DNA of 63,703 nucleotides, counting the filler, from Diploschistes diacapsis (Eukaryota), in the NCBI GenBank assembly GCA_023645945.1. It is 6 parts of 6 records of this genome, joined end to end, with 100 filler letters (N's around TTAATTAATTAA, not from the genome) between each part and the next. Parts side by side here need not be neighbours in the genome. Positions count along the whole stretch, not along the records: positions 1 to 29,481 come from JALAIB010000135.1; 5 more parts are not named here. The stretch is one strand, 5' to 3'. Made by a program: the position numbers and the translations under genes. The notes beneath the pieces are model-generated. The model saw nothing but the letters and a program-made list of their open reading frames with translations, was not told the origin of the DNA and did no database searches. This document shows, in pieces, positions 1 through 63,703 of the stretch. How positions within the stretch are numbered: position 1 is the first letter of the stretch; each line of letters begins with the position of its first letter.

Positions 1-594
1 CCCCGACGGCGTCGGCACCGTGGCCGGACTCCCCGCCCCCGCTCCGGCACCCCTCCTAAACCACCCTCCACCAACCCCATTCCCATCCCTCGCGAAGCCC
101 GCAGCAGCAGGACCCGGCGGAGCGCCCTGCGTCAGGGGCTGCGCGTCGCTGGTCGGCAGCGGCGCGAAGTGCGAGTACGAGGTCCCTTCCCCACTTCCAC
201 CTCCACCCGAGACCGCGCCCGAAATTGCCGACGTGGGCGTGGCGGTCGTGCAGTGGTGGTGCGGTGGCCCGGGCAGGCTCACGGACGCGGTGGTCAGGCC
301 TGTGAGGCTTGTGATGGGTAGACCCGAGGGGAGGGAGGAGGCGATGGAGGCTGTGACGGTTGGCGGGGCCGAGGAGGGCTGTGGGGTTGTTGGCCCGGAG
401 CCGCCAGGGACGGAGATGGTGGGGCCGGAGGAGGCGGGGCCGATGGCGGAGGAGACAAGGGTGCCGCTGCAGCAGAGCGTTGAGAAGGGTGTATAGGAGG
501 GGGCGCAGGATTGGGCGTCGATGGGCGCGAGGGGAAGGAGGAGGAGGAGGAGGAGGAGGCGGAGTGGAAAGAGTTGGGGAAGGGAGGAGTGCAT
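1..594 (-). CDS. Secreted Ser/Thr/Pro/Gly-rich protein (3' partial, runs off window)
   Basis: ACCACC-ATG at 594 on the minus strand opens a frame to position 1: MHSSLPQLFPLRLLLLLLLLLPLAPIDAQSCAPSYTPFSTLCCSG..., a signal-peptide-like N-terminus followed by low-complexity S/T/P sequence. Not in the ORF track because no stop falls inside the window. Confidence 0.6.
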   Translation of the reverse strand, partial: MHSSLPQLFPLRLLLLLLLLPLAPIDAQSCAPSYTPFSTLCCSGTLVSSAIGPASSGPTISVPGGSGPTTPQPSSAPPTVTASIASSLPSGLPITSLTGLTTASVSLPGPPHHHCTTATPTSAISGAVSGGGGSGEGTSYSHFAPLPTSDAQPLTQGAPPGPAAAGFARDGNGVGGGWFRRGAGAGAGSPATVPTPSG

Positions 595-1598
595 GGTGGT
601 GAGGTAGAGTACGTGTAGAGTAGAGGGGTGAATAGATGTTTTGGGGCTGTGGACGGTGATTGATAGATTGATTTGGAAGTAATGTGAGCGGTATCTGTCG
701 CGAAACGAAGTCGGGGATAAGTTTGACGGATAGAATGTTCTCACCGGCGGCGTTGGCGGAGTGTTCAGGTACACGTTACTCTCTCTCACATATCCTGTCT
801 AGGTACTTCGTAGCTTGCTTCCATAGCACCGCGATCAAGTTGCAGAGGTCGAGGGATTTGGCCGGCCGAGCTCGAGGTTTATGTAGGTGCTTCTGGCATG
901 GGCTTCAAACAGCGGCCAGCCGTAGCTCCGCATCGGGAGCTCCCTGATTGGGGAATAGTGGGCCGTGAGGATCGGCGGCGTGTGACGCGTTTCTTGAGCT
1001 TCGATTCGAGTGAAGACGTTGAGATGCGGGGTTTGGAACTAGGGGAAGTGCCAAGGCCTGGAGAGTGCTGAGATGTGGCGCATCACCATGGCTGTGGCTG
1101 TGGCTGCTTTGTGGGGAAGTTTTATACAAGACTGTACTGAAGTTGATCACGGGTTCCTTTCTGTAGCTGATCACATATCGTCTTCTTTGCTTTTTCTTTA
1201 GCCTTCCCTATATGTCTCTTGCTCCTATCAACAAAGCTGTCCCAGTCCTTCATAGATAGATCACAGCCGCTGTCTCTGACGTTACATGCGAGCCTGCTTG
1301 TTTTGAGAATCTGCATGATTGTCCGTTTGCTTCCTCCACTATGAGACGAAACATATCTCACTCGAAGCTTTGAATCGTTGTCCACTGCGAGGGTTGTTTC
1401 GTAGGCTTATTGAATGCTCATGGATGAACCTCAGCAGACAAGGATAGCTTGCGACGTGCGTCCAAAGGTGAAAAAGTCCAAGTAGGCAACGTAAGTCGAG
1501 AGTGTCAGGCGATAATAGTGAAACTTATGAACGTCACCTGCTTCGAACCAGCTGCAACACGAGCCGCATGCAAGGTATTATAGAGGCGAACACGGGCT

Positions 1599-2513
1599 TT
1601 AAGGCCCAGTAAGAGCATTGTATGCGAACTGGTAGCTACCCAGAAACACAAAGCCGCCTGCAGAAATCCAGAGAATCCGTGGTCCGATACCAGCGAAAAA
1701 AGCCCTGGGACCAGAGTCTTTCAAGATCTGGCTCAGCAATGGAAGTGTCCTCTGCCTTTCCCGCGATAACATCATACGCGTCTTGAGAACATCCAGCGGC
1801 GTGGTGATACCAGCAGCTACAGCCCCCGCAATACTTCCGAATACTGCGCTATCCAGAGCCGCGACATAATCCTGCCCATTCGTACTCTTGCGCCACTCCT
1901 TCATTGCCTCCCAGAGCGGAAATTGAATGACCGTAAACGGTACCTCACGCATTACCGTAATATTCCAACCCCGATAAAGCTCTCGAAACACACCGTAAAG
2001 ACCAACCGTCCTCCTCTTAGCCAGTATAGCCGCAAGCGCCTCCATCGAACTCCCATACTCTCTAGCCTGTGCCCTCTGCTTCACCACCTCCGTAGGCACT
2101 CTGACCGCACACGCCGCAATCTCCCCAACGCTCGCAGCAAGCATGTGGTTGACCGGCTCCATCCACTGTTTCCACTGCGCACTGTATGCTCTCCGCGAGC
2201 CTTGGCTTCGTGTCAGCACGTCCTTGGTCCATTCATAGCTCACGAAGAATAGCGCCGCGCCAGGCGCGGCCCCGAGCGCCGCAGACCCGACGCCAGCATA
2301 AATACCCCTGAAGCCGCCGGACGTGTGGAAGCCTGCTCGTGACTGGAGGCGGGTCTTGAGAGTGTCTATTGGGTAGAGGGAGATGTCGACTGTGGTGCCT
2401 GCTATTGCGCCAGCCTGGGAGAGCGGTTAGTTGGAGAGTCAAGAGTGCCTTGGGAGAAAGAGAGCGGTTACTATGAGGGCGCGGGAGAAAGGGTTTTCGA
2501 GGCTGTAGGACAT
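1599..2513 (-). CDS. PET8: Mitochondrial S-adenosylmethionine carrier (mitochondrial carrier family), 2 exons
   Basis: Exon 1 2513-2472, GTAACC...CTAAC...CAG intron, exon 2 from 2414. Three carrier signatures (PIDTLKTRLQ, PTEVVKQRAQ, PLDVLKTRMM) plus the Pet8/Sam5-typical REVPFTVIQFPLWE. Confidence 0.92.
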
Positions 2514-2963
2514 TGTATATTCCATGGAGGGTACACCATCTTCATGCGCTGTGTGATAAGATCAGGGCTGCATTTTCAAAGCAGCGTCGATTCTTGACAA
2601 CAAATGCTATATGATTATTCTCGACATATAAAAACTTTTCCGAAAGTACCTCTGTATGACGCTCTTGATTATTGGAAAAACGCTGTCACGTGCCGACGCA
2701 GATCTGAGGAGCCCATTATTTTCAACTTCCGAGCTCTCCAGGGTCATTGCGTGTTGCCTGCTGCAAAATGCTCCAAAAGCTTCTTCAACTTTTAATATCT
2801 AAATGTATCTCTTACTTGAAGTCGTTCACCAACAATCATAGCCGCCGGATTAGACAATAGCGCTGTTCTTGTCGGCCGAAGACATGATGATTTCTTTGAG
2901 GCATTCCATGAATCTTGATGATAGAAGCTACAACACAATAAGGGTCAACATAGCTTTGCATCC

Positions 2964-5149
2964 ATGAGCGTTATCGTATCGCTGCGGTCTTCTGGATCTA
3001 AAGCAGTGTCAAAAGCAGTGTGCCATCTTGACAATGAACCTATTACTGCTGCGGAGTTTGACAGAGCAGTCTCGAAAACGTTCAGGATCTCTGGAACTAC
3101 TCGACATGCCAAGATTGGTATCAAAATCTTTTGTGTTCATTGGATTCATTACTGAGAAAATGTGGCAGGTCTTGCAATCAGTGGTGGAGTCGACTCCATT
3201 GCATTGGCCTACCTATGGCGCCGAAGAATGAAAAACTCGTACCAGCGTTATCAAGGGCTCATAGTTGATCACAGTTCGTGGCACGGCAGCTTTCGTGAAG
3301 CCAAAGAAACAAAGGCTATTCTCGACAATCGCCTGGCATTCCGTTCTAGTGCGTACTTGTTATTCTGTCTCTGTCCTTTCTCTCACCGCGAGCAGGAGAT
3401 GCAGCACAGCCAAAGATATTTACACTTCAATGGCCACCGCGTCCACTCCCTATGCAGTTGCCGAATTTCGAAAGTGAAGCTCGGCGCCTCCGATATGAAG
3501 CTCTTGGGATAGGTTCGGTAAGGCGCAATATCGAGACTATCCTTGTTGCTCACCATGCCGACGATCAAGCCGAGACGATTCTTGCTCGGCTCGCGAACAA
3601 TCATCGCGGTAGCGGGCTCACTGCAATGAAGCTTTCAGCTCAGATACCAGAGTGTCGAGGTATTTTCGGTGCTTATGAAAGTGGCAAATTTATGGATCCC
3701 GAATATGAGCAATCCTCCGGCAGCTATGTAGGTGGCCCTGAGGAAGGTGGGATTACAGTCCAGAGACCTCTTCTAGATTTTCCGAAATCTAGGCTTGTGG
3801 CTACTTGCAGAGCTGGGGACATACCTTGGGTTGAAGACAAGACTAATCAAGACCATACGCTTACGACACGGAATGCCATTAGGAAACTACTCAGTGAAAA
3901 CCTGTTGCCCGCCGCTTTGCGTCGTGATTCGCTACTCAAGTTCTCCGAGAACATCAGAGAGAGTATCGAGGATCAAGAAAGTCTTGCCAACAAGCTGTGG
4001 GTAGCAAGCGATGCCCGCTTTGACTTACGTTCGGGTTGCCTTACCGTAGAACTTCCGGATCCAGAGCTCATTTTCAAACGGGAATGGTCTTGGTGGACCT
4101 TCGAGTGGAAGCAGCAAATCTGTAAATTATACTTGCGGTCACTCGGTCAATGCGTCGTTGCCCATGAGACTATGCGCTTGACGTCTCTTGAACGTGCGCT
4201 GGAGGTTGTCTTCCCCAAGAGCTTCTCGAACCTGGAACACCCACGAGAGCAGATGATGGTGGAAGCGGGCGGCGTGATCTTCGAGAAGGCGAAAAAAAGC
4301 GGCACTTCGGCGGAGTGGATTGTGTCCCGCCGACCTTACAGTTTCGGTGATGCTCCTATTCCAATGCCTGTTCCTGCCGAGCATCTTGCTCCGGGGAGAA
4401 CCATTGAGTCTTTGAGATCGCCAAACTATCTCATGGACCATACGCAGCTATGGGACGGCCGGTTTTGGATCAACATCCGCAACCTTGGGCAAGAGACCGT
4501 TTTTGTAGTACACCTGCTACCTAAGTACTTGAACAGGTTCAAGAAGGGCTTGCCCCAAGAAAAGAGGAAGTTGTTGGAAACTCTCCTAAGCCAGGTGGCA
4601 CCTCGCAAAATCCGCTGGACCTTACCAGCGATAGTATTGTTACGCCGCTTCCCCCCCCGGAAAAAAAGTGGTCCAAAACACAAGTACTCACCCATCAAGG
4701 GAAACCTGTTCAGAAACATCCCTACGGAAAGTGACATGGAAACACGGGACGAGCAACCCTTATCTGGCGATAATACACCGGGAGCCGACAACAGCTACAA
4801 GCCCTTGGGCGTTGTAAGCACCTCCACCTCTGATCCCGTTAAGGAGAAAACCGGAGAACCTGCAACAAAGATGATAAGCTACGACTTGGGAATAATGTAC
4901 TCGGAAGAGGAGATACAGGATGCGGAAATCATTGCGCTGCCAACCATGGGGTTTGTTCTTGATGAATGGAAGGACAAGCTGATCTGGGACATCAAGCACA
5001 AGAAGCTTCCGCTGCAAGGGTTCCAGAGCGCCCAATGGCCAAATCTGGCGGAATACCCGCATATTGTGAGGAAGAGGGCCGAATCTAGCAGACTGCCCAC
5101 ACGTCCTGAGGAGAGCTATAATGATGCATGGATGGAAGATTTAGAGTAG
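2964..5149 (+). CDS. tilS: tRNA(Ile)-lysidine synthase-like PP-loop ATPase, 3 exons
   Basis: Introns 3118-3168 and 3349-3395 join three ORFs in frame. Motifs AISGGVDS (PP-loop), IVDH, EARRLRY, AHHADDQAET, RPLL and EDKTN...TRNAIR match the TilS/MesJ family. Confidence 0.85.
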
Positions 5150-5738
5150 CACTGTATATCATGGTATTATGTATTCTAGCTCATACTGCTAAAACTGCTA
5201 ATTGGTATTTTGGTTTGTCTTGTTGTTGATAGCTGGTTTTTGTGAGATATCGTGTCTCGGGGACATCATCTGTTGTTGGATAAAAAGGCATAGAAAGCAG
5301 TAAATTTCCGAATAAACCATCAAATTTTCATCTCCTTGTAGCAGAGTCTGCTCGATCGATTGCTCCTTAGTACATAACCACTTCCCAATCCTCCGGTTCC
5401 TAGTCTTAGCACCTTTGGGTAAGGTTTCATGCGCTTGCAGGTATGGTGATGAGTTTGCTCAAGCGAACCTCTCTCGTACATCGCCTCTTCCTATCTCCCC
5501 ACTCTTCCACTCTCCTCTTGTACGCGGTAAAACCCCGAGCTAAACCCGGACCCCGTCCTCCTCATAATCGCAATAGGATAAGAAGCGAAAGAAGGAGACG
5601 GAGACACCGGAGTCACCACACCAAACCACCAATCTCATCACAACCCACCACCTCGGCCAAGTTTCGAAAAGTCGTTTCCCAAAAACTAGCTCTGCCATCT
5701 CAGCTCCTCCATCCGCTACCTTCGTCTCCCCACCCCCC

Positions 5739-6989
5739 CTAAACCCCAAGATGCGTCCTCACATGCTTCCCCAAATCCTGGCTCCGCCGGAACCTCTTCC
5801 CGCACACGTCACAGGCCAGCGGCTTGTAGGCCCCCATATGGATCCTCACGTGCGACGTGATGTGGTCCCTCTTCGCGGCGGTGAAGCGGCAGCCGGCCCA
5901 GCCACACGTCAGGTTCAGATTGCCCGTCTTCTTGCGCCCGATGTGCTCTTCGTTGACGTGCTCGAGCAGCGCGCTGGTGTCGGGATAGGTGTTGGTGCAG
6001 AGGCGCCAGTGGCAGGGGTGGGTGGCTGAGGCGGGGATGGTGGTGCTGATGGCTAGACAAGGGCGGGAGGTCGGAGTGGGAGCCGGAGCTGGAGTTGAGG
6101 CTGATGCTGGAGCCGAAGCCGAAGTTGAAGCTGACGCCGATGCTGAGATTGGAGCTGCGGGTTGGCCTGAGGGCGCAGCGCGAGCGGCAGCGGGACGTGA
6201 AGGTGAGGAGGAAGTGGAAGTGGAAGGGGAGGAGAGAGACGAATCCGAATTCGCGCGCGGTGCCTTCTTCTTCTCTTTGAGCCCCATGTGGTCTTCGTGC
6301 AGATGCTTGATGAAGGCATCCGTGTCAGTGTAGGTGTTGGTGCAGGTGCTCCAGTGGCAGTAGTGGGCAGGTGCTGTGGTGGTTGTGGAGGTGATGAAGT
6401 GCGGAGATTTGCGGGCGGTGGGAGGGGGTGCTGAAGCAGAAGTGGGGACGGGAGCTGCAACTGGAATTGAGACTGCGGCTGGACCCGGAGCGGCATCGGC
6501 ATCGGAAGGGGGAGGGGAAGGTGAAGAGTCGGGGAAAGCGGAAGAGGAAACAATAGACAGAGCGGAGTGGGCGAACCGTTCGAGCCGTTGCGCTGGTGGC
6601 TCGGGCCTGCGAAAGCCGAGGATGGTGCGTCCACTCCGGCTGCTCCTCGGCGTGTTCATATGTGTCGAATCCAGAGCGGGTCCAGCGGGCGGGCTGAGGA
6701 GCTTCGCGTGCTTGACTCCATGCACGGAATCAAAGTCCGAAGAGTCTGACCTGCCAGATGCGTCCTGCTCTGAGCTCCTCGCGGTCCTCTTATCCATGTC
6801 TGAGGCACCACGTTTTCTATAGCCAGAGGCAGGAGCGCTGGCCAAACTGCCTGTCATTCCCAGCACTGGGGTACCAGAGTCTGATGCCTGATGCTTGACT
6901 CGCTGGAAGACAGGCAGTTTGCCGTGTTCAAAGGTCTTGCTGGACGCCCTGTTGTTGCTCATCATGTTGTCGGGCGATTTTCCTGCCAT
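5739..6989 (-). CDS. C2H2 zinc-finger protein with a PacC/Rim101-type triple finger at the extreme C-terminus plus an extra upstream finger
   Basis: CHWRLC...[24 protein letters not shown]...[12 protein letters not shown]...[25 protein letters not shown] closely follows the PacC DNA-binding domain. Start codon uncertain. Confidence 0.8.
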
Positions 6990-7446
6990 ATGTTATAAAG
7001 TTGAAAATTTCACAACATGCGACAGGAACATGCGAAGCTTTTGTAGGGAGCTCGGCACTAAAACTGCCGAGTTCATAACGTTCAGCCTGACATAAAGTAG
7101 GCGAAACAATACGGGCACCATTGTCTGAGGTGCCGGCTTGCTTGCTGAAGCGGTAAGAAAAGTATACATGAGTAGATATATCCAGTCCGGAGAAATGACA
7201 GCAGGAGAAGATGTCCATATACGAGAGAAGAGTCTGAAATGATGCTTACCTTGTGTTGGAAAATGTCAATTTCCTTGCTTTCAAGAAAGACACAAGGAAC
7301 GCACAAACCACTCACTTCATGGGGGAAATGTAACTCAGCGTTGTGTTCATAACAACGCCATAAAGCAAAAGCACCAACTTGCAAAGGCGAATGTGTGGAC
7401 TTGTTCTCGTATCAAAGCTTGCAAAATATACTTCTCTGCAGCTGCA

Positions 7447-8758
7447 TCATCCCTCTCCATCCAATGCCCCATTTACAGCACCATCACCATCATGCCCCAA
7501 CCCCTGCATTAACCTCTCCTCCTCCTTTCTTGCCCTCGCCTGTTCTGTTTCAAGCCTCAATTGCTGCAGATTCCAACCGAAGCCATCTGTTTCCTCGTCC
7601 TCGTCCTCACTTTCTTCCCAGCCGCCTTTCTCAAACAGTGCTCTACCCGTGTCTTCCTTGGCTTTCCGGGCAGCCTCCTCCGCTGCCTTCTTGTCAAGGC
7701 GCTCCTTCTTCCACTTGGCAAATGTCTCTGGATTTACTGGGGTTAACGTGCCGGTGAGCTTATGCCGTTCCGACTCCAGGAAATCTTCTAATGTAAGGGT
7801 GTTGAGTGGAGATTTGTCCATGAGGGCCTTCTCGGCCGCCCGCTGCTCTTTGGTTTTTAAAACAAAACTATCAGCCCAGTCAGCAGACGTCTTAGCATGC
7901 AATTGCGATGCCTTCCATACCCGGGGGGCAGGCTATGCTTGTATTTACATTCGTTTCCCCCATTTGGACATACCCAGAACCATCCGTATTTCTGGTTCTC
8001 GACAGCGTCGATGAAGTACTTGCAGACCTTGTCCGTGGTTGTCTTTGGGTTACCGTGCTTGCTCATGACTACCTCTCGTAGCTTGGCTGCAGAGCAAGGC
8101 ATTAGCCCCGTTTCGAGAATTAATGCAAGTCAGAGAAAGCATACCTTCGTCCCAGTCCGCCATATCGTCCTTTTGCTTCTCATCGCCCTCTTTATCTCTC
8201 GAGTCGCTGTACAGATCTCTCTTCTCCGCTTTTCTTTCCACAGCCAGGTCGTGCGCAAACTTGCACTTCTTTCCCTTCTCGCAATTGCCCTTCTTCCAGA
8301 ATTGGCACACCACAGTTTTGGGGTCGACGCCGAACGGCACTTTTTGTACTTGGACGGGCTTGAACAGCTCGGCTGTTTCTTTCTGGGCTTGCTCCGCAGC
8401 CTTCTTCTCCTTCTCTTTAGCTTCCTTTTCTGCCTGTTTTCGTTTCTCTTCGGGCGTCTTTGCTTGAGATTGAGCTTGTTTCATTTGCGCTATTTGCTTC
8501 TGGGCAGTTGCACCTTTTTTCTATAGTCTCATGAGTCTTTGACCTTCGATAGCAGTACCGCCTCAGGAACTCGGAGGGGGAGAGAGATGTGCGTTTGGAG
8601 GCTTGCGGAATGTTGGCGATGACTTACGTTCTTCATACCGAATGCCTAGCGAAGTAAGCATGGTTTACACCTCGCATACTGCGGGCAATTCTTACCTTAT
8701 CCACCGCTACCTTCGCGGCAGCAGGGGCTTTCTGCTTCTGATCCTTCTTGGGAGGCAT
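7447..8758 (-). CDS. TMA46: CCCH zinc-finger translation machinery-associated protein 46 (ZC3H15/DFRP1), multi-exon
   Basis: MPPKK start at 8758, micro-exon AFGMKN, then [54 protein letters not shown] and [18 protein letters not shown] introns. Confidence 0.93.
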
Positions 8759-9217
8759 CTTGAAATTCCTTTTGGTAAATGCGGAGTCGCCCTAGCGCGG
8801 AGGAGACGATTGATGATTGAGATGGAAAAATGGGGAGGTTCATGGGTGAACGGCTTTTTTGACAGGATTAGTGCAAAGATAAGTCATGAATGTAGATTGA
8901 ATGTTGATATCAGTTATGTTAGGAAGCGCTTGCGAAGTCAAAGACATTCTTCGGCCGTAGTTTATCGCGGCTACTATCGCGGCTACTACGTAGTTTATCG
9001 CGTCTGTAGTAGCGGGGTGACTCGTGTCGATCCTCGATCTTTGAGTCTATAGTAAGGTCGAACTATTCACATTTTATTGATTTCGTACTAGACTCACCCT
9101 GTTAGCAAGCCTTAATATTGATGCCTGCGCAAAATAGTTGATTTCTTAGACGTTGTGGAAGTTTATTCAGGTGGCCTAAAAGCACTGGCTCGTAGTAACT
9201 GCATTGAATCTTACTAC

Positions 9218-10236
9218 CTAGCCTTCCTTCATCCCCTTGACAACATTTGCAACAACTTCTTCCATGTTCTCTTTCGGCAGCTCGAGCAAATCATTCGCAG
9301 TCATCCTATGCTCCGCATGGTCCCCTCCATAGCCAGCTACGGTGCAGATGTACTGGAGCAACAATGGTCGTCCGGCATTCCACTCACCCTTGGACATCCT
9401 TTCTAGTCCTGCTTTCTTTTGCTCCTCCGCATCCACATAAGTAACATTCCACTTGTCTCCCGTTGCTTTCTCAAGCGCTGCAAGGACCTGTTTCGGCGAG
9501 ACAGTGAAGGAATGGATATACATGGATTTGTTCGCCGTCTTCTGCGGGTGGAGCAGCGCATTCTTGACTGCAAGGCCGACCGTGGACAGCGTGGTGGTGG
9601 AGAAGCGGTCAGTGCCGTTGTTAAGGATTCTAGCTTTATGCTCCTTCACGTTGAGTCCCATGTATCCCAGCTTCAAGCTTCTTAATCCAATGAGTTAGTA
9701 CCGAAGTCAAAGTGAGATCAGCCACCCAACGTCATATCGTCGAAGTCTCCCTCGCGGGAAATCGAGAATCCAACTTACAGATCAAAAAACCACCCAGTGA
9801 CAAAGGTCGTCCAGCTCAACCCTTCCTTTTCGTTCCCCTTGAGGTAGTCGATAATATCCTTCTTCACCCCAAAATACTGCGGAAGTACCTCCACCGCCTT
9901 CTGATTACCTATGTCTCCTCCAAACTCACTCGACACGAATCTCGTGACGCCTGCCTTGACAGCGGCGTCAATGAGTTTCTTCTGCGTTGTTACGCTCTCG
10001 CTGGCAACGGTCGAGATGACGGCATCTTGGCCCTTGAATGCTGTGAGGAGGTCTGGCTCCGGGTAGTCATCGCCGGTGCGGTGATCAGCTATGCCTGGAG
10101 GGAAATGGGAAATGGAGGAGTGCCGAGCCAAGACTGAAAGGGCAAAGGAGGGTTCAGTAGAAAGAGCAGAAAGGATAGTGGGCCCTAGGCGGCCGCCCGC
10201 ACCGACCACGAGAACGTTTTTGATGTTGGAAGCCAT
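9218..10236 (-). CDS. NmrA-like / isoflavone-reductase-family oxidoreductase, 2 exons
   Basis: VLVVGAGGRLG Rossmann motif, GQDAVIS, LIDAAVKAGVTRFVSSEFG and TGWFFD. Intron at about 9778-9680. Confidence 0.85.
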
Positions 10237-11099
10237 ATGGATAGAGACTGAAGCTGGAACTGAAGCATCTTGAGGCCTAATAAATACTGTTTTCCCAAGC
10301 TATAGGGACATGTCGATGTAGGTCGTGACGGGGAATTGGTAGGCATTCAAAGCCCGTTATGTATAGCTTCCTCATATGTTGAGGCTCGCTTCGGGGTGAT
10401 ACGGTATTTGTTAGAAAGAGAAGCAACGGAGTTTTTTGTGCTTTGAAATCAAGAACCCGCTTGTTTCGGGCTAACATCAGAAGTGCGTTACCTTTCCCTT
10501 CTTCCGGACTGGGCCTAGATCGAAAAGGCGCTACTCATCCTCTGCTATTTGATTATTGATATCTAGCTAGTAGTCGAAGCCCCAAAATGATGTCCTATCA
10601 GTCAGACGCCTCGAGAATGGCCTTGAACTGATGTTGCAACGTGACTTATGCCAAGACTCGCTAAGGGAGCGGAACAATGTTTACCCTAACGAAGGAATAG
10701 AGTTAAGCGAGCACGTGACGGGGACGCAACGTAGCTCGAAACCATTCTAGCAGCTAATTACTAGAAATAAGTCATCAACATGATTCAGCTTCAAAATGAA
10801 CGACAGCTGCGAGTAGCTTAACACAGGACAATATTGGTGTTAATTCCCATTTAATACAGTCGCTGTAGGCTTCCCAACGTCCCTACGATCATTTGAGCTC
10901 TAAGAACTTTGTGTGACATATACTGACATCCGCAGTCTCCTACCACCTATCCACCCAGCCTCCACCTCCACTGAACCAGCACATTTCCTCTTCAAGGCCA
11001 TTAGCTTCACCCTCCTGATTATCATCTACCCACCATTTCCTCCTCCCATTACATATAACTTCGCCCTAAGCCTAAAACAGCCATTCGCCCTCTACGAAA

Positions 11100-11285
11100 A
11101 TGATTTCCGACAATGAGCTCTACTCCCTCGCCATATTTCTTGGCTCGCTTGCCATGCTCCTCATAGTCCTATACCATTTCCTCGAGATCAACGCTGTGGA
11201 AGGAGCCCCTGCGGGCTTAGAAAAGGAGAAGGGAACAAAGGCCGCGTCGAGACCAAGGAGCGCGATTGAGAAGGCGGCCAGGTAG
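11100..11285 (+). CDS. OST4: Oligosaccharyltransferase small subunit Ost4
   Basis: MISDNELYSLAIFLGSLAMLLIVLYHFLEIN matches the Ost4 consensus (MI(S/T)D..L..LA..LG...M.LIV.YH). Confidence 0.9.
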   Translation: MISDNELYSLAIFLGSLAMLLIVLYHFLEINAVEGAPAGLEKEKGTKAASRPRSAIEKAAR

Positions 11286-11641
11286 AGATAGTGAAAGGAT
11301 TAAGGCGAGGAAGCAGAGAAGAAATAATCAAGATGAGGAGACTGGGATTCATCTTGGATGACAACCAAGATAAATGCAGCATAAGCAAGTGGACTGTTAA
11401 AGGTTGAACAGGAAGATTTACGTCGGCGTGTATGAATCCAGTACGGGATTGGAACTGGCTGTCTGAAGAGGATGCAACACGAGTTTTCTGCACTGAGCAT
11501 CGACAATGCTTGCGATCGTCCATTGATGATGAGATACCTATGCGTGTTTCTAAATACGTGCATTATAAACTAGCATCTGGAGTTTCGAAACAAGTTCTTC
11601 AATGAGTGCCCTTGGTAGGTAGCATGAAAGCTTGTAAGCCT

Positions 11642-14600
11642 CTATGGAACATCGCTATCAGAAATGGCAGAATCCGTGACCTCATGTGAATCGAGAACTT
11701 GCTGTGACCCTAGCTGTGTGTCCTCATCGGTACCATTCTCCTCTTCGCTTTCGTCGTCCTCTTCATCCGTTCCTTCCTCGTCCGAGCCCGCCAATTGGGC
11801 ATCCGGCGGTAAATTTCCCCTTTCGATGTGCGTGCGTATGGACTCCCGCAGGGCGTGCATTTTTGCTTCCTGCGTAATGTTGCCATGGGCCTTATGATAC
11901 GCTTTTGTAGGCCCTAAGCCAGCATGAAGGGGTAGTGGATCGGGGCGGCCCACCGCGCGAGCATAAGGCGTAACTTGTCTGCCTGTGGAGTCGCAGAGAT
12001 AGACGGACGGATCAACGACTGGCAAAAGATTAGAAGCTCAGTCACGAATCCTTGCGTGGGTATGCAAGTATGCTTTTCAAGTCTCACCAGCTGGATGAGT
12101 CGAGGGTCCGTCACCCAAACTCGACGCCATTTGGGTAATATGACGCTCGTCGAGGTGCTCTTCGAGAAGCACTGGATCCCCAAAATCAATCTGGTTCTGT
12201 GGACAATGGATCCAGTAACAATGCAGGGCACCGTCAGCGGATTTTTGAGGCTGTGAAATGTGGACATTCTTGACGTGCTTCTTCAATGTGTCCAAATTAT
12301 GTAGCTTAACAGTACAGTCACCCCAGGAGCAAGGGAACTGAATGTATTGGTCGGTGTCAGGGTCTTCGTCTGCATATTGGTTCACAGCCTTCCAGGCTTT
12401 CTTTGGGCGCTTGAATCGAGGTTCAATATAAGAGAGTGGAGTGTCTTTCAATGAGGAAGACGGGGAAGGAACGACAATGCCAATGCCATCTACAGGAACT
12501 TCTGTATTAACTTCGTCTCTTGGCTTTGGGGGCCGCCCAGGCTTCTTCGGGTTATTGACTTCGTGTCCTGACTCTGTTGACTGCCCAGGTCTTTTTGGAG
12601 CAAAGGGTGAATTCTTAGAGCCTGGAGGCCGACCTCGCTTCCTAGGCACTGAGCCAGAATCTGGGCTTTGACTTGGGACGACCTTGGAGGGAGTAGAGTG
12701 CGAAGACTCAAGAGGGGTCTTGACTTTCGGTGGCCGTCCCCTCCTCTTCTGAACCTGCTGGATCGGATTGAGCGACTGAGAGGAAATTCGGATAGATTTG
12801 GGTGAAGAATTCATGGGTAGTTGATCCACAAGGTTTGGTGGATCCTGCAGAACATCTGCAGACGCTGCAACCATCAAATTGCGCCTAGGACTTTCTTGCA
12901 TGACAGCCTCATCTTGCGTGTCAGATGGTGAGTCTACTTCCATGGCGTCAACGTGAGCGCGATCTATGGTCTGCGAAGAACGTTGAGAGGTGGAGGTTAC
13001 CTTGTTGTTTTCTTCTTGACTTTGGTGTTGAGTAATCAGTGTGTTTGGCTGGGTTTCTATAAACGTGGCTGGAGTCTTTTCAGAGCGTGTTTGTTGGGAG
13101 GATTGAACGATTCGAGACGCGTCTCGCGCGCGAGGGCGTCTTCTGCTGACTAAGCCACCTCTAATCGGGTCTGGCTTAGGCTCCTGATCTTCATTTTGGG
13201 GCTTGTAATCGACAATAGATCTGGTTCCAAAGATAAGGCCCCTCACTCTAGGCCTACCCCGGCGACCACGACCTCTTGTCAGAATGCTGTCGAACCTCTT
13301 AGGCTGTTCATTGTGAGCAGCAGCGTCAATGCGATTCGAGTCTTTTGAGGAGACGTTCAGGGCGAGCGCCATATCATCCGGGTTTTCGCTGTCGGACACA
13401 CCTTCAAGAGACGGCAGGACTGTGCCCGGAGGCGGTCCACCAGGGTCTACAAACTCCCAACGAAAGGTGCTGAGATCGGACTTCGTCGTGACGCTTTTGA
13501 AGTTCAAGGCCAGATCCCGCATGTGGAAATTCAGAGGTCTTTCCCTAGGGTGCTCTCCCTTACTAATAAGAATGTCCCGAGCCAAAGTGCTCACATTTAT
13601 ATGCCGATTCTTCAACGCTTCGGCAGCATTGATCGGTTTCACAAGGGCTGCATTCCGCAGCTTTTCCCGCAGTGAGCCTGTCTTATCGTCCTCGAGCCTG
13701 AATCTGTCGAAATACCCAGGCTGTGGGTCTGCTGGTAGGTCTCCGGTCGATACGTATGAATGCTTGGTGGAGTTTTCAAGGTTTGGGTCAATTGCTTCAC
13801 TTTGACTTGGACCTGAACTCGTCAAAATCAGACCAGAACCAACAATGGGGGAAATTGCTTGCTCCTTGCCTGCTTGATCATTCCCTGGCCTTTGCGACTG
13901 GTGCTTCTTTGCTTGGCTCTCGTCATCAGAAAGTTGTGAAAGGTCGACAATTTCGCTGAAATTTCGCTTTCGGGCCGCTTGCTGTTTGGTTGGGGCTGGG
14001 GCCGAGCTGGAAGGAGATCCGCCAGTGATCATGCGCATCTTTTCGTAGTAAGACTTGTATTCTGGAGGTATGCTGTTTGGGCCATTGGGAGTGGGTAGCA
14101 CTGGAGAAACCACATTCGTTGGACTTCCAGAATTTCCTGCATTTCTCTTCTTTCCCTTCTGTGCTGACACTGCGGCTTGTGTTAGGTTGCTGTGCCACTT
14201 AACGGAAGTGCCAGAGCTTGGTTGGTTCTGTCGAGGTGTGGCGTTCCCGTTGGCAGAGGAAGCTGTTTCGTCTTTTCGCGCTCTTTCGTGCTCCATTTTG
14301 GGCGCATTGTCAGAAGCCCCATTTTGAGGAACCACAGAAAGTAGTGTCTTTGCAAAAGGCGCGCGACTGAAATGAAAGCCCCTAGCATTGAGCAGTCCAC
14401 AAAGTTGATCGTACGATGGGTTTTGGTTCAACATCGTGTGAATTTCCGAGGATGCAATGAATTTGCCCTTGTTGACCTCCAAGCCTTCCAAGAATTTTTT
14501 TGCAAACTCTGCTAGTAAAGGTTTCTTCTCTTCTGGCCAAATGGTGGACCGCGGGGACTGTACCGGTGGAGAAGACTGCTGACTTGATGGCGTAGGAGTT

Positions 14601-16351
14601 GGCGTATTATGAAAAGCCTGCATAGCACGACGCATGGATTCGGCGCCAGCATCAGCAGGCGATGTCAGTGCTTGGGGTTTTATATTTGCTCGTGAGCCGG
14701 GGGTCTTTGTAGGAGGAGCAATCTGTGCACCAGCCTGTGGCGACGTTGTGGTCGTTCCTTTGCTAACCCTTGCGATACCTTTATCGTTTCTCCTTCTCCT
14801 ACGCATTGCTGGAAACTTTCCCAAGTCAGGGAGCTGCCCTTCTCCTTCAGCTTCCCCTGCTGATGGAACCATGTCCATAACTGGACTTGGGAATGCTTGA
14901 GCATCAGCATTTGGCGACAGTACAGCAGTTTCGGTTCCCGATGTAGATCCTAGTGTAACAAAGGCTTTACCTAGCTGAGGCGTTTGTGACGCAACGCGGG
15001 CAGGTTGTGGCGGCTGTACCTTCTTGAACTGCTCCCACATTTCACTGAACCCTGTAGGATCTTCTGCTTTGTACTTGCGCATCTTATCTATCATGGCCTT
15101 CATCTCGGCCTGTATGTGCTCACGAGCTTGGCTCTCTGTGCGTGTGTGCATGGAACCATCTTGCAGCGTAGACTGCGCTTGAACAACAGTCGGAGATTGC
15201 CCTTGATGCTGTGGTAATTGCTGAGCAATGTTTGTGGATTCGTTCTTTTTTGAGTTCCTTGCTGCCTCTGCTTCTTCGGCAGCTCTCTTTCGTCGCTGGT
15301 ACTCCGCATGGTCGAAAACTTGATTGGGGTCAATAGTTGCTGGCTGAACCTCATCAGTAGGTGTAGGTGCTGAATTAACAGTGTCTCGTCCTTGGCTCGA
15401 ATCCGTGTACGATTGCATTTCCCCTTGGTATACGCTCGGCTTCTTCTCCTCAATTGCTGGTGGCTCATTCTGGTTCATGATAGCTGAAATTTGATGAGCT
15501 TTGGAGCTTTTCCCGTTCTTTTGGGTACTTCTAGCCGAAGCCAGAGCTGGTTTTGCAGCGGGTGCAGAGCCTGCTGAAGCTTGTGCACTTTGCTGCTGGC
15601 CTGTTCGTGGTCTTTGTGTAACACTCGGTGAGCGGACTGCTTGCTGTGACATTGCAGATGTCGGACGACTTTGAGCGGGATGATTAGGTCGATATTGCAA
15701 TGGCGCCGATGGTGCTTGCGAAATCTGCTGCGATTGTGGCTGCCGTGAAGCTTCGCGAGGATTTGCGTAGGTCCCAGGAGTTCTTGTTCGCTGAAGCTGC
15801 GCCGCTGTTTCCAGTTTGGACGCTGGAGGTTGTTGATACTGAGCAGAGTCTTGTCTCATTTGATAGGTAGGCATAGAGGACTGTTGGCGGCTACCTAATT
15901 GAGGCTGTCCAGCAGCTGGGCTGCTCCTTCCAAGGGTGGAGGCATAAGCCAGATTGCCTAGCGCAGAATTGTCTGCGTAGGAGCGACTGGGCTGATCCGA
16001 CGAAGCTTGGCTCGTGTAACCATAATTTGAGGCCGTCGCTTGCGTAGTAGGTAAATAGGATTGGGATTGTGAATAGGCGTTCGTGTTTTCTGTGGCAGCT
16101 GTCTGCTGATACTGAGGCTGTGAATAATAGCTTGACTGGAAGTTTGGATTTTCAATTGCAGGCTTATTTTGATACTCCTGTTCTCTCTCCGATGACTGTT
16201 GCGCGTACTGCCCGGTTGGTTGATAGTAAGGCGAATAGGGGTTCTGGTAGGCTTGAGAGGTTGAATTAGACTGCTGACTTGCGCTTTGGCCCGCTTGTTG
16301 CCCCGTATAGTATTGCGAGTAGTTCGAATAACCGTAACCATCGTAGGCCAT
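11642..16351 (-). CDS. Large (~1546 aa) predicted nuclear protein: Q/Y/S-rich N-terminus, several AT-hooks, two C-terminal C2H2-like fingers; 2 exons
   Basis: ATG 16351; intron 12087-12019 (GTGAGA...CTAAT...CAG) keeps frame. AT-hook cores RRGRPR, KRRGRPPK, RKRGRPPG, KPGRPPK. Fingers CSWGDC...HVKNVH and CYWIHC...HLDERH. Acidic tail. Confidence 0.75.
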
Positions 16352-16851
16352 CTTGCAAGCACTAGACTGATGGCGAGCCAGACCCAGAGCAGTTACGACA
16401 CCACGCGTAGACTGAGACGCCACTCACGCGAGGTGCGAATGATCGAACGCCTTTACAGCGTGAGATAAGTCCGTCAAACCGTAGACACTAACATGATCAT
16501 GAATAATCGATGAAATTACATCCAATGCAAATGGATGGTGAGAACGCGTTGGGCATAGAACACAGTCCTGTCGGCGGCCCGCTTGAACTAGAAGTTTTCA
16601 TTTGCTACTCGGTATTAAGTGTACTTAAATCCGGTAAGGCTAGAACACGGTCTGACTGCCGCCCACAAATCTCTCGGTTTTGAGCGATATTATGAAAGTA
16701 ACTATCAACAGATAATCCTCAAACCATTGTCGCCCACAAATCTGAGGACACGTCCTTGAAATCGTCGTAAGCAATCACTAGGTTATTACCGCCCGCAACA
16801 TCTGTAACTCACACGTGCCACAGGTAAAGTAGATATCAGGTCACTACCACT

Positions 16852-17497
16852 ATGACGAAGCATATGAAAAGTGGTATGCACTGCAAGAACTGTATCACAT
16901 CGAGACTAGAAATTTAACTACAGGAATTAGGTGTCGCTTCATCGCGGAGGAAGTCACGGAAAAGCTATTATGAAGCCCCCTCCAGCGTTCGACGAGTTTT
17001 CATGTCTGCATCTCTCAACAAAGATCTACGCGAAAAGCATGGTGTATGCATTACTTATCGCCTGGAGCATACGTTTGCGGTATTGGAGCAATTTCCTACT
17101 AATGCTCTTACCTTAGGTTCGCTCGATACCAATCCGTAAGGATGACGAGGTCAGCGGAATATCGATTGGAAGGCAGGCTCTTGATGCTAACGTAGAGCAA
17201 GGTCTTGATTACCCGTGGTTCGAACAAAGGTCGCGAAGGCAAGGTCACCTCGGTCTACCGGCTCAAATATGTTATTCATGTCGGGTTTCTGTTCAACCAC
17301 GGATAGATGTAGTACTAATTTTATTATAGGTTGAGAGGGTAAATCGGGAGAAGACGAATGGTCAATCTGTTCCCCTAGGCATTCATCCCAGCAACTGCGT
17401 CATCACCAAACTGAAGCTAGATAAGGACAGGGAGAACATACTCGAAAGGAAGAAGGTTGGCCGTGAGGCTAAGGCGAACCAGATGAGCAAGGCATGA
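16852..17497 (+). CDS. RPL26: 60S ribosomal protein L26 (uL24), 5 coding exons
   Basis: Spliced translation [123 protein letters not shown]...*. Confidence 0.95.
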
Positions 17498-18401
17498 GCG
17501 CGGAATGTTTTGACGTGGAAGCATACAGTTTTGTGCACAACCGAGCCACTGCTGTAGAACTGCGGCGATTCCATGGATTAAGAGCTTGTTCGAGATCCAA
17601 GGTTGATTTGACAGCCAGGATTAGCAGTTTTGCTATCGACTCCATTTCAGGCGTCCAGAGACAAAGGATATCATCATTTTTAAAGCATATTAACACTTTG
17701 CTTTCTTCTTCAGATTGTGGTCATGTCCAGCGCTACATGTGTAACAGCTATCCTCGTTCATGCCCGAATCGGTGCTCCTAGCGCGTTTCTTGATTTGAGT
17801 CCCAACACATCTCAGGTTCTACGAATCCTTCGTTTTCCTTCCAATCTTCCTATGGATTGCAAGTAATGCCGCAGATCTCGCAATCTACGATGCCAGATAA
17901 TCTCCTTCACAACCCTTCTTCATGGTCGTGGCGGTATACGGCTGGCTCAGAACGAAACCGATGGCTTTTCCTCCAGAAATGCTTTCATCTTGCCGGCAGA
18001 CTGTCCCGGAGAGCTCTGCGCTCTAGGAAGCGGTTGGTTTGATGGCGAGGGACACAGTCTGTGGGCGTCTGTTACATTGCAGAATACGTTGTCTCCCAAG
18101 GCACAGTTGTGACTTGGGCTTGCTCAAACATTCCAATGTGTCAGTGCGTAAATTGCTAATTAGCTTAATTTATTGCTTGCTGATTCTAAATACATTTTCA
18201 CCCAAGCTCCTGTAATTTGCAGGAAGCACCTTGGTGCTCTCTACTACTGAGTGCTCTTGTATTACCTAATCGAATGTGTTATCAAACATGCGGTAGGAGA
18301 AAGAATCTTTGTTCCGTTAACTATATACATGCGGAACAACTAAAAAACGCTACCACCGAATACTCCCAAACTTATGCGCCCCGTTGCCAAAGTATTCCGA
18401 A

Positions 18402-19073
18402 TTACAGCATGGCCATTCCGACAACGCCAGCAGCCGCCGCAACAGCTCCTATCATGACACCCGGACCAGCTGTCGGGGCAGCCGCCAAGCCAGACGAAGT
18501 GGATATGGACGCGCTAGTCACAGCGCTGCCCGTAGCGGTGGACGTTGCGCTTCCCGAGCTGGTGGAAGGGACAGCGATGTCGCTGCTCACAATCTTGAGT
18601 ATGTTCGTCGTCCACGTCGCTTCCGCCTGCAGGAGCGACGTCTCGTAGGCCATGATGGCGGAGGAGGCGGGCAGGCCGGTCACGAGTGCCGAAAGACTGG
18701 CGAGGCCTAGGGTAGGGTTCGTTTGGGCGATGTTCTCTGCGCTCTCGATGCTAATGAAGAGGCCGTTGGGGATGGAGATATCGGTCTGGAGGGGATCTTC
18801 TGGGGCGATCGAATCCCAGACGTCTTGGTATTGGTTGATGTCTTGATACAACCTGGAGACCTGGGCCGGGCTGAGGGTAGCCGTGGGAGCTACGGTGCTG
18901 ACGAATTGGAGGATATCTGATGTGGCATAGATGTATTTCTCTGAGGCAGACGCTATCGAACGGGATGACGAAGGTGTGGTTGTCGATGATGTAGAAGCGG
19001 AGGGCTGCTGTGCGTGGGCGCCGCCAGTGAGGGCGGCCGCGAAGGTAATGGCTGTCAAGGTTGAATGCATCAT
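18402..19073 (-). CDS. Predicted GPI-anchored Ser/Thr-rich cell-surface protein
   Basis: Signal peptide MMHSTLTAITFAAALTGGAHA, S/T-rich stalk and hydrophobic C-terminus GVMIGAVAAAAGVVGMAML. Confidence 0.8.
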   Translation of the reverse strand: MMHSTLTAITFAAALTGGAHAQQPSASTSSTTTPSSSRSIASASEKYIYATSDILQFVSTVAPTATLSPAQVSRLYQDINQYQDVWDSIAPEDPLQTDISIPNGLFISIESAENIAQTNPTLGLASLSALVTGLPASSAIMAYETSLLQAEATWTTNILKIVSSDIAVPSTSSGSATSTATGSAVTSASISTSSGLAAAPTAGPGVMIGAVAAAAGVVGMAML

Positions 19074-20213
19074 GAAGCTAAAAAATATTTCTCTTCTAAA
19101 GAAGGAGCAAGGGATAGCTGTGTTCGGTATACTTGATGACGAGACAACTGGAAACAATACGATAGAGATGACAGGAAGAGAGGCATGGACAATATAGCTT
19201 TATGTAGATGTTAACATCTTCCTATGGTCTTAGATATGCTTATTGCTGGCCAGTCTAAGTATAAGTCGGGGCTTGTAAGATGAAGCCGAGAGCTTGAGAT
19301 TTCGGTAGAGGGGTACCTTTGGAGATCCCAACACTGCAGCAGGATTCCACAGGTAAGGTCTGTTGTGCCTTTGTACATCTTATTTTCTACCTGCGCCATG
19401 CGACAGGTAACTCAGAATGGACCAGCCAAATCCTTCAAGAGAACAATTGAAGTAGCATCGCCAAGACCTAGGGATGCGTACTATCATCTCCTCGTAGATT
19501 AGTGATGGTATCTATTTAGCGACAAGTCGGCAGCCGACAAATCCCGCTACTTAGGAGCTTTGAATACCATTGTTCAAGGCGAACACTGTAGGGAGTGTCC
19601 GTGTATAGCGAGCATTCTGAAGTTGCAGGTCTGCTAGATAAAGGTCCAAAGGGTTGGAGGGTTGGGGTCATCGGTGGTCTCATAGTAATCGCAGAGCAAC
19701 AACAACGTCTGCTGGGCTTGATAAGAGCTGGGGAGTTTCTAAATTTAGCAGAGGATCCAGCAGCATTACCTAAGCTATCGACAGCAGCGCCTCGCTTCAG
19801 CCCCAGGAGCCTTACAAGACAGCCCTACCATCCAGCACTTCGAAATCTCTTAAGCGAATAGAACCATATAAATCACGCTCCAAAGTATACTTCAGGCAGA
19901 GCTTGGTCATTGACTGATTCGTAACTCATCAGGTTTGAAAAGATAGAGGCGAATGCGGATCGAAGAGCAAGGGATTTCTTAATGACGCGCGAACACGCAT
20001 GATTAAACTGGAAAAGACCGAAGGGCTAAGGTTTGCAGCTGTTAGTTAGGCGAAATATCCTTCGAAGCCTCCCTAGCCAGCATGACAGAGGTGCTTGATC
20101 AGACACCAAAGCAGTAGTGATAATAGGTTGCACAGCCTCTTGTCGTCAGAAAGGCCTATCAATGTTTCGGGTATATAACCAGCGAGCAAGTCCAATGAAA
20201 TCGACAAGATCAT

Positions 20214-21752
20214 CTATCGCAACGGCGCAGTGGAGTTCTGGAAAGAAGAGAAGTTGGTAGAATGCTCCAGCTGCGCGTCGTCCCCCTCTATGTCCTCTGC
20301 GTCGCTTTCCAGGTCTCGCAGAGCGTCTTGTTCTTCCCTATTAAGTCGCCTCCTCCCCTCAAAGTCATCATCCGCTCCATCTTCAGTAAGAATGGCAAAC
20401 TGCTCGACTTCAAACCGGGCCTCGAAGTTCTCGTCGCATGATTCCAACTGGCAAACGACCTGAAGCACATATTCACGAGCGATGTTGAACGTCCGAAACG
20501 CCGGCTGGAAATGATGTGGCCTTATAAAGATATGTTTCGACAGGTCTAGACTATCTGGCAATTCCTCAATAGGTTCCTTCAGCTCAGCTACCACGACAGG
20601 TTCGGATCTCCAAATTTGGTGCAAGCTGCCTGTCGCTATGACAAACCCTGAATTGATGTTGTCATCCTCCGGCATGGCACGCATCAGCGTTCTTCGCAAC
20701 ACACTCACTGTTGCCGATTTCAGGGATAATGACGGCCTAGTCACTCCATATGCGCTGCGCACGGAACTGGGTACATGCCAGAAAATCTTCAACGATATGG
20801 ACAGCGGATTAGAAAGTCGGCCGGATCGTGGAAGCGTGGCATCGATATCAAAAGTGTAGCGAGATAGGGTAAATGGTAGGAACGAGGTTTTGAACTTTGT
20901 CCCGAGGCTCGGCGAAGGTAAATTTTCAGCCGGCTCCGCAGCTGAAGACGTCTTTTTATCTGTGGTAGGGTACTTTGAAGGAGACGACGACGGAGTTGAA
21001 GGCAACCCTGACCGGAACTTGAACGTGCAGCGCTTCGTAAGAGTGCTATTGGTGTCTGATGCCATAAGAGCTTTCTTATCATTCACGACAATGCTAATAG
21101 GCACTTCATGCTGAACGTCTCTCTGGTTTTGCCGCTTCAATACAAGTTTTGCGGTCACGTAGTACCCTATGGAGCACTTTGATCGGACATCTGCCTGATT
21201 CTTGTCGGTGAAGATGGGTGGAAGCGGCTGAATCAGGTTGCTGTTGAACCTGCGCGTGTTTTCGTCGAAGGGCAGTTTGGCGATGGTGCACGTCCTTGGA
21301 ATGCCCAATTCAAATGGCCACTCATAGCGCTTTGGAGCCAAGACAGCAGTCCCCGGATCGATCTCGACAGTCTCATTCAATAGTTGGATGTCTGATCTGT
21401 ATATCATCTTGAAGGATTGTCCCGTGGATCTGAGCGACTTGGCTTTGGCGAAACCGGTCAGACTAACAGCGATATCTCGTACAGCTATGGGTTCGGAGAC
21501 CATGAGACGAATAGTACCACATATCGTGTCCCCCGGACTTGGGCACTTGCTCCTCTCGTCGAGAACGACTCGAATGATGTTTGGCGGGGGCCGATTGAAG
21601 GGAAGGTGTAGTTGAGGCAAATTCGGCAGAAGCGCCTTTACGATAGCACCCTTGTTCTCAAGTCCACCTACTCCTCGGGAGAGAAGCTCAAGCGCTCGAG
21701 AGCCTTGTGGCTTGCCGCCCTCGACTAGTGCATCCGACATACTGATAAACAC
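20214..21752 (-). CDS. Alpha-arrestin-like protein (arrestin N-domain)
   Basis: PGDTICGTIRL...IAVSLTGFAKAK...YEWPFELGIP...LPPIF...IGYYVTAKL pattern and C-terminal AFRTFNIAREYVL. Start codon uncertain. Confidence 0.7.
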   Translation of the reverse strand: MFISMSDALVEGGKPQGSRALELLSRGVGGLENKGAIVKALLPNLPQLHLPFNRPPPNIIRVVLDERSKCPSPGDTICGTIRLMVSEPIAVRDIAVSLTGFAKAKSLRSTGQSFKMIYRSDIQLLNETVEIDPGTAVLAPKRYEWPFELGIPRTCTIAKLPFDENTRRFNSNLIQPLPPIFTDKNQADVRSKCSIGYYVTAKLVLKRQNQRDVQHEVPISIVVNDKKALMASDTNSTLTKRCTFKFRSGLPSTPSSSPSKYPTTDKKTSSAAEPAENLPSPSLGTKFKTSFLPFTLSRYTFDIDATLPRSGRLSNPLSISLKIFWHVPSSVRSAYGVTRPSLSLKSATVSVLRRTLMRAMPEDDNINSGFVIATGSLHQIWRSEPVVVAELKEPIEELPDSLDLSKHIFIRPHHFQPAFRTFNIAREYVLQVVCQLESCDENFEARFEVEQFAILTEDGADDDFEGRRRLNREEQDALRDLESDAEDIEGDDAQLEHSTNFSSFQNSTAPLR

Positions 21753-24201
21753 TAGCTTCTTACATACAGCCTCTCATGAGTTTCTGAGCAAGTCTAGGGC
21801 CTCACGCTTTCGGGATGTATGTCAAGCCCTAAGACAGTAGTAATAGGCATTCTATTCCGGCCAGTCCACAATGTAGAGAGAGAGATTATGGCTTTGTAAT
21901 GCACGAACAATATACAAGAAGAGTAGAAAAGAAGAACTGAAATATATTTACACAACAGACCTACATCAGCGTATGTGTACCAGATCACCCGCCACCTGTA
22001 CATCGGCAAAGGCCGACTTCTCTTGGCCAGAGTTGTAAAGTTGTACTCCGTCAAAAGAACGTGTGCTTGGTATGCAGGCTAATCAACGGCTAAGAGCTAC
22101 CGGATTCAGTTTCATCGCCGAACCGTCTTCTACCACAATTTTGGACACGTATTGAGGTTCAAGGTCAAGTGAAAGCCATTGATAGCCCTACTTTTGCGAC
22201 AATGGACGACACCAGCGTCACAAAGTTATAGGTAGTCTAAAACACCACTTACAACTATCTGATGGTCTGCTGCAACATATTTCGGGCTATGCTATAATTA
22301 GGGGTCGCGTTTTCTGTGATCGCTTACGAATAGTCCCCGTTGATACATTTACACTCTTATTGTCCGAAGCCCTCGCGGTCGGTCCGGGAGCTTGCCCCTG
22401 AAGTATTGCTCGATATCCAAGACGCCTAAGAAGCATTGGACACTACAAAGGAGGAGTAAGCGTCTTGCCTTGATATTAATATCGAATCTCGCATGCTTCA
22501 CTCGCTCGGTAGGTAAGCAAGATCTCAATTTTTCCACTTCCTGGAGCTCGTAGCTTTGAGTACTTCATTGGAGATGGATCGGGAATGCGGTTTAGTAGGA
22601 AGCGTCTACGCTTATTAAAGAGCAGTGAAACCCCAGATATGAGCTTCCATGAAGGCATGTGCAACAAAGCGCCCTGAGACCTAGTAGCCGGCTTTCCTAC
22701 TCTTGACTATTCCGCTTCCTGCTTCTCTTGCTTTCCATCTGTTGTCTTCTCCTATATTCCAGCTTGCTTCTTTAGGAGCTTCGGTCCCTCAAGATCTACT
22801 GCAAGGGAGCAGTACTGAGGTCTTAATCATCTTGAACCGATTCTTCTGCTTTGCCTGTGATTCGTCGGCCGTGAGCACAACAGTCTCTAGGAATATGTCT
22901 TACCCATCTTCCAGTTGGAATGGGAGGACTTTCGTCATCGTCAATAGGAAGTTTGACACAGCCCTTGATCTGTTCAAAGGTAAGTTTTCTCCATTCCACT
23001 GGAAAGGAGCCAACGAATCCCTCCAAGCTTCTAAGCCCGATAATCTACCAGGCAACAGAGCCAATGATGCCCCCGTGTTTGGAAGGGCTCTTGATGCCCG
23101 GAGGACTTGCCGCCAATGGATTCTAGAGAATGTCTAGCGAAGAAGATACGTCCCGACGGTGGCTGAGGAATGTGAGATCGAATAGTAAGTGCAAAGCCTG
23201 TACCTGTAAGCGTCCGTGAGCATCCTGCCATGTTAGCGATCAGCTAAGGAAATATGCTCATAAGCAGTATCGGGCGTTAATTGCATATATAGCTTACCTC
23301 GAAATCGCCAGCGGTAGCAGAAAAGATGGTAGTCCCGCGCAGTGTACAGCGCCTGCATGCGAGCATTGCATTGTCAGGAAAAACCAGGAGTGGATCATCA
23401 AAACAGACGAGATACAACCCGGAGCAGTTGTCTTCATAACGGTATTTCCTGTTGCTTATGCCTTACGAGATAGTCAAAGCGTACTGATACACAAATGCTG
23501 GTGAAAGGGTCCAGAACGTAAAAGGCTGCACTATGCTGGATCTCCATAACGGTTCATCCGAAAACGGGTAAACCGTCTGTCTTCTTTGCTGCGAAAACGG
23601 CGTGCAGTAGCAGAGCGAACGGTTATAAACTGACACTTGATACTTTAATCTAGTACGCCGGTTGACGGATACCATCCGACCCCAATTGAGGCCAGTCAGG
23701 CTTGGAAATTCTGGCGTTATTGAAGAACCACGAAGGACTTGGGAAGAGATCAATTATGTCGCTAGGACATAGCAATAAGACCTGATGATGAAAGGTAGGG
23801 GCTGCGCAATAGATATCAAGACCTACGAGCCATTAACAACTCATGGAAGAATGGGTGGACGTCCAAAATACACAGGTGGTGCAAACGAAAGTTATGTAAC
23901 CAAGCTACAGCGGCACGGATTGGATTTAGGCCAGGGTACTCGCCGAGATGTTCCGTCCATTCCATCCGTCTTCCTTCCTCTTGTGATTATAGAGCACTCC
24001 CTAACCTACCAGGCAGCTCCGAACTCTTGTGCGTCAACGGCCTCTCGTAGGGTCAGCATACTTTTGCTTAGAAATAGACAGGAGGATGTATGTCCCTAAT
24101 TCCATAGATAAAACACACAATTAATATCCATACCAAGAGCCAAGAGACCGGACCAGAAAGCATTCCATACATCCTGCATAGGTAAGACTAGTTTTAGGTC
24201 T

Positions 24202-25208
24202 CTACCATTTCTCCACGTAGGGGCGCATGTCGATCTCGAATGTGAACGATGTCCTGGGCTGCGTGTGAAGATGCCAATATGCATCGGCAATCTGTGGAAA
24301 ATCAGCGTTTCTTCCGCTAGCAGGACACATCATGCAGCATGGTAAACCTACCGCATCTGGGCTGATTTTCCCATCCGGCTGATCAAATTTCCATTCCTTG
24401 GTCCTTGGAATATCAATCACACTGCGTAATCGACCGCATTAGCGTCGAGGTTCGCCCCCACAGAGCATCGTACATTTCGCTACTACCCGCACAGCCACAC
24501 GAAGCGAAGGGAGCAAAACAAACCACTCACCCATCAATAACCGCATGCGCAACATGCACCCCCTTCGGCCCAAACTCCCTTCCCAGACTCTGCGCAATCG
24601 CCCTAACCGCCCATTTCCCACTCGCAAAGCTCGCGAAGTTCGCGCTCCCCTTGACACTCGCGGTCGCGCCCGTGAACAACAGCGTCGGCGGGTGCTCCGC
24701 CTTGCCCACGCCCTCGAGGAGCAGCGGCAGCACTGCCTTGGCGAACAGGAACGTGCCCCGCCCGCTCGCTTCGTAGCCGCCGAGGAACTCCTCGGTCGTG
24801 AGCTCGAGGAAGGGCTTGCGGACGAAGCCGCCGACGCCGTTCATGACGGCGGCCGCGACGACAGGCTTGGTGCCGTTGGGGCCGAGCGCGTGGATCGTGT
24901 CGAAGGCGGCGCTGACGTCGGATTCTCTCGAGACGTCCGTGGGGATGCCGAGGGCTTGGCCGCCGTCGGATTCGATCTCATTGGCGACGGCCTCGTAACT
25001 TGCTGGGGTGCGGGCGAGGAGGACGACGGCGTACCTGGTGGGGGGTTAATCATGGGGTTCCGAGGGCAGAGAGCAATTGGGAAGAGCCGAAGCTTGGAAA
25101 GGGGTGCCACGAGCCATACTTCTTAGCAAATTTCCTGGCGATGCTGGACCCTGTGCCTGGACCGACGCCCTGGATGATTGCAATGGGCTTGTCAAATGTA
25201 GGACCCAT
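24202..25208 (-). CDS. Short-chain dehydrogenase/reductase, multi-exon
   Basis: GVGPGTGSSIARKFA; LLFTGATASVKGSANFASFASGKWAVRAIAQSLGREFGPKGVHVAHAVIDG; ends IADAYWHLHTQPRTSFTFEIDMRPYVEKW*. A possible in-frame upstream ATG lies at 25340. Confidence 0.88.
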
Positions 25209-26681
25209 TCTGAAATTGGTTTTTGAAAAGTGCCTCTGTATAGAGTTCAACCTGCTTAATGGGGCTCTTGGAAGCTTGACAGCAGTGCTATAGACGAAAG
25301 ACCTGGCTGTTGCTGTCCTCCTCACTGTAGCTGAGAGCATTTATATATATTGGAGAGCTCGGGAGATTTGTAATCAACTTATCCTACACGTGTCTGCCTA
25401 AGATCAGAGTTTTGAATTCGTGGAGTAAGTTCAAGTTGATGCATATTAAATTACGACAGACTTGGAATGGACTACCAATTTGATTCGGACACGCAGGTTA
25501 TGGGCCCGACCGATAAACTGGAGATTATCTTCCACAACGTTGTTCCTCTTGAATGTACATCTTGAGCGCTTCAATCGCATCCTTGACTTGATGCGATTTC
25601 ATTAAGCGCGTCAATTGGCATATTTCGAAGGTTGATAATGACATGCTTACTAACTCGCTTATACAACTGTTTCAGCCCTATGGTTCGCAATATCAAATCA
25701 CGTCGCCGTTTAAGCAAGTAAAACGACAAAAGGTCGGAGTGTCTCAACATCGATGGGCTCAAGCAGTCATAACAAAAGTTACAGGTACTTGTAAACAAGC
25801 ATATATTCTTTGCAATGACACGAGCTTGCAGATCTAGCTAACATGCAAGAAGTCGATTCCTATTCCTAAAATATCTAAACTTGGAAGGAACTGAGGATGC
25901 TTAAATATCTTCGGACGAGTCTTATTTTCACGGCAAATGATGGAATGGAACGACGTAAAGCGCATCAAGATAGTTCTGGGATCCAGGTTTGATCTTGATA
26001 CGGAAACTTCTATCGAGCTCACGTTACAGTTTTCATGGCAAATGATGGTATCTCTGCATATCCGATGAGTTGTCCCCTTCAAAGTTCAAGCAAGTCCAAT
26101 CATAGCTGGAGCTGCCTTCATATTCAACGCTAACCGGTTGCTTGATGATTCAAAGGATAACTCATTGGACACGCAGAGATATGAAATGGCTCCAATGACA
26201 TGGAGATTGTTCCAGAACTTCACTTTTGATCATGATATGGAAACTTGTAGTTGAGGAAGGGTACCACACCAAGTCGCATATAAAATTCCAAGTCAGCTTC
26301 TTTGGAGCTTGCTTGACCAATGTCAACGCCTAGATGTCTTTTAATCACTTGGCATTTCCTATTATCAGCTTTACCTATCCTATCACCTATATGAAGCTTA
26401 CTATCAGCCCCCATTCCAGCATGTTGTTTTCAATCAGTCAGGACTCTCCATATCTTTAATGTATGACATGACACGAAATCTATAGGCCAACAACTGGAAA
26501 CCTCTGACCATAAAAATTTCGTCGGGGGCCAGTGTAAACAACAACAATAATAACAACAACAGCACAGCAACCAGGTCCACAGTATTTAAGTACCATCACA
26601 ATATTGGATGAGGCAAATGCTTCACATCTCCATCAAATTCTTTTCACCTGCTTAATCATTCTTAATCCTGGATGATCCAAG

Positions 26682-28142
26682 ATGCCTCTCTGGTACTGCG
26701 ATGTTGAGAACTGCGACCGCCCTGCCTTACACACTTTTCATAATTGGCTCAGGGCGACCAACAGCTGCAGACTTTGTGGACAGCATCTCTGCTCTATTCA
26801 CGCTGACTCTACCTTCCACAACTGCCCGGCCTGGGAGGTGAGCGCTACTGAGGCTTGTTTGTGTCGTGTCCACTAACGTTGTCTCAAGGAAGATGCTTGG
26901 GACGAAAAGGCAAGAATGGCACAAGAGGCTGAAGTTGAAAAGCTGGCTGGCAGAATCAATTTCCATGCTCTTGCCAAGCGAGCTAGCCATCTACGTGGCG
27001 CAATGCCTTGCACTATTCCTGCTGCAGAAGCTGATGCTTCCGAGCTTGAACCTTGCATGGGTGGAATGAATGCTCACATCGAGATCCATTTCCAAGACGG
27101 GGTGGTCTGGCTCGCGCGAATCCGTCGAACTAACGCGACCTCTCCTCCGCCTGCTGTTCGTGACCAAATTTTCAGGAGCGAGTATGCAACCTACAAATTC
27201 CTGGAGAAAACTGATCTTCCGACTCCCAAGGTGTTTGAGTTAGCTTTGGAGAGCGCCCAGAATCCAGTTGGAGTTGGATACATGCTGATGGAGAAGTTAC
27301 CGGGCACTCCTCTCAATTGGTATTTCTGTGAACCTGGACAGCGCACGCGCGTCCTTCGAAACATGGCTGATATGTACATCCATCTGTACGAGCATCCATT
27401 GAAAAGCATGGGATGTCTGGATGATCCGACCTCGTCTCATGTCGGTGCTTTTGCTCGCGAGTCCATGATTGATATCGTTGAAGGCTCTGTGCGAACCTTG
27501 GGACCCTACAAATCCATCCAAGAGTATTACTTCAACTCAGCCCAGCATATTTTGAATCTTATACTACGCGATGAGATCTACCCGAACCGACACATCGCCG
27601 CATATCTAATTCATCTATTCATCCAGGACGTTGCGATGCGCGTATTCCCATCAACTGAGGACGAAGCTGGTACGTTCTACCTGAAGCACCCTGACGATAA
27701 GGGTGACCATCTGTTGGTGGATGCCGACTTCAACGTCACCGGAATCATTGACTGGGAATGGGCATTCACCGCTCCTGAAGCCCTCGCATTTTCCACACCC
27801 ATTGCTTTCATACCTTTCGATGACTTCTACAACGGGAAGAACAATCTACACGATGACGAGGTCGAGTTTGCTCGGATATTAGAGCAAAAGGGACAGCCAA
27901 AGCTCGCGGAACATGTACGAAATGGCCGGATCTACCAACGACTCCATGTCTGCTGCGGAAATGAGCTCGAGGACTGGCGTGACTTTCTCGGTTGCTTCAA
28001 AGGCCTCAGAGACCTGGTCGATATTGATGCGGGCCTCGAGTGGGAAGAATGGAAGATGGTGGCTTTGGCACGGTACAAGGGCGATCAAGGCCTCAAGACG
28101 CTCATAGCCAGAGAGAATGCACGCGAGCTCGCTGCTAAGTAA
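26682..28142 (+). CDS. Aminoglycoside-phosphotransferase/kinase-like (APH) family protein with N-terminal Cys/His zinc finger, 2 exons
   Basis: Exon 1 26682-26837 and intron to 26888 (GTGAGC...CTAAC...AAG) are in frame with the 26916 ORF. Motifs WLARIR, SEYATYKFL, YMLMEKLPG and HPDDKGDHLLVD...GIIDWEWA. Confidence 0.85.
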
Positions 28143-28989
28143 ACCCCACTTCGCCCCTCCATCTCTCTCTGAGCACTGGATCTTCCTAACAGAAACCTGA
28201 AGCTCCCACCGCCCCTCTCAGTACCTTGAGCCTGCTCTGCCGCTCACGAAATAATAACTCCCTCCACCTCTCCCTGCCCGTTCCCCATTGACCTCCCTCT
28301 CTCAACCCCGTCTCCTTGCCAGTCTCTCCCTCTATTTTCCGTCCATCTCCCTGCGTATCTTTCCTTCTCCCCTCCCATCTATCTCCCCGCCTGCCTCCCT
28401 CTCTCTCCCACCTCAACCATCAAAAGATTCTAGGCCAACAATCATCAACCCATGGACGCAGATTCCTTTATCCAAGCTTCTAGCCTAAACCCCATCTCCT
28501 TCAATCCCCCCAACCCACATCTTCCATAGTACCGTTCGTCTTAGCACAAGGCCATCTTCCTTGTTTTTTCCTCCCTAGCTTACAACTACCAATATCCGCG
28601 CTGGCAGTTCCATCACCTGCTCCCCATTCCAAACATGGAGGGGAGAGAAGCAAGAGGAGAGTGGCTTCCACTTTACTTCCGAGGCAGGAAGATGGGGCAG
28701 ACGACCAAACGACCAGATGCCGTGACAAGTCCCTCCTTCAACACGTACTGTTCGAACGGGGGCACGGGCACAGGTATATTATGGGCGGGCAGCAGAAAAG
28801 CGGGCAAGGGGACACGCAGTTAAGCACGAACTCAGTCACAGGCACAGGCTCAGGGCACGGGGGGGTTGCCCTCAACAAATATTTTGAAATGCGAAAAAAA
28901 CTCTTGAGAAATGGAGTCGAAAGGAGAAGTATATACTCCATTCCGCTCGTATAGAATAGTGATGGAACGGCCGAAAGAGGACGGATAAA

Positions 28990-28991
28990 AG

Positions 28992-29024
<33 letters not shown>

Positions 29025-29481
29025 TGGAAAGTACAAGCCCCCAACAGGCCAGAAAAGCTACACGATAGAACTGCATCTACCTAACCTACCTACCTACCCA
29101 CCCACCCAGCGCCACGCAGCAGATGTTCGAAAAACAACAGCAAAGAAAACAAAAAAACAAGACGATAACAAAAAGTCCCGTTGGGTGCGACTTCGAGACC
29201 GTTGCCGTTTGCCGTTGCCGTTGCCGTTACCGTCGCTGTGTCCCTAATCCCTAATGTAGTCCTGCGCTTCGCTTAGGAGGAACAATACAAATGCCCTGTG
29301 GGCCCCCCCCCCCGCCTGTAATACAATTATGATACAAAACAAAACAGGCACGCAGAATCAGGCTCCAGCGAGGCTGAGCTTGTATGCCGCTGCCGCTGCC
29401 GCTGCCGCTGCCGCTGCTTCTGTTGCTGGTGGCTAATGGGCGGGAAGGGGGGGGAGGGGGAAGAAAAAGAGAGAATTGATC
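28990..29481. repeat. Microsatellite/low-complexity cluster at contig end
   Basis: (GGCA)n, (CTAC)n, (GCCGTT)n, (GCCGCT)n and poly-C/poly-G runs are visible directly. Confidence 0.85.
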
Positions 29482-29581
29482 NNNNNNNNNNNNNNNNNNN
29501 NNNNNNNNNNNNNNNNNNNNNNNNNTTAATTAATTAANNNNNNNNNNNNNNNNNNNNNNNNNNNNNNNNNNNNNNNNNNNN
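29482..29581. other. Artificial contig spacer N44-TTAATTAATTAA-N44
   Basis: 100-nt linker with stops in all six frames; identical at all five gaps. Confidence 0.98.
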
Positions 29582-29992
29582 AAGTGGAGGCGGTGTGCTG
29601 TGTTCTGATGTAAGGGGGGGAGGGGAGGTAGGGGCTGGAAAGGATGTGTGATGGCAAAAGTTCAAGCGGAGTAGAATCTATTGTTTTTATTGTCATGCTG
29701 TGCTGGGGTCAGCGTCGATTGGGTGGTGGAAGAGACATTGTGAGTTTGTCTGCATGCATGCATAGTGAGTCCAAGAGATGGATATATGTATGAAAGTGCG
29801 TGTAGAACAAACAAGACGTGGAAGCAAGCTTGTATGTCCGAAGATATATACACACACCAGAACCGAGATGAAACACAAGAAACACAAGAAACACAAGAAA
29901 CACAACATCTCCTTATACGTGATAGTACAGCAACGTGACACGTGACACTACAGCGAGCGATGAGTTAAACCAATCCCAATCCAATCCCAATC

Positions 29993-32612
29993 TCACCACC
30001 CAGTAACCGCAATCCTCTGCCCAAAATTAACCGCCACCGCGACCCCCAGGAGCGCGCACAGCACCGTCGGGCCATACCGATCATAGTACCGCGCCGCCCT
30101 CCTGCTCCGGATCCACGACACGCGGACGAGATACACGACCAGCGAGTACAGCAGGCTCGCAACGGCCACGACCAGGAAAAGAAGCGACGCGGACAGCGAG
30201 ACGTCGTCGCCGAAGTTAAGCAGGACGCCGGCGATGCCGCTGAAAAGGATGGAGATCTGCAGCCAATCGAGGAAGGTGCGCTCGACGGCGAAGTAGACTT
30301 TTGGCTCGACGCGCACGGGCACGTGGATGCCTGAGTGTGGGTGAGCGGTGGCTACGAAGGGAAGGGAAAGGTTGGTGGTAGGTAAGGTACTTACGTTTGC
30401 CTCTTGGCGCTTTGAAGCGCTTTGGCTCGACTTGTGCGGGCAGAGCACTCATTGCTCCTGCTGTGTCGGGCAGAGGCATGGGTTTTGGCGTGATAAGGTT
30501 GAATGCTTTGGCTATGTAGGTACCAATTTGAGCGATGTGGTGCTTTAGCAGTTCTTGGCCGCATGTCAAGTCGGGCGCTCTTTTTGCTTCTTCTAGCCTA
30601 TCCTCGTTGTCATCATCGGAGTCGTAGAGAGGATGGTCGCCGTGATAGATTATGGGTAGGTCCGCCATTCGCTCTTCTTCGTCAAGTTCATTGGGATCTT
30701 GATCGTCTAATCCTCGCTCCCGCATGTGATTCGCAGCTTCCATTCGTTCTTGTGCTTCTTGTAACAGAGCTGCACCGTCATCGTGACCTGCTGCACGCTC
30801 AAAGCTACGGGGTCTGTCATCCACAACCTCATCCTCATCATCCGACAACTCATCTTCGGAGTCCCGGAAGTCTTCACTTGTGCTCTTGTTTGTGGGATGA
30901 GCAGGTCGCTCTATACCGAAACGGCGCGCAGCTGGCTTGCGAATATCGATGTCCATTTGCGGCATCCAAAATGGGAGCAGATTGATTCTCGTAGGAAAGA
31001 GAATAGCTGTGCCGTGTATGAACTTGCTGAATTTGGGAACCGCTTCAACGAGATGGCTTCCGACAAGCTCCCGCACCCATGCAGGTGGTTCCTGGCCCGC
31101 TTGAGTCTGCAACTTGACCTCCAGGACAGCATATGGGAATCGCTCAACGTCTTCTGCTGGCAGCTGAGAGAAGGGATAATCAATGCCAATATCCGTCCGC
31201 CGCCAATTGGCTCCAGCTCTCTTTCTGCCGTCGAGGTTGTCTTCTCGCACCATGGTGAGCTCTGTGTCCAGAGATATCCGAACACGAGCGTCTCCCGGTA
31301 GCTGAAAGGCTGTACGATTGTAGAAAGATCGAGTTACCGGAACGAGTTCCCTTGTGATAACGCGATACTGAATTTCCCTTGCTAGTTGTTCGAGATCATC
31401 AATCTCCTTGTCGCTCTTTTTCCCGTCTTTTCGAGCCTTCTCAAAGATGCTTTCAACCGTCATCTTTCCAGCCAAGAATGCATTAACATTTTTTTCTTTC
31501 AACGAAAAGCGAGCCTTTACCGACTTCTCGCCGGTCCAGTCCTCCCTATGTGTTTTCCTTTCAACAAAGATTGTCCCGTTCTCCATTCCGCCATACCATC
31601 GTAGCCGTATGGCTTCGGCGCCCTCGGTCTTCTTTAATCGACCGGTATAGAGCTCCCATGTATCGGTATTGTCGTAGTAGATCGAAGAGATAGCAAAGTC
31701 TTTGATTTCGAATTCTTTATTGGGATTAAACACTAATACAGGCAGATTCTAGAAGCAGTCAGCGCTACATCGCGGAAGCAACCGTGATACTTGCTTTAAG
31801 AATTATAAGTTTGAGCTCAGTTATATTGTCTGGGTGTACCCAGTACTTTGTAGTCTGGCGAACAAAGTTCTGCTGGCCCCCTCCAGCTGCGCTGTCTCCG
31901 GCGATGGGGTGTCCCTTTGTACGAACAAGGTCGTACAGCCTAGATAGCTTGACGATGTCCGAGTCATAGTTGTCCTGAAAAAACGGCTTCGCTTTTAGTC
32001 TGGTCGCAAAAACGGGTTTCAGGTGCCATGACGTTTGTTTCTGTTACGGTCAGGTTGAAGGTGTTGCGGTTGACGTACGTGGTACCCACATCATGCTTTT
32101 TTATAATCTTTTGAAAGCCGGTGTAGTTCAATTGGGTGAACTTTGCAAGATCGTGAACATCGGCAATAATGTCGCTAAGATCCTCCTCCAAAAGCAAGAA
32201 ATCCGCTTCCGCTGGCTCGTCCGCATATGGTACACCATCCTCTCCAGCATGGTTGGCTTGGTCCAGTCGGGACACGACATCGTTGACCTCTCCTTCGCTA
32301 CTCTTGATCCGTCGTACTATCTCCGCAGACTTGACTCGCTGGAAGGCGAAGACTTTGTCCAGCTCTGCCTCGAGCTGAGAGACGAAAGACTTCTCATCTT
32401 CCTCTGTCCACGATCGTCGTTTGGGGCTTGAGTCCTGCGAAGCAGGTTGTAGTTCGTATGGTTTTTTCAGAGCGGCTTTCAAGTCATCGTAACATATATA
32501 GTAGTAGTACCAATCTCGGATCAGGGACTGACGAAGTTGCTGGCCGACTATAGTAGCAGCAGAATTAGCAATGGCGAGAATGTCTAGCGGGGGAGAAAAC
32601 CTTACACTTCAT
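29993..32612 (-). CDS. VTC4: Vacuolar transporter chaperone 4 (polyphosphate polymerase; SPX-VTC-DUF202), multi-exon
   Basis: 7-nt exon 1 gives MKFGQQLR... (SPX); [82 protein letters not shown]. Confidence 0.95.
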
Positions 32613-33226
32613 GCTCGAAGCTTGTCTGCCAATTTCTAGGCGGGACCCAGAGCATCGTCAGTCAGTACGACAGGTCGATTTTTCGTCCATAAGTGGTCAA
32701 CGACAACAATGCTTGGGATGAAATTGACCCATGGGCGGGGGAGCTCTTAGAAGCTTTAAGCTCTGGCCAAGACATTCTTGCTATTGCGCCTACCCACATC
32801 ATGCTGTATCTTGTCTCTTGGAAGAGAACGTAATTGTATTAGTACTGTCTCACGGTGCTCTCACCTACTTACCTGCCCTTAGTACTATCCGATCTGCCCG
32901 GATCTGCATCTAGCAAGTCATCAAATGTTGCCACGATATTCGATATTCGGGTGTGGCGCGTCCGTGGCATGTGTGTGGCTGGTGCTTCCTTCATGATCTC
33001 AATGATAGGTGAGGAGCAACTTCGGGAACGTACATGTATCTCCTGAAAATTATATACCCATGTTACTATTGTCCGCCCCGTTGTTTACTCGGTGCAAATT
33101 CATATATACTCCGCAGGTTATGCTGAATGATGTGAGAACCAGTCATCGTGACACTATTATCTCAACTGCCGGTGTCACCAAAATCCGGAGTAACCTCAGA
33201 TAATCGTGTTCTAATCCTAACCAAAT

Positions 33227-35854
33227 ATGTCACGCCATAGGTTCGTCAAGGCTCTGGACGTTGATGAGGAGCTGGACGACTTCGAAGGAGAGGAGGATGA
33301 GGACGAAGAGTATAATTACACTGCTGATCCGAAAATGCAAGAAAGCCTCGCACAAGCTAGGGACGTTCTTGATAGCCACTTCACGGACCGCGAAATACAG
33401 GACTCTTTATGGTATACCTATTACGACGTGGAAAAAACAGTGAACTTCCTCCTCAGTATATTGTACAGCTCCTACATCTCAAGCAAGCTGACTAAGTCGT
33501 AGATAAAAAGACCAAAGCTACCGCCAAATCATCTGCTCCAACGTCACAGACAGCACAAAAACAAAAAGGTTAGTCGTGGCTCATTTTCTCCCTCTTTTTC
33601 ACCAAATTATACAAGACTGGGCTCTACTCGGAGATCCCAGACCATGAGAAGGCCTCCAATATCAGGAAACAGCTCGCGGCTGATACCGTCTTTCAGCGCC
33701 CTTGAGAGTTGGTGGATGCGGCAGTTCGAGGACCTATCTAGGGCTGGATCTGACGAAGGGATTCTTTGCGGACTGTCCTTGGCTGAACGTGCCTCACACT
33801 CGGCAAGCTCTGATATCAGTGGAGCCGATGTATCCTTGCAAAGGCCTCCTGGGAGGCTCCTCCAAAGACGCGCCCCGAACATCAAAGCTCGCAGCGCTTG
33901 CTGCGGCTAGGAAAAAGAAAGCTAGCGAAAGCTCGTCCTCGGACCCAAAGTCGCCAAGCAGCCCGGCTGCTTTTTTGGACAAGTTGAGCAAGCCAAAGAG
34001 CCGCGGAGTCGAAGGATCCATCAGCTCATCGCAGAACCCTAGCCTGGAGCGTCTTGCTAGACCGTCGCAGCCTCGATTTGGCAAGTATCCAAGGCGACAG
34101 GAGACGAAACCAGAAGAGGTACTCAAAACCGAAGTACGACCGCCAGACCTGTCTCCAACTGCTGCCGTGCAAGAAGAGAACTCGATCGCGCTTGCCGCTC
34201 CCTCCACCTTCGCCTCGACCATGCTTGGAAGACCTCAAAAACACAATACTACCTCCTATACTGTCGCTTATGATCCGTTTCAGATGAACTGTAACTTAAG
34301 CGGGGCTAACTTTAATGCCTTTGCAGGACCTAGTCCCGACGATGTAGTTGCGAACGCACAGAACGCTCCAAAAGCGATGAAGTCAAAGAGTCAGCCCAAA
34401 GGTCAAGGGTTGAAGTCTAACGGGATAGACCATGTCACAAATGACATAAGTCAAGCAACCATATCGGATGCAGGGCGGCTTCCAACCAAGAGTAAGAAGC
34501 TGAATGTACTGGAAGAGTACAACAAGTCGAAGAAAAAGAATGCCGCAAATTTCGTGGTCATTGGTGAGTGGACCAGACATCCTGGCCATGTCCACGAAAC
34601 CAGTTAACGAAGCGCCAAGGACACGTTGACGCCGGAAAGTCTACGTTGATGGGGCGTCTACTATGGGATCTGAAGGTGGTCGACCAACGGACAGTCGAAA
34701 AGTACCGAAGAGAAGCCGAGAAGATTGGGAAGTCGTCGTTTGCTTTGGCATGGGTTCTCGATCAAGACACCGACGAAAGGGAACACGGAGTCACGATTGA
34801 CATAGCCGTGAACAAGTTCGAAACCGACAAAACCGCCTTCACCATCCTCGACGCGCCGGGCCACAAAGACTTCGTCCCGAACATGATTGCAGGAGCTTCC
34901 CAGGCTGACTTTGCGATTCTTGTGGTTGACGCTAGCACGGGCAGCTTCGAGTCTGGGCTAAGGGGCCAGACGAAAGAACACGCCCTTCTCGTTCGGAGCA
35001 TGGGCGTGCGCCGCTTAATCGTCGCCGTCAACAAGCTCGACGCAGTATCCTGGTCAAAGGAGCGCTTCGAAGAAATATCCCAACAAATCTCCGCCTTCCT
35101 AACCGCCACCGGATTCCAGCCCGACAACATCTCCTTCGTCCCCTGCTCCGGCCTGAACGGCGACAACGTAGCCACCAAATCCCCCGCCTGTACCTGGTAC
35201 AGCGGCCCCACGCTCCTCGCCCTCCTCGAATCCTCCGAACCAACCACCCAAAAGCGCGCCCTCGCCGGCCCGCTTCGCCTACCAATCTCCCAAGTCCTCA
35301 ATGCTGGAGTCCAGCATCCCCTTTCCGTCGTCGGCCGCATCACATCGGGCAGCTTACAGGTCGGCGACAAGATCACGGTCGTCCCCTCCGGGCAGACGGG
35401 CTACGTCAAGGCGCTAGCCATCGACGACGAGCCGACGGAGTGGGCTGTCGCGGGTCAGAACGTGACGCTGCACCTCTCGTCCGACGTGGACGCGGCACAC
35501 GTTGGGGGTGGGAACGTGGTGTGTCCCGCCGACGCGCCGGTGCAGTTAAGAAGCAGGTTCACGCTCAAGATACTGGCATTTGAGCACGTGATGCCTATGT
35601 TCTGCAGCGTCGTCGTGGGGCGCCTGGATGCACCGGCGAGGGTGACGAAGCTGCTGGCCGTGCTGGATAAGAGTACGGGGAAGGTGGCGGAGGGGAAGGG
35701 CGGGAAGAGGCCGAGGATAGTGAAGCCGGGCGAGGTGGCTAGAGTGGAGGTCACGGCGGAGGTGGATGGGGGGTTGCCGGTTGAGGAAGGAGCGAGGGTT
35801 GTGCTGAGGGCGGAGGGGGAGACGGTAGCTACAGGGCTGATGGAGGGGTTCTAG
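33227..35854 (+). CDS. HBS1: Hbs1/Ski7 translational GTPase (eRF3/EF1A family), with predicted alternative 3' splicing
   Basis: Exons 33227-33455, 33503-33568, (33697 or 34327)-34563 and 34620-35854. N-terminal IQDSLWYTYYDVEKTVNFLL; G-domain GHVDAGKST, REHGVTID, DAPGHKDFVPNMI and NKLD. Confidence 0.93.
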
Positions 35855-35956
35855 CCAAATATCTGGATGGAGTTTGCACGAGGTAAATGTGTGATGATGT
35901 GATACGATGAACGTCACCAGCAGAGAATAGATACGCTCGAATTTTCGGAATTAGTT

Positions 35957-36341
35957 TCAAAAATTAAACTCCTCCGAGATAACTTGCTGCCCCTGAAGCC
36001 AACCATGCACACTCTTCTTCAGCTGCGGGCCAGCACATACATACCACCTAGCCACGCTCGCCGCCGACGCCGCCTCGAAATCCCCACTCTCCATCCTCCT
36101 CCTATGAATCTCCAAGCCCATGGCCTCCAAGTCATCCAAAGCACTCTGGGCACCAGGATCCACGGCCCCCGAAACAAACACGCTCGTCCACGGCAATCCC
36201 ACCTCCTTCCACTCCCCGACCAGCCTCCTCACCATCGCCACGTCCTGCCCGCCAACCGCCCACCACACCCTCACCCTCCGCCCGTCCAGCGCCGCCAACT
36301 GTCCCAGAAGCGGCGTAATGCCCACGCCCCCGGCCACATAT
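35957..36341 (-). CDS. Ferredoxin-NADP reductase-like oxidoreductase, NAD-binding C-terminal part (5' lost in gap)
   Basis: YVAGGVGITPLL and WYVCAGP motifs, ending EEFNF*. Confidence 0.75.
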
Positions 36342-36441
36342 NNNNNNNNNNNNNNNNNNNNNNNNNNNNNNNNNNNNNNNNNNNNTTAATTAATTAANNN
36401 NNNNNNNNNNNNNNNNNNNNNNNNNNNNNNNNNNNNNNNNN
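36342..36441. other. Artificial contig spacer
   Basis: N44-TTAATTAATTAA-N44. Confidence 0.98.
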
Positions 36442-38181
36442 GGAAAATGGGTGTGGGGGTGACGGGCTTTGGAGTTGCGGGGAGTAGATGAAGTTTTATG
36501 CGCTATGTGATTGTTAGGTATTGGTACTGGGAACCCCGGGTGGAGCTACTCGTGGAGCGCCAGACCTCAGCGTTGAGGCTTGTTGAGGCTTGTTGGCTGT
36601 ATGGAATGCTCGCGCATGGATCTGTGGCCATGGGGCGGAGCAAGCGATGCTTTACCCTCGCGCAGAACACCTGGAGTTTCTTGTTAAACTGGCCTTGGTC
36701 TGCAACGTTTTTCTCACATCGCGCCTTGTTTTAGGGGGCTCAGGGGTTTGGTCTGGTGGGACATCACGCGAGGAAAGTAATGAACGAGTGGGCAGACGGA
36801 AGCGAAAGTGAATAAAAAGAAAGCTGTTTGTGCCGATAAGAATCTTTGCTGCGGCATCAGCGGGGTTGGGGCGAGAATCTTGCGGTGCTGATGTCTAGCA
36901 TGGGCTTTTGTTCCAGACATCGGAGATACTGTTGAGTAATACTAGCAGTGACACGCGTTGCCTCTCAGACGGGGCTGAGCTTGAAGGCTAGCTACGCTGA
37001 CGGCTTCGAGGCTCGAGCAAAAAAGGCAAGAGCATGGTACAAGAGATGGTGGTTTAGTACACGGGTACGACAGCGATAGCACGAGTGCCGCCGAGCAGAG
37101 CCTCAGTAGCACGTGCGCGTGGCAGATGCTAGCTGATAGCAAGGGAAAGAAGCCTACCGTTACCATCAAAGTCAAAGCACTCCCAGCGTCATGATGCGTG
37201 TTGCTCTCCGGACGCCAGTCAGATGTACCTCGGGAGACAGAAGAAGCTGAAGGCCATGCCCTTGCCTCTTGTGGTTTTGCTTACACCTTCCCTTGCGAGG
37301 AAGGCGTCCTCGAGCTGATAGCTTGGTTTTCGCTCCCGCGGCAGCATACTCGCTGTGCTCTGTACCATGCTCTTTGGCTAACTGCGTCCTTGAGCTGTGG
37401 AAGACAGCTCTCTGAAAGAAAGGTGCAGCCATATTCCTGGCTTATCGGGAGCGCTCACAATGCCAGAGGAAGCACGAAGTCGAGGGACAGAGCCGCGCGT
37501 TGGGCCTGTGTCAAGGGATGCCACAAGCAGGTCACGCAGCAGCAGATAAGCCGGGCAAGCGCACGCAACCAACCGTAATGGTTGTCGGTCAGACTGTCCA
37601 GGAGCATGACCTCGTTGTCATGTTGGAGGATGAGGAGAGAGATGCGGTGTAGCAAAATAATGGAAGGCTATTGGGAGGTGATAGAGAGAAAAGAAAAGAG
37701 AAGAGAAGAGAGAAGAAAGACAAAGGGGGAAGGTGGGGTCAAAGTGAGAGGGCATTCATTATTCATCAATTATTCTTCTCTTGGCCTCACTCACCCACTC
37801 TTCCAGTGTAGCAGCACCGTGCACCCTCGTAGCCGCTGCTGCCGTGTTACGGCTCGAGCGCTGAATCATCTATTTCCAGTCCTGTCAAGGCAACAAGTAC
37901 CTTGTGGTATTTGCAAGTCTCTCTCCGATGGTTTAGAATACGTGGTTGTCGGCCATCCTTTGGGAAATACTTGGTGCGTGTGATGGAATCCTTCCCAGCA
38001 GTGAAGATGCCGAGTGCGCTCGTCCCGGACTCTCGGTATGCGGTATCCAGTATGCGGTATGCGAGGTAAAAAGGTAAAAGGGTAGAAAAGGGTAAAAAGG
38101 CCTGGTTGGGCCCAAATCAAGAACCAAGGGGAGAGAGAGAGTGCTTTGGCTTTGGGGGCTCAAATAGAAGCCATTGAGCAT

Positions 38182-38262
38182 CACGTGGGACGTGGGACGT
38201 GGGACGTGAGACGTGAGACGTGAGACGTGAGACTAGAGAACTAGAGAACTAGAGAACTAGAT
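38182..38262. repeat. Compound tandem repeat (ACGTGGG)n-(ACGTGAG)n-(ACTAGAGA)n
   Basis: Seen directly; the unit changes stepwise along the array. Confidence 0.85.
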
Positions 38263-40687
38263 AGATACTTGACCCGAAGAAAGAGACGGCACGACAACAA
38301 TCTACGTTGTACATGATATACATGATTCCATCAAAGCATGGAGCGCCCACATGCGCGCATGCTCTGTATGCCATATGCCATATGCCATATGCTGTGCTTA
38401 GTGAGCCTTACCGCTGCACACCACTGAGGTACAAATTATATTGTGCCTTGTGCCTTGTGCCTTGTGCCTTGTCGGGCCACGAATGTTGTTTGTTAAGTTG
38501 TCTTCCATCCATGGCACATCTTCTCTTCTCCATCGCAGGCACTATGAGGTAGTTGGTGTACTCGGATCATCCATCTACCATTGTGGATTTGTATTTGTAT
38601 TTGTTTTGCTTCGCAATCCACGGCTCGCTTACGCTAGATAGACCGAGCCGGTTCGGAAAATGGCTGATCCGCTTTAACTCCACCTCCCTCTTGGCTCTTG
38701 GACTCCTGGAGCATTGTGCTTGCACCCCGTGAGCAGTGAGCAGCAAGCAGCGAGCACTGACTTGATTGAGCAGTAGGCCATATCGAGGAACACTTCTTCC
38801 CCTCTCCGTAGGGACCGCGGCGTCGTCATCGTATGCACGCTATCATGACGCTTCTTGGTTCTTAACTTGGTCTATCTTGGTTGAGGATTTGCTCGGACAT
38901 ACCATATTCGTACTCGATCGAAACTTGCGAAGAGTGACTTTAAAGCTACTGAAAGAGGGCTGAAAACATTGGCGCTATCGAAGGAGGTGTTCGAATCGCC
39001 CACAATTGTGTCTTACAACTGTTGTACTTGTTATAGCTGTGGCTTTTCGGAGATTCCCGTGTTTTCCGGTCCCCGTAACCTCTTGGGATTCCCCGAAGCG
39101 CTAGCATCGTTCAACTTCAGCACTTCGGCTGCTCCGATTAACAAAACAGGTATACATGTCCTGTTGACAGGGATTCGAGCACACGGGTAGCGAATGTCAG
39201 ATAGATGATACGGATCGTTTCAGGCAGCGCGAAGCTTGCAGGGTAGATGCTCCCTGCGAGTTGTATAACATTAACATACTCCAGGGGTACGAGGTAGCGC
39301 AATGTCAACATCGCGCCCTTCTCCACAATTATGATTATGGGGTTATCTCAACACTGCTGACGAAGGCCCGACCAAATCGATTGTGCTTCTTTCCCTATCA
39401 GCAGTGGGTTGCCGAGGTCCGCCGGTAGTTGCAGCCAGCGCCCATGCCGCTGGTGGCTGTCCTTGTGAGTTCTCATCATCCAATAATCGATAAACGAGAT
39501 ATCAATAAGCCCTCTCTTCTATTTCCAGCTTTCGCGGGGAGCCTCGACACTTGATGCCATTGCGCTGGCGACTTGGGAAGGTCAACCTTTGGCGAGACGC
39601 TATTTCAGACGCTATCGTTCGCACCATTTAAGCGTGCTGCTAAGAGGGGCTTGGGGGCCTCTCGACTCTGGAAATTTGAAGGGTTGGGGGCTTGAAGGGG
39701 CTTGAAGAGGCTTGAAGAGGCTTGAAGAGGCTTTGAAGGGCGGCTTACGAAGGACGAGTCTAGCAGAGTGGGCATGTCACGTCAAATCGCCCCTCTCATT
39801 CCATGGTGTCATGCCTGCTAGTGCCCTTGAGACGATCGCATCTTTCCCTTGGTGGGGATCAATGCGTTGATGCTCGCTCTCCATGATACACATTCCACTC
39901 GAGTTGTTGCTTTTCTGTTCCGCATCATCGCCGTGGGGGCCAGGTAAGCGAATAACAAAGAATGATGATGGTCGACCGCAACTTCTAATCTGGGTTCTTA
40001 GTCGGCCGCAACAAGCGGGATATACGGGAATTCATTCCACACTTCGTTTACTGGCAGGATTCAGGAGACCAACTATCGCTAGTTACATATGGCAACTATT
40101 TCCACGTGGTGGATACCATCATTAAAAAACGTGGGTGTTTCACTAGGTCTTCCCCATCAAAGAGCTTGCTTGGAGCTGCTGCTGCTGCTGCTGCTACCAC
40201 AGCAACTTGGTAGTAGTTAGAGTTGTTGTTGTTGTTGTTGCTGTTGTTATTGCTGCTAGGTTTCTCCTTTACTTTTCCCTGGCGACAGTGTTGTGTCGTT
40301 TAGTTCGGAAATTTTCCGACTTATTCTCGCTCAACGTCGGGGTCGTGTGTTTGGTTCTTGCACATACAGATCGGTCTAAAATGCGAAATCAGGGGGATGA
40401 TGACGGAGCCGAGTTGAACGTGTTTGTGGCCCTTTGAGCCGTCCATCCCTCAATAAAATTACGGAAATGGCTTTTTGCTCCGAGGCTGCTGGTTGCTTGT
40501 GCGGAGGAGAGCCTTGAGCCGAGAGGCCAGCATTTCCCCAATAGTGGCTCTATATCGAGTAAGTGTACGAGTAAGGATGTAGTATGTGTGTAACGTGGTT
40601 TCGTACGGAGGTACTTGTTGTGGAGAGGATGGCGCAAAAGCCGAGGTGGATCATTTGTTGTAGAGTAAGATATTAGGAGACTCTATC

Positions 40688-40718
<31 letters not shown>

Positions 40719-41157
40719 GCATCATCAACAATGGCTATCAGGACTATCCATTCGTGATGAGGGATGTTGTCCCGCGTCGACCAACAGAAGTCTAACAGAA
40801 TCAGAGTTCATGTAGACGCCATGGATGCAACCCTGTCGGCCTGCATTGTTCAATTCGAACAGGTTGGTTTCACACTTTCCTAGTTAACCAAGAGACTAAT
40901 TCCAAGTTCAAAGAACTAGCTTTCTTTTGGCCAGACCTTCCCACTTGCAGCACAGTACTGCTGTACCAAACGGCGCGGTTCGCCATGGAGGGGGTGCGAG
41001 GGGGTGCATAGCACCTCGCCTAGCTACCCACAACTACTAGCTACTAAGTTACTGGGCAGTCGAAGTGCTTGCTCCTGAGGTATTGCTCTTATATACCTTA
41101 ACATCCAGTAAAGATGCTCCAGTCCCTCCTGCATCTGTATCTCCCAACCATCTCATC

Positions 41158-42760
41158 ATGTTGCACCGCATAGACGGATCACCATCGCCCTCGTGGCTTC
41201 TCCTTGCGGCTCTCCTGACTGCGCTGGTCGCGTTTAGGCTATACACCTTCATATATCGGCTCTTCTGGCATCCCTTGGCAGGCTTCCCAGGCCCGAAGCT
41301 CGCTTCCTTGACGAACCTCTACGGCGCCTTCTACGACCTCATTCTCCAGGGCCGGCTCTGCGTCCACGTTGCGGACCTTCACGACAGATACGGTATGCAA
41401 TCGAGTGACCATGCCAAAGTGTGTTGGATGTCTAACGTCCCCAGGTCCCATCGTCCGGATCGCACCTAATGAACTCCATATCAAGGACCTCGACTCTTAC
41501 AACAAGTGCGCTACGGGGTCGCAATCCTGACAGGGGGGATTCCAGCTAACAGGGTCTCAGGATCTTCTGCATTGGCACCGAGTTCGAGAAGAACTGGGAC
41601 TTTTACAATGCCCGCGCCATCGAGGGCAGCCTGCTCAACATCCTCGATACGCCTAGTGCCAAGTGCCGCAGGGGCGCATACGCCCGCTACTTCTCCCGAA
41701 GCGCCATCTCCAAGATCGAGCCCCGGATCCAGGACCGGATAGACCAGTTTCTCGACAAGATCAAGGACGACAGCAGGAAGGGCCTCCCCGTAGATTTGTC
41801 CGTGGGCTTCAGGTGCCTCGCCGCAGATGTGATTGTGGACTACACTTTCGGCGAGGATTTTGGGGGAATCACGGCGGAGGGGTTCAAGCATCCGGTCATT
41901 CAAGCCATCGACGATCTGATGATTTCTGCGCAATGGGGCCTCTACTTCCGAAACGTCTTTTATGCATTGGACGTCATGACCGACTACATCTCGGACAATG
42001 TGCTCCGATGCCTGTCCCCACCGGTGCTGGGCATGCGGGAGCTTGTAAGGGTATGTTTCCGTTGGGGGGGGTGAAAAGGGATTTCGACGCTGAAGCGGAT
42101 TACAGAGCAGCGGCCGCAGCATCCAAAGGCTAAAGCAGGCCAAAACGTACGACCGGACGGAAGACCAGCCCATGTTCCACGGGCTGCTTGACCGGAGGAC
42201 GAGCAAGTCGCGCTTGGTCCCCAACGATCTCGTGCTTACGCAGGAGGCCGTTCTCTTCCTTCTTGCCGGAACCGATACCGTCGCCAACACACTGACCGTG
42301 GCCACCTTCAATGCCCTAGCAAACGACGATATCCGGAAAAAGCTTGTCAACGAACTGCAAGCGGCCGTACCGCCAGGCAAGGACAGCAGAAGCCTTACAA
42401 CGGCGACACTACAAAAACTACCCTACCTAGTACGTGGGGATGCCTCGCTGTCTGATAACTTGTAGCTATCTAACAAACTCTGCTACAGGGTGCTTGCATC
42501 AAGGAGGCCCTCCGCCTCTCCTACGGCGCTCCTGGGCGCTTACCCCGCGTTGTGCCTCCAGCCGGGCACGTAGTCGACGGCGTGCAAATCCCACCCGGGG
42601 TAGTTGTATCGCACAGTAATTTCGTCTACCACAACGACAAGGACGTCTTCTACCGACCCACCGAGTTCATCCCCGAGCGATGGCTGAGGGGCGATACGAG
42701 GGAACTGGATCGGCGGCTACTGTCATTTTCGAAGGGCAGCAGGTCTTGCCTCGGGAAAGA
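41158..42760 (+). CDS. Cytochrome P450 monooxygenase (last exon not found before gap)
   Basis: TM anchor, HPLAGFPGPKLA, YG|PIVRIAPNELHI, AGTDTVA (I-helix), KEALRL (ExxR), PERW and FSKGSRSCLG heme motif, followed by a GTAAGT donor at 42761. Confidence 0.92.
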
Positions 42761-43199
42761 GTAAGTTTGTCTTCTCTTTTCTTTTCTCCATTTTTTTACT
42801 TTTTCAATTGGGCAATCCTCCCCGGGTTTCGCCCCCCTGCATGTTGGTCCCGCAGATCGTTCAGCGCGGTTACGTCCGAAACCCCGACTTTTGCGACAAG
42901 CCATCAGGGATAGGAGAGATTTTATTTCTCCGTGGAGATACATCTCGCGCGCAAAGGAACTTTCATGTTGGGCTTGAGCGAGGTCGGCCCCGATGTTTCA
43001 TGTTCTTGCGATAATGAGGTTTGCGACATGGACGTTTCCTGTCATGCATCAAGCAGCCAATGCATTGCGCCTCGAGCCGCGGCGGGGCTGCAGTTGTACT
43101 GCGCCATGCCCGTGCCTACCCGGTGGATGGTGGTAAGTGGTTAAGGGGGGCTGGTCTTGGCCACGCAACTCGCCGAAGATCGATCGACCACCACCGGGG

Positions 43200-43299
43200 N
43201 NNNNNNNNNNNNNNNNNNNNNNNNNNNNNNNNNNNNNNNNNNNTTAATTAATTAANNNNNNNNNNNNNNNNNNNNNNNNNNNNNNNNNNNNNNNNNNNN
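43200..43299. other. Artificial contig spacer
   Basis: N44-TTAATTAATTAA-N44. Confidence 0.98.
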
Positions 43300-43300
43300 C

Positions 43301-43426
43301 CAGGGGCTGGGGCAGGGGCAGGGGCAGCACCATGGTGGAAAGCATCATCATAAGCACCACCACCATCAGGGAAGTGGTGGAGGAAGCAACTGGGGAGGGA
43401 GCAGCTGGGGAGGCAGCCGGTGGTAG
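43301..43426 (+). CDS. Probable C-terminal fragment of a Gly/His/Trp-rich protein (5' lost in gap)
   Basis: Open frame from the contig edge: QGLGQGQGQHHGGKHHHKHHHHQGSGGGSNWGGSSWGGSRW*, followed by 3'UTR-like sequence. Confidence 0.45.
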   Translation, partial: QGLGQGQGQHHGGKHHHKHHHHQGSGGGSNWGGSSWGGSRW

Positions 43427-44954
43427 AAGGTTGGCTGGGAAGAGCGTGAGAGCGCGAAAAGCATATTGAAGGATTCCTCGTACAAAGAGTGTGCACTTCG
43501 GTCGGGCCGGGCGATGAATGGGTTGGTCTTGAGTTCTAGGCTTGTCGGTCAGTGATGATGCAGTAACGGCCTTGTATGTAAATTGTTTTTGTTTGTTGAC
43601 TCGTACCATGCAAATCGTCTGTGGAAAGAAATCAGGTTCAACCTGCTTTTCCATAGGCGTCTTCTTACAGGGGCTGTAGCACTGCACTTTTTGCTCCCAA
43701 AACAAATACTCGGCCCCTCTCGACGTTCAGGCTTTGCTGAGCAGACCTGTTCTTCCCCATCAAGCGCCGCCCTATGTATTCAAGGCTTTCAAGCTACAAA
43801 AGCGAAGCAAGTTACAACAACACAAACTATTACAGCGTTAGACGAACAGCAAAGCTAAATCATAAAGAGACAAAGAATTTCTGCTTGGCACCCTGTAGAC
43901 GGGACACCGTCCTGTCGCCTCTATCGTGGCTGGCCAGCTTCTTATGTAGCAATGGGATCGTTGGGGCGAAGCTACAGAGTGACTCGTGAAATATGGATAG
44001 ATAGAAGCTGCTCCGGGGGGGTTTCAGTACAGTTGACGTGTCGTTTTTTCTATTGTTTTTGAAGCGCGTCATCGGATGCCCATTTCCCATTGTTTGCACG
44101 TGTTTCTCCCTCTGTGTGTGTGTGTGTGTGTGGCGATTGGGAACGGCGCGTTGCTGACTCCCTGGATTGCACGTGTGTGTTGTGTTGTGTTGTGTTGTGT
44201 TGTGTTGTGTTGGCGAAGAAGCAGCGACGCTGAATATCACGTAAGATAGAGAGATGGAAGACCTTGGTCGAAAAGAGGTGGAAAATGCAGAGAACCAATC
44301 GAAGTGCTGTGACACTTGTTTCAGATAGTCCGTGTTTCAGATACACACGGGGGATAGCAGGTTAAGGGTTAAGAGAGAGAAAGAGAGAGAGTTTTTGAAA
44401 GACAGAAGCCAACGAATTAATTTATGAAGGAGCCTTTGGGCAATTATTGACTGTACAGAGTTAGATACAGCAAGTAAGTAGTCTACGTGATTCCGTGATT
44501 GTGATTGTGATACGGCTTGTGACTGTTCTTTGTAGAAATTCCATCGTCTTTCTTTCTTTCTTTTTTTATTCCCTCTTCACAAGAAAGGAGGCAGGAAGTC
44601 TTTGTTTGACGTTTTGCGACATTGTTGTATGCTCGACCATCCATCGTCACAAGCACTAGCCAGCTTGTTTCCCAATCTTGAAGATTTTAATAATCTCCAG
44701 CCTCCACCAAACCAGCTCAAAAGGTAGAATAACATCTCCCTCTACCGTGGGGGGGGGGGGCATTCTGTCTCCTTTACCCACCATCCTACCTTCATTCCTT
44801 TCGTCTCTCGACTGGCTCGAGTATTCCTCGCTGACCTTTTCTCCCCATCGACTCCAGAAGACTCTTGCTGAGACTTATAAGATCTCTGACCAAGACTCAC
44901 GCGCTCGACTATAGTCTTCAAGTTCGCTCGCTCAGTATGCGATCAACAAAGAGG

Positions 44955-45719
44955 ATGCAAAACTGGAAAACCCTTCTCCTGCTGCCTCTCGTAGCTACTT
45001 CGACCCTGGCGCAGTCTCTCAACCTGACCGATTTTCAAAAGATTACCGGCTTTTCAAGCGAGTGCACAAAGGCATACAACACTCCACTACCGGGGTGTAC
45101 TACGAACGACTTTGCTGGCAACAACCCGTGTTCTCAGACTTGCGTTGACGGTCTCGAGTCGCTCACCAGTCTCATCAACGCTGCCTGTGCCGGCATCTCT
45201 ACCTCACCGAGCACCCTGATCGGGCTGTTCTTCGCGGGAAGGGGCGTACAAGCGCTCTGTCCAAATGCTGTGCAGCAATCATCATCAACAGCGCCCCAGC
45301 AGATATCTTCAGCACCAGCAGCCACGTCCAACGTTCCGTTAAATCCTCCGCAAACCCCAACCACAAACCAACCTTCTCCACCAGCGTCATCATCGACTCT
45401 CGCCCGCCCATCAACCAGCGCAACCTTCAAGCAGACTTCATCTGCTCGCGTGGTTACGGCAAACCCGAGCCAACCATCGCGATCCTCAAACCCACCATCA
45501 AGCGCAAGAGCAAGCGCAATTTCCCCACTGCCAACCTTCATCCTCTCGTCGCCAGCCACAACGACAGCTGCCGTCCATCCTCAGACAACGTCAAACGGCT
45601 TCGGGGGCTCTATCGATCCATTCGGTGGAAGCGCCAGCGCGGCTTCGACTTCGGGCCTCGACGGGATACTAATGGTCTGCCTACTGGGTGGATCTCTTGC
45701 TTTCTATTTGGTGTTATAG
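44955..45719 (+). CDS. Predicted GPI-anchored protein with a 6-Cys N-terminal domain and S/T/P stalk
   Basis: Signal peptide MQNWKTLLLLPLVATSTLA, six Cys in the first ~85 mature residues and hydrophobic tail GILMVCLLGGSLAFYLVL. Confidence 0.8.
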   Translation: MQNWKTLLLLPLVATSTLAQSLNLTDFQKITGFSSECTKAYNTPLPGCTTNDFAGNNPCSQTCVDGLESLTSLINAACAGISTSPSTLIGLFFAGRGVQALCPNAVQQSSSTAPQQISSAPAATSNVPLNPPQTPTTNQPSPPASSSTLARPSTSATFKQTSSARVVTANPSQPSRSSNPPSSARASAISPLPTFILSSPATTTAAVHPQTTSNGFGGSIDPFGGSASAASTSGLDGILMVCLLGGSLAFYLVL

Positions 45720-47153
45720 GCCCTTCGTCGTCGTGACTCTTGGGAGATGTTGGGTTTGGAGCGGAGAGGCAGTTGCCGTGGACCATGGGCTTTGATGAAT
45801 CGCATTTGCTTGCGCTCCGATTGGCTTTTTCCTTCGTTATGATACCACAGTTTGCATTAGCGAGGCGTTGCGGGGGAAGCCTCTTGCTTGAAGCGACTGA
45901 CATGACCAAACGGAAGCATGGTTGCTTGCCTGTCTGCTGTATTAGATTGCATCGACTAGAGAGGAGGACATTCATAAGCTAGCCGTGAGCTAAAGAACGA
46001 CTACTTTTATGGCCAGCTCCTTTTACAATAGCGAATCAACTGAACCATATGCTTCCCTGCGCAATATTGCCTTCATTCTCCACCGAAAGCGAATTCCACT
46101 GATGATGATGATGATGATGGTGGCAGCTCCGGGCTAACCGACCGCAACCAACTCACAGAAACCTCGTAAGAATCGAGTCTCGTAAAAGATCGGGATCATC
46201 GATTCCCTCCCGTAACAATGCAGGCATAAGATCTGGAGTTTTCCAATTGCAGAGGAATGACATAACCCGACTTTTACATTTACCGTTGTAGATGATTAAT
46301 CAGGATTATCTTCAATTGCTTGCTTGCTTGCTTGTGAAGCTCATTGGGGAAGAGAGGGGTGGTTATGCGCAGGAAGCCCACAGCGTAGAAGCCCGAAATG
46401 ACTTTAATTTAGGGACATCCAAATCTAGCCGCCGTCCAAGTCCAGGTCCATATCCCCAACATCCCCATGATATTTTGCTTGACCGAGAGTCTGAAACGGA
46501 CAGGCATGCTCTGCAAAATCACACAGGTTTCCGCTGCCTTCGAGTTGTGATTCCTGCTGCGCTTTCAAGTTTCGACAGACAGGGCTTTTCTGTACCACCA
46601 CCACCACCACCGCCTCTCTCGGATTCATTCCAGGCCCAGCCAGCAGCGTACAGCGATAGAACCTCATTCTTCAGTCGCTCTGGAAACTGGTCCAACAGCT
46701 GTATCGTGCAGCATCAACAATCTTCAATTCTTACCGGCAGCTCTCCGATGTACTGTGCACATCACACGGTTAGCTCCAGTGGTCTCGACCAACGCCTCAT
46801 CGGTACAGCACCTGTTTAGGCTATCCGTTTTCCGTTCCTGAGTTTTTGAAAGCTGAAACTAAAGTCTCATCAAATTTGGGTATTTGAAAGCACATTCACT
46901 GTCGACAATACTTCTACGAGCGAGCAACGTTCAAAAAGACACATCTGGTTGGATTACTACTCTAACAGAGAATTTGCGTTATACTACCTTGGCCCACTGC
47001 GCCATTGGGTTCTCTGTTCTTTCTTTCGGGCTTTGTTTCTACAATCTTCGCCCACATCCAAAGGCTGTAGAACACAGTCAGTCGTTGCGAACAGACGTGG
47101 TTACACTGCAACCAAGTACACGGTAATAGGAGGATGAGCTAGGAATAACAAAA

Positions 47154-47647
47154 ATGGCATTTCCTTCTGGATACCATGCAGACTCTGACGCCGACGACGA
47201 ATACGAACGAAGCCTCATGACATCTCCCATTCTTCCCACGGACGACGAAACTTCAACTACTGAGTCCGATGCTGGCTCCACGGAGCACACACCTACTACC
47301 TTTGGTGCGCCGGGGAGTGACGGATCTGCGCCCCGCACAATCATCTCGGAATGGACGGCCGACGAGTGCGCAAAATTCATAACGCAGCTTGGGTTGCAGC
47401 AATACTGCAACCATTTTCTCGGTATGCCTCCGAGAGTCTACCCAGCAGCCGAGCTGACCTGATGCAGAGAACGAGATCGTCGGCGAGGCCATTGTAGCGC
47501 TACGGCATGAAGAACTGATAGAGATGGGAATTGCAAGCGCGGGGCACCGTCTGACCATCCTGAAAGGCGTGTACGATGTCAAGGTCAAGCAAGATATTCC
47601 CATCGAGCCCGACGACTATGTGCCACCTTGTGAGCCTTCCGTTTTCC

Positions 47648-47693
<46 letters not shown>

Positions 47694-48795
47694 TATCCCC
47701 AGCTAACCCCAGAACGAAGCCGCGGATACGAGTCAAAACAACAAAAAGGCAACGCAAGAAGACATCTCCCGCATTATCCAATCAATCAAGATTCGGGACG
47801 AGCGCCTGCTGCAGTACGAGGCGGACCTGAAGAAGATCACGGAAGAATACCGAAGGCTGCGCGAAGAGCTCCTCCCCATATTCCGAATGACGAAAGAAAG
47901 GTCCCAACCATTGCCCTCGCCATACCAACCGAGCAGCCCTGACGTCTATAGTCATGACAACCTTGCGTCGCCGGTCCTTCAACAGCCGCCACGAGACAGG
48001 GACAAGGTCGCAAGGAGGAATTCGCAGAAGAATAAAGGCTACTGGCAGAACCCAACACCGAAGACTGCATCCCCCACTCATCCCGACCAAGGCAAGATGC
48101 TGCCCGATCATGACCCTTCGGCTGCAGCCATGGTGGCGTCCTCGCATCTTACAGCTTCCATGACCGGTGGCGCACCATCTCCAAATCCCGCCCTGCCCTC
48201 TCCGACCTCTCCGAACAACCATCCGCCTCCACCATACCACCAAACGGCGTCGCGCGTCTACAACGATCGAAGTGCGCCGAACACCGGCAGCTCCTACGGC
48301 TACAGCGACGGCTATCCACCGTCCACCGCTTCCGCTCTCGTCAGCGATCCTGCCAGCGCCTTCCGCAGCAATGCCGTTTCCAACGCCCCCGGTCGTTCTC
48401 GCGGTACCACGAGGGACAACGACGACTCTCCCTCCGCCGGCAGCGGCGCTCCCTCGGTAGAAATCTTCAAATCCTTCCGAGTCAGCATGGACGACCCCTG
48501 CCACAAGGTTCTTCCTGCAGCTTTGAAGAAGTACAACATCCAGGCGGATTGGCGTCAATATGCATTGTACATTGTCTACGGGGACCAGGAGCGATGCCTG
48601 GGCCTGGAAGAGAAGCCCCTGATTCTGTTCAAGCAGCTGGACAAGGAGGGCAGGAAGCCCATGTTCATGCTGCGAAGGCATGCACCGCCATCCGAAGGAC
48701 ATTCGGGGCCGAGCGGCATGTTGGGATTCGACGGTGGGATGGTAGGGCAGAGAGCACACCAGAGTTCGATACAGCTGCCCGGCGGCGTGCTGTGA
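47154..48795 (+). CDS. STE50: MAPK adaptor Ste50 (SAM + Ras-association domains), 3 exons
   Basis: SAM domain WTADECAKFI...LQQYC...ENEIVGEAIVALRHEELIEMGIASAGHRLTILK; RA domain SVEIFKSFRVSMDDPCHKVLPAALKKYNI...EKPLILFKQLDKEGRKPMFMLR; ends LPGGVL*. Confidence 0.95.
47650..47690. repeat. (CT)n microsatellite inside STE50 intron 2
   Basis: About 20 perfect CT units between the GTGAGC donor and the GCTAAC branch point. Confidence 0.95.
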
Positions 48796-49813
48796 TTTCT
48801 ATTTTGGAGACATGACCTGTGTACGACATTGCTACTTGTAGCCAGCGGCTGCGTACATTTCGATTCGCTACGTCTATACCATGAGCGTTTTGAGCCTTTG
48901 ATATAGCATACTTGTGCCTCTGCTCTGTGTATCCTGTGGTCTGCCAAATAAAAATCGTCCAACATAGTCGGTGGCCCTTTGAACATAACGTTAGCTATGT
49001 CCGCGGTAGAGGGCTATTCCTGGAAAAGTAGCAGCTTCGAAAGCATCCCTCCCCAAAAAAAAAAGGTTTCGTAGAGCATTCATAGGCAAAATAATTGAAT
49101 CAGCCTGGAATCAAACCGGAGGGGCTGGGCCGATGGGGGAACGGCCCAATTTTGTTACTAAACCACTGATTCGATGGGCCAGTTCTGGTTTTCTTTGCGT
49201 ATAATAACTTTTGGAAGCCACCTTGAAGATGTCCCAAACATGACAACTGGACAAGTGATTGAGAAAGTGTCCTATTGCAAGTTGCTCATGTAAAAAAAAC
49301 AATACAGGTTCTAAAGGGGGGGGGGGGCTGCCAAGTCTCCTAACTCGGGCTCAGATTCACAGAGTCACAACTAGTGCGGGCCTTGTGGCAGCTCTCTCCA
49401 AACTGCCTCGCCCATCAGGGCCCAACGCTGCCTGCCACATAATTTTATTATTATTTTCAAATATTCGGAGGCGGATATTTCCATCCCCACGGCTGAAAGA
49501 GGAGCTTCGAGCCGAACAAAGGACGATCTTCGCCGAGCCATTACCATTACTACTACTACTACTACTACTACTACGGCGACAAGACACATTTCCCAAGCAG
49601 CTAGGAGCGCATCACCTACACTTAAATCGGCATTAAAATATTTGGGCCGGCTACCTTATTCCTGCGTCTTTCTGGGCGGGGACTTGCTGCATAGCAGTCC
49701 TCTGGCGAACGGCCAGCATTCCCCGCTGACGCTGGGCCTTCAGGCCTTCTTTCCGGCACGGCCATCTTTACCACCAACCAAGCAATCCCCTCAAACAAAA
49801 CAGCTCACCCACC

Positions 49814-50053
49814 ATGTCCTCCTCCGCCCGCGCAACCGTGAACCCCAACTTCCCCACCCCCCTCACGCCGAACCTCAAATCCTCCATCAACAACGCCCTC
49901 CTCGCCTCCAACGCCGTGCCCAAGATCCAGGCCGCCCTGCTGCACGAGTGCCAGGCCTCGGGCTTCATTGCCGCCCTCCGCGCGCGCACGCTGGAGCTGC
50001 TGAGGAGTGGGGAATGCAGTAGCTACGGGGAGGTCATGGAGAAGGTTTTTGGG
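49814..50053 (+). CDS. Sus1/ENY2-like SAGA/TREX-2 subunit (3' lost in gap)
   Basis: INNALLASNAVPKIQAALLHECQASGFIAALRARTLELLRSGEC resembles the ENY2 pattern (L..SG....I...L...L..SGW...VR......I) recalled for Pezizomycotina Sus1. Confidence 0.55.
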
Positions 50054-50153
50054 NNNNNNNNNNNNNNNNNNNNNNNNNNNNNNNNNNNNNNNNNNNNTTA
50101 ATTAATTAANNNNNNNNNNNNNNNNNNNNNNNNNNNNNNNNNNNNNNNNNNNN
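50054..50153. other. Artificial contig spacer
   Basis: N44-TTAATTAATTAA-N44. Confidence 0.98.
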
Positions 50154-50305
50154 GTTCTACGTATTTCTATAAATAATATACATTTATATACAAATTATAT
50201 AGAGATTTAAATACCTAGCAGAGCCACAGTGAATTAAACAGAATGCACATTAAGGCGCCACTAAATATGTTACACAATTTTACAGTAGGCAGAATAAGAC
50301 ATACC
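50154..50305 (-). mobile_element. Terminus of an AT-rich dispersed repeat / transposon relic (copy A)
   Basis: Reverse complement of 63486-63638, with about 16 substitutions (nearly all transitions) and one indel. Confidence 0.75.
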
Positions 50306-50405
50306 CCATTAGTTACAAGACCTTGGACTCGAAGAAGCTTGCAAGTGTCCGTTTTTAAAGAGAACTCCCTTTATTAAATTAACAAAATTTTCATTGCGGT
50401 TCTTA

Positions 50406-53400
50406 ATGTCCTCTGCACCAGTGCCGAAGCGAACCGCGTCCCTCAAGCGGAACTCTATTGCCGGCAAGCGCAGTTCCTCCATTGACCGCAGAGATGAGAG
50501 CAGGAAACCCGCCAAAAGCGGGCCTCAGAACGACTTCGAGCTCGACGTCCAGAAGCTTCATTCTTTACCTTCTGAACAGCAGGATCAATATCTGTTCAAT
50601 TTCACAACGACCCTCGAGAAACACATATCTAAGCTGGGCCCAGCGGAATTGAAGACGCAGCAGGCAGCGCTGAAGAAAGAACTATTCCAAGTCATTAATC
50701 TTGCTTCGCCAGCTCCAACTCGAGTGATCCGCAACAGTATCGGACGATGCTTCCGGCGTATCTTTACGAAAGGGGACAGAAAGCTGCTCTTCGATACCAT
50801 TAGCGAGCTAGGGGAGCTGCTAAATGCTACGAAGGGGGATAAAGATGTGCGGAACAAGCACGCTGCCACATATTGCTTGGGTGAGATCTATAAAGTCGCA
50901 GGCGACGGGGCCATCAATCTCTCGACTGTGGTTTGTGCAGGCCTAACGAAGCTTTACAAAGCTTCCTCGAACCATGTCGCTACTCGAGCAGCTATATTCA
51001 AGACTCTGGGCAAGGTCGCCGCATCTATAGGGGGCTCACTAGAAGAGACTGTTGCTCGCGATGTCTGGAAACATGCGCGATCTGCTGCCTCGGCGGACAG
51101 AGGAGCACTTGTTCAGATCAACGCCTGTTGGTGCTTGGAACAGCTCATCAATGGGACAGCGTACTTCAACAACACCACAGATTATGACTCTCTTAAGTCT
51201 ACCATTTGGAAGGCCGGAGACAGCTCGGAGCCCGCCGTCAGAGCAGCGTCGGCGTCTTGTCTAGCTGCAATGATGATCAGAGCATACTCCGAGACTGACT
51301 CCGTGGTTCCTGTTCCCAAAACCCCACGTCCTAAGAAGCCAAAGAAGCAGACAGCATCCACGTCGGCGCCGAACCTAACGATACCCGACGAAGACGAGGC
51401 TGATGCGACTAAATTAGCGTCTCCGACGTGGAAAAAGAGCCAGCTAATGCTTGAGCTCACCATGCCTGATCTGTTGAAGCAGCTCTCTGCGCAGTACACA
51501 CGAGCGTCGACCAACAACAGACTGCGTGCGACAATTATTGCTTGCTATGCAAAGGTGTTTCGCTCGCTAGACGCGCATATCGTAGAGTCTCACTTCCACC
51601 TTATTGCTGAGCACCTTCTGGTCGAGCTCCTCAGCAACATTGTTATCTCGCATCATCGATATCGGTTGCTTCTGACGAGGAGATTTGTGCAGCGATTGCT
51701 TGCAGATGTCATTGGAAGACAAATCTTGGGCGAATCAGCCCAGCTAGCTTCGGCCAGGATCCTAATCAATAACATTCTAAAGGACTACCCTGCAGTGCTC
51801 AAGGAGAAACCCGAGCCATCTAAGAACACGTTGACTGGAGCTCTTAACGTTTTGGCATCCTTCATCCAGTACCTAGGCCCTGCCTTTGGCTCATTAGCAG
51901 ATGTTTGCCGTGATGCGCTCATTCAGGTCTTGCAGCATCCAAGCTATACCGTACAGATACATGCGTCGTACTGTCTTCGTCTCTTTGTTGATGCCTGCCC
52001 CCAGCAGCTGCTACATTGCGCGACTGCCTGTATGGATCACCTGACCCAAGGACTCGGTCAGATCAGTACTGAGCGCTTAGCTGCGCGCAAGAGTGTCGGC
52101 TACGCAAACGGACTCGCTGCTGTACTAAGTATCTCAAGCTCGCAGCCCTTGCATAGCTCTCTAGAGATAAGTTCTCGTGTCTTGCAACTAGCTACTAATT
52201 TGCTGAAGTCAAGTGTAAATGAAGAGCTACGAGTTTCTGGCACCCAGGTCCAAGTCGCTTGGGTTCTTATCGGAGGTCTCATGTCTCTAGGGCCAAACTT
52301 TGTCAAAGTACACTTATCTCAGCTTCTGCTGATGTGGAGAAACGCTCTTCCTCGAGCATTGGCCAAAGAGAACGTTGGTCAACGGGGTACGGCCGAGCTT
52401 AGCTACCTTGTCCATGTCCGCGAGTGCGCCCTGGGCTCGATACTGTCGTTCCTAGAGTATAACAGCCGACTTCTTACCTCTGACATCTCCAAACGTATCT
52501 CCGCCTTGCTACAGAATACCATTGACTTTCTTCAAGATCTGCCTGCTGTAAAGGATGAAAACGATCTAGCACCAAAGATCACCGCTTCCCTGCAGCTTTA
52601 TGACTTGGTACAGATGGTACGAAGGCGTGTGTTGCAATGCTTCACTCGGCTGGCAACGAAGAGTCCGCATACGTGCAAAGAGATCCTGTCTCAGGCGAAT
52701 CTCCTGGTCTTTGCTACGTCCTGCTTTGCGGAACCGGAGGGCTATGCCCGTGGCTCTCTCGGTACGGCAATAGCAAACTCTGCGAATTTCGATGGCATCT
52801 GGAACGTCGCTGATAATTCCGGATATGGTATCTCTGGGCTTATGCGAGGTCTGGGCATCAAAGCTCTGCCGGGAGAGCATGACCAGGGTAACAAGTCTAA
52901 CTGGCATTACCGCAATGAGCCTTCTGGAAGCGTGGATTCATTAGTGAGTTAATATGACTGCGACAACGCAACGCACACTGATCGCTCCAGTTGCTCTCAC
53001 CCATATGCGGCGCGAGGGAGCATGATTCCGTATATATGCATCTTGTAAACCGTGATGGCATCGAAGAGCTTCCGGATCCCCCAGCTACCGAGGTGGTAAA
53101 CTCAGCTATAGCACTATTCGCAATGTCGTTGCCGTTACAACAGCCCAAGGTCCAGGAAAGTGCCCTGGAACAGCTCTCGATGTACATCTCTGCCAAGGGT
53201 CTTCAAAGGGATCCTGGTCGAAAAGCTGCGATCACTGTAAACGTAGCTTTGGCATTGTTGAACACAGTAAAAGTAAGCTCCAATGAGACTTCCGCCAACT
53301 CTGGGGATATCAAGTCGCTACCGGTGGAAAAGTGTCTTGACGACATACTACGAGTACGTTTCACGAAGTTTAATTGATGCCTCCGCTAACTCCTGAAAGG

Positions 53401-56400
53401 CCTTGATTATAGATCCAGATAATTATATTAGGAACGCTGCGTACGAAGCACTCGGAAGGCTGTGTAACGGCTCCGGAAATAGCTTGACTGCGACTGTTGT
53501 GAATAGTCTAGTAGAGACAATCGTGTCGAATCGAGAGCCCAACGCTCGAGCTGGATGCGCGATGGCTCTCGCCTCGATCCATTCGAGCGTTGGTGGTATG
53601 GCAGCAGGCTTCCACCTGCGCAAGATCCATGGAATTTTGCTCTCACTCTGTAGCGACCCGCATCCGACAGTCCACTTCTGGGCAATTGAAGCACTGTCGA
53701 AGGTGGCAGAATCAGCAGGCCTGACTTTCTCTGCTTACATGCCGAGCACTCTGGGTCTGCTAGCTCAACTATGGGTATCCGATTCCCACTGCGAGGAAGC
53801 CGATGCCATTGGAACCTCAAATACGGAACTCGAAATGCCAACACCAGCGGTCATCGCTCACTCCATCGCCTCGCTCATCAACGTGCTGGGCCCAGACTTG
53901 CAGGATATGGCCAAGCCTCGCGACTTGATATTCACCCTCGTCAAGCAGTTCGATCTGGACGAGCAGCCAATGGTACAAGCGCAGGCCTTGCAATGCTGGG
54001 AACATATTTATCTATATGCAGCACCACATGTCGAGTTCGCGAGGTATGTGCGCCAGCTACAGAAGGGTCTTGCAAACCCAGATCTGGATGTACATCGAAT
54101 GGCTGTGAATGGTCTGTACAGCCTTATGCAGCGTAGCGCCCAGCGTACACTCGATGCCGCTTCGGAAGGCATTGAAGATCAGATTTGGAGTTCTCTGGAC
54201 AAGCCAGACGATCAGAAAGGAATCAAAAGCATCATCGATGTCTGGTTGAGCCAGACATGCCTCGAGCAGCCGGCACAGTGGATTACCAGATGCCAGGAGA
54301 TGCTCACAAAGACAGTAGCCAAGGTAAATGACCCTGCGTCAGCCCAGGAATCAAAGGCCGATCAATCAACTGCACCAGCGATGCAAGATGAGGAAGTTGC
54401 TGGTTTCAATGTGGGCGAGTCAAAAGATGATGATGCAGGCACAGGTACTGTTGGCCAAGAGCTGCTCAGGTGGCAGATTCGTGCTTTTGCTCTCAGCTGT
54501 CTCAATTCCGCATTCGTGCTATGCGGTAAGGATCTTCACACTAACCCAGAGTCTGAAGCTGGCCATGTATTGCAGTCGAAGGTAGGAGATATCATCCGCA
54601 TGGCATTCCTGGCTTCTACTTCCTCTGTCGTAGAGCTTAGAATAGGAGGGCTGAAGCTGATCGATCAGGTTCTCTTGGTAGGGACCACTATGTGCTCTTC
54701 GGATGACCCAGCTAACATTTAGTGCAGCAATTCGGAAGAACTCCTGACCCAGACTTCGCAGAAGCGCTACTTCTGGAACAGTATCAAGCTCAGATAAGCT
54801 CTGCACTTACGCCAGCGTTTGGCGCAGATTCGACGCCAGAGTTGGCTTCGGCGGCTGTCAATGTCTGCGCTACTTTCATTGCCACTGGACTTGTGACAGA
54901 TGTCGATCGTATGGGGAGGATTCTAAAGCTTTTGGTATCGTCGCTGGCAAGCTTTACCGGTAAGGCCCTTCAGACATTTCTCCCATGGCGTGACTTCGCT
55001 AACCGAAACTAGTCGCGACCGGCGATCCATCTATTGGCGACTTAAATGGCCTAAGCTCAAACGCTCAGAGGATGATCAAGATGGCGGTTCTGTCCGCTTG
55101 GGCAGAGCTCCAGGTAGCGAGCGCTGAGCAGGACTATCTGGTAGATGTTGTCAAGCCACACGTGACGAAATTGACTCCTTTATGGCTTTCCTCCCTACAG
55201 GACTTTGCCCGCTTGCGATTCGAACCTGATATTTCTAGTACCGTTGGTAGTGGGCCTGACGACCCATTAGACACCGTTTATGCTGCACTGAATCGGGAGA
55301 CGTTGCTCAAGGTACGATATCGAAATTGTATGTGTTTGTGGGTATGGCGCTGATGGCTACCGAAGTTCTACCAGGATACGTGGCTTACACTTTTCGAAGC
55401 CATCGCGAGTCTCATCGATCAAGATAGTGATTTTGTGTTTGATGCTCTGGATCGGAAAGAAGACGGCAAAACTCCAAATGGAACGGTCATCAAGGGGCAA
55501 CACATTAATTATCGAGACGAGCCAGTAGCATTCTTCTTCATCCTTTACGGTGTCGCTTTCGAGGCGCTCGTTACACGATCCAGCAATACGTCTGACAGGC
55601 GAGACCAAACCCTCAAGATTTTGATTGCTCTTAAGAAGATCCTCCGACCGTCCGTAGCAGGTCATGCTATATATCAGGATGTCGTCTTTTCGGAGACTAT
55701 GGACGTCTTCGACCGTCTCGCTCAGACCGAAGGCCTCGCGGTTCAATCAGCAATCGTTGAGGTTACACGAAATCTCTGCTTGTCCCACCCTTCTGTCGAC
55801 GAAGAGGCCAGCGAAGAGCATCTCTCAGACGACATCGAACAACTCTTCGAACTAACCCGCATCATCGTCCTCGTCCTCGCCGGCGTCCTCCCCAACCTCA
55901 GCGAGAAGCCCACCTCCCTCCGCAACCCGCTCTCGGACGAAGCAGTCAACCTCATCTCCGTCGCCCTCTCCTCCCTCGTCGACGCCGCCGACGTCTTCCC
56001 CTCCGTCATTCGCACCGACCTCCGCTCCTGCATCACCCACATCTTCACCACCATCCTCGGCACCGGCGCCTGCCAGGCCCTGGTCGTGCCCCGCATCCTG
56101 CCCATCTTCAAACGCTTCGTCCAAAACCTCGCCGAAGACCTCGACGAGTCCTCGAACCCGTCCCCCATCTCCGCCCAGCTCCGCATCACCCTCTCCCGCC
56201 TCCGATCAATCCTGCACAACGCCCAGCGCCGCGAAACCGAAGCCAGCCTCCAGTGCGCCCGCAACACCCTCATGGCATCCGTCATCCTCCTGACCTCTTC
56301 CTCCTCCGGCGGCACCGGCATTCCAGCCTCCGACCCCCAAGTCCCGCGCATCCTCTCCGACCTGCTCGACTGCCTCTCAGACCTGGGCCTCGGCAAAGTC

Positions 56401-56884
56401 GCCGCCAACTGCAGCCGCAGCCTCCTGCTCTCGGCAGCGGGGGCGAGCGCAGAGACGGACACGGACACGGACACAAAGGCCCGCGCCCCCCGACCCCTCG
56501 CCGACTCCATCGCGACCTTCCTCCTCCCGCGCCTCCTGCACTTTCTCCTCGCCGACGGCGACGGCGACGACACCACCAACACCCAGCCCGACCCAGACGG
56601 CGCCCGCCCCATCGTGCTGAACGCCCTGCTCTCCTTCCTCGCGGCCCTGCGGCCGGGCCCGTCCGAGCGCAGGACCGCCCTCCTCTGCGTCGTGCTCCCC
56701 GCCGTGCTGCAGCGCGCGCAGGTACTGGGGAAGGCGTCGTACGCGGAGTTCGCGGCGCGGCTGGTGGCGATCGCCGCGGCGGACCAGGCGGCGTTTCGGG
56801 GCGTGGTGGCGGGCTTGGGTGCGGAGCAGAGGGCGCTGGTGGAGGATGTTATTTGGGCGGGGAGCAGAAGGGGAGGAGGAAGGG
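50406..56884 (+). CDS. LAA1: HEAT-repeat AP-1 accessory protein Laa1/HEATR5, multi-exon (extreme 3' end lost in gap)
   Basis: About 2000 aa across spliced ORFs. Motifs ELDVQKLHSLPSEQQ, GPNFVKVHLSQLLLMWRNALP, REPNARAGCAMAL, CSDPHPTVHFWA, PDPDFAEALLLEQYQAQISSALTPAF and DFARLRFEPD. Confidence 0.9.
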
Positions 56885-56984
56885 NNNNNNNNNNNNNNNN
56901 NNNNNNNNNNNNNNNNNNNNNNNNNNNNTTAATTAATTAANNNNNNNNNNNNNNNNNNNNNNNNNNNNNNNNNNNNNNNNNNNN
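56885..56984. other. Artificial contig spacer
   Basis: N44-TTAATTAATTAA-N44. Confidence 0.98.
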
Positions 56985-58237
56985 CTTCCTACCTTGCTTG
57001 GAATACCATGCCGAGGCAGGCGCGGCACAAACGAAGAAGATACGTGCCGGTAACGAGCAGCAAAACAAGGGAAGGCAGTTATCAGCTCCGCCTTGGGGGG
57101 AATCAGGTCTATCGGCACCCGTCCATGCTGTGCGCTGTGCTGTACGGTGCTGCCAAGGGGGGCTCCGGTTGTACCCTGCGGAATGGCCTCGTGCGAGCAC
57201 CTTGCGAGAGAGAATATTGACAACCGGGAAAAAAAAAACCAGCGGCTCTCAACCTAATGGGGGTGGGTGTTCCCCCTCTTCCGTCAGTCAGCGTGCTGAA
57301 TCGCTGCTGCCCACCTGGCGTTGATGGAGAGGGTTGAGGGGGGGCCGGCTGGCATGATCACGTTCACGGCGGTAAACACAAAACGAGGCGTTCTCGATGC
57401 ACAAGGAAGGGGAGGGGTGGGGGGGGGGGGGACGACCTGAATTCTGAAGCTCCTGTGTCGAGCGTATTTGCAGCTATCTCGCCTTCCTTTTGCTCCTTTC
57501 GTTTTTCCCCACAATCCCCGCCCCCAGATTGCAAAAAGAGAACATAGGCCACTCCACCCGAAGCAGCAGAGCGCACGTCCAGCATCCCGCGTCCCGCGTC
57601 CGGAAGCCAAGCACCCAGCAAATTTGCACAAGATAGAAAATGCGTACGCCAGCAATGGAACAAGGACATACGAAAATGCTCGGAGAGCAGCGACTGAGCG
57701 TCCTCCCCGTTCCCCCCTTCATCATTCGACGAGAGCCAATTCGTTCGCTACTTGCATCAGTCCCTGCTGGACCTTGCTTTCTGCGCGCACTGTACCCATC
57801 CCTGGTTGATGAAGCCCAACTAACAGCCCATCTCCTTGTTCTCGCGCAGAATATCATCTAATCATATGCTCTTTTTAATTCATGACACGTACTTGTGAAT
57901 CCTATATCATGGAAATGAAAAAATTCTTTCTCCCATTAACCCTAGTGCCGCCTGTGAACAGATACAAAATCTCCCCCTGCTAGCTGCTGCCCGGGGTCTG
58001 AAGAGAGGAACGGTGGAGTAAAAGAGATGTTGCGCTGCAATCGCGAGCAGCCGACTCGGAAGAGCGAGGCACAGCTATGGAGCCAAGCTTCCTCCCCTTG
58101 AGGGAATGACAATGGAGGCCATGACGGGACGGCGTGGAAAGCGAGGTGGCAGATCTTGCATGGGGCAAGATCATTTATGTCTGCAGTAAGCTTATGAGAG
58201 ACCAATTTCAAACGGAATTCGCTGAACTGGTGCTGAA

Positions 58238-59534
58238 TTACAGAATATATTTGTTCAGATTGTTCTGAATGATCGTATCTTGGACACTCGCCATTGTGAT
58301 CTTTAATAGGTTGGTATCCGTGGCGTTGGTGTAGTGAACGTAGATCTCCCGATCCGGCGTCCTGTTTAGCCCTTTAAACTTCTTTTCAAAGTAGTTTGTT
58401 GCTGCGTCCACGTCATCGTCTGCGCCCGAGTAGTCTGGGAAGTATTCGCGGATTGGGTTTTTGGCAAGTTTCTCTTGGAAGAGGTCCATCTTGTTCAGAA
58501 AGAGAATGATTGATGACTTACGGAACCATGGAAGGCTGAGGACGGATTCGAAGAGCATCAAAGCTTCATGCATTTGATTCTAGGCAAACCAAGTCAGCAT
58601 GACCGAGCCTACCACGTGGGTGCTCGGGGTCACTCACCGCGGTCTTGTCCTCGACCAAACACTGGTCATAGCCGCTGAGTGCGGCCACAAAGAGCAAGCA
58701 ATGCACACCTTCAAAACAATGCACCCATTTCTTCCGCTCGGATCTCTGTCCACCAACATCGAACATATGATACGTGAGTGGACCTAGCTCAAACAAGGTC
58801 TCAGTTATGCCTGTTGTTCGTAGTCGTGACCGTAGCACATCTTGGTCGTTCGGCAAATAGCCAGATTCAAAAAGTCGGTCGATGTTGGAGTAGTAACTTT
58901 AGGCCTTAGTAGAATGCACGATGAGGATGCGTCGGACTGGGACTCACTAAGCAATGTTATCGTGAAGTGCAAACTCGTTACCCCTTTTCATAGTCTGCTG
59001 GACTGACGGGTCCTTCCATAAGCCTTGCATGGCGGCCAAGCAATCAATTGGAAAGCTGTCTTCTATTCCGATGTCATCCTGATTCGCAATAATCGCTTCG
59101 TATTTCTGGGTGAATATTTAGCGCCCCTCAAGACCTCTTGAACAACGTCAAATTACCAGACTATCGCCATACTCGTAATCTAGGCTCAGATCCCTCATCT
59201 CTTCGCCGATGATTTTGAAGGCCACAACCATGTTGGAGAATATTACTTGGCGTACTTCTTTGCGCTCGTGGGCACCAAACCCATCGGTGTATATTAGGCG
59301 CATTTGCTTGAGAATCGTGGACTTGCCAGACTCTCCAGCTCCTGCAGGCAGCATTAGGCATACCTAGCCGGCCTGGGCAGCACAGGACCACTGACCTAAC
59401 AGAAGTATCTTAACATTCTTGGCCTGGGCCTTCTTGTCCTTCCTGATCATGCGATCTATCTCGTCATTCTTCTTCCTTTCTTCGCTCGAAACGCGAGATA
59501 GGTTGTTGCTCTTGCCAAACTTTAAGCACATCAT
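58238..59534 (-). CDS. gna-2: Heterotrimeric G-protein alpha subunit, fungal group II (GNA-2/GanA type), 5 exons
   Basis: MMCLKFG N-terminus lacks Gly2, as in group II. Motifs [46 protein letters not shown] and TNATDT. Confidence 0.88.
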
Positions 59535-62290
59535 TGAGGAAGCGGCCGCTGAAGCAGCACGAATGCCGACGTGTCCCTCCTTATATCTTTACAGCCTTGC
59601 CGTGGGCTTCTATGGGCCGGCCACCGGAATTCGGACAGGAGGGTCAATCGCTGGTATCTTGAGGCGTTCGGTGACACAGCCGAGCAACAATCGATTGCGG
59701 GAAGGAGAGAAGGTGGAGATTGAAGTTCTTGGCAGCGCCGCAGCAGCAACGGAGGGAAGAGCCTTGCAAAATTGACAGACTGGGACGTGTATTACAAGCA
59801 AGTGTTAGCTCAGTCAATAAGAAGCAGGCATGAATGGCCCATGTTGGACGATAGGAGACAGATAAGGTTCACGCACTGCAGACTTACCCCTTGTTATTGA
59901 AGATTCAAGGAGAGCATCGAGGACAATAGCTGATGTACTTGTAGTGAAGAAAGGAGCCTGCGTAGTCCACTGCACTAGTCTAGTGTAGAAAGCAGAGGTT
60001 GTGTGGTCGGTCTCTTTGAAGTTCGAACGGCAAGACTAAGAAAGCCCGGCGTGCCAGTCCACTTCATCAACCTTACTAGTACCAAGCTGGGCATCCCTGA
60101 GCACACCAACCCACTCTAGCCTGCTCTGGAAAGTTTTTACAATATCACTAATAATAATAATAATTGTACGAGCTCTCCAACGTCGCAGCCGAGAAGCCCC
60201 ATCTTTTCCCAAGGTTACCCCCCCCCCCAAGTCGCCTTTCAGTTCCAGTTCGAATGCAAAGTTGAAATCCGCTGCTGATGGTGGCTGTAGCATACAATAG
60301 GTGGCCCCTTTATGCACGAGGCTTGTGGCTAAGTCGTGGATCCTCGACCGTTCTGTGAGGAGACTATCTGGTATGGATGGATGATAAGAGGAGGACAATG
60401 AACTGCTATTCGCTCCTGCATTTCAATCCCTCGCAAACCCCTCCTTCAATGGCTACTTTTGTGATGCCACTATATATGGCTGCCTTCACGCCTTCTGGCA
60501 AAGAGTTTTGGTTTGGCAAACTGGCACTCAAAGCTTTGCTTACTATAAGTTTCCGCACTGGTGCGCATCAATTCCAGCAATAGAACATGGGTTTCCTTGT
60601 AAGCAGCGGATCGGCAAATGTCTATCTCATCGAGCTGCTGCGCCACCGGATGTGCCGATTCTGGTGGTTACAACTTTACAACTCACAACTTGCAAACCTA
60701 CAACATCCGGGGGCACTCTGGTAGGCGAGCGGCCGCTACCGGGTTAAACAATTGCCATCAATTGTACAACCTACTTTTTCATGCTGGGTGATTATTATCC
60801 CGAAATATACTCTAAACTGCAATGCCTATCCTCCATCGCTCTTGAGCCTGGTGAGTTCAAGTTGCGGAGATCGGAGCCTGATGAGTTGTATTCATAAGCC
60901 CATGATGCAGAAGCGTTATGCAAGTTGCAATGCTCCACACGAACCCCTTAAATGAACCCCTTAAATCTGGTCGGTTGGCATCAAATCTTCTTTTCTATTA
61001 TTAATTGTATCAATTGTTCTAACTGGTAACTTATTAATGGCTTTTATAACTGACGTCATAAAGGAGTGACTGGGTGATTACAATAATACCATATAACAGT
61101 TTACAGTCGTGAGGCAGCATGATAATCATGATGATATAGAGTAAGTAATGTTAGGGGAGGGAGGGTCGTGATGTTCATATTCATATCCTATCCTGGTGGG
61201 GGGGGGCGGCCACTTTGCTACTTTCCTACTTCCCTGCTTTCCTGCTTCGCCCCACGTGAGAGTGCCTTATGCGCATGTGGCAGAGGCGTGGCCCAGTACA
61301 TTCCCGGCGCGTTTGCAGATATATAGATACCTAGCCAAGGCACGCGCGGAAGAGAGAATATTTGCCTCTTCTGAAGGTCGTGAAGAACGGGAAGACGGTC
61401 CGCAGGGTCTCACTCAACGGCGAAGCATGCCACGTGTGAAGTGAATCGAATGGAATCGAGGCGCTGATGACGGGAGAGTAGTATACTGCCAGATGCATGT
61501 AACAACGTCCCACTTACTTACGTTCACCGCTTTGCTCTTCTTAGCCACGAGCTTCTGTATCCCTGCCATACTCCCCTTGACCTTGACTCGGGGTTGGGGA
61601 GAGTTTGAAGCTTTGCCCCCACACCATCCATAATCCCAGAGTCCGTACTGTTAAGGTCCGGAGCGAAGCTGAACACGGCTGGGGGTTGGGCGTCAGCTAT
61701 ATGATTCAGCTGATGCCTTATCGGGGCGCTACGGGACCTACGGTAGGTCTGCCAGAAAACCAATCACCTATACTTTAATTAAAACGACTGTGTTTTGCTG
61801 GATGCTCTTGGTGGAGGAGGAAGCGTGGTAAAGCAACATCCATCATCCATCTTCTGCAAGTTACGACAAGGAAGCTGAGGCTATCCGGAGATATCCGGAG
61901 ATGCTCGGAAATACCCGGAGATAGCACTTAAGAAAAGGCCCATCATCTGCATTACCACCCAGTACTGGTGGCGAGTTTTGTGTCGGATATCCCTTTAGTC
62001 CTTGAATTGAAGCCTGCGCAGGTCCCACCTTTATTGAGATGGAAAAAATAATCATGGGGCTCCTAGCTGAGCGGGGATGTGTTGTGAGTCGAAGTCAAAG
62101 TTGGTCAATAGCGAGTTATGGGAAGACAGCCAAGCTATTCGCAGGGCGCATGGATCATATATATGCTTCAAATTATTTCTACCTGCCATAATGATGTACT
62201 TCCTATCTGTCCTTCACACCAGCCAATCTCTCGAGCTTCACGACACGGACGTGCAGCCACTTTTCGACGCCGTTGCCTCGTCAGTATAAA

Positions 62291-63342
62291 ATGTCCGGAA
62301 GCTCCTCAGAAGTAGAGGTCGATGGCCCTGGTCCTCCATCGCCTTCGCCGACTTATCAAGCAAGACCGTGACCAGCCTCGACCTAGATGACGTGATGACC
62401 CCCGAGAAGCATATGCACATTCCGAGCGATGCCCACGAGACGGCAGCTGCCATGGAAATGGCGAAGCCCCACCTTGGCCTTTCGAGCTCCGGCACCAGCA
62501 CGCCTCTTAGTCCATCTGACACGCAAATCACCGATCAGTATCTATGGCGTTCTTCTCCGTGGAGGCGATCCTATCCCTCGAAGCTATCGAAGCTATGCGG
62601 GTGCTCAACGGCCAAAACGAGTACGGGATCAAGATACCGTATATCTTCGTCACGAATGGCGGAGGGAAGACAGAACAAGAGAGATGCCTCTGATTATCAG
62701 AGCAACTAGAGCTTGAGATTGGCCCTGGGCGCGAGATGGCTGAAAAGTACAAGACGGTGCTTGTCGTAGGAAGCGAGGGCGATAAATGCAGGCATGTCGC
62801 CGAAGGGTACGGCTTCAAGGACGTCGTCACACTTGGAGACATCATCAAGGACAACAGCCATACTACACCCTTTCGAAAACTGACTGACGAACAACTCTCG
62901 CATTCTCGGCGTTCGAGGTTTCGGCGAGACTGAGATCAACGCAATCTTCATTTTCGCAGATAGCAGGGACTGGGCTACCGACCAACAAATTATTCTTGAT
63001 CTCCTTTGTTTCTAAGAAAGGTCGACTCGGTACCAGGTCGAAAAACTTCGATGAAGCTCCACCCATTTACTTCAGCCATAACGCTATCGTCTGGTCAGCG
63101 CAGGCGAGTATACGCGCTTGGTTATGGACGCTCTACGCTCTTCGATTGAGCACATACATGTACAAGCTTCTCACCAGGAAGGAGCTCTACACGATAGCCT
63201 TTGGTAAGCCTCAAATTGGTACTTTCCAATTTGCTACGCGTCTACTCTGGCAATGGCGCAATGAAACGCAAACATCCTCGAAGCCGTGAAGCATGGCATG
63301 CACGTGGAGTTCAACAAAGCTGTAACGGCAAATAGCAAGTAG
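62291..63342 (+). pseudogene. Pseudogene of a HAD-IIA (CECR5/HDHD5-like) hydrolase
   Basis: Fragments GVLLRGGDPIP, EAMRVLNGQNEYGIKIPYIFVTNGGGKTEQERC, VAEGYGFKDVV, AIFIFADSRDWATDQQ, PPIYFSHN and FGKPQIGTFQFA fall in different frames. In-frame TGA at 62691; the DxD motif is missing. Confidence 0.85.
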
Positions 63343-63485
63343 GCTGCAGTTGTCAAAGGCCTTGGTACGGATATCTCAAATGTGGATGCCATTGGAGGAT
63401 GATCGATCAGTCCCTACTAAACCATGCGGGCGGTTCAACCAGAGGCGGGCCGCCACGAAGTCGACATGCACCGATTCGAAGAACA

Positions 63486-63703
63486 GGTATGTGCTATTCT
63501 GCCTACTGTAAAATTGTATAACATATTTGGTGGCGCCCTAGTGATGTATTCTGTCTAGCTCGCTGTGGCTCTGCCAGGTATTTAGATCTCTATATAATTT
63601 ATATATAAATGTATGTCATTTATAGAAATACGTAGAACTATATAAAATTAAATATAAAAGAAGTATAATTTCATTATTATCGTGTTTATAATAACTTATA
63701 AAG
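63486..63703 (+). mobile_element. Terminus of the AT-rich dispersed repeat / transposon relic (copy B), running off window
   Basis: Begins GGTATGTGCTATTCTGCCTACTG; matches copy A; becomes very AT/TpA-rich towards the end. Confidence 0.75.

Follow-up and report, generated by a model that had tools for sequence, protein, structure and literature searches.

Organization of the locus

In the genome assembly of Diploschistes diacapsis (GCA_023645945.1) we have analyzed a stretch of 63.7 kb, referred to as the window in the following, that holds an intron-free open reading frame on the minus strand encoding a protein of 416 amino acids, here designated P0001. The features of this gene and of its 3' flank are as follows, with positions counted along the window and residues along the protein:

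5739..6989, minus strand: coding sequence of P0001, intron-free, 416 aa plus TAG (ATG at 6989, TAG at 5741-5739)
6366..6989, minus strand: N-terminal region, aa 1-208, S/A/P-rich and predicted to be disordered (AF2 pLDDT block means 40-54)
6285..6365, minus strand: extra finger 1', aa 209-235, C211-x-W-x2-C216-x12-H229-x4-H234 (Pfam Zap1_zf1, aa 211-234)
6272..6396, minus strand: upstream copy of an internal duplication, a direct repeat with its partner at 5927-6051
6021..6284, minus strand: spacer of low complexity (S/A/P/T), aa 236-323, containing arrays that resemble hexamer microsatellites (TRF 6087-6146 and 6210-6230)
5943..6020, minus strand: finger 1, aa 324-349, first half of the tandem CWCH2 unit (alignments; pLDDT 88-93)
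5838..5906, minus strand: finger 2, aa 362-384, with the second Trp and KRDHITSH (K373 through H380 invariant in the alignment)
5814..5837, minus strand: linker between fingers 2 and 3, eight residues, MGAYKPLA (seven residues in PacC)
5751..5813, minus strand: finger 3, aa 393-413, recognition helix R-S-Q-D-L-G-K-H (sequence and alignments)
5739..5750, minus strand: last three residues L, G and V, followed by TAG (window sequence)
5150..5738, no strand assigned: 589-bp intergenic stretch between the P0001 stop and the stop of a convergent PP-loop gene (GC 47%)

A record in NCBI nr holds the identical 416-residue protein, which is a singleton in its 90% cluster. The neighboring genes encode a PP-loop ATPase, Tma46, a mitochondrial carrier, an NmrA-like protein, a VTC-domain protein, an HBS1-like GTPase and an arrestin-like protein. 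The locus is a core region among housekeeping genes and, judged by these neighbors, not a transposon-rich accessory setting; a RIP signature is absent, with a TpA/ApT ratio of 0.27.

The stop codon and the missing tail

The last zinc-binding histidine, H413, is followed only by L, G and V, so that the stop is the fourth codon past finger 3. The initial annotation had placed the fingers at the very C-terminus with a stop four codons on, had found no PacC-like continuation in other frames and had described the protein as devoid of the inhibitory tail, and on all three counts our analysis agrees with it. The reading frame of 416 residues ends in H413-L-G-V-TAG, and neither the tblastn searches of the window described below nor a systematic intron trial recovered a PacC-like continuation. 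In this trial every GT...AG intron with its start in the final 120 nt of the reading frame was applied by brute force, and the resulting splice extensions reached 86 aa at the longest, none of them PacC-like. The final 150 coding nucleotides do not contain a GTRNGT donor. Only 589 bp separate the P0001 stop from the end of the convergent PP-loop gene (plus strand, 3350-5149), which leaves no space for a PacC tail. YPx[L/I] motifs are likewise missing, with none in P0001 versus two in each of the six PacC proteins examined; YPXL/I is reportedly the PalA-binding motif, going by the title of a 2003 study by Vincent et al.

That the stop might be an assembly error beside a homopolymer, as the initial annotation had cautioned, is ruled out, since a change in the length of the G run at 5733-5739 never abolishes it. 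The first G of this run is the G of the stop codon and the rest lies downstream; with one G removed the TAG is still read, and with one G added a new stop follows within about 19 codons. A frame shift in the GGGG preceding the stop leads into a W/G-rich frame of 72 aa that bears no relation to PacC.

The N-terminal region and an internal finger duplication

Residues 1-320 are composed of 18% serine, 15% alanine and 12.5% proline, and the AF2 model assigns a pLDDT of 40-54 to most of them. Pfam identified no domain in residues 1-208, and a search of a protein atlas with residues 1-205 gave no usable match. The spacer of residues 236-323 has a GC2 of 90% and a pLDDT of 44-54. About 320 disordered residues had been assigned to this part of the protein initially, and in composition and predicted disorder most of it conforms to that description; the assignment had nevertheless passed over a fourth finger at residues 209-235. 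This finger 1' is the best-scoring Zap1_zf1 stretch of the entire protein, with all four ligands and the Trp intact, and AF2 places a helix at residues 223-234 in a block with a pLDDT of 70.

Finger 1' lies in the direct repeat of 6272-6396 and 5927-6051, which extends over 125 nt with 70% identity at an in-frame spacing of 345 nt or 115 codons, and it is an in-frame internal duplicate of finger 1. A count by eye gives about 17 identical residues in 34 for the two fingers, C-T-N-T-Y-x-D-T among them, and in the alignments, again by eye, they look nearer to each other than either does to finger 1 of PacC. This suggests that the duplication may have arisen inside the P0001 gene after its departure from PacC.

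A PacC-type finger domain

Within its C-terminal 93 residues P0001 contains three C2H2 fingers with the patterns C326-x-W-x2-C331-x12-H344-x4-H349 for finger 1, C362-x-W-x2-C367-x12-H380-x3-H384 for finger 2 and C393-x2-C396-x12-H409-x3-H413 for finger 3, in which six basic residues are retained. Pfam detects Zap1_zf1 (E 9.6e-13, in two stretches) and zf-C2H2 (E 1.2e-5). In the alignment with PacC proteins C326, W328, C331, C362, W364 and C367 are invariant columns, and both the finger 2 helix K-R-D-H..S and the finger 3 positions R-1, Q+2, D+3 and K+6 are the same as in PacC. Sequence and alignments thereby bear out what the initial annotation had read from the DNA, namely three PacC-type fingers with both Trp residues, KRDHITSH and R-S-Q-D-L-G-K-H, and the preservation of the base-contacting residues of finger 3.

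For structure prediction AF2 was supplied with full-length P0001 and 13 PacC rows covering the fingers. In the model residues 321-416 fold into three beta-beta-alpha fingers, for which the block pLDDT values are 68-93. The best solved structure retrieved by Foldseek is the five-finger protein GLI (2gli_A, E 8.5e-5), which superimposes on 97 columns with an rmsd of 4.1 A. ZIC3 is also among the matches, with an rmsd of 5.6 A that is much lower than the 8.5-14 A of classical three-finger proteins, and so is AEBP2, a further tandem-CWCH2 protein, with 11.1 A. The predicted fold would thus agree with the packing of two adjacent CWCH2 fingers in a tandem-CWCH2 unit.

Five PacC proteins, from an Onygenales species, Clonostachys, Lepidopterella, Thielaviopsis and Mycena, were used as tblastn queries against the whole window. 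Each of them gave a single strong match, from 6014 or 6023 to 5751, with 50.5-60.2% identity over 88-91 aa and E values of 1.5e-25 to 8.8e-32, and the remaining matches, all with E of at least 9e-5, fell on an unrelated finger gene (12137-12343) or on the extra finger of P0001 itself. A word-index search with the whole protein returned P0001 and five named matches, all of them PacC. With residues 205-416 the same type of search returned P0001, three PacC-type proteins (P0007-P0009), the basidiomycete P0010 and the short or partial P0011 and P0012, and the named best matches of both searches are PacC/Rim101 throughout. The PacC proteins used for comparison included P0003 and P0004 from Clonostachys, P0007 from Thielaviopsis and P0005 from Lepidopterella. 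To judge from these matches, the finger domain of P0001 is derived from PacC.

Divergence from PacC

Identities refer to an alignment of 87 columns, bounded by the first Cys and the last His, with 19 PacC rows of which 17 are ascomycete and two basidiomycete. P0001 shares 55-61% of these columns with the ascomycete rows and 49-52% with the basidiomycete rows, while ascomycete PacC rows share 79-99% among themselves (136 pairs, median 88.5%) and 62-68% with the basidiomycete ones. The finger conservation expected of an orthologue is therefore not found in P0001 (55-61% versus 79-99%), and neither is the architecture of PacC with fingers near the N-terminus and a long C-terminal region carrying two YPx[L/I] motifs. 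By divergence and by architecture P0001 does not qualify as a PacC orthologue, and it does qualify as a PacC-derived tandem CWCH2 module. For the same reasons we regard it as highly improbable that P0001 is the only PacC orthologue of the organism, having lost its tail and shifted its fingers to the C-terminus: it is further from ascomycete PacC than the basidiomycete proteins are, and every named relative has its fingers near the N-terminus and 400-500 aa of tail behind them.

Of 52 columns that are invariant in the 19 PacC rows P0001 has kept 39 and changed 13, and the changes include residues flanking the recognition helices. None of the 13 falls on the 12 zinc ligands, the two Trp residues or nine helix positions (-1, 1, 2, 3 and 6 of finger 2 and -1, 2, 3 and 6 of finger 3). 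The hypergeometric probability of this distribution is 1.1e-4 for these 23 positions and 8.5e-3 for ligands and Trp only, for a set of positions that was chosen post hoc. Next to the helices, where PacC has the consensus T-T-T-V in finger 2 and A-F-K-R-P in finger 3, P0001 has F-T-A-A and R-F-R-R-S, respectively. The linker between the two fingers is longer by one residue, as reflected by a gap in the tblastn alignments to 51 of 52 PacC-like loci; in the exception, L052, the gaps are placed elsewhere and the linker still reads VPLKPHK.

A phylogeny of the finger domain had been proposed in the initial annotation, and a maximum likelihood tree could indeed be built from 20 rows, with the partial P0011 and P0012, L035 (an intron read-through) and incomplete or duplicate loci left out. 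P0001 stands apart from the basidiomycete pair in this tree, for which the bootstrap did not converge. Its branch is very long, at 5-6 changes per column, and has no firm placement, so that its origin cannot be read from the tree.

Search for relatives and evidence for a coding function

A metagenome scan returned 53 loci, 52 with PacC-type fingers and one chance match of 11 residues. At 44-66% identity to P0001, neither an orthologue nor a close relative was among the 53. In all 52 PacC loci finger 3 contains ...KRPQDLKKHVK..., and ten of them remain open for 265-493 codons past finger 3. In the others the frame is broken within 65 codons, many times directly after HVK, and the continuation TH-ADDSVL resumes 51-53 nt further on, where it forms a match of its own in L007, L008, L010 and L015 and is part of gapped matches at other loci. 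This break in finger 3 is a conserved pacC intron.

Word-index searches with the whole protein, with residues 205-416 and with residues 322-416 did not reveal an orthologue; the last of these gave 12 candidates with only P0001 itself past E 1e-8, a weak blank given that known PacC proteins were missed. A HMMER search with the 102-aa finger domain found no other few-finger protein at 155 bits or above (an estimated 70% identity or more) among the 150 matches listed, which were taken up by poly-finger proteins, each matched in 7-52 stretches, in a clustered target where relatives within 50% overall identity would be hidden behind P0001 as their representative. In the protein atlas whole P0001 matched generic C2H2 clusters only. 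When the proteins of the seven neighboring genes were looked up, four were found, and all four are singletons at 90% identity. The genome is thus isolated as a whole, and the lack of close orthologues of P0001 says little.

Codon composition sets the fingers apart. GC3 amounts to 87.5% in the finger domain, 81% in finger 1' and 50-64% in the rest of the reading frame, with values of 46-56% in six of the seven neighboring genes and 74.5% in the HBS1-like gene. In canonical pacC the same excess of fingers over tail is seen in all seven intron-free loci, and this excess would fit selection acting on the translated domain.

These data also bear on the possibility that P0001 is a decaying or never functional partial duplicate of pacC, its finger exons copied beside low-complexity DNA, its frame open by mere composition and its product unexpressed or without effect. 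The survival of every recognition position, of the three Trp residues and of the complete set of 16 zinc ligands in the four fingers through some 40% of divergence is not what a relic of this kind should look like, nor is a GC3 of 81-88% exactly in the finger-coding parts, and the annotators of the genome had themselves predicted the identical 416-aa protein. The Nei-Gojobori dN/dS of about 0.49 between the internal copies points in the same direction, weakly, as its 37 codons are too few to weigh. A partial duplicate would, on the other hand, be in keeping with the blank word-index, exhaustive and metagenome searches, the very long branch in the tree, the linker insertion and the alteration of 13 of 52 PacC-invariant positions. 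The frames adjoining P0001 in the GC-rich repetitive stretch are likewise open, over 114-200 codons, and with low-complexity flanks that are open in several frames the length of the reading frame alone is weak evidence of a real gene. On balance we consider such a duplicate unlikely.

A candidate regulator independent of Pal signaling

The reading that we favor, with moderate confidence, is that P0001 is a lineage-restricted, Pal-independent C2H2 transcription factor that recognizes GCCARG-like sites with a module derived from PacC. This module, a tandem CWCH2 pair plus one classical finger, descends from the three fingers of an ascomycete PacC. It forms the very C-terminus of a protein that is disordered and rich in S, A and P and that carries a later internal duplicate of finger 1. 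Because fingers 2 and 3 have the same recognition-helix residues as PacC, P0001 most likely reads GCCARG-like sites. Past finger 3 there is neither a YPx[L/I] docking site for PalA nor space for protease boxes or interacting regions, and with these elements of the tail absent P0001 could be neither held inactive nor activated by Pal/Rim-dependent proteolysis. In PacC27 of A. nidulans about 80 aa lie between finger 3 and the processing site, and to our knowledge the C-terminal side of P0001 is shorter than in any known active form of PacC. Its activity would then be set by its own transcription, its stability and its N-terminal region. Provided that P0001 is expressed, as we infer, and retains this specificity, it would activate or repress its targets or compete with PacC for them. 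The interpretation in the initial annotation, a PacC paralogue that could bind PacC sites constitutively as an activator or a dominant-negative competitor, is supported in part, namely in the descent of the fingers from PacC, the retained contact residues and the missing tail.

GCCARG occurs 81 times in the window, with 83 +/- 10 sites expected, a count that carries no information on the gene. The region upstream of P0001 contains no such site, the whole interval between 5783 and 7656 being free of them, and nothing therefore ties the gene to control by PacC.

Alternatively, P0001 may be a functional factor that has departed from PacC in its specificity or its role, with a different DNA site or with the tandem-CWCH2 unit and finger 1' serving for protein or RNA contacts, and without action on the pH regulon. 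DNA binding is weakened by linker insertions, for example in the +KTS form of WT1, and the longer linker of P0001, together with the changed residues flanking its helices, may lower or shift its DNA binding. The solitary copy of finger 1 cannot pair in the usual way with a finger 2 of its own, and in GLI the first finger does not contact DNA, with regulatory roles having been suggested for it (PMC2837044). Positions -1, 2, 3 and 6 of both DNA-reading fingers are nonetheless those of PacC. By the general recognition rules for C2H2 fingers the same residues at these positions predict the same core site, and a moved specificity or role appears unlikely to us.

The Pal-independent factor that we favor can be extended into a more specific proposal, which is tentative and in our opinion rather doubtful. 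P0001 might be a young, restricted regulator in which PacC fingers were grafted onto the end of a disordered protein and which occupies GCCARG at any pH and, in competition with PacC72 and PacC27, limits the pH regulon from below or from above. Finger 1' might in this case be a second partner for finger 2 and provide an intramolecular switch that replaces proteolytic control.

Fungi have their central pH switch in PacC/Rim101, and all control of this switch is exerted through its C-terminal tail. If P0001 acts as a Pal-independent factor, it would be the second independent case of a tail-less form after the accessory copies of F. oxysporum, here in a core region, and the pH regulon would be tapped by a factor independent of the signal. 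The gene would also be a clean example for the origin of a new transcription factor through partial domain duplication, internal duplication of a single finger and growth of low-complexity sequence. If it is silent, it is merely an annotated relic.

Comparison with known systems

The primary product of canonical pacC is an inactive protein of 72 kDa whose tail is removed in two steps by Pal signaling, and truncated alleles of A. nidulans that approximate PacC27 comprise residues 5-251 or 6-253 (PMC4832277). Fingers 2 and 3 of PacC bind GCCARG with indirect help from finger 1, and finger 3 carries a nuclear localization signal (PMC12193740). P0001 resembles PacC/Rim101 in its three C2H2 fingers with a Trp between the Cys residues of fingers 1 and 2, in the linker GRK.T.NLNLTC, in KRDHITSH of finger 2 and in R-x-Q-D-L-x-K-H of finger 3. 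It differs in the position of the fingers, which occupy residues 324-413 of 416 in P0001 and approximately residues 43-207 of 568-720 in PacC, where another 400-500 aa follow. It further differs in the lack of a C-terminal region with YPx[L/I], in a finger identity of 55-61%, in the additional linker residue and the extra copy of finger 1, and in that two introns common in pacC loci, one inside finger 1 and one at HVK|TH in finger 3, are unused.

With the tandem CWCH2 proteins GLI, ZIC, Zap1 and AEBP2, as characterized in PMC2837044, P0001 has in common two consecutive C-x-W-x2-C fingers that are predicted to form one packed unit. Sequence identity to GLI is 29%, however, and number and signature of the fingers place P0001 in the PacC class. 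The same source describes a Twincl class of 468-1458 aa with the tandem CWCH2 at the C-terminus, and P0001 shares with it the location of a finger unit at the extreme end of a long and poorly conserved protein, although Twincl as described there has the tandem pair only (PMC2837044). A Twincl-like reading frame is present in the same window (12077-16423, minus strand). An origin of P0001 as a copy of this neighbor was considered and is ruled out, with 34% identity over 44 aa (E 2e-5) and far better matches to PacC.

The closest precedent by description is found in F. oxysporum. Strain NRRL 32931 carries three truncated pacC genes on lineage-specific chromosomes that have kept the DNA-binding domain and lost the C-terminus (PMC6994591), and accessory pacC copies are enriched in clinical strains (PMC9934661). 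Tail-less homologues of PacC have thus been described before, and the novelty of P0001 is lower than the initial annotation had assumed. In the open-access literature we found no report of a tail-less PacC-type gene outside Fusarium, nor of a gene of this type in which the fingers are C-terminal or finger 1 is duplicated. According to these reports the Fusarium genes are located in accessory regions flanked by transposons, whereas P0001 is found among housekeeping genes, and the descriptions of the Fusarium genes mention neither a long N-terminal extension nor a spare finger. The fingers of P0001 are strongly diverged, and their relation to the truncated Fusarium proteins is likewise one of description rather than of direct alignment. 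What both have in common is the retention of PacC-type fingers with the C-terminus missing (PMC6994591, PMC9934661). Among the truncated forms of F. oxysporum one is nuclear and induced by pH, and nuclear localization is reported for PacC_b; truncated forms of PacC act without pH dependence, and the authors propose that their tail-less genes do so as well (PMC6994591).

Intron positions and domain annotation of PacC-type genes

The metagenome scan for PacC-type finger loci revealed that the reading frame of many ascomycete pacC loci (L007, L008, L010, L015 and others) is broken at two common sites, the first within finger 1, ahead of the motif [D/E]H[IV]CE, and the second within finger 3, at the HVK / TH boundary. 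Both sites are conserved intron positions. Neither break is present in seven of the loci, L001-L006 and L013, and the gene for P0001, the 416-aa protein encoded in the window, likewise lacks both. In the precomputed Pfam annotation, PF28334 is assigned to all seven ascomycete PacC-type matches of P0001 (P0002-P0005 and P0007-P0009), and it is missing from P0001 itself, from the basidiomycete proteins P0006 and P0010, and from the short predictions P0011 and P0012. P0011 comprises 238 aa, with approximately 150 serine-rich residues followed by PacC-type fingers, and shares the motif HIGRKKT with P0001. Its prediction appears to read into an intron within finger 3, and it is probably encoded by a Rim101-type gene in some distantly related fungus rather than being an orthologue.

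Further features of the window

Additional features were recorded:

12077-16423, (-) strand: Twincl-like open frame of 1448 aa, rich in S, Q and P, with a finger pair at the extreme C-terminus
about 56890-56940: run of N (assembly gap); the open frame that contains it, 55354-56940 (+), is long and GC-rich

Note that positions 1-500 have a GC content of 71.6%, well over the 45-55% usual for the window, and hold a G/A/P-rich open frame that continues beyond the window end.

The product of the 12077-16423 frame, taken from its first Met, has no entry as such in the protein collection, and a Pfam scan of the frame returned weak matches only, to Zap1_zf1 (E 8.8e-4) and zf-C2H2_aberr (E 8.4e-4). Its extreme C-terminus carries two consecutive C-x-W-x2-C fingers. 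For the Twincl class, PMC2837044 gives protein lengths of 468-1458 aa, and in both size and C-terminal finger pair the predicted product fits the class as described there.

Follow-up and report, generated by a model that had tools for sequence, protein, structure and literature searches.

A single SKI7/HBS1 gene with alternative 3' splice sites was described by Marshall et al. in 2013 for Lachancea kluyveri, Aspergillus nidulans and Saitoella complicata, the three species covered by the reported RT-PCR evidence (PMC3597508), and the event has thus been published for the Ascomycota, including a member of the Pezizomycotina. According to that report, A. nidulans uses both 3' sites of the second SKI7/HBS1 intron, the distal one lying just upstream of motif S3, and the L. 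kluyveri forms complement different mutants, the long one ski7 and the short one hbs1 (PMC3597508). Marshall et al. further state that such alternative sites are predictable in many other fungi (PMC3597508), and the alternative splicing of SKI7/HBS1 is restated by Hurtig et al. 2020, who also cite Marshall et al. 2018 (PMC7491326). Saccharomyces cerevisiae and Schizosaccharomyces pombe are reported to have the same two functions, but in separate, duplicated and unspliced SKI7 and HBS1 genes (PMC3597508), and human HBS1L isoform 3 and the plant HBS1/SKI7 genes are described as using cassette or alternative terminal exons (PMC5389692, PMC6143672).

Here we analyze an orthologous locus of the fungus Diploschistes diacapsis, contained in a 63.7-kb stretch of DNA (the window). 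Its sequence, taken with the described systems, makes it very likely that the gene produces two proteins, a long one resembling Ski7 and a short one resembling Hbs1, through the two in-frame 3' splice sites of intron 2 (probability roughly 0.85). The layout resembles that reported for A. nidulans: the gene belongs to the same family, the alternative 3' sites lie in the second intron with the distal one at the S3/PSPDD motif, the Ski7 motifs fall on the long form and the predicted short form consists of HBS1_N and GTPase (PMC3597508). The D. diacapsis gene has three introns, compared to four reported for A. nidulans, and its junctions are predicted from sequence, whereas those of A. nidulans are known from RT-PCR (PMC3597508). 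As in L. kluyveri, the proximal 3' site would give the Ski7-like and the distal site the Hbs1-like product, with the motifs of the long form located between the two sites; in L. kluyveri, however, isoform function was reported from complementation and both proteins from western blot, whereas function in D. diacapsis is assigned by homology (PMC3597508). Unlike S. cerevisiae and S. pombe, D. diacapsis carries the motifs of both proteins in one gene, and a search of the 63.7-kb window for a second HBS1/SKI7 copy matched only the gene itself. The human Ski7 is described as devoid of a GTPase, in contrast to the D. diacapsis arrangement, in which alternative 3' splice sites would leave the GTPase in both predicted forms (PMC5389692, PMC6143672).

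The event is therefore already known, as an orthologous instance of a published and anciently conserved alternative splicing, and involves no new biology. The locus would nevertheless provide a clean example of one fungal gene for two mRNA-surveillance factors, a Ski7-like exosome/Ski-complex adaptor and Hbs1, the partner of Dom34. Its practical value lies in annotation: automatic gene callers report one product only, usually the long one, so fungal proteomes of this kind seem to lack either Hbs1 or Ski7. In addition, the comparison of 62 orthologous contexts presented below quantifies the conservation of splice signals embedded in coding sequence and shows their loss in some lineages.

Gene structure and the two acceptors of intron 2

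Homology identifies the locus as the HBS1/SKI7 orthologue of a filamentous ascomycete, with the exon–intron structure given in Table 1. The start chosen for exon 4 is the only one that provides a single terminal stop and restores GHVDAGKST; this motif and DAPGH are both present in the translation, and the G motifs of the GTPase are thus intact. Exon 4 has Pfam matches to GTP_EFTU (E 1.5e-48), GTP_EFTU_D2 and GTP-eEF1A_C. A match of exon 3 to AllH (Pfam, E 0.0054) falls under the curated cut-off and was taken as chance. The predicted products comprise 798 aa (long) and 588 aa (short), each with one terminal stop, and HBS1_N, encoded 5' of the alternative intron, is common to both.

Table 1. Predicted features of the D. 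diacapsis HBS1/SKI7 gene, in window coordinates.
Feature	Position	Strand	Description
Exon 1	33227..33455	+	ATG at 33227; HBS1 N-terminal domain (Pfam HBS1_N, E 5.4e-12); in both predicted isoforms
Intron 1	33456..33502	+	47 nt; GTATAT...CTGAC...TAG; frame stays open once removed
Exon 2	33503..33568	+	66 nt; Lys-rich linker; final G is base 1 of the split codon (phase 1)
Intron 2, proximal version	33569..33696	+	128 nt; donor GTTAGT; CTGAT 33680-33684; acceptor TTTCAG ends 33696
Intron 2, distal version	33569..34326	+	758 nt; donor GTTAGT; acceptor TTTGCAG ends 34326
Optional segment	33697..34326	+	630 nt (210 codons); predicted exon in long (Ski7-like) form, intron in short form
Distal branch site and acceptor	34305..34326	+	GCTAAC 34305-34310, pyrimidine tract, TTTGCAG; within codons for G-A-N-F-N-A-F-A-G
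Exon 3, common part	34327..34563	+	opens with (G)PSPDDVV (S3/Patch 4-like C-terminal half); closes with NFVVIG
Intron 3	34564..34619	+	56 nt; GTGAGT...CCAAG
Exon 4	34620..35854	+	translational GTPase domains; stop TAG 35852-35854

The first-pass annotation had proposed that a single phase-1 donor can be joined to either of two acceptors lying in the same frame, and each element of this proposal was recovered exactly. The donor (G^GTTAGT, the caret marking the junction) begins at 33569, directly after the last exon base, a G at 33568. The proximal acceptor, TCTTTCAG, has its branch A 13 nt before the final G, and the distal acceptor has its branch A 17 nt before the final G. The two are separated by 630 nt, or 210 codons, with no intervening stop. 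The peptides that had been read from this region (FFADCPWLNVP, SKLAALAAARKKK, APSTFAST and GANFNAFA^GPSPDDVV) are all present in the translation as given, and the distal branch point and acceptor do lie inside the GANFNAFA codons, directly before GPSPDDVV, which positions the acceptor at the S3/PSPDD motif. Exon 3 holds 26 phase-1 (in-frame) AG sites, so an in-frame AG is in itself unremarkable; among the 26, only the CAG ending at 34326 has both a CTAAC at a distance of 17 nt upstream and a tract that is 73% pyrimidine.

We propose that the single phase-1 donor of intron 2 would be contested by two pairs of branch site and acceptor. Use of the proximal acceptor (33696) would keep the 210-codon segment, resulting in the long Ski7-like form, whereas use of the distal one (34326) would drop it, producing a 588-aa Hbs1-like protein made of HBS1_N, linker and GTPase that would retain only the PSPDD half of the motif. 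By analogy with the described systems, we infer that both acceptors are used in D. diacapsis, and the division of Ski7 and Hbs1 roles between the two products would presumably follow that of L. kluyveri. The Ski7/Hbs1 alternative-splicing reading put forward in the first-pass annotation is thereby supported, the locus being an HBS1/SKI7 orthologue whose two-acceptor second intron matches the layout reported in PMC3597508.

Both sites might also be used to regulate a single activity quantitatively, the short form acting, for example, as a low-activity or decoy product. The PFDF...SPDD motif of human HBS1LV3 is reported to have a minor role only in exosome binding (PMC5389692), which is in line with this possibility, but the L. 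kluyveri isoforms are reported to complement different yeast mutants (PMC3597508), and the predicted D. diacapsis short form retains all that an Hbs1 needs, namely HBS1_N and a GTPase with GHVDAGKST and DAPGH. We consider regulation of one activity quite unlikely.

Retention of intron 2 would introduce a stop immediately after the donor (33569-33575; ...KQKG*), leaving an HBS1_N fragment of about 99 aa. In the window, N(44)-TTAATTAATTAA-N(44) blocks recur every ~6.86 kb (29482-29581, 36342-36441, 43200-43299, 50054-50153 and 56885-56984), and the gene lies on the ~6.8-kb piece between the first two (29582-36341). The window looks like a set of similar-sized contigs joined with an artificial all-frame stop linker, and gene order across the joins is consequently untrustworthy.

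The optional segment and deposited gene models

A protein search with exon 3 retrieved 210 proteins at E<=1e-3. The best match was a Xylographa soralifera protein (E 3e-44, 45% identity), and the closest named relatives among the matches listed are lichen-forming Lecanoromycetes, with ~45% identity in exon 3. Among the best 120 of the 210 proteins, those bearing HBS1_N measure 742-947 aa and therefore include the optional segment. The conserved blocks, surveyed as motifs in 121 sequences and by alignment in 10, are FFxDxPWLNxP, LLGGSS (EPLYPRGGLLGGSS), SKLAALAAARKKK, APSxFA (APSxFAxT) and FAGPSPDDVV. The first-pass annotation had made its reading depend on the 630-nt segment being open and conserved in related species, and the segment is both. 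Homology thus indicates that the optional segment is coding sequence, conserved across the Pezizomycotina.

These results bear directly on a reading in which the distal acceptor alone is used, which would place the 630-nt segment within a long intron and make the protein a plain Hbs1. The distal branch site, CTAAC, is indeed nearer to consensus than the proximal CTGAT, as such a reading would favor. The segment, however, is a 210-codon open frame in which five protein-level blocks are conserved across Pezizomycotina classes, with matches down to E 3e-44, and a 758-nt intron is not expected to remain open and conserved. Exclusive use of the distal acceptor is accordingly very improbable.

The conserved motifs specific to Ski7 are encoded between the two 3' splice sites, and SKLAALAAARKKK would presumably correspond to motif S1. 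The gene's AAPSTFASTML fits the SKI7-like consensus A+PShFAahL given in PMC6143672, and its NFNAFAGPSPDDVV agrees with the Patch 4-like motif in the form given there. In yeast Ski7, Patch 4 is reported to contact Csl4 via Phe207, Pro212, Asp213 and Asp214 (PMC4942675). These contact residues are shared with the PSPDD region of the D. diacapsis gene, in which an invariant Phe precedes the second Pro of PSPDD by 5 residues, a spacing identical to that of Phe207 and Pro212 (PMC4942675). Because this Phe lies two codons before the distal junction, the predicted short form lacks it, in agreement with the earlier suggestion that the short isoform loses the F..F part of the exosome-binding motif.

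As had been anticipated, gene callers give one model per locus: most deposited models are of the long form, and one, from Stereocaulon virgatum, is of the short form. This 584-aa model (P0124) joins the linker straight to the motif (...KAKAI-GPSPDDVV...), and its homology to an 86%-identical relative carrying the optional segment starts exactly at the Gly of GPSPDD; for at least one lecanoromycete, callers thus settled on the distal junction, and for most others on the proximal one. The short model and the long models of many species lend indirect support to the occurrence of both predicted junctions in mRNA.

Distal splice signals among orthologous loci

A scan of metagenome contigs yielded 80 orthologous loci that were kept for comparison. 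One PSPDD is present in 79 of the 80, as well as in the window, the exception being L075, and dereplication of these 79 loci together with the window gene resulted in 62 distinct contexts. Of the 62, 49 retain the AG at the corresponding codon, and 47 of these 49 present a CTRA within 40 nt upstream of it, in 45 cases at a distance of 11, 14 or 17 nt. Conservation of both acceptors in orthologues had been suggested as a check on the reading, and for the distal one, acceptor and branch site are thus kept together in 47/62 contexts. The stricter CTRAY is found upstream in 32/49 contexts with the AG, compared to 1/13 without it. At 13,861 in-frame control positions of the same frames, the frequencies are 9.2% for AG, 1.8% for AG with CTRA (246 positions) and 0.49% for AG with CTRAY.

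For the Ala just ahead of the junction, GCA is the codon in 40/53 cases, versus 28% elsewhere; the associated binomial p of 1.3e-12 treats loci as independent though they are related and overstates significance, cluster counts being fairer. Clustering of the 80 sequences at 60% protein identity gives 34 clusters (26 with signals, 7 without and 1 mixed), and at 50% identity it gives 25 (18, 6 and 1, respectively). Furthermore, CTRA falls in the codon register NCT RAN in 46/47 contexts and is preserved across eight different encoded residue pairs (TD, TE, TN, TK, AD, AE, AN and SN), and the tract from branch site to AG is 71% pyrimidine against a background of 49%. Judged from these counts, the distal splice signals are constrained at the nucleotide level, far beyond control positions.

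This constraint is evidence against the possibility that the proximal acceptor alone is used, yielding a single 798-aa protein, and that the distal CTAAC...CAG is a by-product of the amino-acid constraints on the Patch 4-like motif. Such a reading would account for the prevalence of the long form among deposited orthologous models, for the conservation of the Phe and Gly flanking the junction as residues, and for the 13/62 contexts that do without the AG. It does not sit well, however, with a synonymous bias toward the splice signal in the Ala codon, nor with the maintenance of CTRA across shifting residue pairs; in addition, the distal junction is used in the S. virgatum model, and the orthologous distal site is reported to be used in A. 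nidulans by RT-PCR (PMC3597508). We therefore regard exclusive use of the proximal acceptor as unlikely and favor the use of both sites to produce Ski7-like and Hbs1-like proteins.

The donor is in phase 1 in all 16 contexts, out of 62, in which the HBS1_N frame leads directly into a canonical pair of donor and acceptor. The other 46 comprise 29 without such a direct pair, in which one more intron is probably present, as it is in the window, 10 without the N-terminal motif on the contig and 7 without the PWL motif. The automated search for donor and proximal acceptor was heuristic and failed at many loci; a looser version modelled 36/62 contexts, several of them implausibly, and was not used as evidence.

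Loci lacking the distal site

The AG is missing from 13/62 contexts and the AG and CTRA pair from 15/62; the event is therefore not universal, and some lineages have lost or replaced it. The distal signals are present in 37/45 contexts with an intron between HBS1_N and exon 3, compared to 1/5 of those in which the two lie in one open frame. The pattern among orthologues suggests that the alternative 3' site was lost more than once.

The loci in which the distal AG and/or CTRA is missing comprise one 12-locus cluster (L007, L014, L016, L029, L037, L047-L050, L061, L062 and L065) and six smaller ones (L036, L054/L057, L059, L060, L063/L064 and L074). In orthologues without the distal site, GCA GGA is replaced by, for example, GCT GGA. 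Four of the five contexts without an intron between HBS1_N and exon 3 (L036, L047, L061 and L063) are also without distal signals.

At loci that keep the distal site, splice signals and protein motif would occupy the same bases, and the residues upstream of PSPDD (T/A, D/N/E/K, a short spacer and F-A-G) may be held partly by the spelling of CTRA, a pyrimidine tract and CAG^G. It is possible, and we put it forward only tentatively, that the splice signals shape the protein in this manner and that the distal site disappeared independently in several lineages, which would need another way to make Hbs1.

In most of the loci L002-L080, a conserved AAAG^GT(T/G)CG-like phase-1 donor follows PSPDD by ~13 codons, at ...AQ.KG, and the frame closes beyond it, 16-28 codons past PSPDD. 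In the window gene (34327-34563), the frame continues for 79 codons past PSPDD. These observations suggest a further intron after PSPDD in most orthologous loci that is absent from the window gene. The post-PSPDD intron, or the cassette exon that it would define, was considered as a hallmark of loci without the AG and rejected, since the frame ends 16-28 codons on in 41/47 contexts with signals and in 15/15 without. Where this intron exists, in-frame skipping of the exon that lies between the two phase-1 donors would also be conceivable.
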